Assembly (NCBI RefSeq): GCF_947568905.1
Contig: NC_079173.1
Span: 38,378,001 to 38,442,000 of the forward strand
Direction of reading: 5' to 3'
DNA from: Ostrea edulis
Taxonomy: Eukaryota
DNA length: 64,000 bases
In this document: in pieces, positions 1 through 64,000 of the stretch
Position numbering within the stretch: position 1 is the first letter of the stretch
How the letters are laid out: each line of letters begins with the position of its first letter
Program-made: the position numbers and the translations under genes
The notes under the pieces: model-generated
What the model was told of the DNA's origin: nothing
What the model saw: only the letters and a program-made list of their open reading frames with translations
Database searches by the model: none

Positions 1-476
1 TTTTGTCTCTGGGACTCGGTGATTAAATCCACGATATTGGAATCGGGGACCTTATGTCCTCTATAACTGATTTCTCCTTCTTTACTCCAAGTTAAGACTT
101 TGGATTTCTTGAGATGATCGAGTAATAAACCCGCTTTCTTTTGACCCGGTTTACTGACACTTTTGATAATCTGATCTTCTAATGCATTGGTATCTGCGGC
201 TGTGGCACCCCCAGGCGTTGGTATTCCCACAGGTGGTGTCGGTGGTAAAGGTTTAGACGGAGTCTGTTGTCGTGCTTGTTGTAAATATTGTCGATATCGA
301 TGAAGTTGATGGCCATACAAAGCTACTTTCCCCCTCTCGGTTAAATCATCTCGATGTTCGATGTCATCTAATTCACTGCGTTACCCCACGGTCGATTGAA
401 ATTCGGGAAGCTTGGGTAATTTTCCCTTCAACTCATTCAGCATGGCTTCGGGTACTAATACCATTTTACGACTCAT
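1..476 (-). pseudogene. Conserved Maverick-type hypothetical protein, 5' part (runs off window), with a nonsense codon and a frameshift
   Basis: Manual translation from ATG 476: MSRKMVLVPEAMLNELKGKLPKLPEFQSTVG*RSELDDIEHRDDLTER/(fs ~330)KVALYGHQLHRYRQY...LLDHLKKSKVLTWSKEGEISYRGHKVPDSNIVDLI. The EKxxLYxxxLxRY and LxWxxxGExxxxGxxxPxSNIxDL motifs match a recurrent Polinton ORF as I recall it. TAA at 383-381. Confidence 0.7.
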
Positions 477-844
477 CTTCTATTGGGATATTTGCAAATT
501 TTGTTAATTCCACAAACTAATGAAGCCAAGCATCCTTTCTGATTGAGTAACGCTCGTCGTTTTTTCACGGGTTGCGGCTGCACCATGCGTCTTAAGATGT
601 GCTTCTTCGGACCAAGTTGTCGTTTCTGAGCGGGAGTGAGAGGAATCACCCCTTTTAATATATTGTACACGATCTCACAAATCTTTAGAATGAAGTCATT
701 GGAACAATATTTGATGACCTCTCTCTTTAATTTGGAGGAATAATGAGGAACCGCTAAGGTTTGCAAGAGGGGTAAACGAGGTCTTAATCGGGATTCACAC
801 TTCTTCGTATCAGCAATAGTGTAATAATGAAGGTCTGTGCACAT
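473..844 (-). CDS. Small basic conserved Polinton protein (ICEIVYNILKGVIPLTPAQK...KKRRALLNQKG), probable virion/core or membrane-active protein
   Basis: ORF track 123 aa. The motif xICEIxxNILKGxIPLTxxQKxxL...KKRxxLxQKG is typical of Maverick small ORFs. The predicted initiator (830) lies downstream of ATG 844, so the real start may be the in-frame ACG at 808-806 (possibly a mutated ATG). Its stop overlaps the next ATG (ATGA). Confidence 0.7.
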   Translation of the reverse strand: MCTDLHYYTIADTKKCESRLRPRLPLLQTLAVPHYSSKLKREVIKYCSNDFILKICEIVYNILKGVIPLTPAQKRQLGPKKHILRRMVQPQPVKKRRALLNQKGCLASLVCGINKICKYPNRR

Positions 845-861
845 TCCCCCTGCTTTTTATA
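826..861 (-). promoter_or_regulatory. Core promoter of the small basic gene: TATAAAAA + TCATT
   Basis: TATA 861-854 lies 3 nt after the upstream stop. TCATT starts at 830. Confidence 0.55.
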
Positions 862-864
862 GTG

Positions 865-1773
865 TTACGCGCTCGGGTGCTGGGGATTGAAACGTCCGTG
901 ATGAACGGTCTCCTCGTGACGATCACGACTACTTTTCAAATTGTATTGCAGAGGACAATATCGACATTTGTATTTCTGCTTAGGGGTCGATGTGCTTAAG
1001 GGAGTAAAATGTGCCATACCCCCAAAGGCTTGACCAAAACTGGGTAAGGCTGTATCGGTGGTTCTGGAAGTTCCTATGGGTCCTCGCATGGCTCGTTCCA
1101 TTTTCTTTTCAGCTAATCCTTGTTTCAGTTCTGCTAAAGTCTTAGTTTTCTTGGGTGGGGTTATTTGAGGTATCATATATTTCGAAAAAGGGATTTTCAC
1201 GATGAGTTTAGGGGTCTTCTTCTTCTTAGGAAATTTAGCCATGCGTAAGAGATAAGGAGCCAGGACACTGGTTTTAGGATCGTGGGTCTTCCGGTGAATG
1301 ATGAGTTTCGGAACTTTCTTAGGAACTTTAGGAACTTTCTTTTTTCTTTTCTTAGCTAAGGCTAAGAGGGAAGGGGGTAACACATGTGTTTTCTTTTGCT
1401 TCACGACTCTCGCCACACTACGGGGACGTCTTTTACGTTTTTGCCCCGTTTCCCATTTGAACAAATGACGAATGATGGTCCCTCCTAAGAATCCGGCTCC
1501 ACCCCGTTTCAAAATGGATTTTTTACGATCTTCCTCATTCGCATTCTTATTGGCAATGACATTCAAGTCGTGACAATGTGCTTGAATGAAACGCCCCGTG
1601 AGTTTATTCACGGGTAAGACTCCTCGTAATAATTTTTTAGCGCCCATGGCAAACCAGTTGAGTAAGGCTTTACGTCCTAATTCAATGAGATGGGCTCGTT
1701 GAACGGGATCCCGTTCCCGCTGTAAACGTCGTAACGTTTTCACTAATTTACTCTTGGCTGTAGGTCTACCCAT
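865..1773 (-). CDS. Basic protein: N-terminal module related to the 473-844 protein, Lys/Pro-rich low-complexity tail, C-terminal C2H2 zinc finger
   Basis: Open frame. Likely start MGRPTAKSK (ATG 1773) just after the TATA (1826) and TCATT (1796). Contains LLRGVLPV...RKKSILKRGGAGFLGG, KKVPKVPKKVPKLII/PKKKKTPKLIV repeats, and YKCRYCPLQYNLKSSRDRHEETVH (C-x2-C-x12-H-x4-H). Confidence 0.75.
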   Translation of the reverse strand: MGRPTAKSKLVKTLRRLQRERDPVQRAHLIELGRKALLNWFAMGAKKLLRGVLPVNKLTGRFIQAHCHDLNVIANKNANEEDRKKSILKRGGAGFLGGTIIRHLFKWETGQKRKRRPRSVARVVKQKKTHVLPPSLLALAKKRKKKVPKVPKKVPKLIIHRKTHDPKTSVLAPYLLRMAKFPKKKKTPKLIVKIPFSKYMIPQITPPKKTKTLAELKQGLAEKKMERAMRGPIGTSRTTDTALPSFGQAFGGMAHFTPLSTSTPKQKYKCRYCPLQYNLKSSRDRHEETVHHGRFNPQHPSA

Positions 1774-1791
1774 GATGAAAGTTGTTTGTGA

Positions 1792-1826
1792 AATGAAATG
1801 AATAGTCATTCATAATGATATTTATA
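1792..1826 (-). promoter_or_regulatory. Core promoter of the basic/C2H2 gene: TATAAATA + TCATT
   Basis: TATAAATA 1826-1819 contains the ATPase TAA stop. TCATT starts at 1796. Confidence 0.6.
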
Positions 1827-2460
1827 CTCTCGGTGGCATGTGCACCGCTAAGGTAGAAAAGAGTTGACTTCTTAATCTTAAATCCTCGGATGTCTGAGGA
1901 CTTAAATCGACCAGTAAATATCCGTGAGGAATACTGGTGGCTTCATCATACGCGGGTAATAAATGAGGCATTTGTAATTGGCGACTTAATACCCCAATCT
2001 GAGATTTATCTCTAGGATTTTTAAACAACACGAGATAGTGGGCATTCAGACTGATAGTACGATGTTGCACGGCGCGATCAAATAGATTTTGCGTGATATA
2101 TATAACACTGGTATTACGATGATGCGCTTTGCGCGTAAACCAATCTACAATAGATTCTATGGCTTTACCGCCCATCATATCATCAAAAATGAGTAAATGT
2201 CGAGTAGTGAGATCGGCGACTAATTTCTCATCGTCTTGAGGAATGTTGTGAACGAATGTTACAGCTTTTTGTAATGATTCATAAGCCGGTTGCCATTCTC
2301 GATAACACCATACTATTTTTTCTGGGGGTGGTGATATCCACTGCGTATTTTGTACCAGTTGCTTCACAAATTCCGTTTTACCCGATTTAGAGGGACCCGC
2401 CACCACCATAGTAAATTCATGTTTCAATTGAAACGGGGCCAGTGTCTCGTAGGCATACAT
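1822..2460 (-). CDS. A32/FtsK-HerA-like DNA packaging ATPase
   Basis: Walker A GPSKSGKT, Walker B LLIFDDMM, and the family motifs TRKAHHRNTSVIYITQNLF and NAHYLVLFKNPRD. Intact; ATG at 2460 (the track start at 2475 is GTG). Confidence 0.93.
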   Translation of the reverse strand: MYAYETLAPFQLKHEFTMVVAGPSKSGKTEFVKQLVQNTQWISPPPEKIVWCYREWQPAYESLQKAVTFVHNIPQDDEKLVADLTTRHLLIFDDMMGGKAIESIVDWFTRKAHHRNTSVIYITQNLFDRAVQHRTISLNAHYLVLFKNPRDKSQIGVLSRQLQMPHLLPAYDEATSIPHGYLLVDLSPQTSEDLRLRSQLFSTLAVHMPPRV

Positions 2461-2467
2461 CTTGATA

Positions 2468-2503
2468 AATGACACAAGTTCATGGGATCATACATATTTA
2501 TTA
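2468..2503 (-). promoter_or_regulatory. ATPase core promoter / iap poly(A) signal: TAATAAATA + TCATT
   Basis: TAATAAATA 2503-2495 contains the iap stop codon and AATAAA. TCATT starts at 2472. Confidence 0.5.
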
Positions 2504-3028
2504 ACAAGTAAAAATACGAACCGTTTCTACAAAAGAATCTCTACAAATAGGACATGTTCTAAGTCCTGAAGCACACATAGCACAAGTACATAAATGACCA
2601 CAAGGTAAAAAAGCAATTCTCAAGTCTCGTTCTAAACAAATGTGACATTTCTGGGTACACATTGGATTCCCTGCCCCGTCTAAGGGCAAATCTCCCCAAT
2701 CGCGATCACTGTCTTTAGCGCGGGCATAGGCATTGAAGGCTTGTCGTACCCATTTGACACTTTTATTGCACAACACGTAAGCACAATGAGGGCTCCAATA
2801 GGCATGTTCTATCCAAGGATCGTCCCCGGGTTCCCAATGTTTGAGAGACAATGTGCAATGAAAACAACGCACATGATCATCCATTCCTTTGAAAAAGAAT
2901 CCGGCTTCTGCAATGTTAGGTAATAAGTTCAACAGAATATCGGGGGCTGTATGAAATGACTCTAGACGAGCCGATAATTCACCATAGGAAGGCACTGAAG
3001 GATTCTGTAGTGATCCGTATTTACTCAT
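2501..3028 (-). CDS. iap: Inhibitor of apoptosis protein (single BIR + C-terminal C3HC4 RING), intronless, 175 aa
   Basis: BIR: RLESF...AEAGFFFKGMDDHVRCFHC-x16-H-x6-C with WEPGDDPWIEH. RING: CHIC-x11-CGH-x3-CAMC-x6-CPIC ending VRIFTC. ATG at 3028 (the track start at 3052 is TTG). It has its own TATA and Inr, and AATAAA overlaps the stop. Confidence 0.95.
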   Translation of the reverse strand: MSKYGSLQNPSVPSYGELSARLESFHTAPDILLNLLPNIAEAGFFFKGMDDHVRCFHCTLSLKHWEPGDDPWIEHAYWSPHCAYVLCNKSVKWVRQAFNAYARAKDSDRDWGDLPLDGAGNPMCTQKCHICLERDLRIAFLPCGHLCTCAMCASGLRTCPICRDSFVETVRIFTC

Positions 3029-3035
3029 TTTGCAG

Positions 3036-3072
3036 ACTGATGTTTTTCTCAAGACGCGTTTCCTTTTTTATA
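3036..3072 (-). promoter_or_regulatory. iap core promoter: TATAAAAAA + TCAGT initiator
   Basis: On the minus strand: TATA 3072-3064 begins 1 nt after the polB TAG stop, and TCAGT starts at 3040. Confidence 0.65.
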
Positions 3073-3073
3073 C

Positions 3074-6000
3074 CTAATATCCATAAGGAAGCGTGTTGTA
3101 ATGGTGAACCCGCTGTCGCTTGTCGTACACTACGCGGTATTTCTTTACTAAGGGAATGGTGCGAACATCGTGCTGGTGCGTTCTCTGAATGTAGTGAGGA
3201 TAACGCACATTGACTTCTTTTTCTTCTCCTTTTAACATTTTTTCTAAGGTAGCGAGTGAGACGATCTTAGAAGCGCGATAATTGAGCGTCAGTCCTTTAA
3301 CTTTGCACATTGATTTTTCCCCCTGGGTCTCGTATGCATAATTTTTAGGGCCTCCCGACATGTACTTGATGATACGATCTCCACTCAATTCATCGGTCCA
3401 GCCGCCTAAACTGTTGACAATGGTAGGGTTAAATTGGGTCTCATCATGTTGATAGATAATACTATCCGTATCAAAATAGAGGACGCGTTCCCCCAAAGGT
3501 TCTAACATCTCGTAGAGATGTAAACGAGCATGCGCTGTGGTAAAACAAGCCAGCACTACGTTTCCAAAAGGACAGTCTTCTAGGAATTCTTCTTTCTCCT
3601 GATAATTGATCAGCATCATGTCGGTTTCGGGGTGATCTCGATTTTCCAGCAGCTCGACTCCTTTGATTTCTAGAGTGGCATCTTGTAATTTTTTCTGTAA
3701 TTCTTCTTCGGTTAAATACTGTGTTTGTGGTAGTTGTAATCGTTGTGCAAATTTTCCCCAGAGACAATTTAAAAAGAGTTTGGCAATGGTTCTACGGACG
3801 GGGTTTTTCTCGATGTCTATTAGATTCATGAAGATGCCTTCCCGGCGCCGGATCTCATCGATGTAGTCTTGTTTCTGTTAGCTCGTTTGACAATGATCGG
3901 GGAATCCGGAAGCTTCTTGTTTAATTTTAAAAAAAAGTATCGATGTAAGATCGAAACAAATCCTGGCTAGTCTTTTCAAAATGCCAGACTTCATAGATGC
4001 GGTCGAGCCGATAGCCGAGATCTAGAGCTTTGTGTACTTCTACGGTCACCCAGGTGCCAGTCAGACTGCGTTCTGAATCGCTGTGACTGCATCGATCGTC
4101 GGGTCCTAAGTTGCGATGTTCGGCGCAGGTTTGGCATAAGGGGAAAAGTAATTTTCCTCCCGTCTTATAGGGTAAGACGGGGTGATACAGACCTCGTGGT
4201 GGTAAGACACGACAATGAATGAGACCAAAGTACTCTCTCACATTCTTGAAATCGCTGGTGATGACTTGAGGATGATCGATGGGAAACGTTCTGTATTTCA
4301 ACACGTAAGGATAGAGAACACACATCGACGTATCGCATATCTCCCTCCTCGCAATACAGACGCGTGGCATTGGTACGACCTCCGTATAAGGCATCGCGGG
4401 GATTTAAGGGGTCCTGAATATCGAGGTCTCGTAGTAATGTTTGTAACTCTGGATTGTTTTTCACTTGTCGATCAAACTCGTGTTCCCAGATGCTCACGAC
4501 TGTATATCCTTGTTGCTCTAAGGCGGCGGCGCGTTTCAAGGTTTGCTCATACAGGGTTTGATACGTCTGCTGGACTCGATGGGGGTGGGTTTCCGTCAAC
4601 AGATTCGGATAACAGGTGGGGCACCCGTGCCAGTAGCAGCCGTAAAATTCGTACACGGTGCGGGATTCCTCCTCGTAGCCGTCCACCGTATAAGGGCCTA
4701 TGGTAATTTCGCCCCCGTTCTTAGCATGACGTATGTTGCGGTCCAGGGAGGTGAGCCAGCGACAGGCCTTGGCCGAGTAGCGGCGCGACGGTTGATATCC
4801 CATATTGGGTATGATGGCTATGGTGTCCTGTGCCATGAATCCTCGGCGATACGATAAATCAGCCGTGCTAGCAAAAGTGATGGATTCCTGAAACGGGTCG
4901 ACGCGGACGAGTCCGTAGAGCGTCGCCTTAAATTGCGCACAACAACGACGTAAAATATCCACATCCGAGATACAGTAAGCCAGGAATTCCTTCTGGAAAT
5001 CGAACACTTTCCCGGCCTGTTTAGTGTACCAGATATAGAAGGCTGCACGATTAGCGATCGACATGTCGTCAGGATTGTAGTAGTGAGCATCGGGATAAGC
5101 CCCCACGTAATTCTGGTTTTGTTCCGTGTTAAAAAAGTGGGGGAAATAACTTTTTTCAGTTCTGTTAATCCAAACGCAGAGGGCATCTTGGCGAGGGCAA
5201 AGGGGAGGAAATTGTATGAATCGATGAATCTCAAGCCGAACACACCCATACACAAGATTTTACTGCCGTTGAGGATGACTGCGGGTTTGATACAGGCCGT
5301 ATGCACTAGATAGTTCAAGATGAATTGCCCATCGTATCCCTTGAAATTGTGCGCAATGGCGGTCGTTTCATCATGCTTAAAAGTCACTTTACCCTTCTCG
5401 TCCGTCTGGGATTGTAACAACCATTCCATAAACTGCTTTAAGGTGTCGGGGCCTTGAAATACGAAACGGCGTTGCGAGCCAAACGCATGACAGTGATCAC
5501 ACCGCATGTCGATGTCTAAACTATCGCAATGTTGACACACGCGTTCGGCCACACAGAGGTTAGGGGTGTGAACTCCGTTTTCCTGGGTACATTCAAAATC
5601 GTAATAAATGTACATTTTCAAATCCTTGTTGCGTTTGGGCTTGGGTTTCTGTTGAACGAAGCAGAGATGTGGGGTGGTGACGAGTTTCTTGCAGATGTGA
5701 CATTGTGTTTTTCCACCGCACGCGTGCTGTTTTAATAATTTCTTTGTCATCCATTTCTGACACTGGTCACAACGTCCCATTAAACTACACACAGTTGTCG
5801 CGGTATTGCTACTGTAAGGTTTCAAGTGGGTCTGGTAACACGCAGCATTTCTAAAAAAATCCCTTACAATGAGCACATTCCGTGGGGGTGCCGTCTGGGG
5901 AACAGGGGGTGTCGGCTAAACAAAACGAACAGCGGTGAGGGCAGACGGTACGGTGGTCTTCGATGTGGCTATATCCAACATCACAGTAATCACAATAATA

Positions 6001-7044
6001 TGTATTTTCCGTCACTCCCGGCATCGATGTTATGGTATCGTAATGCTCGTTATCCAACAGGATGTTCAAACATTTTCCGCTCCCCTGACCTCTGTAGATG
6101 GGGTCTAATCGTAATCGCTGCGTGTTTGTCTTAAAATGGAATATTTTCAAGCGATACTCGGGAGCCAAGACCTGATGTAATTTCTCCCATTCCTGAGCCC
6201 CACACGGTTGATCGTTTGCACACCCGGCGAGTTCCATGAGCGCTAAGACCTGTCGTTTCTGGTCGAGAGCTTGCGTATCCCCTTTTCTCATCTTTAACCA
6301 TTTTTTATCCCATTCGGGGTCCGGAACCTTAGGTTTTTGACTGTGTAACTGTGCCACGGCAATAGCTCGGGGTAGACATAATGAATCGTCGGGGTTGTTA
6401 ATACGAACGATAGCTCTCTTGGAGATCTTAAATTTCTTTTTATCGACTTGTAGATGCTTTTTCTTCATGCCGCCGCCACTCCCTTGAGGATATTTGACAT
6501 GAAAAAAATCTAACTGTGTGGCTCCGTCTGTCATCAGGAACTCTTTTTTAGATTGCTGTACGGCTTCTATTTTGTTTAAAATTTTATCCTCGTTGAGGTT
6601 TTTAGACTGGGTAAATTCGACCCAAATCTCGGAATCCAAAGACGGGTGTCGAATGTTGAGCCGTACATAATCATTGGGGTTGCACTGCATTTCCCGTTTC
6701 ACATTTTTGAGCATATCTTTGAATAATCGCCGAATAAAGGAAGAATCTGGAAGCTCTTTGAAAGTAACGTTGTACACATTTTGTTTCACTTTAAATTTCC
6801 TGGAATGGCGGCCTCTGTCGAGTTTGATTCGATAATATTCCGACACTAACTGGCGTTTTTCTCTGGCTATCCCCCCTCCCCGCTGTAAAAATCTCACTCG
6901 TTGCCAGTTTTCTCTGCGGAGTTCTAATTCACGCTCTCGCTGTATGTGTAGTTGTTCCTCTAAAAATCTCAATCGCTGTTCAATATAATTGGTTGGGAGC
7001 CCATTTCTGCTATTCCGTAAGTCGTTGGGTATTCGCTCAGACAT
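3074..7044 (-). pseudogene. polB: Protein-primed family B DNA polymerase (pPolB), ~1320 codons, disrupted by 4 frameshifts and 1 nonsense codon
   Basis: Five ORF-track pieces join into one protein: ExoI YYDFECT, ExoII AHNFKGYDGQF, FIDSYNFLP, ExoIII YCISDVDIL, YGGRTNA, motif A YVDVCSLYPY, motif B KLFLNCLWGKFAQR, motif C YFDTDSII, GPKNYAY. Lesions: A7 run 5853-5859, ~5150, ~4323, A8 run 3929-3936, TAA at 3880-3878. Confidence 0.96.
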
Positions 7045-7087
7045 GGTGATGAAAGTGACAACGCGAATTGTGTATTGCGTTTATATA
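7042..7087 (-). promoter_or_regulatory. polB core promoter: TATATAAA + TCACT initiator + Kozak-like CACCATG
   Basis: On the minus strand: TATATAAA 7087-7080, TCACT starting at 7058, ATG at 7044. Confidence 0.65.
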
Positions 7088-7089
7088 CT

Positions 7090-7514
7090 TATTGTGACGT
7101 CATAGAAAAACAGGTTTTTCTACAACGTCAGCTATAATGTTCCAGTCCTAGCTCGGTCACAGCGTCATATAGAATGTTCCACAACGTCAATAACACTCTA
7201 AATTAATTAAATTGTTTATTTAATAAATGTGTAAACTTAAAATCATGCGTTTATTATTCATAACACTGTGGATTTTAAAGGATTTTAAAGGATTCACACA
7301 CGGCTCAGGCCTCGTCGTCATACCAACTTTGTTATCGATTTTTCCTACACCTGCACAGCACGCGCTAGGCACGCGCTAGGCACGCCCCGCCTTAGCAACG
7401 CGCTACCTCGACACACGCTAGGCCTCGGCCGCTCTCCAGTGCGTTCTAAAACTTGACTTTTTGACCTCAAAAGTGCACTCAGTTGAACCACCCATCGAGC
7501 CGCCTTATACTACT
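7090..7514. repeat. Candidate right terminal inverted repeat of the Polinton, with internal short direct repeats
   Basis: Non-coding, with a GC-rich distal part: GGATTTTAAA x2 (~7270-7294) and CACGCGCTAGG x2-3 (~7359-7385, a variant at ~7413). It ends in ACTACT (7509-7514), followed by candidate 6-bp TSD AAGGGA. The left copy is outside the window, so the inner boundary is unknown. Confidence 0.55.
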
Positions 7515-7579
7515 AAGGGACGGGTCGTCCCGAAAATTTGGCAATCTGGTTGTTCGTGACGTTGGTCATTTTAGTGCTT

Positions 7580-7581
<2 letters not shown>

Positions 7582-7632
<51 letters not shown>
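7582..7632. repeat. (TA)n microsatellite
   Basis: Directly visible, ~25 units. Confidence 0.98.
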
Positions 7633-7636
<4 letters not shown>

Positions 7637-7645
7637 TTACAGTGA

Positions 7646-7770
7646 TTCAGCAGTCTCTTTTGAATTCGGCATTTCGCAAATTATATATACGTTATAACGA
7701 TCTAGTTTGCCAATACAACCTATCATTGGGTCAAATGTTTTCCAATGTGTTCCATACCAAATATGCCCCA
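7646..7770 (+). mobile_element. Penelope-like element RT C-terminal fragment
   Basis: Translates to QQSLLNSAFRKLYIRYNDLVCQYNLSLGQMFSNVFHT, the RLKSAFRKFYGRYNDL-type C-terminus also seen at several other places in this window. Confidence 0.65.
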
Positions 7771-45970: not shown

Positions 45971-48900
45971 TAAATACAGACAATTTGCATCGAGGATTCT
46001 CTCGCCTATATATTAAGATATTTCTTATGATGGCACATGACTTCGTTGATCACGTGACGGCCATTTATAAGTGTTTGAAATGTTCACATAAATCGTTTCA
46101 GCTCAACTGAGTAGTCAATTATTTATAACTCTTTGTTTTATAACTAAACTCACCGAATTCTTGTATACCCGAATTGTGATTGGGAAAAGTGGTAGTATTA
46201 CTTCGGTACAAAATACACGTATTTCATGAGGAGTTCACATGACCGAAACACTTTCCGAAACTTACCGACACATTCCTGTATTCAAACAAAGCCATCACAC
46301 AATTAACCCAAGCACACTTCACTTAGAGAACAAACTCCTAATGATTTCCGTGAAAAGATCTCAAATCAATCCTCATCAATTGTCTGTGCTAGACTCTTTT
46401 ATAAACACATCTTAAACTCTACCCTTAACCACTGGTATAAAACAGGGTACATTTCAAAAGTGTATTTTTTGAAAACATTTTGAAGAAGCTGAATTTCAAT
46501 CAAGGGTAATTAAGCAAACTATTCTAAAATATTTGGGCATATAATATTTTGCAATACAATTCAAGCACGTGAATTTTCCAATAACGTTCTGACATATAAA
46601 CAGGCAGTTTGAAATAAGGTCTAAAGTTTACATCTATCCTCGCCGCTTACGGCCATTGAGCAATGAGGATTTTTAGCGTACTACACCTACTGTGAAACAG
46701 GAAATTCGTTTTTAAGGTGACGAATGTGGTATACAGGATTTTTTTCAATCTATTGTTCAGTTTCTCATGTGTAGATGTTATTGGATGCCAATTTATCACT
46801 TCATCACAAAAATCACCCGTTTCAATAATAAAATTCCCAGGTCTTGGTCAACAGATTCTAGTATGTATGTAACTTTGAAAACCAAGTGTCATTATGACAC
46901 TTTGCAATGTATGTAGGGGTTGTATTAAATAGAACATTGCATTTTGAATATCGGAGCTGATCTTCGATTGATATATTTGATAATATTTCAAAAACCTTTA
47001 TATAGTATCATATCGACGTTGAATGTTCTAGTTTGTACCTTGTTCATCCACGTATGTCAAGCACGACAAAATACTTGGTAGAAAATATAGTGACTTTTAA
47101 GACATTGGTAAGCTAATAGCGACACTAAAGAAGAATTCCACCATATTTCCTCCCGATCCCCTGTCATATAAACCCCATATTTATTTGCCACATCTGACTG
47201 AATTAGCATCGAGCAGTGCACATCTTCGATAGTAATGTATCGGGTATGTGAAATACACGGAGTGCTTTAGTAAAATGGTATGTGTATGCTGAACAGGAGA
47301 ATAAAGATATTGAAAATAAGTAGTACAAATAGAAAACTTAATCATTTTAGGTGATAGTATGGATAATGTATTGGTGTTTTACACGTTTGCACCAGACCGC
47401 AGACGTTTGTAGTAAGCATGTCGAAATATGTAACAAATGTGTGTACACTCCTATAAGTTTATCAGGATAGTTTGATAGGACGAAATACTTAGAAAACATG
47501 AATTAACATTAAATAGAGATACTTAAGAACTACGATCCGCATTGCCATGTACAATAAGGAGATATATCAACAACATGTAAGTATTAATCTTCGACTACTA
47601 AGGACACGAGATGTGAAAATATATGATATTTATTTTGTTGATTTAAATATTTCACAATGTACAAATGAAAACTGCAATAAAGACGTTGTCACACCGTTAC
47701 ACAGACGGAGACACACAGCTTGTGCCGATCAGCTGTATTCAATCAGAGGAAAACATCATAGTAGAAAATATTTTCTGAACCAATGAAGCTTATTGACTAC
47801 TGACTCTCACTGTGGTTTATAGCAATCACATGTAGATGTGTCAATAGTGCTCTAATGTCTAAGTTATTTGATACCAATAATCATCATTGCGTACATCCTG
47901 AGGTCTACACAGAAAATACATAAGCGAGATTAAATAGGATGCTTTAGGGAAAAGTCAGCTTACGCTTGCACAAGAATATATTTTCACCACAGCTGATCGG
48001 AACATGGGTCAGACTCTTCCATCAAGCCTAGAAATGTTAACGGCAGGGTTGAAAAAAATCCAATCGATGTCCCTATTGCACTGGACCTTGACGGTGTGAC
48101 CTTTATTTGTAGATACGACGTAACAGGGTACATGTAGCAAGTGATGGCAGACATGGAGAGAGAACTCAGATTACGCATACACATGTACATGTTTATTGAA
48201 ATCAGATAATGTATGTCTTATAAAGAAGAATATTGATAGAAACAACGTTCTAGGTGTATTCTGTAAAGTTTCTTTCGTAATAAAAACAATTAATGTTATA
48301 GAGTGAACGCCAAATATAATGAACACTGATTAGTATCATAACTTCCAAAAAGAATGCAAAATAGGAAGTTGGGCAAACACGGGCCCCTGGATATACCCAC
48401 GTACCAGCACCACTTTACACGGAGCTTTTGTAATGAAAAGCGATATTGAAATTTGTGAGCATCGCTATTTTGTTGCCAAATCTAAATCAGTGGATTGGGT
48501 GCGTTTAAGAAACTCAAACGTTAACCTATTAACTGGACCACATTATATCCTCTGTTGAATTTGAACATTGATGTTCAAATGAAATACAAGGATGGCTCTA
48601 AGCTTCTCAGTTTAAAGATCAAAGTTACAAATATAAGATACGTGGGGCCTATGGGTCATTCCAGCCCTAACAGTGAGATTTGATGAACTATTGGATTTAG
48701 ATTATAAAAAAAACACTTTTCAACATATTTGTATTTGAGCATAACATATCAGGTCTCCATTAGGAATTCCTGTAGGCCACTTTATAAAGGACAACAATCG
48801 TGTTTGACATATCAGCAAGCGAATATGTCGGTGTCAGCGGCGGTGGGCCTTTTCGGAATTGAGCGTTTTGAGATTCAGTGTAAATATAGTGTGTATTGTT

Positions 48901-49149
48901 TACGGAACTTTGATTGTGAAATCGCTGGATTCAGTAGGTTGGTTGAGTATTTGTTTTTTGTTCTGTCGAAAATTCAGAAATGCCTTGTCAACTGCTGCTC
49001 CACTATTTATCCATGTTGTCCGTCTTCTCGTATATAAATTATGTACATTTATATATTTCAATGCCTGCACTAACTAGGTCAACTTCTTGAAACGAATGAA
49101 TAAAAAAAATCAGTTATATTCAGACATCACCAGCTTTGGTGAAGTGTCA

Positions 49150-49405
49150 CACAGTTAGACCTATGGCTAGCGCGTACGGCCGTTTCAAGATTTATATAAA
49201 AAAAAATTGCCAACACTCTCTGCTACACCGGACCTCTGTAATTTAGGTCATATCTGAAAGACCCGTGTTCTCACTTCGAAGTTATACGCCTTTGGCGAAG
49301 GAGCAATCACAACTGATATATTGATACAGACATGGCACGAGTGAGTCTCGAACTCACAACCTCCCAGTTATGATGCAAACGCTCTACCATGGAGCTTACC
49401 GTGAC
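49150..49405 (-). mobile_element. tRNA-derived SINE with recognisable A and B boxes
   Basis: Minus strand: TGGTAGAGCGTTTGCATC...GTGAGTTCGAGACTC, then TGATTGCTCCTTCGCCAAA...GGGTCTTTCAGATATGACC body. Confidence 0.7.
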
Positions 49406-49909
49406 GCCGAGCTCAAAATTTGTATTGATCGATTATTTGGAATTCCAAATTTCATTTTTCTGCATTTTGTAAATTCTAAACCTTTTTGAAAAATAAATCC
49501 TTTATACTACTATTATTGTATCAATTTAAAAGGGAATTATAGTAATACTTTTTTTTTTATATCGGCGTACTCATATCTACAGATTGAAGAAAACGAGAAA
49601 GGTGATGCGTACGTTTGCTACAATGAAAAAGATCGTTATATCCATACACATATAATTTAAGCAGTTTAAGTCCTTATATATCCTGCAATATATGATAAAT
49701 GCACTATGTAGCTATTGGAGACGCATTTCGCGAGTTTTGTTGCTTCCTTCTGGTCACTAATGGTGTACGCAGATGTATTTTGTTCTGATACAGATGTTTT
49801 ATAATACATCAGTTAAAAGATTATTTAGATTACATGGATACATATACCAGATAGCATGCCTGTCGTTGAGACCAGACCAGTGTCTGTAACCCTAAAGGTA
49901 TTTTTTTAC

Positions 49910-50094
49910 CTGAATCACAAACTACTTCTTGAAGTGAAATGTATTTCAGCAACGTTTCGTTTAAATTAAGAGGGTTTTGACAGGAAGGTTCCGTACTCCA
50001 CGAGTAGGGCTTTAACTGCAATCGCCTTGTTTTCATAAAGCGGATAAAGGAGACTACTTGGCAATCACAATGTAGAGGGTTTCCGCCTACTTCA
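49910..50094 (-). CDS. 185-bp exon encoding an LRR C-terminal cap (LRRCT) of a leucine-rich-repeat receptor-like gene
   Basis: tttttcag|T GAA GTA GGC GGA AAC CCT CTA CAT TGT GAT TGC ... TGT GAT TCA G|gtaaaa, giving EVGGNPLHCDCQVVSF...PSCQNPLNLNETLL...VVCDS (NPxxCDC...C..P...L.....C). Both splice sites are intact. Confidence 0.85.
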
Positions 50095-52049
50095 CTGAAA
50101 AAAAAAACAATCAAAGTCATAAATTGATAAACGAGAGAGTTGTATAAAGGAAGGTGAAGATAAGAAACAGTAACCAATCTCAACTCTTATATGTATTACA
50201 AATTAGAGAGTTGGGTAAACGCGGACCACTGCATATACCAGAGCTGCGATCAGGGGCCTAGGAGGAATAAGTATTCCCTGTCAACCGGTCACACCCACCA
50301 TGCACCCTATATCATGATCAGGTAAACGGAGTTATCGGTAGTCAAAATTAATGTGCCAATAATTTGAGCCAAGTAAATGTTGTATTGACGAACTAGATCG
50401 TTGTAACGACCATAATATATGCAAAATGCTGACTTTAAACGAGACTGAATAAAAAACCCTGCAGCTTTGACTTGTTTGTCAGTAGCCTCGATTTAAAAAC
50501 TGACAATCCACAGAACAAGGTTGTGCGAATGGAATCAGTTGAATGGAATCAGTTGAGATATATAGAAACCATATATGGGAAGTTGAATTCATAATAGAAT
50601 ATTGAAACACTACTACATCGGTGGTCTTTGGGAACATTGTCAGTGTTGTTCTATCGCCTGGGAGTTGTCTCCTCGCATAAGCTTCTCCACTGTTGTTTGG
50701 AAGTATTTTTATTGTATGTCAATTCAAGATCCAAGGAATATGTGTTACATAGGGTATGCTATGACATAAGAATGAAGTAGAATTGCATTCACGTGTAGAA
50801 GGTTTCGTGTTTGTCCTACGCTTCATTTCGTATTCTTTATAGGAATGATAAGATTAACCACTGTTCGTTAACTTCATGTTTGCAATCATCGTGAATAATC
50901 TGGGAAAATGCTGTTATTGAGTCATGAGTCTGTATTAGGTATAATGTCGAAGTAGACCTGCAGATCATGTTTCTTTTTCGATCAAGAAAAAAATATCCAG
51001 CTAAATATCATTTGAATTGTGAGAGATAATCTTTAATTCAAATGTTTTCTAAAGCATCTCTTCTAGATGCCTTGATAAAATTAATAGTATGAGAGATCAG
51101 TCGGAATCCTTTCTTCAGGCGAATGGAATATTTGATGTGCAGCTCTTTTTTTTTTTTTTTATCCCTTTTAGGAGTCACGGGATTGATCACTGTTGGTAAT
51201 CTATACCTCCCATTCATACATAATATGGCAACACACTATCTAATGAGGGTGTATGATTCTAATCTCCATACGGATAATATCATGGATTTTCAACAGATAA
51301 AGATCTTGATATTTTAAGTGAAATTATTCCTACATACCTAGTGTTAAATATACTTAAGTGTGTTAGGGATAATTGTGATCAACATTACACGGAAATATGA
51401 AGAAAACGAACTGTGATCAATGAAAACATAGAGAAAACGAGCAGAGAGTTATAGTGTCTATGCCGGTAGTGAGAGAGATGGAGTTACCTCCCTTGGATGA
51501 ATTATAGCATTCAAATGCTTGATGCGTTAAGAGTTAATGATGACATTGAAGTCTTGTATCATTAGGTCGAATGTTTTTTTTACCTGTATCATGCCAATTA
51601 TGAAGCTGTTATTTATATACTGATTTAACTAGGGTTACTCCATTGATCGGATCACTATAGTGGAATTATAGCGACTGTGACCTTTTAACAGGAGATGTTT
51701 GTTTCTTTTAGGCACCTGATCCCACATTTGAATGTTCTGTAATTGCATTTCTTTCATGAACATATCGGAGGAAATTATTTCACATGAAGGCATAAGCTGC
51801 TAGTCAAAGGTGATACTTTGAACACCACGTTCAGATACATTAAGGGTGATTCATTTACTATCAACATTAATCATCAAGTCGATATGTACATTACATATAC
51901 TGCAGAAACTTCTCAATAAAATATTCAGCAATTTTAAGATTTAAAAGGAAATCATATGATAAAATATATTTGGTATTCCGTAGCTTATTTTTGTTGCATA
52001 CTCATTGAAGTATCTAATGAAATAACAGAACAGTTTAAGTGAACATGTC

Positions 52050-53000
52050 ATTTAACATCATGAAGAAACAAAATACGTAATGGCGACATCAAACATGACT
52101 TTTGAAGCCCCTGTAACATCATCTTGTTTGTCAGTAGCTTGTCTCGATAAAAATGAATGATCATATGCAGCACAAGGTATTGCAGATCGAATCGGTTGAG
52201 GCATATATGCATCACATGCGAGTGATAATGGAATGATACTGCATAAATATGGTAAGTTGAGGATGGAGAATCTAAAATCACACCATTTTTCACAATGTTC
52301 CATTATCAGTTTGTCGCTAACATCTACATATATGTTCAAGAAAATAGGCAGATATGATGAAAACATGAGACAACCCGTTGTATCTTTTATTTCAAGTCCA
52401 ATGGGATATATCAAATCAGCACATGCATGATAATGAACATTTTTTAAAAGATAAAACGTTGTTCATAGATCTAAATGTTGAGTGAAGGCCACTACAAAGA
52501 AATATTTCCTATCAGTATGTACGTTTTTTAATAAGCTCAGCCTCGTAAACATACCAAGTAATGCATAAGTGCAATTTGTGCCCATGGGAATTCCAACAGA
52601 TTATTGGAAAACTCGACCCCTAAACACCACCATGACATTGCCAAGGCGAAACTCAAGCTGGTTATTAGTAACAACTTCATAGTTGTTTTATCAGAAATCA
52701 GAATGATGTTTCACACAGTGATTTTTCAATGACTTTTCAAAAGATATGAACATTTCCGTCTTCCATTTCTACTTGATAAACAACTGTCTATACCTATCGT
52801 GAGAACTATGCACGTAGCGTGTAGAAAAATCACACGTTTTCATTCTGTAGATTTTGGAACAGTTTGATTATTTCAAATTTACCAAAAGTTCTTCAGAATA
52901 GTTTAAAATCCATGTTTGGTTTACGCTACTTCTGGAATAGTTCATGATATAATACATTTGAAGTGTATCCAATGACAGGTTGCGATTTTTAGAACTCTAA
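52050..53000 (-). mobile_element. Long decayed Penelope-like RT fragment
   Basis: GRVFQ*SVGIPMGTNC..., then IYPIGLEIKDTT...SSYL...FRFSILNLPYLCSIIPLSLA (ORF 52058-52414), a degenerate RT palm/thumb. Confidence 0.8.
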
Positions 53001-54329
53001 AGGGCTGCGATGACAAAAACGTTTCTACCTCTTCATCATGGGAACAATTACATTCAAACAACAAGCATGACGTCATATTATTCTATTGAGAAGAAAAATG
53101 ACCAAACAATTGGTATGGAACACTTTGTAAAACACCCACCCTATGACAATCTGTATTTTCAAATATAATCATTATAAAGATGATATAATTTACGAAATGC
53201 TGACTTTTAAATGAGACTATTAAAACCCCTGCGACATCAACTGATATATTTCAAGCACGTCCCGATTAAAAATTCATCATTTTCACAACACGCTCTTGCG
53301 CAATGAATCAGTTGAGATACATAAACACCGTGTTCAGGTGATGATATAGGTGCTACCGTAAAGATGGCGATGGAAACGTTGAAGTTAATTAGCCTTTTGA
53401 TTATACTTTCAGTAACACATTAAAAAATGAAATATCCACATATAAAAGAAATGGGGAATATTCTGTGCCGCCTAGTATTGATAATTGAATGTGTTCTAAT
53501 GAAGCGACATATGAATGACATCGAATATTGTCTATAGATAGAAAAAATACACAGATCTGTGTAAATATATAGTTTAAGGGTACATGTATATTAAAGCATT
53601 TTTCTAATGGAGAGTTTTTTAAAAAAAATAAACGTATAGTAGTCACACATGAAATTGAAAAGAATAAACGTAGTGAATTTTGGTGAGCAATAATATAAGT
53701 TATGGCTAAAACATGTATGTGTGGAACGAATGAACAGCAAAAGTTAAACGTATTGATACAATTATACATGGCATACATATGGAAATAGCTGATACACATT
53801 CTCACAAATTCATGCATCAAACAGTTTTAAGGTATACAGAGTAAGTGATTGAAATGCAGGTGTGATTTGCAATGTATCTATCGTGCATGTGGAATGTACA
53901 ATGCACGATTAGTTAAGAACAATGAAATATAATCTCAATGACCTGCAGTACATTACTTATATAAACATAATTCATGAAATTATCCATAGCTATAGTCATT
54001 TCATCATTTTGAAAAAGAGAAACATGCATTAAAATATCAAGAGATTGCTTTTTTATGTCATTTACAGTCTCAAATTTCATAATCATGATTACTCTTAGTA
54101 TATACAAATTATCAAGTTGCATTGGAAATAACTGCTACCTATATCCCGAAGTATGGGATCTCTAAATTCGCCAACATATCAAATGTGCTATTTTGTACCG
54201 TTGTAATCTTATCGTGTGTGAGATCTCTGAATCGTAAAGATGTCCTGATTAACCTTTATTGATCATCGCTATAATGATAAAATATCATATTTTCTAAATT
54301 GATTCAATGCACGAGAGCATAGTGTTTGA

Positions 54330-54720
54330 ACTAACAATGACTTTAACCAGGGCATTTAGATACATCAATGATGATTTATCTATTATCCAACAATAATCCT
54401 TTTCATTAATATGTCGATTAGATATAACGTGCTCCAGTTATCTCCAAATAAAGAAGCTCATGTTCTTCACCCTCTGTTTCATATTCAGGTGTTTTATTTC
54501 CGGTATTATACAGAGATGATGATAGCAAACTACCATATGACCCCAATTATAAATTATTATTTCAGATTATCCACTATCACCATATGTTCAACAATATTCC
54601 ATTAAAACCTGGATATCGTATCCACCTGATCCGATGTTGCACCGCGTGCTCAATTTGGTCTGAATCAAAACAAGTTTTCAAAGTATCATTTCAAACGAAA
54701 GGGATGTATATGTGACAGCA
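54330..54720 (+). mobile_element. Penelope-like RT relic
   Basis: GCATTTAGATACATCAATGATG (FRYIDD-like) followed by degenerate thumb-region motifs. Confidence 0.55.
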
Positions 54721-57224
54721 CCTTGTATGCGAATTTGTTTTGAAATGTGACTCAATATTGAAATGGCACTACCGATCCTATATTTACGCATTTTATATCA
54801 AAGTATGAAAGTATTTTATGTACTCACTTTTAGATCATTTTTGTACTAGTTTCTTCAATGTATTTTGTGCTTTTAGGAAAGATGGTATATCACCTAGTCT
54901 AAAAATAAATGGTGATTTTGACAAAATGCATATTCCTAGTCTCTACGTGATATGCACATTTTTTCTTTTTAGAAATTTGCTTGTAGTAGTTTCCAATTCA
55001 CATGCAACTGTACTTGCTATTTATTTTCTTCAATGAAGTTTGTTCTTTAGGGAAAGTTTCCTATCACCTAATCTGAGAAATAGTACTCATTTTCATAAAA
55101 TACATGTCGCCACGCTCTACTTGATAAACGTACGTTCCTTCGAAAGTTGTTTCCAGTAATTTGTAATTCAGATTTAACTCTATTGTTGAAAGCATTAACA
55201 AAAAAACCCAAAAAACAACAACACACAATTCAGAAGCTGATTATCAAATACAAAACAGGAAACGCATCAAATTCGGTTAAACTTGTTATTCCACGAAGAT
55301 GTATCCCATTTATCCGTATTTGTAAAACCTAAGGTGACTGAAGGGGTTTTAAAAAAAACTTTCCTATTTTAAACAGTTATAAAACTATGTAAAATCGATT
55401 CTCTATTCCTTTTTCAAATCTCCCAATGTCTCCAGGAAAAGAATTGTATCTACGTTGCTAGATATACAGACCGCAAAACATACAACTACACCTATGGAAC
55501 GGTGAACAAACGTTGGAGGGTTTAGGAACAGACGGTTTTGTTTTTAAAACGAAAGCAGAACCCTGTGAACAGAGCAATGTTTAGTGAGAACGGAGCGGTT
55601 CTTTTCGAGAACGGAACGCGTTGCAACAGGATGGGAACGGACGGCATTGTGTGACTTCAAAAGCTGCATCTCACACACTGTCGGTACTTTTTATTCAATA
55701 TTCATAGACAGTGAGGAAACGGGGGGGGGGTGCCAAATAAATCTTTATCTCATTTAAGTTATAAATATCTAAAAATAGCAGTAACGTGGATGAACGTATA
55801 CTAATACATGCAGTAGTATGTGCCTTGGATTCCACATGACGATATTTACAAGCATCAACTATCATAAATAAAAAGCGGCATCTTTAATTTAAAAAACAAA
55901 AATCGCGTTAGGTCATATTGAATACGACTTCAATAACATTGTCACCCTTCAGTAAACGTGTTATTATTGTTTTCAATTACTTAGTGAAGATGTATTTTTG
56001 AAAGTGGAATTCAGTTTGTACATACATTACATACATTTCTAGTAAACTTTAAATCAATGATTGGTAATTATATAAATGTACATTGCAATGAATAAAGTGC
56101 ACACAACCGTTTAATTTTTTTTTATCACTTACATACTGTATTTAGATACTTTTAAAATAGTACAATTTAACTACAAATAAAGATTTATAATCAAAATCTG
56201 AACATCGTTAATAACAATTATTGTTATCATAAAAATGATTTGTTTTCTGTTTGAATTCGATAAGGTAATGTCCGCATTGTTTCAACGGACAGGGTGACTT
56301 ATCATGATGATTGATTGCACACGTGATTGTACCCATTCGGTACAAATACATGAAAGGACTTCAAAGACACCTGTCAAAATTTAGAAAGGGGTATCAAGGA
56401 AGCCAATTTCACCCGAGACGGAGACCTATAGGGTGGGCTCCTTGTCATGTCCCCCTTAAACTAGTAAATGCACACTGTTATGTTTGCAACTCCTAGTGTT
56501 TCGATCATTTCATGCCTATTTTAAAATTTGAAGACGACAAAAGCCACTTAAATATTAACACGTAAGCGATTATTTCCATTTTAATTTCACAACACTTTCA
56601 CTTAAACATACCAAAGTCATAGTAGTCTAGAACAAATACTACTTAAATAGATCTTATAATTCAACAGTTTGCTTCAAAATCCCCAAATTGATCAATTCAA
56701 AACAAAACACTGTACGAGTTGCTTTTCATGAACAGTACCATTATACTTATTTCTCTATTTCTGTTTCAAAATGAAAAATCCATTTTTACATAGTCTGCTG
56801 ATTACAATTCAAATCGTTGGTAAAAGTTGATTTACCATTAATCCCAAAATAAAATTATTTTCTAATGTGTGGTGTTCAATTCGTAATTTATCTGTAAACT
56901 TTTATGTGTTTGAACTACGAAAAGTCCAGCCTTGTGCAAATTTCAAAATATTGAGTAAAGTGAAGAGGAACTAGTTTAGTCTTCTTTTATTTCGACGAAG
57001 CGTTATGTTAACCTGCAATGGCTGACTGACGCGGAAAGTCTGAATGACCATTCAGGAACAAATGGTTGGAGCGAACGGACGGTTTTAGATATAAAAATTA
57101 AAAAGGTATTATTTGGCCTAAAAACAGAGCACTTTGGTCTTGGAACGGAACGCTGAATGGTATAATCGGAGCAGTTGTGGGAGGGGAACGGTTACTTTTT
57201 AGCTGACCTGCTTTGATTTTCTGA

Positions 57225-58200
57225 TGAAGCTGAGTTTATTCATAAACTTCTGAGAAGAAAAAAAAATCCTGTTAATTTTAACTTGACATTTAGAAAAGTG
57301 GACGATGTTTTGTCTATTAACAATAATCATTTTCATTTATACGGCGATCCAATATATTCCTGTGAACTCAAGATAAAAAACACCACGAAGTCCACCACAT
57401 CTACTTTTGATTAGGAACATTATATCAAATGGATATTAACGGCAAAATAACAACTCTATTTTATGACAAAGAATATAAAAATAGGTCAGCCAACAAAGGG
57501 GCACAATCTATGCTAATGGGAATTCCAACAGACTGTCGTGAGATCTGATCACGAAGACCTTGTCATAGAGGAACTCGAGCATTTTTTTGTTTAAATTTTA
57601 ACTTTGAAGTCATTGTGTATTGAATCAAAATGGCGTTTAGCGAAATGCTTTTTTAAGGACTGAACACTAGACACTATATTGAAGAAGCAACTGTTTATGA
57701 TGTCAAAATGTCCAGTCTTTCATTTATCGTGAGGAATGGTTGTATAACGTGTTGAAATATATACGTTTCGATGTTGTTGATCTGGGAAACGTTTTGTGAT
57801 TTAAAATTTCCTAAAAGTTTTAAAAGTTGTTTAAGAATCGACGAATTATTTTCTGGCATATGTTGTGACAACGTATGAAGGCAAAAATAACTCTCATAAA
57901 TCCTACAAGGAGTATGCTTGAAGTTTCTCCTTCAAAGGTGTCATGTTTTCGTGAGGATCAAAGAAATGCGCTTGATAGAACATTTACTGGGTCCAACAAT
58001 GTATATGTGTTTGTAAGGGTTTCGTCAAGTTTAGAATTCCAGTATACATATGGTAATTCGTATACATCTATCCCATTGACTGGGATACTAAATGTGTCTA
58101 AAACAAAAGCATGGTATTGAAGAATTTCATCTGTTGAAAGAGTAGTTAGAGTATAAGTACGATTATCAAATGGAGAATTAACGTCTCATCTAAACTAAAG
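57225..58200. mobile_element. Penelope-like RT relics in both orientations (57225-57460 +; 57480-58200 -)
   Basis: Plus strand: AEFIHKLLRRKK...FNLTFRKVDDVLSINNNHFH...IYSCELKIKNTTKSTTS. Minus strand: DEILQYHAFVLDTFSIPVNGIDVYELPYVYWNSKL and QSVGIPISIDCAPLLADL. Confidence 0.75.
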
Positions 58201-58462
58201 TATCACATATCATAACGTAGTCCGGGATCATTAACGCATACGATAGTATATACACTATAATGATTCATGACATGGTCAATGATTGAATTTCAAGTGATTG
58301 ATGTTGTGGTGTATGAGGATCTGAAAGACATTTTGAATCATTGACATGATGACGTAAACGAATCGAGAACATTATTAAATCCAAACAAGTTTTGATTAAT
58401 TCGTATCATTGAAAACATTTACTTGTCATACAAATGATCGGTATCGATATCGATCTACTTAG

Positions 58463-58530
58463 AATGTCTGTAGATTTGTCGATGCATCACAAATTCCAGT
58501 CGGTAATGTTGCTATTTTATTGTTATTTAG
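58463..58530 (-). pseudogene. Degenerate LRR exon (acceptor lost, donor reads CT instead of GT)
   Basis: CTA AAT AAC AAT AAA ATA GCA ACA TTA CCG ACT GGA ATT TGT GAT GCA TCG ACA AAT CTA CAG ACA TT|ctaagta = LNNNKIATLPTGICDASTNLQT(L), fitting LxxNxIxxLPxxxFxxLxxLxxL. Confidence 0.65.
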
Positions 58531-59061
58531 AATCGTAAAAAATCCATTTTAGCCTTGCTTAATCAACACTTCAATGATGAAATACTTTATTTAGTTAACA
58601 GATTCAATATGAATATCTATTTTTAGCCATAATAATTTCCGTTCATGTTGATTAGAAATTATCCAGTCAACTTGAAATAAGAACACCATAGACCTTTCTA
58701 CATTTGTTTAACATTCGGATCTTTTTCTTACAGAATACAGATAATTTTACATCATTCTCATTCGTTTTCTAATATATTCTTTTCTTGCAATTACTCTCAT
58801 TGTCATGGTGTATATGTTATACGAATAATTGATGTCTCTATAGAAACACGTATAATCTAGATAGCCGATATACCATCACTGACATATACGACAATACATG
58901 CACTATAAAGATTCGTGAAATAAATATTGATTCATACGTGTAGGAGGATCTGAATCAGAATCTTTAGCACATTAATATCCTTTTTTTCATAATCACCCTC
59001 ATTTACATTAACAGGATTCATCTGTTATACAGATAGCTTGTGTCTATTTAGATATACTTAA

Positions 59062-59133
59062 AATGTCTCTAGCTTCGTCAATGCATCCACGATTCTGTTC
59101 GATAACCTTGTTATTCCATGGAAACCCAGACCT
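59062..59133 (-). pseudogene. 72-bp phase-2 LRR exon with a mutated donor (TT instead of GT)
   Basis: tttttacgattcag|A GGT CTG GGT TTC CAT GGA ATA ACA AGG TTA TCG AAC AGA ATC GTG GAT GCA TTG ACG AAG CTA GAG ACA TT|ttaagta, exactly 72 nt, giving (L)GLGFHGITRLSNRIVDALTKLET(L). Confidence 0.65.
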
Positions 59134-59869
59134 CTGAATCGTAAAAACATCCTTATCAACTTTCTTTTATGAACGCTACAATGCTTAAACAAACTATTTT
59201 GTAAAGTGATTCAATATACAAAAACGTGGTATTTGCACTACACATGGCCTTAAATACGAGGCACCACTTGGGTCTTGATCTTTTTGTAAACCGAATTATG
59301 TCAGCAAAGAATAAATTTATTGATACCAAAATATGCTATATATACTCATTTTATGCAAACATATTTTCTAATGACAAAAGAAAATTTTGTTATATGAAAT
59401 TATTTTTCATTTGCCAATAAAAAAAATGATTTTTGTCTTAACAGAATTCAATTTTGTCAATTGGGTATGCAAACATCAACTTATTATGTAATACAAAATA
59501 GACTTTTGTTATTTAATTTGCTAATTATACATCAAAAGTCAGTTTAATGGTTCAACATTGAATGTGTTCACACTATTTAGACGTCAAATGAAGCTTTGTA
59601 CTCAAAATCCATTTTTGTATATACAAAATTGAGTCTTGTTTGACAAAAAATAAACTATCACAAGTGTAATACTTGCGTGAATATTCAACAAATATTTATT
59701 TACTACCATAGTATCCAAGTCTGATTAATCTTTACTAAAGAAAGGGCTAACTGAAAGAGTCTCTACCAATCGTTGATTGCCTTTCAAGTAAATGTAACAA
59801 AAATGAATTGTTATAAGAAAATGACATTTGTCTAAAGAGAGTATGTTTGTCATTTCTCCACTGAAGGAA

Positions 59870-60200
59870 TGTCAATACATAATTTCCTGTTTAATGTCAG
59901 CATTTTGCAACTTATATGGTCGTTATAATGATCTAGTTTGCAATACAACCTATCAATGGATGACATGCTCTCTGACGTCTTTCATACCAATTGTTAGGCC
60001 GTTATTGGTACGCTTATTCTATTTTTTTAATTTAAAACCTGATCGAGAAATGGGTCTCATAGAGGGTGTGACCGGTCGACAGGGAATGATTACGCCTCCT
60101 AGACAACGGATCTCACTTCTGGTGTATCGAGTGGTCCGTATTTCCCCAACTATTCAACTTGTATTCCTGATAAAAGTTATAAGATTGATCACTGTTTCTG
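59870..60200 (+). mobile_element. Penelope-like RT C-terminus + 3' UTR fragment
   Basis: SAFCNLYGRYNDLVCNTTYQW followed by the GGGTGTGACCGGTCGACAGGGAATG tail. Confidence 0.7.
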
Positions 60201-62074
60201 ATCTGTACCTATGATAATTGAATGTATCATTTGTAAAAATATAGTTTTCTAATTTTCGTTATAACAGAATTTTCTTATATTTTTATTATTATTTTCAACA
60301 TTCTGTAAATAGTTCATGGTGTATCTTCATAATATATACATGTAATATAAAATTACAGAAGTGTTTATTTCTTTTAGAGAGAGAAAGAAGGAGAAAAAGG
60401 GAAAGAGAAAGAGCTATGAAAATGTCTGGTTCCATCTGTTCCAAAGGGCATCACAATCTTCAGTATCAGAATTTTTATAAGAATTGAATTTTTGTGTTTC
60501 ATAGAATAACTTAAAAATGATGTTGCAAAACGCACACTCAAACTTTTCTTTGTACAGTTTGCTGTATAAATATAATACTTTAACCAAAGGATGAGAATAT
60601 TTTGTATACCTTTGTTTTTCTCAAGGATGCTTACTATAAATCACAGAATTCAATGTCGTCTAACGAAATTCAATCTCGTCTCACAAACCTAACTATTGTC
60701 AGAATTTGCCTCAGTTGTCTTTGCAGGTTAGTTTATATAATCCATATTAATGTAGTTTGTTAACTACAGCCCATTAAGGTCAAATATAATTAATTTGTGT
60801 CCACCCAATATTAGATTTCGAGTTCGAAATCATAAAAGTCTCATATCCCCACAATATCAAACACGAGAATTCGATTCCTTTAACCACGATTTATCTTTGT
60901 TCTAACAATAATTCCCAATCATTTGTTGATTAGATATTTTCCAATGAACTCGAATTAAGAACACCACATAACCCTCCACATTTGTTTTATGCTTATATAG
61001 TTTCCATTACAGAACGGTTTCCATTAATGGTAAACGAACAGTTTAACTTTTTGGCATATCAGATTTTAGGTTCTCTATCCCCAGCTTCCTATATATGTGT
61101 CTCCCAACTGATTCAATGTTAAACTGCAAATTCTGCTTTTGATTATTTTGTTGTTGTAATTTTGCACAGACGAAAACACGTTTCCAAACTAAATCCTTAC
61201 ATGAAAAGAATATACGGTCGGCAATGTTTCATATGTAGAAATTTCTTCAAAATATATCCCAATATCAACTTACATTCACCGAATTTATCTCAAACTATGA
61301 AATGATTGCTATTTTTGATAGTATTTTAATCAGAGCCTTTTGTGCTTTTAGGAAATGTGATCTATCAACTAATCTCAGAATAGATAGTTATTTGGGCAAA
61401 ATGAATGTCTCAAAGTTTTAGTTCATCAACACGTAGTCGGCTTTGAAAGATGACTATAGTAGTTTATGATTCAAACTCGGTACTTACAATTTAATCACCA
61501 AAATAACATCAGAAACGAACAATATAAAACATATAAATCAGGAAACACATCAGTTTGACCTATACATGTAATTCTTCAAAGGTGTATATCACAATTCCGC
61601 ATTTCTAAAACTTAATATTACTGAGACGAGGTATAAGAGTTATGAGATTGACCACTGTTCGTTATCTTTGCTTTTTCATTCATAGCATTGTTGTTTTACA
61701 GCTTTGCTGATCTTCGGATCTTCGGCAAGAAGTGAATTTTATTTGCCTTTCTAAATATGAAATCTAATGAGTGTTTTTCCTATCTTCAGTAACCTTTATT
61801 TCAAGCGGTAATATTAGGAGCGTTTGGATCATATATATGATAGTTCCAAAGCTCCGTGTTTACCCTCTATAAACTTTATGTTTGATGAAAATAAAATTGA
61901 TCTTTGTTCATTATCTTCACTTGTCAATTGATCACCGTTAGGAATCTTCACTTTTTGATTTTAAATAATGAATCACACAGCATGATTTATTGTGATATCA
62001 GAAATACTATCATTGACACAAACAAAATCACACACACTATTATGATATATAAGATGATCGACGGTTGCAATTCA

Positions 62075-62260
62075 AAGGAATCATCAACAGGGGATGCTTA
62101 CTCCTCCTAGGCACATGATCCCACCTCTGGTGTGTCCAGGGCTCCGTGTTTGTCTGATCCCACCTCTGGTTTGTCCAGGGGTCCGTTTTTGCCCAACTAT
62201 ATATTTTGTATTGCTTATAGGAGTTATGAGATTTATCACCGTTCGTTATCTTCACCTTGT
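62075..62260 (+). mobile_element. Penelope-like 3' UTR fragment with an internal ~33-bp duplication
   Basis: GGGGATGCTTACTCCTCCTAGGCACATGATCCCACCTCTGGTGTGTCCAGGGCTCCGTGTTTGTCTGATCCCACCTCTGGTTTGTCCAGGGGTCCG. Confidence 0.75.
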
Positions 62261-64000
62261 ATTAATAAGAATATCATGATCAGAAATAGGTTTTGTATTA
62301 TTCCCATGGTAAGATACAACTATTAATAACGTTTTCAAATGTGTTCACTTTTCCTATAATTACTCTCATTAACATGATTCATTTAGTATACACACATATT
62401 GTAAACATTTAGATAGCATCACAGGACTACACTTGATAACATTTGTATTTAACTCAGAATCGTAAAAAAAATCTGATTAGTCTTAATCGGTCAACGGTAA
62501 ATGCTGAAACACATTATTCTGGAAACGGATTCGTTGGGCGAGGAAATGGTACGTGCACTGAATACGGTTTTAAACACTAAAATTAGATCAATCAATTACT
62601 ATTTATTTATTTTCTAATAATGATATAACCATATGTCGATTCGAAATGATCCAGTCAACCCGAAATAAGACAGCCACATAATTTTCCTTTTTTTTACATT
62701 TAGGTTTCTTTCGTTGAAGAACGGAGATGATAAGTGTATACGAAAACATTTTTTGTTTTCGTTTGGAAAATGGGATAATTCCAGTTTTTCCACTGTGAGC
62801 TTCATTCAGTAATGTATATGTGACAATCTTTCAATATCATCTGCTTATCATATTCATGTCTCCCAACAAATTCAATACACAGACTCATATTCTGCTTTTG
62901 ATTAAATTGGTAAGTAATTTCTCACTGACACAAAAACAAGTTTCCAAACTATAATTCTAAATCAAAATAGATGTACGGTTTGTAATACTTTTTATGCAAA
63001 TCGTTAAAATACGTGACCCAAAGTCAAATAATAAACTACTGACCTATGTGTATCTCAAAGTATAATAGAAGTGTTTACTCAATATTAAAAGATTTTGATG
63101 ATATTTTCATCAATGTATTTTGTGGTTATAGGAAATGTGACTTATCACCTATTCTTACAATTAACAGGTATGTTGACAAGATACATTTTGCCTGTACCCA
63201 TAGGTAGATACATAATCTAAATGCGTATCAAGATACGCAGGGTCAGTTCTGTATTCGTTTTTCAGGTTTTACCAATGCTGTTAAGAATATTGTTTTATCT
63301 ACGTTGATAAATGTAAATCTGCATCTTTTTACTCGAAAATTAATGTTTCAAACGCTGGATTTGATCTGTGGTATTTCTAGAGGTCTCTGGATACCCTTCT
63401 TTAAAGTTTGTAATTCATGGTTTTTTTTTTTAAAATTGATTACAGTTGATTATGTTCACTTATTCATTGATCACAGTTTGACATCTTGACCTCATCATCT
63501 AAACTAAGCAATTTCACACTATAACTTATCGGGATGTCAGATATTGTACTTTTTTATCAGTGACGTATATGACAATACTTACACTTTAATTATCGATGAG
63601 GTATGTAACAACGAGTACTTCATTAGTCTATGTAAATATAATATAGATCATGTTTATTGACAGGGGATGTGAAAAATAGAAAATGCTTAGACATAGGGAA
63701 TGGGTATTGTGACATTGAATTGCAAGTGCTAAAAATCATCAATACGGTAAGTACATCTAGTGATAGAATTGATATGTATTTCAGAACACATAATGTTTTT
63801 CCAGAAGCCAACATAACATAATGATGATCATGTCCTAAACCGTCAGCTGTGAACTCATGCTACGGAGGGAACTTCGTGAGTCGTACCAGATATATTACGC
63901 AAAAATGAATAGTTTGAAGTCTGCAGTGTTTGGGGGAACTATAAAGATCATGAGTGATCTAGAGGAGGATTGACCAAAATTGTCTAAATTCATTTCTGGG

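Follow-up and report, generated by a model that had tools for sequence, protein, structure and literature searches.

The window analysed here is a stretch of 64,000 nucleotides of the Ostrea edulis genome (NC_079173.1, positions 38,378,001 to 38,442,000). At its start lies the right-hand part of a Polinton, in which a gene for an inhibitor of apoptosis (IAP) sits between the genes for protein-primed DNA polymerase B (pPolB) and a packaging ATPase. The features are as follows, with the basis of each call in brackets.

3..856, minus strand: two more conserved Polinton ORFs (ORF list, sister copies)
865..1773, minus strand: basic Polinton ORF, 302 aa (ORF list, sister copies)
1822..2460, minus strand: A32/FtsK-type packaging ATPase, 212 aa, open (Pfam Pox_A32)
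2497..2502, minus strand: AATAAA overlapping the IAP stop codon (motif)
2501..3028, minus strand: IAP gene, allele A, 175 aa, intronless, with one type II BIR and a C-terminal RING (Pfam, translation)
2504..2653, minus strand: RING domain, residues 126-165, followed by a C-terminal tail whose last letters are VRIFTC (Pfam, alignment)
2774..2968, minus strand: BIR domain, residues ~21-85 (Pfam, fold, alignment)
3036..3072, minus strand: putative TATAAAA (3066-3072) and initiator-like TCAGT (3036-3040) (motif match alone)
3074..7044, minus strand: pPolB, frameshifted here (Pfam DNA_pol_B_2)
7205..7514: terminal inverted repeat with ...TACTACT at its end, matched by the opposite end of the element in locus L032
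7515..7520: 6-bp target-site duplication AAGGGA, present at the far end too

The frame at 2501-3028 (minus strand) is uninterrupted and translates into a protein of 175 aa. Pfam matches to a BIR (E=3.7e-19, 69.4 bits versus a cut-off of 22.9) and a C3HC4 RING (zf-C3HC4_3, E=3.9e-11, above cut-off) were obtained with this protein. All zinc ligands of the BIR are there (C55, C58, H75 and C82), its groove residues are L62, W65, D69, E74 and W78, and the protein keeps the stretch WEPGDDPWIEH and a complete set of RING ligands. An earlier note on this DNA, written from the letters alone, had described an intact, intronless BIR-RING IAP between PolB and the ATPase, and the translation, the Pfam matches, the zinc and RING ligands and the WEPGDDPWIEH stretch all confirm that description. 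The usual BIR motif is 'WP', and the Trp of this motif is replaced by Ala here. An aromatic residue in the tail of such RINGs has a role in dimerisation; the tail of the Polinton IAP aligns in register with that of cIAP1 (allele C aligned with 3t6p). A structure model (pLDDT 74.6) matches cIAP1-BIR3, XIAP-BIR3, DIAP1-BIR2 and ML-IAP at an rmsd of ~2-3 A. The closest named protein, 98% identical, is from Ostrea edulis and is labelled BIRC7-like in RefSeq.

These residues were followed through 88 intact copies of the gene in the genome (see below). The zinc ligands C55, C58, H75 and C82 are kept in 87, 88, 88 and 88 of them, and W65, D69, R163 and F173 in 88, 87, 88 and 87. The type II BIR signature, which goes with an IBM groove and is given as E/Q76, H77, W/H80 and C84 in the text of PMC8917759, is found as E or Q74, H75, W78 and C82 in all 88. 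The predicted TATA/Inr of the IAP sits in the 45-bp spacer past the pPolB stop, a spacer that contains no AATAAA. Over the intact copies a TATA-like box was found in 82/88, an Inr in 84/88 and the AATAAA in 88/88. Motifs of similar style also precede pPolB and the ORF at 865-1773, in keeping with the earlier description of a TATA/Inr in the manner of the neighbouring genes. No poly(A) tail was found 3' of the IAP stop.

Polintons, or Mavericks, are recognised by terminal inverted repeats, AG...CT ends, a 6-bp target duplication and a size of 15-25 kb. The element in the window is 20.9 kb long, with its right end at window position 7514 and its left end in locus L032. Both ends read AGTAGTA inward and are each flanked by AAGGGA, and the inverted repeats of the two ends match at 84-91%. 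In its repeats, terminal motif, target duplication and size the element thus has the ends of a Polinton/Maverick. About 13.4 kb of it run past the window start, where an integrase, capsid-like genes, a protease, accessory genes and the left end are found. The gene order in the window element and its sister copies is pPolB, IAP, ATPase, three ORFs, rve-chromo integrase, capsid-like ORFs, C5 protease and accessory genes. The integrase has rve and Chromo domains in a sister copy and is represented by homologous broken ORFs in the window element, while the protease reaches the Pfam cut-off for Peptidase_C5 in a sister copy. Two ORFs of 467 aa and 331 aa are called capsid-like on position and size; they lie where the double jelly-roll major capsid and penton genes of a Polinton would be expected, gave no Pfam, PHROG or PDB sequence match, and have homologs that adjoin the protease in two other elements. 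The 302-aa ORF at 865-1773 matched no Pfam family at E<=0.1. In the window the pPolB is split into five tblastn pieces, which fits the earlier estimate of its lesions. The IAP lies 45 bp after the pPolB stop and 40 bp before the ATPase. Just past the right end of the element (7669-7760) is a short repeat of very high copy number, and a slightly G-rich stretch with short ORFs at 15910-16390 is possibly a piece of some other mobile element.

The genome was searched with the IAP, and 150 of 332 candidates were scored. Among these were at least 111 full-length matches on ten contigs, 107 of the 111 being free of stops. Merging gave at least 141 IAP loci, and at 125 of the 141 an ATPase lies on the same strand within 6 kb downstream, with an IAP-ATPase gap of 40-49 bp at 106 of the 125. 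Conversely, 125 of 140 ATPase loci carry the IAP. Examination of 110 of the 141 loci separated five host-type genes, which are exon-split and without Polinton genes nearby, from 105 belonging to the Polinton IAP family. Upstream of the IAP, pPolB is present at 103 of these 105 (at a distance of 39-56 bp at 100), the IAP frame is intact at 88, and all eight family loci examined that lack an ATPase have pPolB remnants. A separate scoring of 150 of 374 BIR candidates gave at least 116 members of the family.

Fifteen ATPase loci lack the IAP, seven of which were examined. By eye, six of the seven retain the 3' end of the gene (only a few codons at L144) and are therefore deletions; the seventh belongs to a distant family and has no BIR match within 10 kb. 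The AGTAGTA terminus was found at 80 of 95 loci with 79 distinct flanks, which are therefore separate insertions. Related non-autonomous derivatives at L145-L148 jointly miss most of the IAP and the genes downstream of it, and since these multiplied without it the IAP is not needed in cis. Contigs from five read sets (X2-X6) cover 30/30 bins of the stretches compared, with the reservation that their depth is not copy number and that one set is possibly from the source sample. Read set X1 (RNA by guess, another organism label, 0.12 of words) has deep contigs over pPolB and the 3' half of the IAP and shallow ones over the ATPase; as contig depth cannot rank genes and the fit to the other backbone is poor, it was dropped as expression evidence. 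The IAP is a standard accessory gene, native to a Polinton family that has recently amplified and has over 100 dispersed copies. The earlier note had considered it a native cassette gene, not a random capture, and had named copies without the IAP, combined with marks of a one-off retrocopy in this one, as an observation that would speak against this; the gene proved to occupy the same slot elsewhere, with pPolB and ATPase on either side, and six of the seven IAP-less loci are deletions.

By allele, the 88 intact copies were sorted into A (33), A2 (7), B (22), C (22) and D (4). Comparisons of one allele with another gave a dN/dS of 0.27-0.45 at a dS of 0.48-1.08 (five pairs, bootstrap upper bounds 0.42-0.69), and the IAP was therefore under purifying selection while the element spread; a comparison of dN/dS across copies had been proposed in the earlier note. 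Within alleles the ratio is 0.73 for A and 0.94 for B, with synonymous distances of only 0.012 and 0.003, and the close pair formed by the window copy and L055 gives 1.48 (interval 0.5-4.1). Ratios near 1 at such tiny distances suggest that selection acted on replicating lineages and that inserted copies are young and mostly drift. Core genes compared between backbones have a dN/dS of 0.07-0.15, so that the ratio for the IAP is 3-5 times as high. In deep comparisons the dN/dS of each IAP domain was no higher than 1. Among 59 copies of the young backbone the frames of pPolB, ATPase and integrase are open in 46, 56 and 53; as these genes are also mostly open, intactness of the IAP reflects age.

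The alleles are only 59-71% identical, versus ~92% for the ATPase, and the groove residues 61-64, 70, 74 and 79 vary among them. One young backbone, with pPolB and ATPase ~98-100% identical, hosts three IAP alleles, and 14 of the 33 intact allele-A copies are on backbone II. In two such copies that were mapped the flanks are 95-100% backbone II-like and the IAP is 97-100% backbone I-like, with breakpoints at the promoter and at the stop. Allele B is a mosaic: it is allele C in which ~120 nt, covering linker and the early part of the RING, derive from A. IAP alleles have thus been exchanged, whole or in part, between element backbones.

Further accessory genes were noted in the element and its sister copies. 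A 115-aa ORF with similarity to GADD34/ICP34.5/DP71L (PP1c_bdg) is located at L296:1079-1426 (+), the window element's far end, and at L036:7452-7799 (-). It scores 32.0 bits with PF10488 in the window element (cut-off 26.1) and 28.2 in a sister copy, and the encoded protein is predicted to have a PP1c-binding region. The literature consulted contained no earlier report of a GADD34/ICP34.5-like gene in Polintons. A tandem array of 3-4 paralogous helical ORFs of 100-130 aa is located at L296:207-1244 (+), L036:7634-9026 (-) and L034:8548-9585 (-). In a search with a model of one of them (pLDDT 85.9) Bcl-2-fold chains made up 14 of 50 rows and 6 of the top 8, with a best Z of 6.4 that lies below the tool's threshold for helical proteins (rmsd 3.4, 92 aligned). 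Foldseek gave E>=1.2 with the same model, no sequence match was found for these ORFs, and Atlas gave weak, unrelated matches; on the model the paralogs are weakly Bcl-2-like. A macrodomain-like ORF (weak PDB matches, PHROG 335) at L031:1683-2186 (-) and L036:5455-5952 (+) has opposite orientation in two backbones and does not appear among the ORFs listed for two other copies. A proline-rich ORF at L036:6104-6895 (-) and L296:2206-2775 (+) has at its end a cysteine pattern that resembles a degenerate RING (Pfam E=0.1). Near the left end are two ORFs with weak Viral_Rep (HUH-like) matches and an ORF of 310 aa that contains two zinc knuckles of CCHC type (Viral_Rep-like/zinc-knuckle ORFs at L036:9167-9673, L034:5064-5396 and L032:7044-7976). 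According to the text of PMC5618007, African swine fever virus, abbreviated ASFV, carries, in A224L, DP71L and A179L, the same three kinds of gene as the Polinton IAP, the GADD34-like ORF and the putatively Bcl-2-like ORFs.

BIR genes were also found in other Polintons. A Polinton-type ATPase lies near a BIR-RING match at 4 of 105 loci in metagenome and viral contigs, and BIR-RING genes are present in the unrelated Polinton-like contigs L173, L210 and L165, with L210 adding protease, capsid-like and integrase genes. Right before the BIR-RING gene in L173 (672-1987) and L210 (3565-4739) are a TBP-domain gene (L173) and an adjacent ORF that is TFIIB/cyclin-like by eye. In the short contig L165 (715-2552) packaging ATPase, dUTPase and BIR-RING gene are side by side. 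Pattern scans of metagenome and viral contigs with the IAP revealed no close relative (best segments 26-55%), and scans of viral contigs with the BIR of a second family, described next, and with the ATPase found nothing. This second, degraded Polinton family is present at L258, one of 20 further BIR loci examined in the oyster genome.

L258:359-6165: second Polinton family, in the order PC4, BIR-only gene, integrase, capsid-like gene, protease

The PC4-BIR-integrase order is repeated at L283 and BIR-integrase at L277, while L256/L257 and L278-L282 have no such Polinton neighbours in the DNA examined. Relatives of the second family's BIR with 44-63% identity occur in Saccostrea echinata, S. cucullata, Pinctada imbricata, Crassostrea angulata and C. 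gigas. Their annotations are those of host IAPs or of hypothetical genes, and several are same-length copies on different scaffolds.

In a BIR tree of 74 rows and 80 columns, made by a quick method and with 41 of 71 forks open, the Polinton IAP family groups with seven unnamed short proteins (SH-aLRT 92). The tree names no host or viral donor gene, and the viral-contig relatives, at most 39% identical, do not group with the Polinton IAP. Like baculovirus IAPs (Op-IAP3/Cp-IAP type) and ASFV A224L, with which viruses counter the death of the host cell, the Polinton IAP is a BIR protein; in the text of PMC5618007 Op-IAP has two BIRs and a RING and A224L one BIR without a RING, whereas the Polinton IAP has one BIR and a RING. 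Sequence and fold matches place it beside ML-IAP/Livin (BIRC7) and the BIR3-RING part of cIAP1, which share the single type II BIR with a C-terminal RING. Unlike these it has only 175 aa with a very short linker, is intronless and lies inside a mobile element.

We favour the reading, with a probability of about 0.7, that the IAP is a native, selected Polinton gene whose product would prevent death of the host cell while the element is being copied, through a predicted two-step action of BIR and RING. Proteins that carry an IAP-binding motif at their N-terminus, either caspases or their Smac-type activators, would be held in the groove of the type II BIR, and the RING would then ubiquitinate the proteins so bound. 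Expression would be early, from the gene's own TATA/Inr, and IAP and pPolB transcripts may share a 3' end. Type II BIRs are described in the text of PMC13159474 as binding caspases and their antagonists, and RINGs as ubiquitinating them. An anti-apoptotic BIR-RING ligase is favoured by the type II signature, the RING and tail residues, the model match and these known roles together; binding, E3 activity and an anti-death outcome are thus predicted from sequence and model, and suppression of apoptosis by the Polinton IAP, as proposed in the earlier note, is probable on the sequence. The GADD34-like ORF, the weakly Bcl-2-like paralogs and the BIR-RING genes of unrelated Polinton-like contigs also count in favour of this reading. 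As counterpoints, cnidarian and sponge RING-IAPs are reported as caspase activators in PMC13159474, and deletion of the ASFV IAP left replication unaffected according to the text of PMC5618007. The Ala in place of the 'WP' tryptophan, the groove residues that vary, the dN/dS above that of core genes and the derivatives that multiplied without the IAP weigh against it too.

The groove and linker diverge strongly among alleles, and the target may therefore not be a conserved caspase. A ubiquitin ligase that acts for the element against antiviral or NF-kB signalling proteins, or against host IAPs, instead of directly braking caspases would explain allele swapping as tracking of a changing host target. 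With this agree the low identity of the alleles (59-71% versus ~92% for the ATPase), their different groove residues at 61-64, 70, 74 and 79, the 14 of 33 allele-A copies on backbone II and the A-derived linker in B; ASFV A224L also activates NF-kB, as stated in PMC5618007. The type II signature is, however, present in 88/88 intact copies, no domain exceeds a dN/dS of 1 in deep comparisons, and other likely anti-death genes are in the same element, for which we hold this explanation to be unlikely, at perhaps one chance in five. Co-option by the oyster, with inserted copies kept by host-level selection as extra stress or immune IAPs, is considerably less probable. Stop-free frames in 107 of the 111 full-length matches and three RefSeq proteins of the family bearing host IAP names would suit it, but the copies are very young (synonymous distance 0.003 for B, 0.012 for A) with dN/dS near 1, and pPolB, ATPase and integrase are likewise open in 46, 56 and 53 of 59 copies on the young backbone. 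That the gene entered the window Polinton as a single retrocopy event or a neutral passenger is already refuted by the identical slot in more than 100 copies on several backbones, between-allele dN/dS intervals that exclude 1, IAP-less copies that are deletions with remnants and a stop with no poly(A) tail after it, even though the gene has no introns and chance alone would leave a frame of 0.5 kb intact in a young copy.

A probable anti-death gene native to the Polinton bears on how bivalve IAPs have been interpreted. Expansion of this family is widely read as host stress adaptation (texts of PMC7831173 and PMC8917759). In the text of Song 2021 (PMC7831173) 51 of 159 clam IAPs lack introns, are dispersed and for the most part silent, lie close to DNA transposons and are termed retroposed, and the BIR+PC4 type is termed an innovation. 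The first 28 of the 49 rows for clade 1 in that article include 11 single-exon genes of 408 nt on six chromosomes with FPKM <1. Retroposition is likewise invoked for intronless bivalve IAPs in the text of Witkop 2022 (PMC8917759), and intronless dispersed copies are scored as retrotransposed in PMC13159474. The words 'Polinton' and 'Maverick' are not in the main texts of PMC7831173, PMC8917759 or PMC13159474. Mavericks make up 1.69-1.93% of the hard-clam genome (Farhat 2022, PMC8905726) and are the largest DNA-transposon entry among the table rows seen there. The preprint 10.1101/2025.04.19.649669 describes bivalves as rich in Polinton regions with ORFs often annotated as eukaryotic, and the sections consulted do not mention IAPs; those of Boutet 2022 (PMC9679248) draw no link between Polintons and IAPs.

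The presence of IAPs in bivalve Polintons has already been noted in passing. One sentence of Starrett 2021 (PMC8502044) reports IAP and Bcl2 homologs in adintovirus (animal Polinton/Maverick) elements, which share the set of pPolB, ATPase, rve integrase and adenain protease with the element studied here. In the text layer of its Supplementary Fig. S2 an 'IAP' label stands before a Mytilus row and another before a Pinctada row. The portions consulted mention neither copy number nor selection, and neither allele exchange nor a connection with the number of host IAPs; the main text lacks 'oyster' and 'Crassostrea', and 'GADD34' is missing from the supplement text. The earlier note suggested that Polintons may be an under-recognised source of IAP copies in molluscs and overlooked this report, which apparently includes mussel and pearl-oyster elements. 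Our search, which covered mainly open-access papers, found no publication linking Polintons to bivalve IAP counts. Copy number, selection, allele swapping, the second PC4-BIR Polinton family and the bearing on IAP expansion appear to be new. The interpretation in the earlier note is otherwise supported, including its suggestion that Polintons supply 'host' IAP copies, which holds in the oyster genome with at least 125 loci and three host-named RefSeq proteins. As no more than these three RefSeq proteins of the family turned up, in two clusters, the annotated IAP count of this species may be little inflated.

According to the texts of PMC7831173 and PMC8917759 the intronless IAPs of Mercenaria and Crassostrea are, like the oyster Polinton genes, dispersed and closely related, and they are mostly silent and enriched in DNA transposons nearby; they are BIR-only, as in the L258 family, whereas the window gene is BIR-RING. 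Since relatives of the second family are annotated as host IAPs, Polintons offer another explanation than 'retroposition' for the bivalve IAPs without introns, and as PC4 lies directly upstream of the BIR-only gene, the BIR+PC4 type of clams and mussels would result if a gene model fused the two. We give roughly even odds to the wider proposal that dispersed, intronless, mostly silent bivalve IAPs (~1/3 of hard-clam IAPs, plus the BIR+PC4 type of clams and mussels) are Polinton-virus cargo and not host retrogenes, carried in an ASFV-like kit of IAP, Bcl-2-like array, GADD34 mimic and macrodomain, with the IAP swapped between lineages as a host-facing module. In the oyster genome a single Polinton family adds at least 125 IAP loci. 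A selected and swapped gene predicted to oppose cell death, with a putative translation-rescue gene beside it, argues that Polintons are confronted with antiviral defences of the cell in the way that true viruses are.
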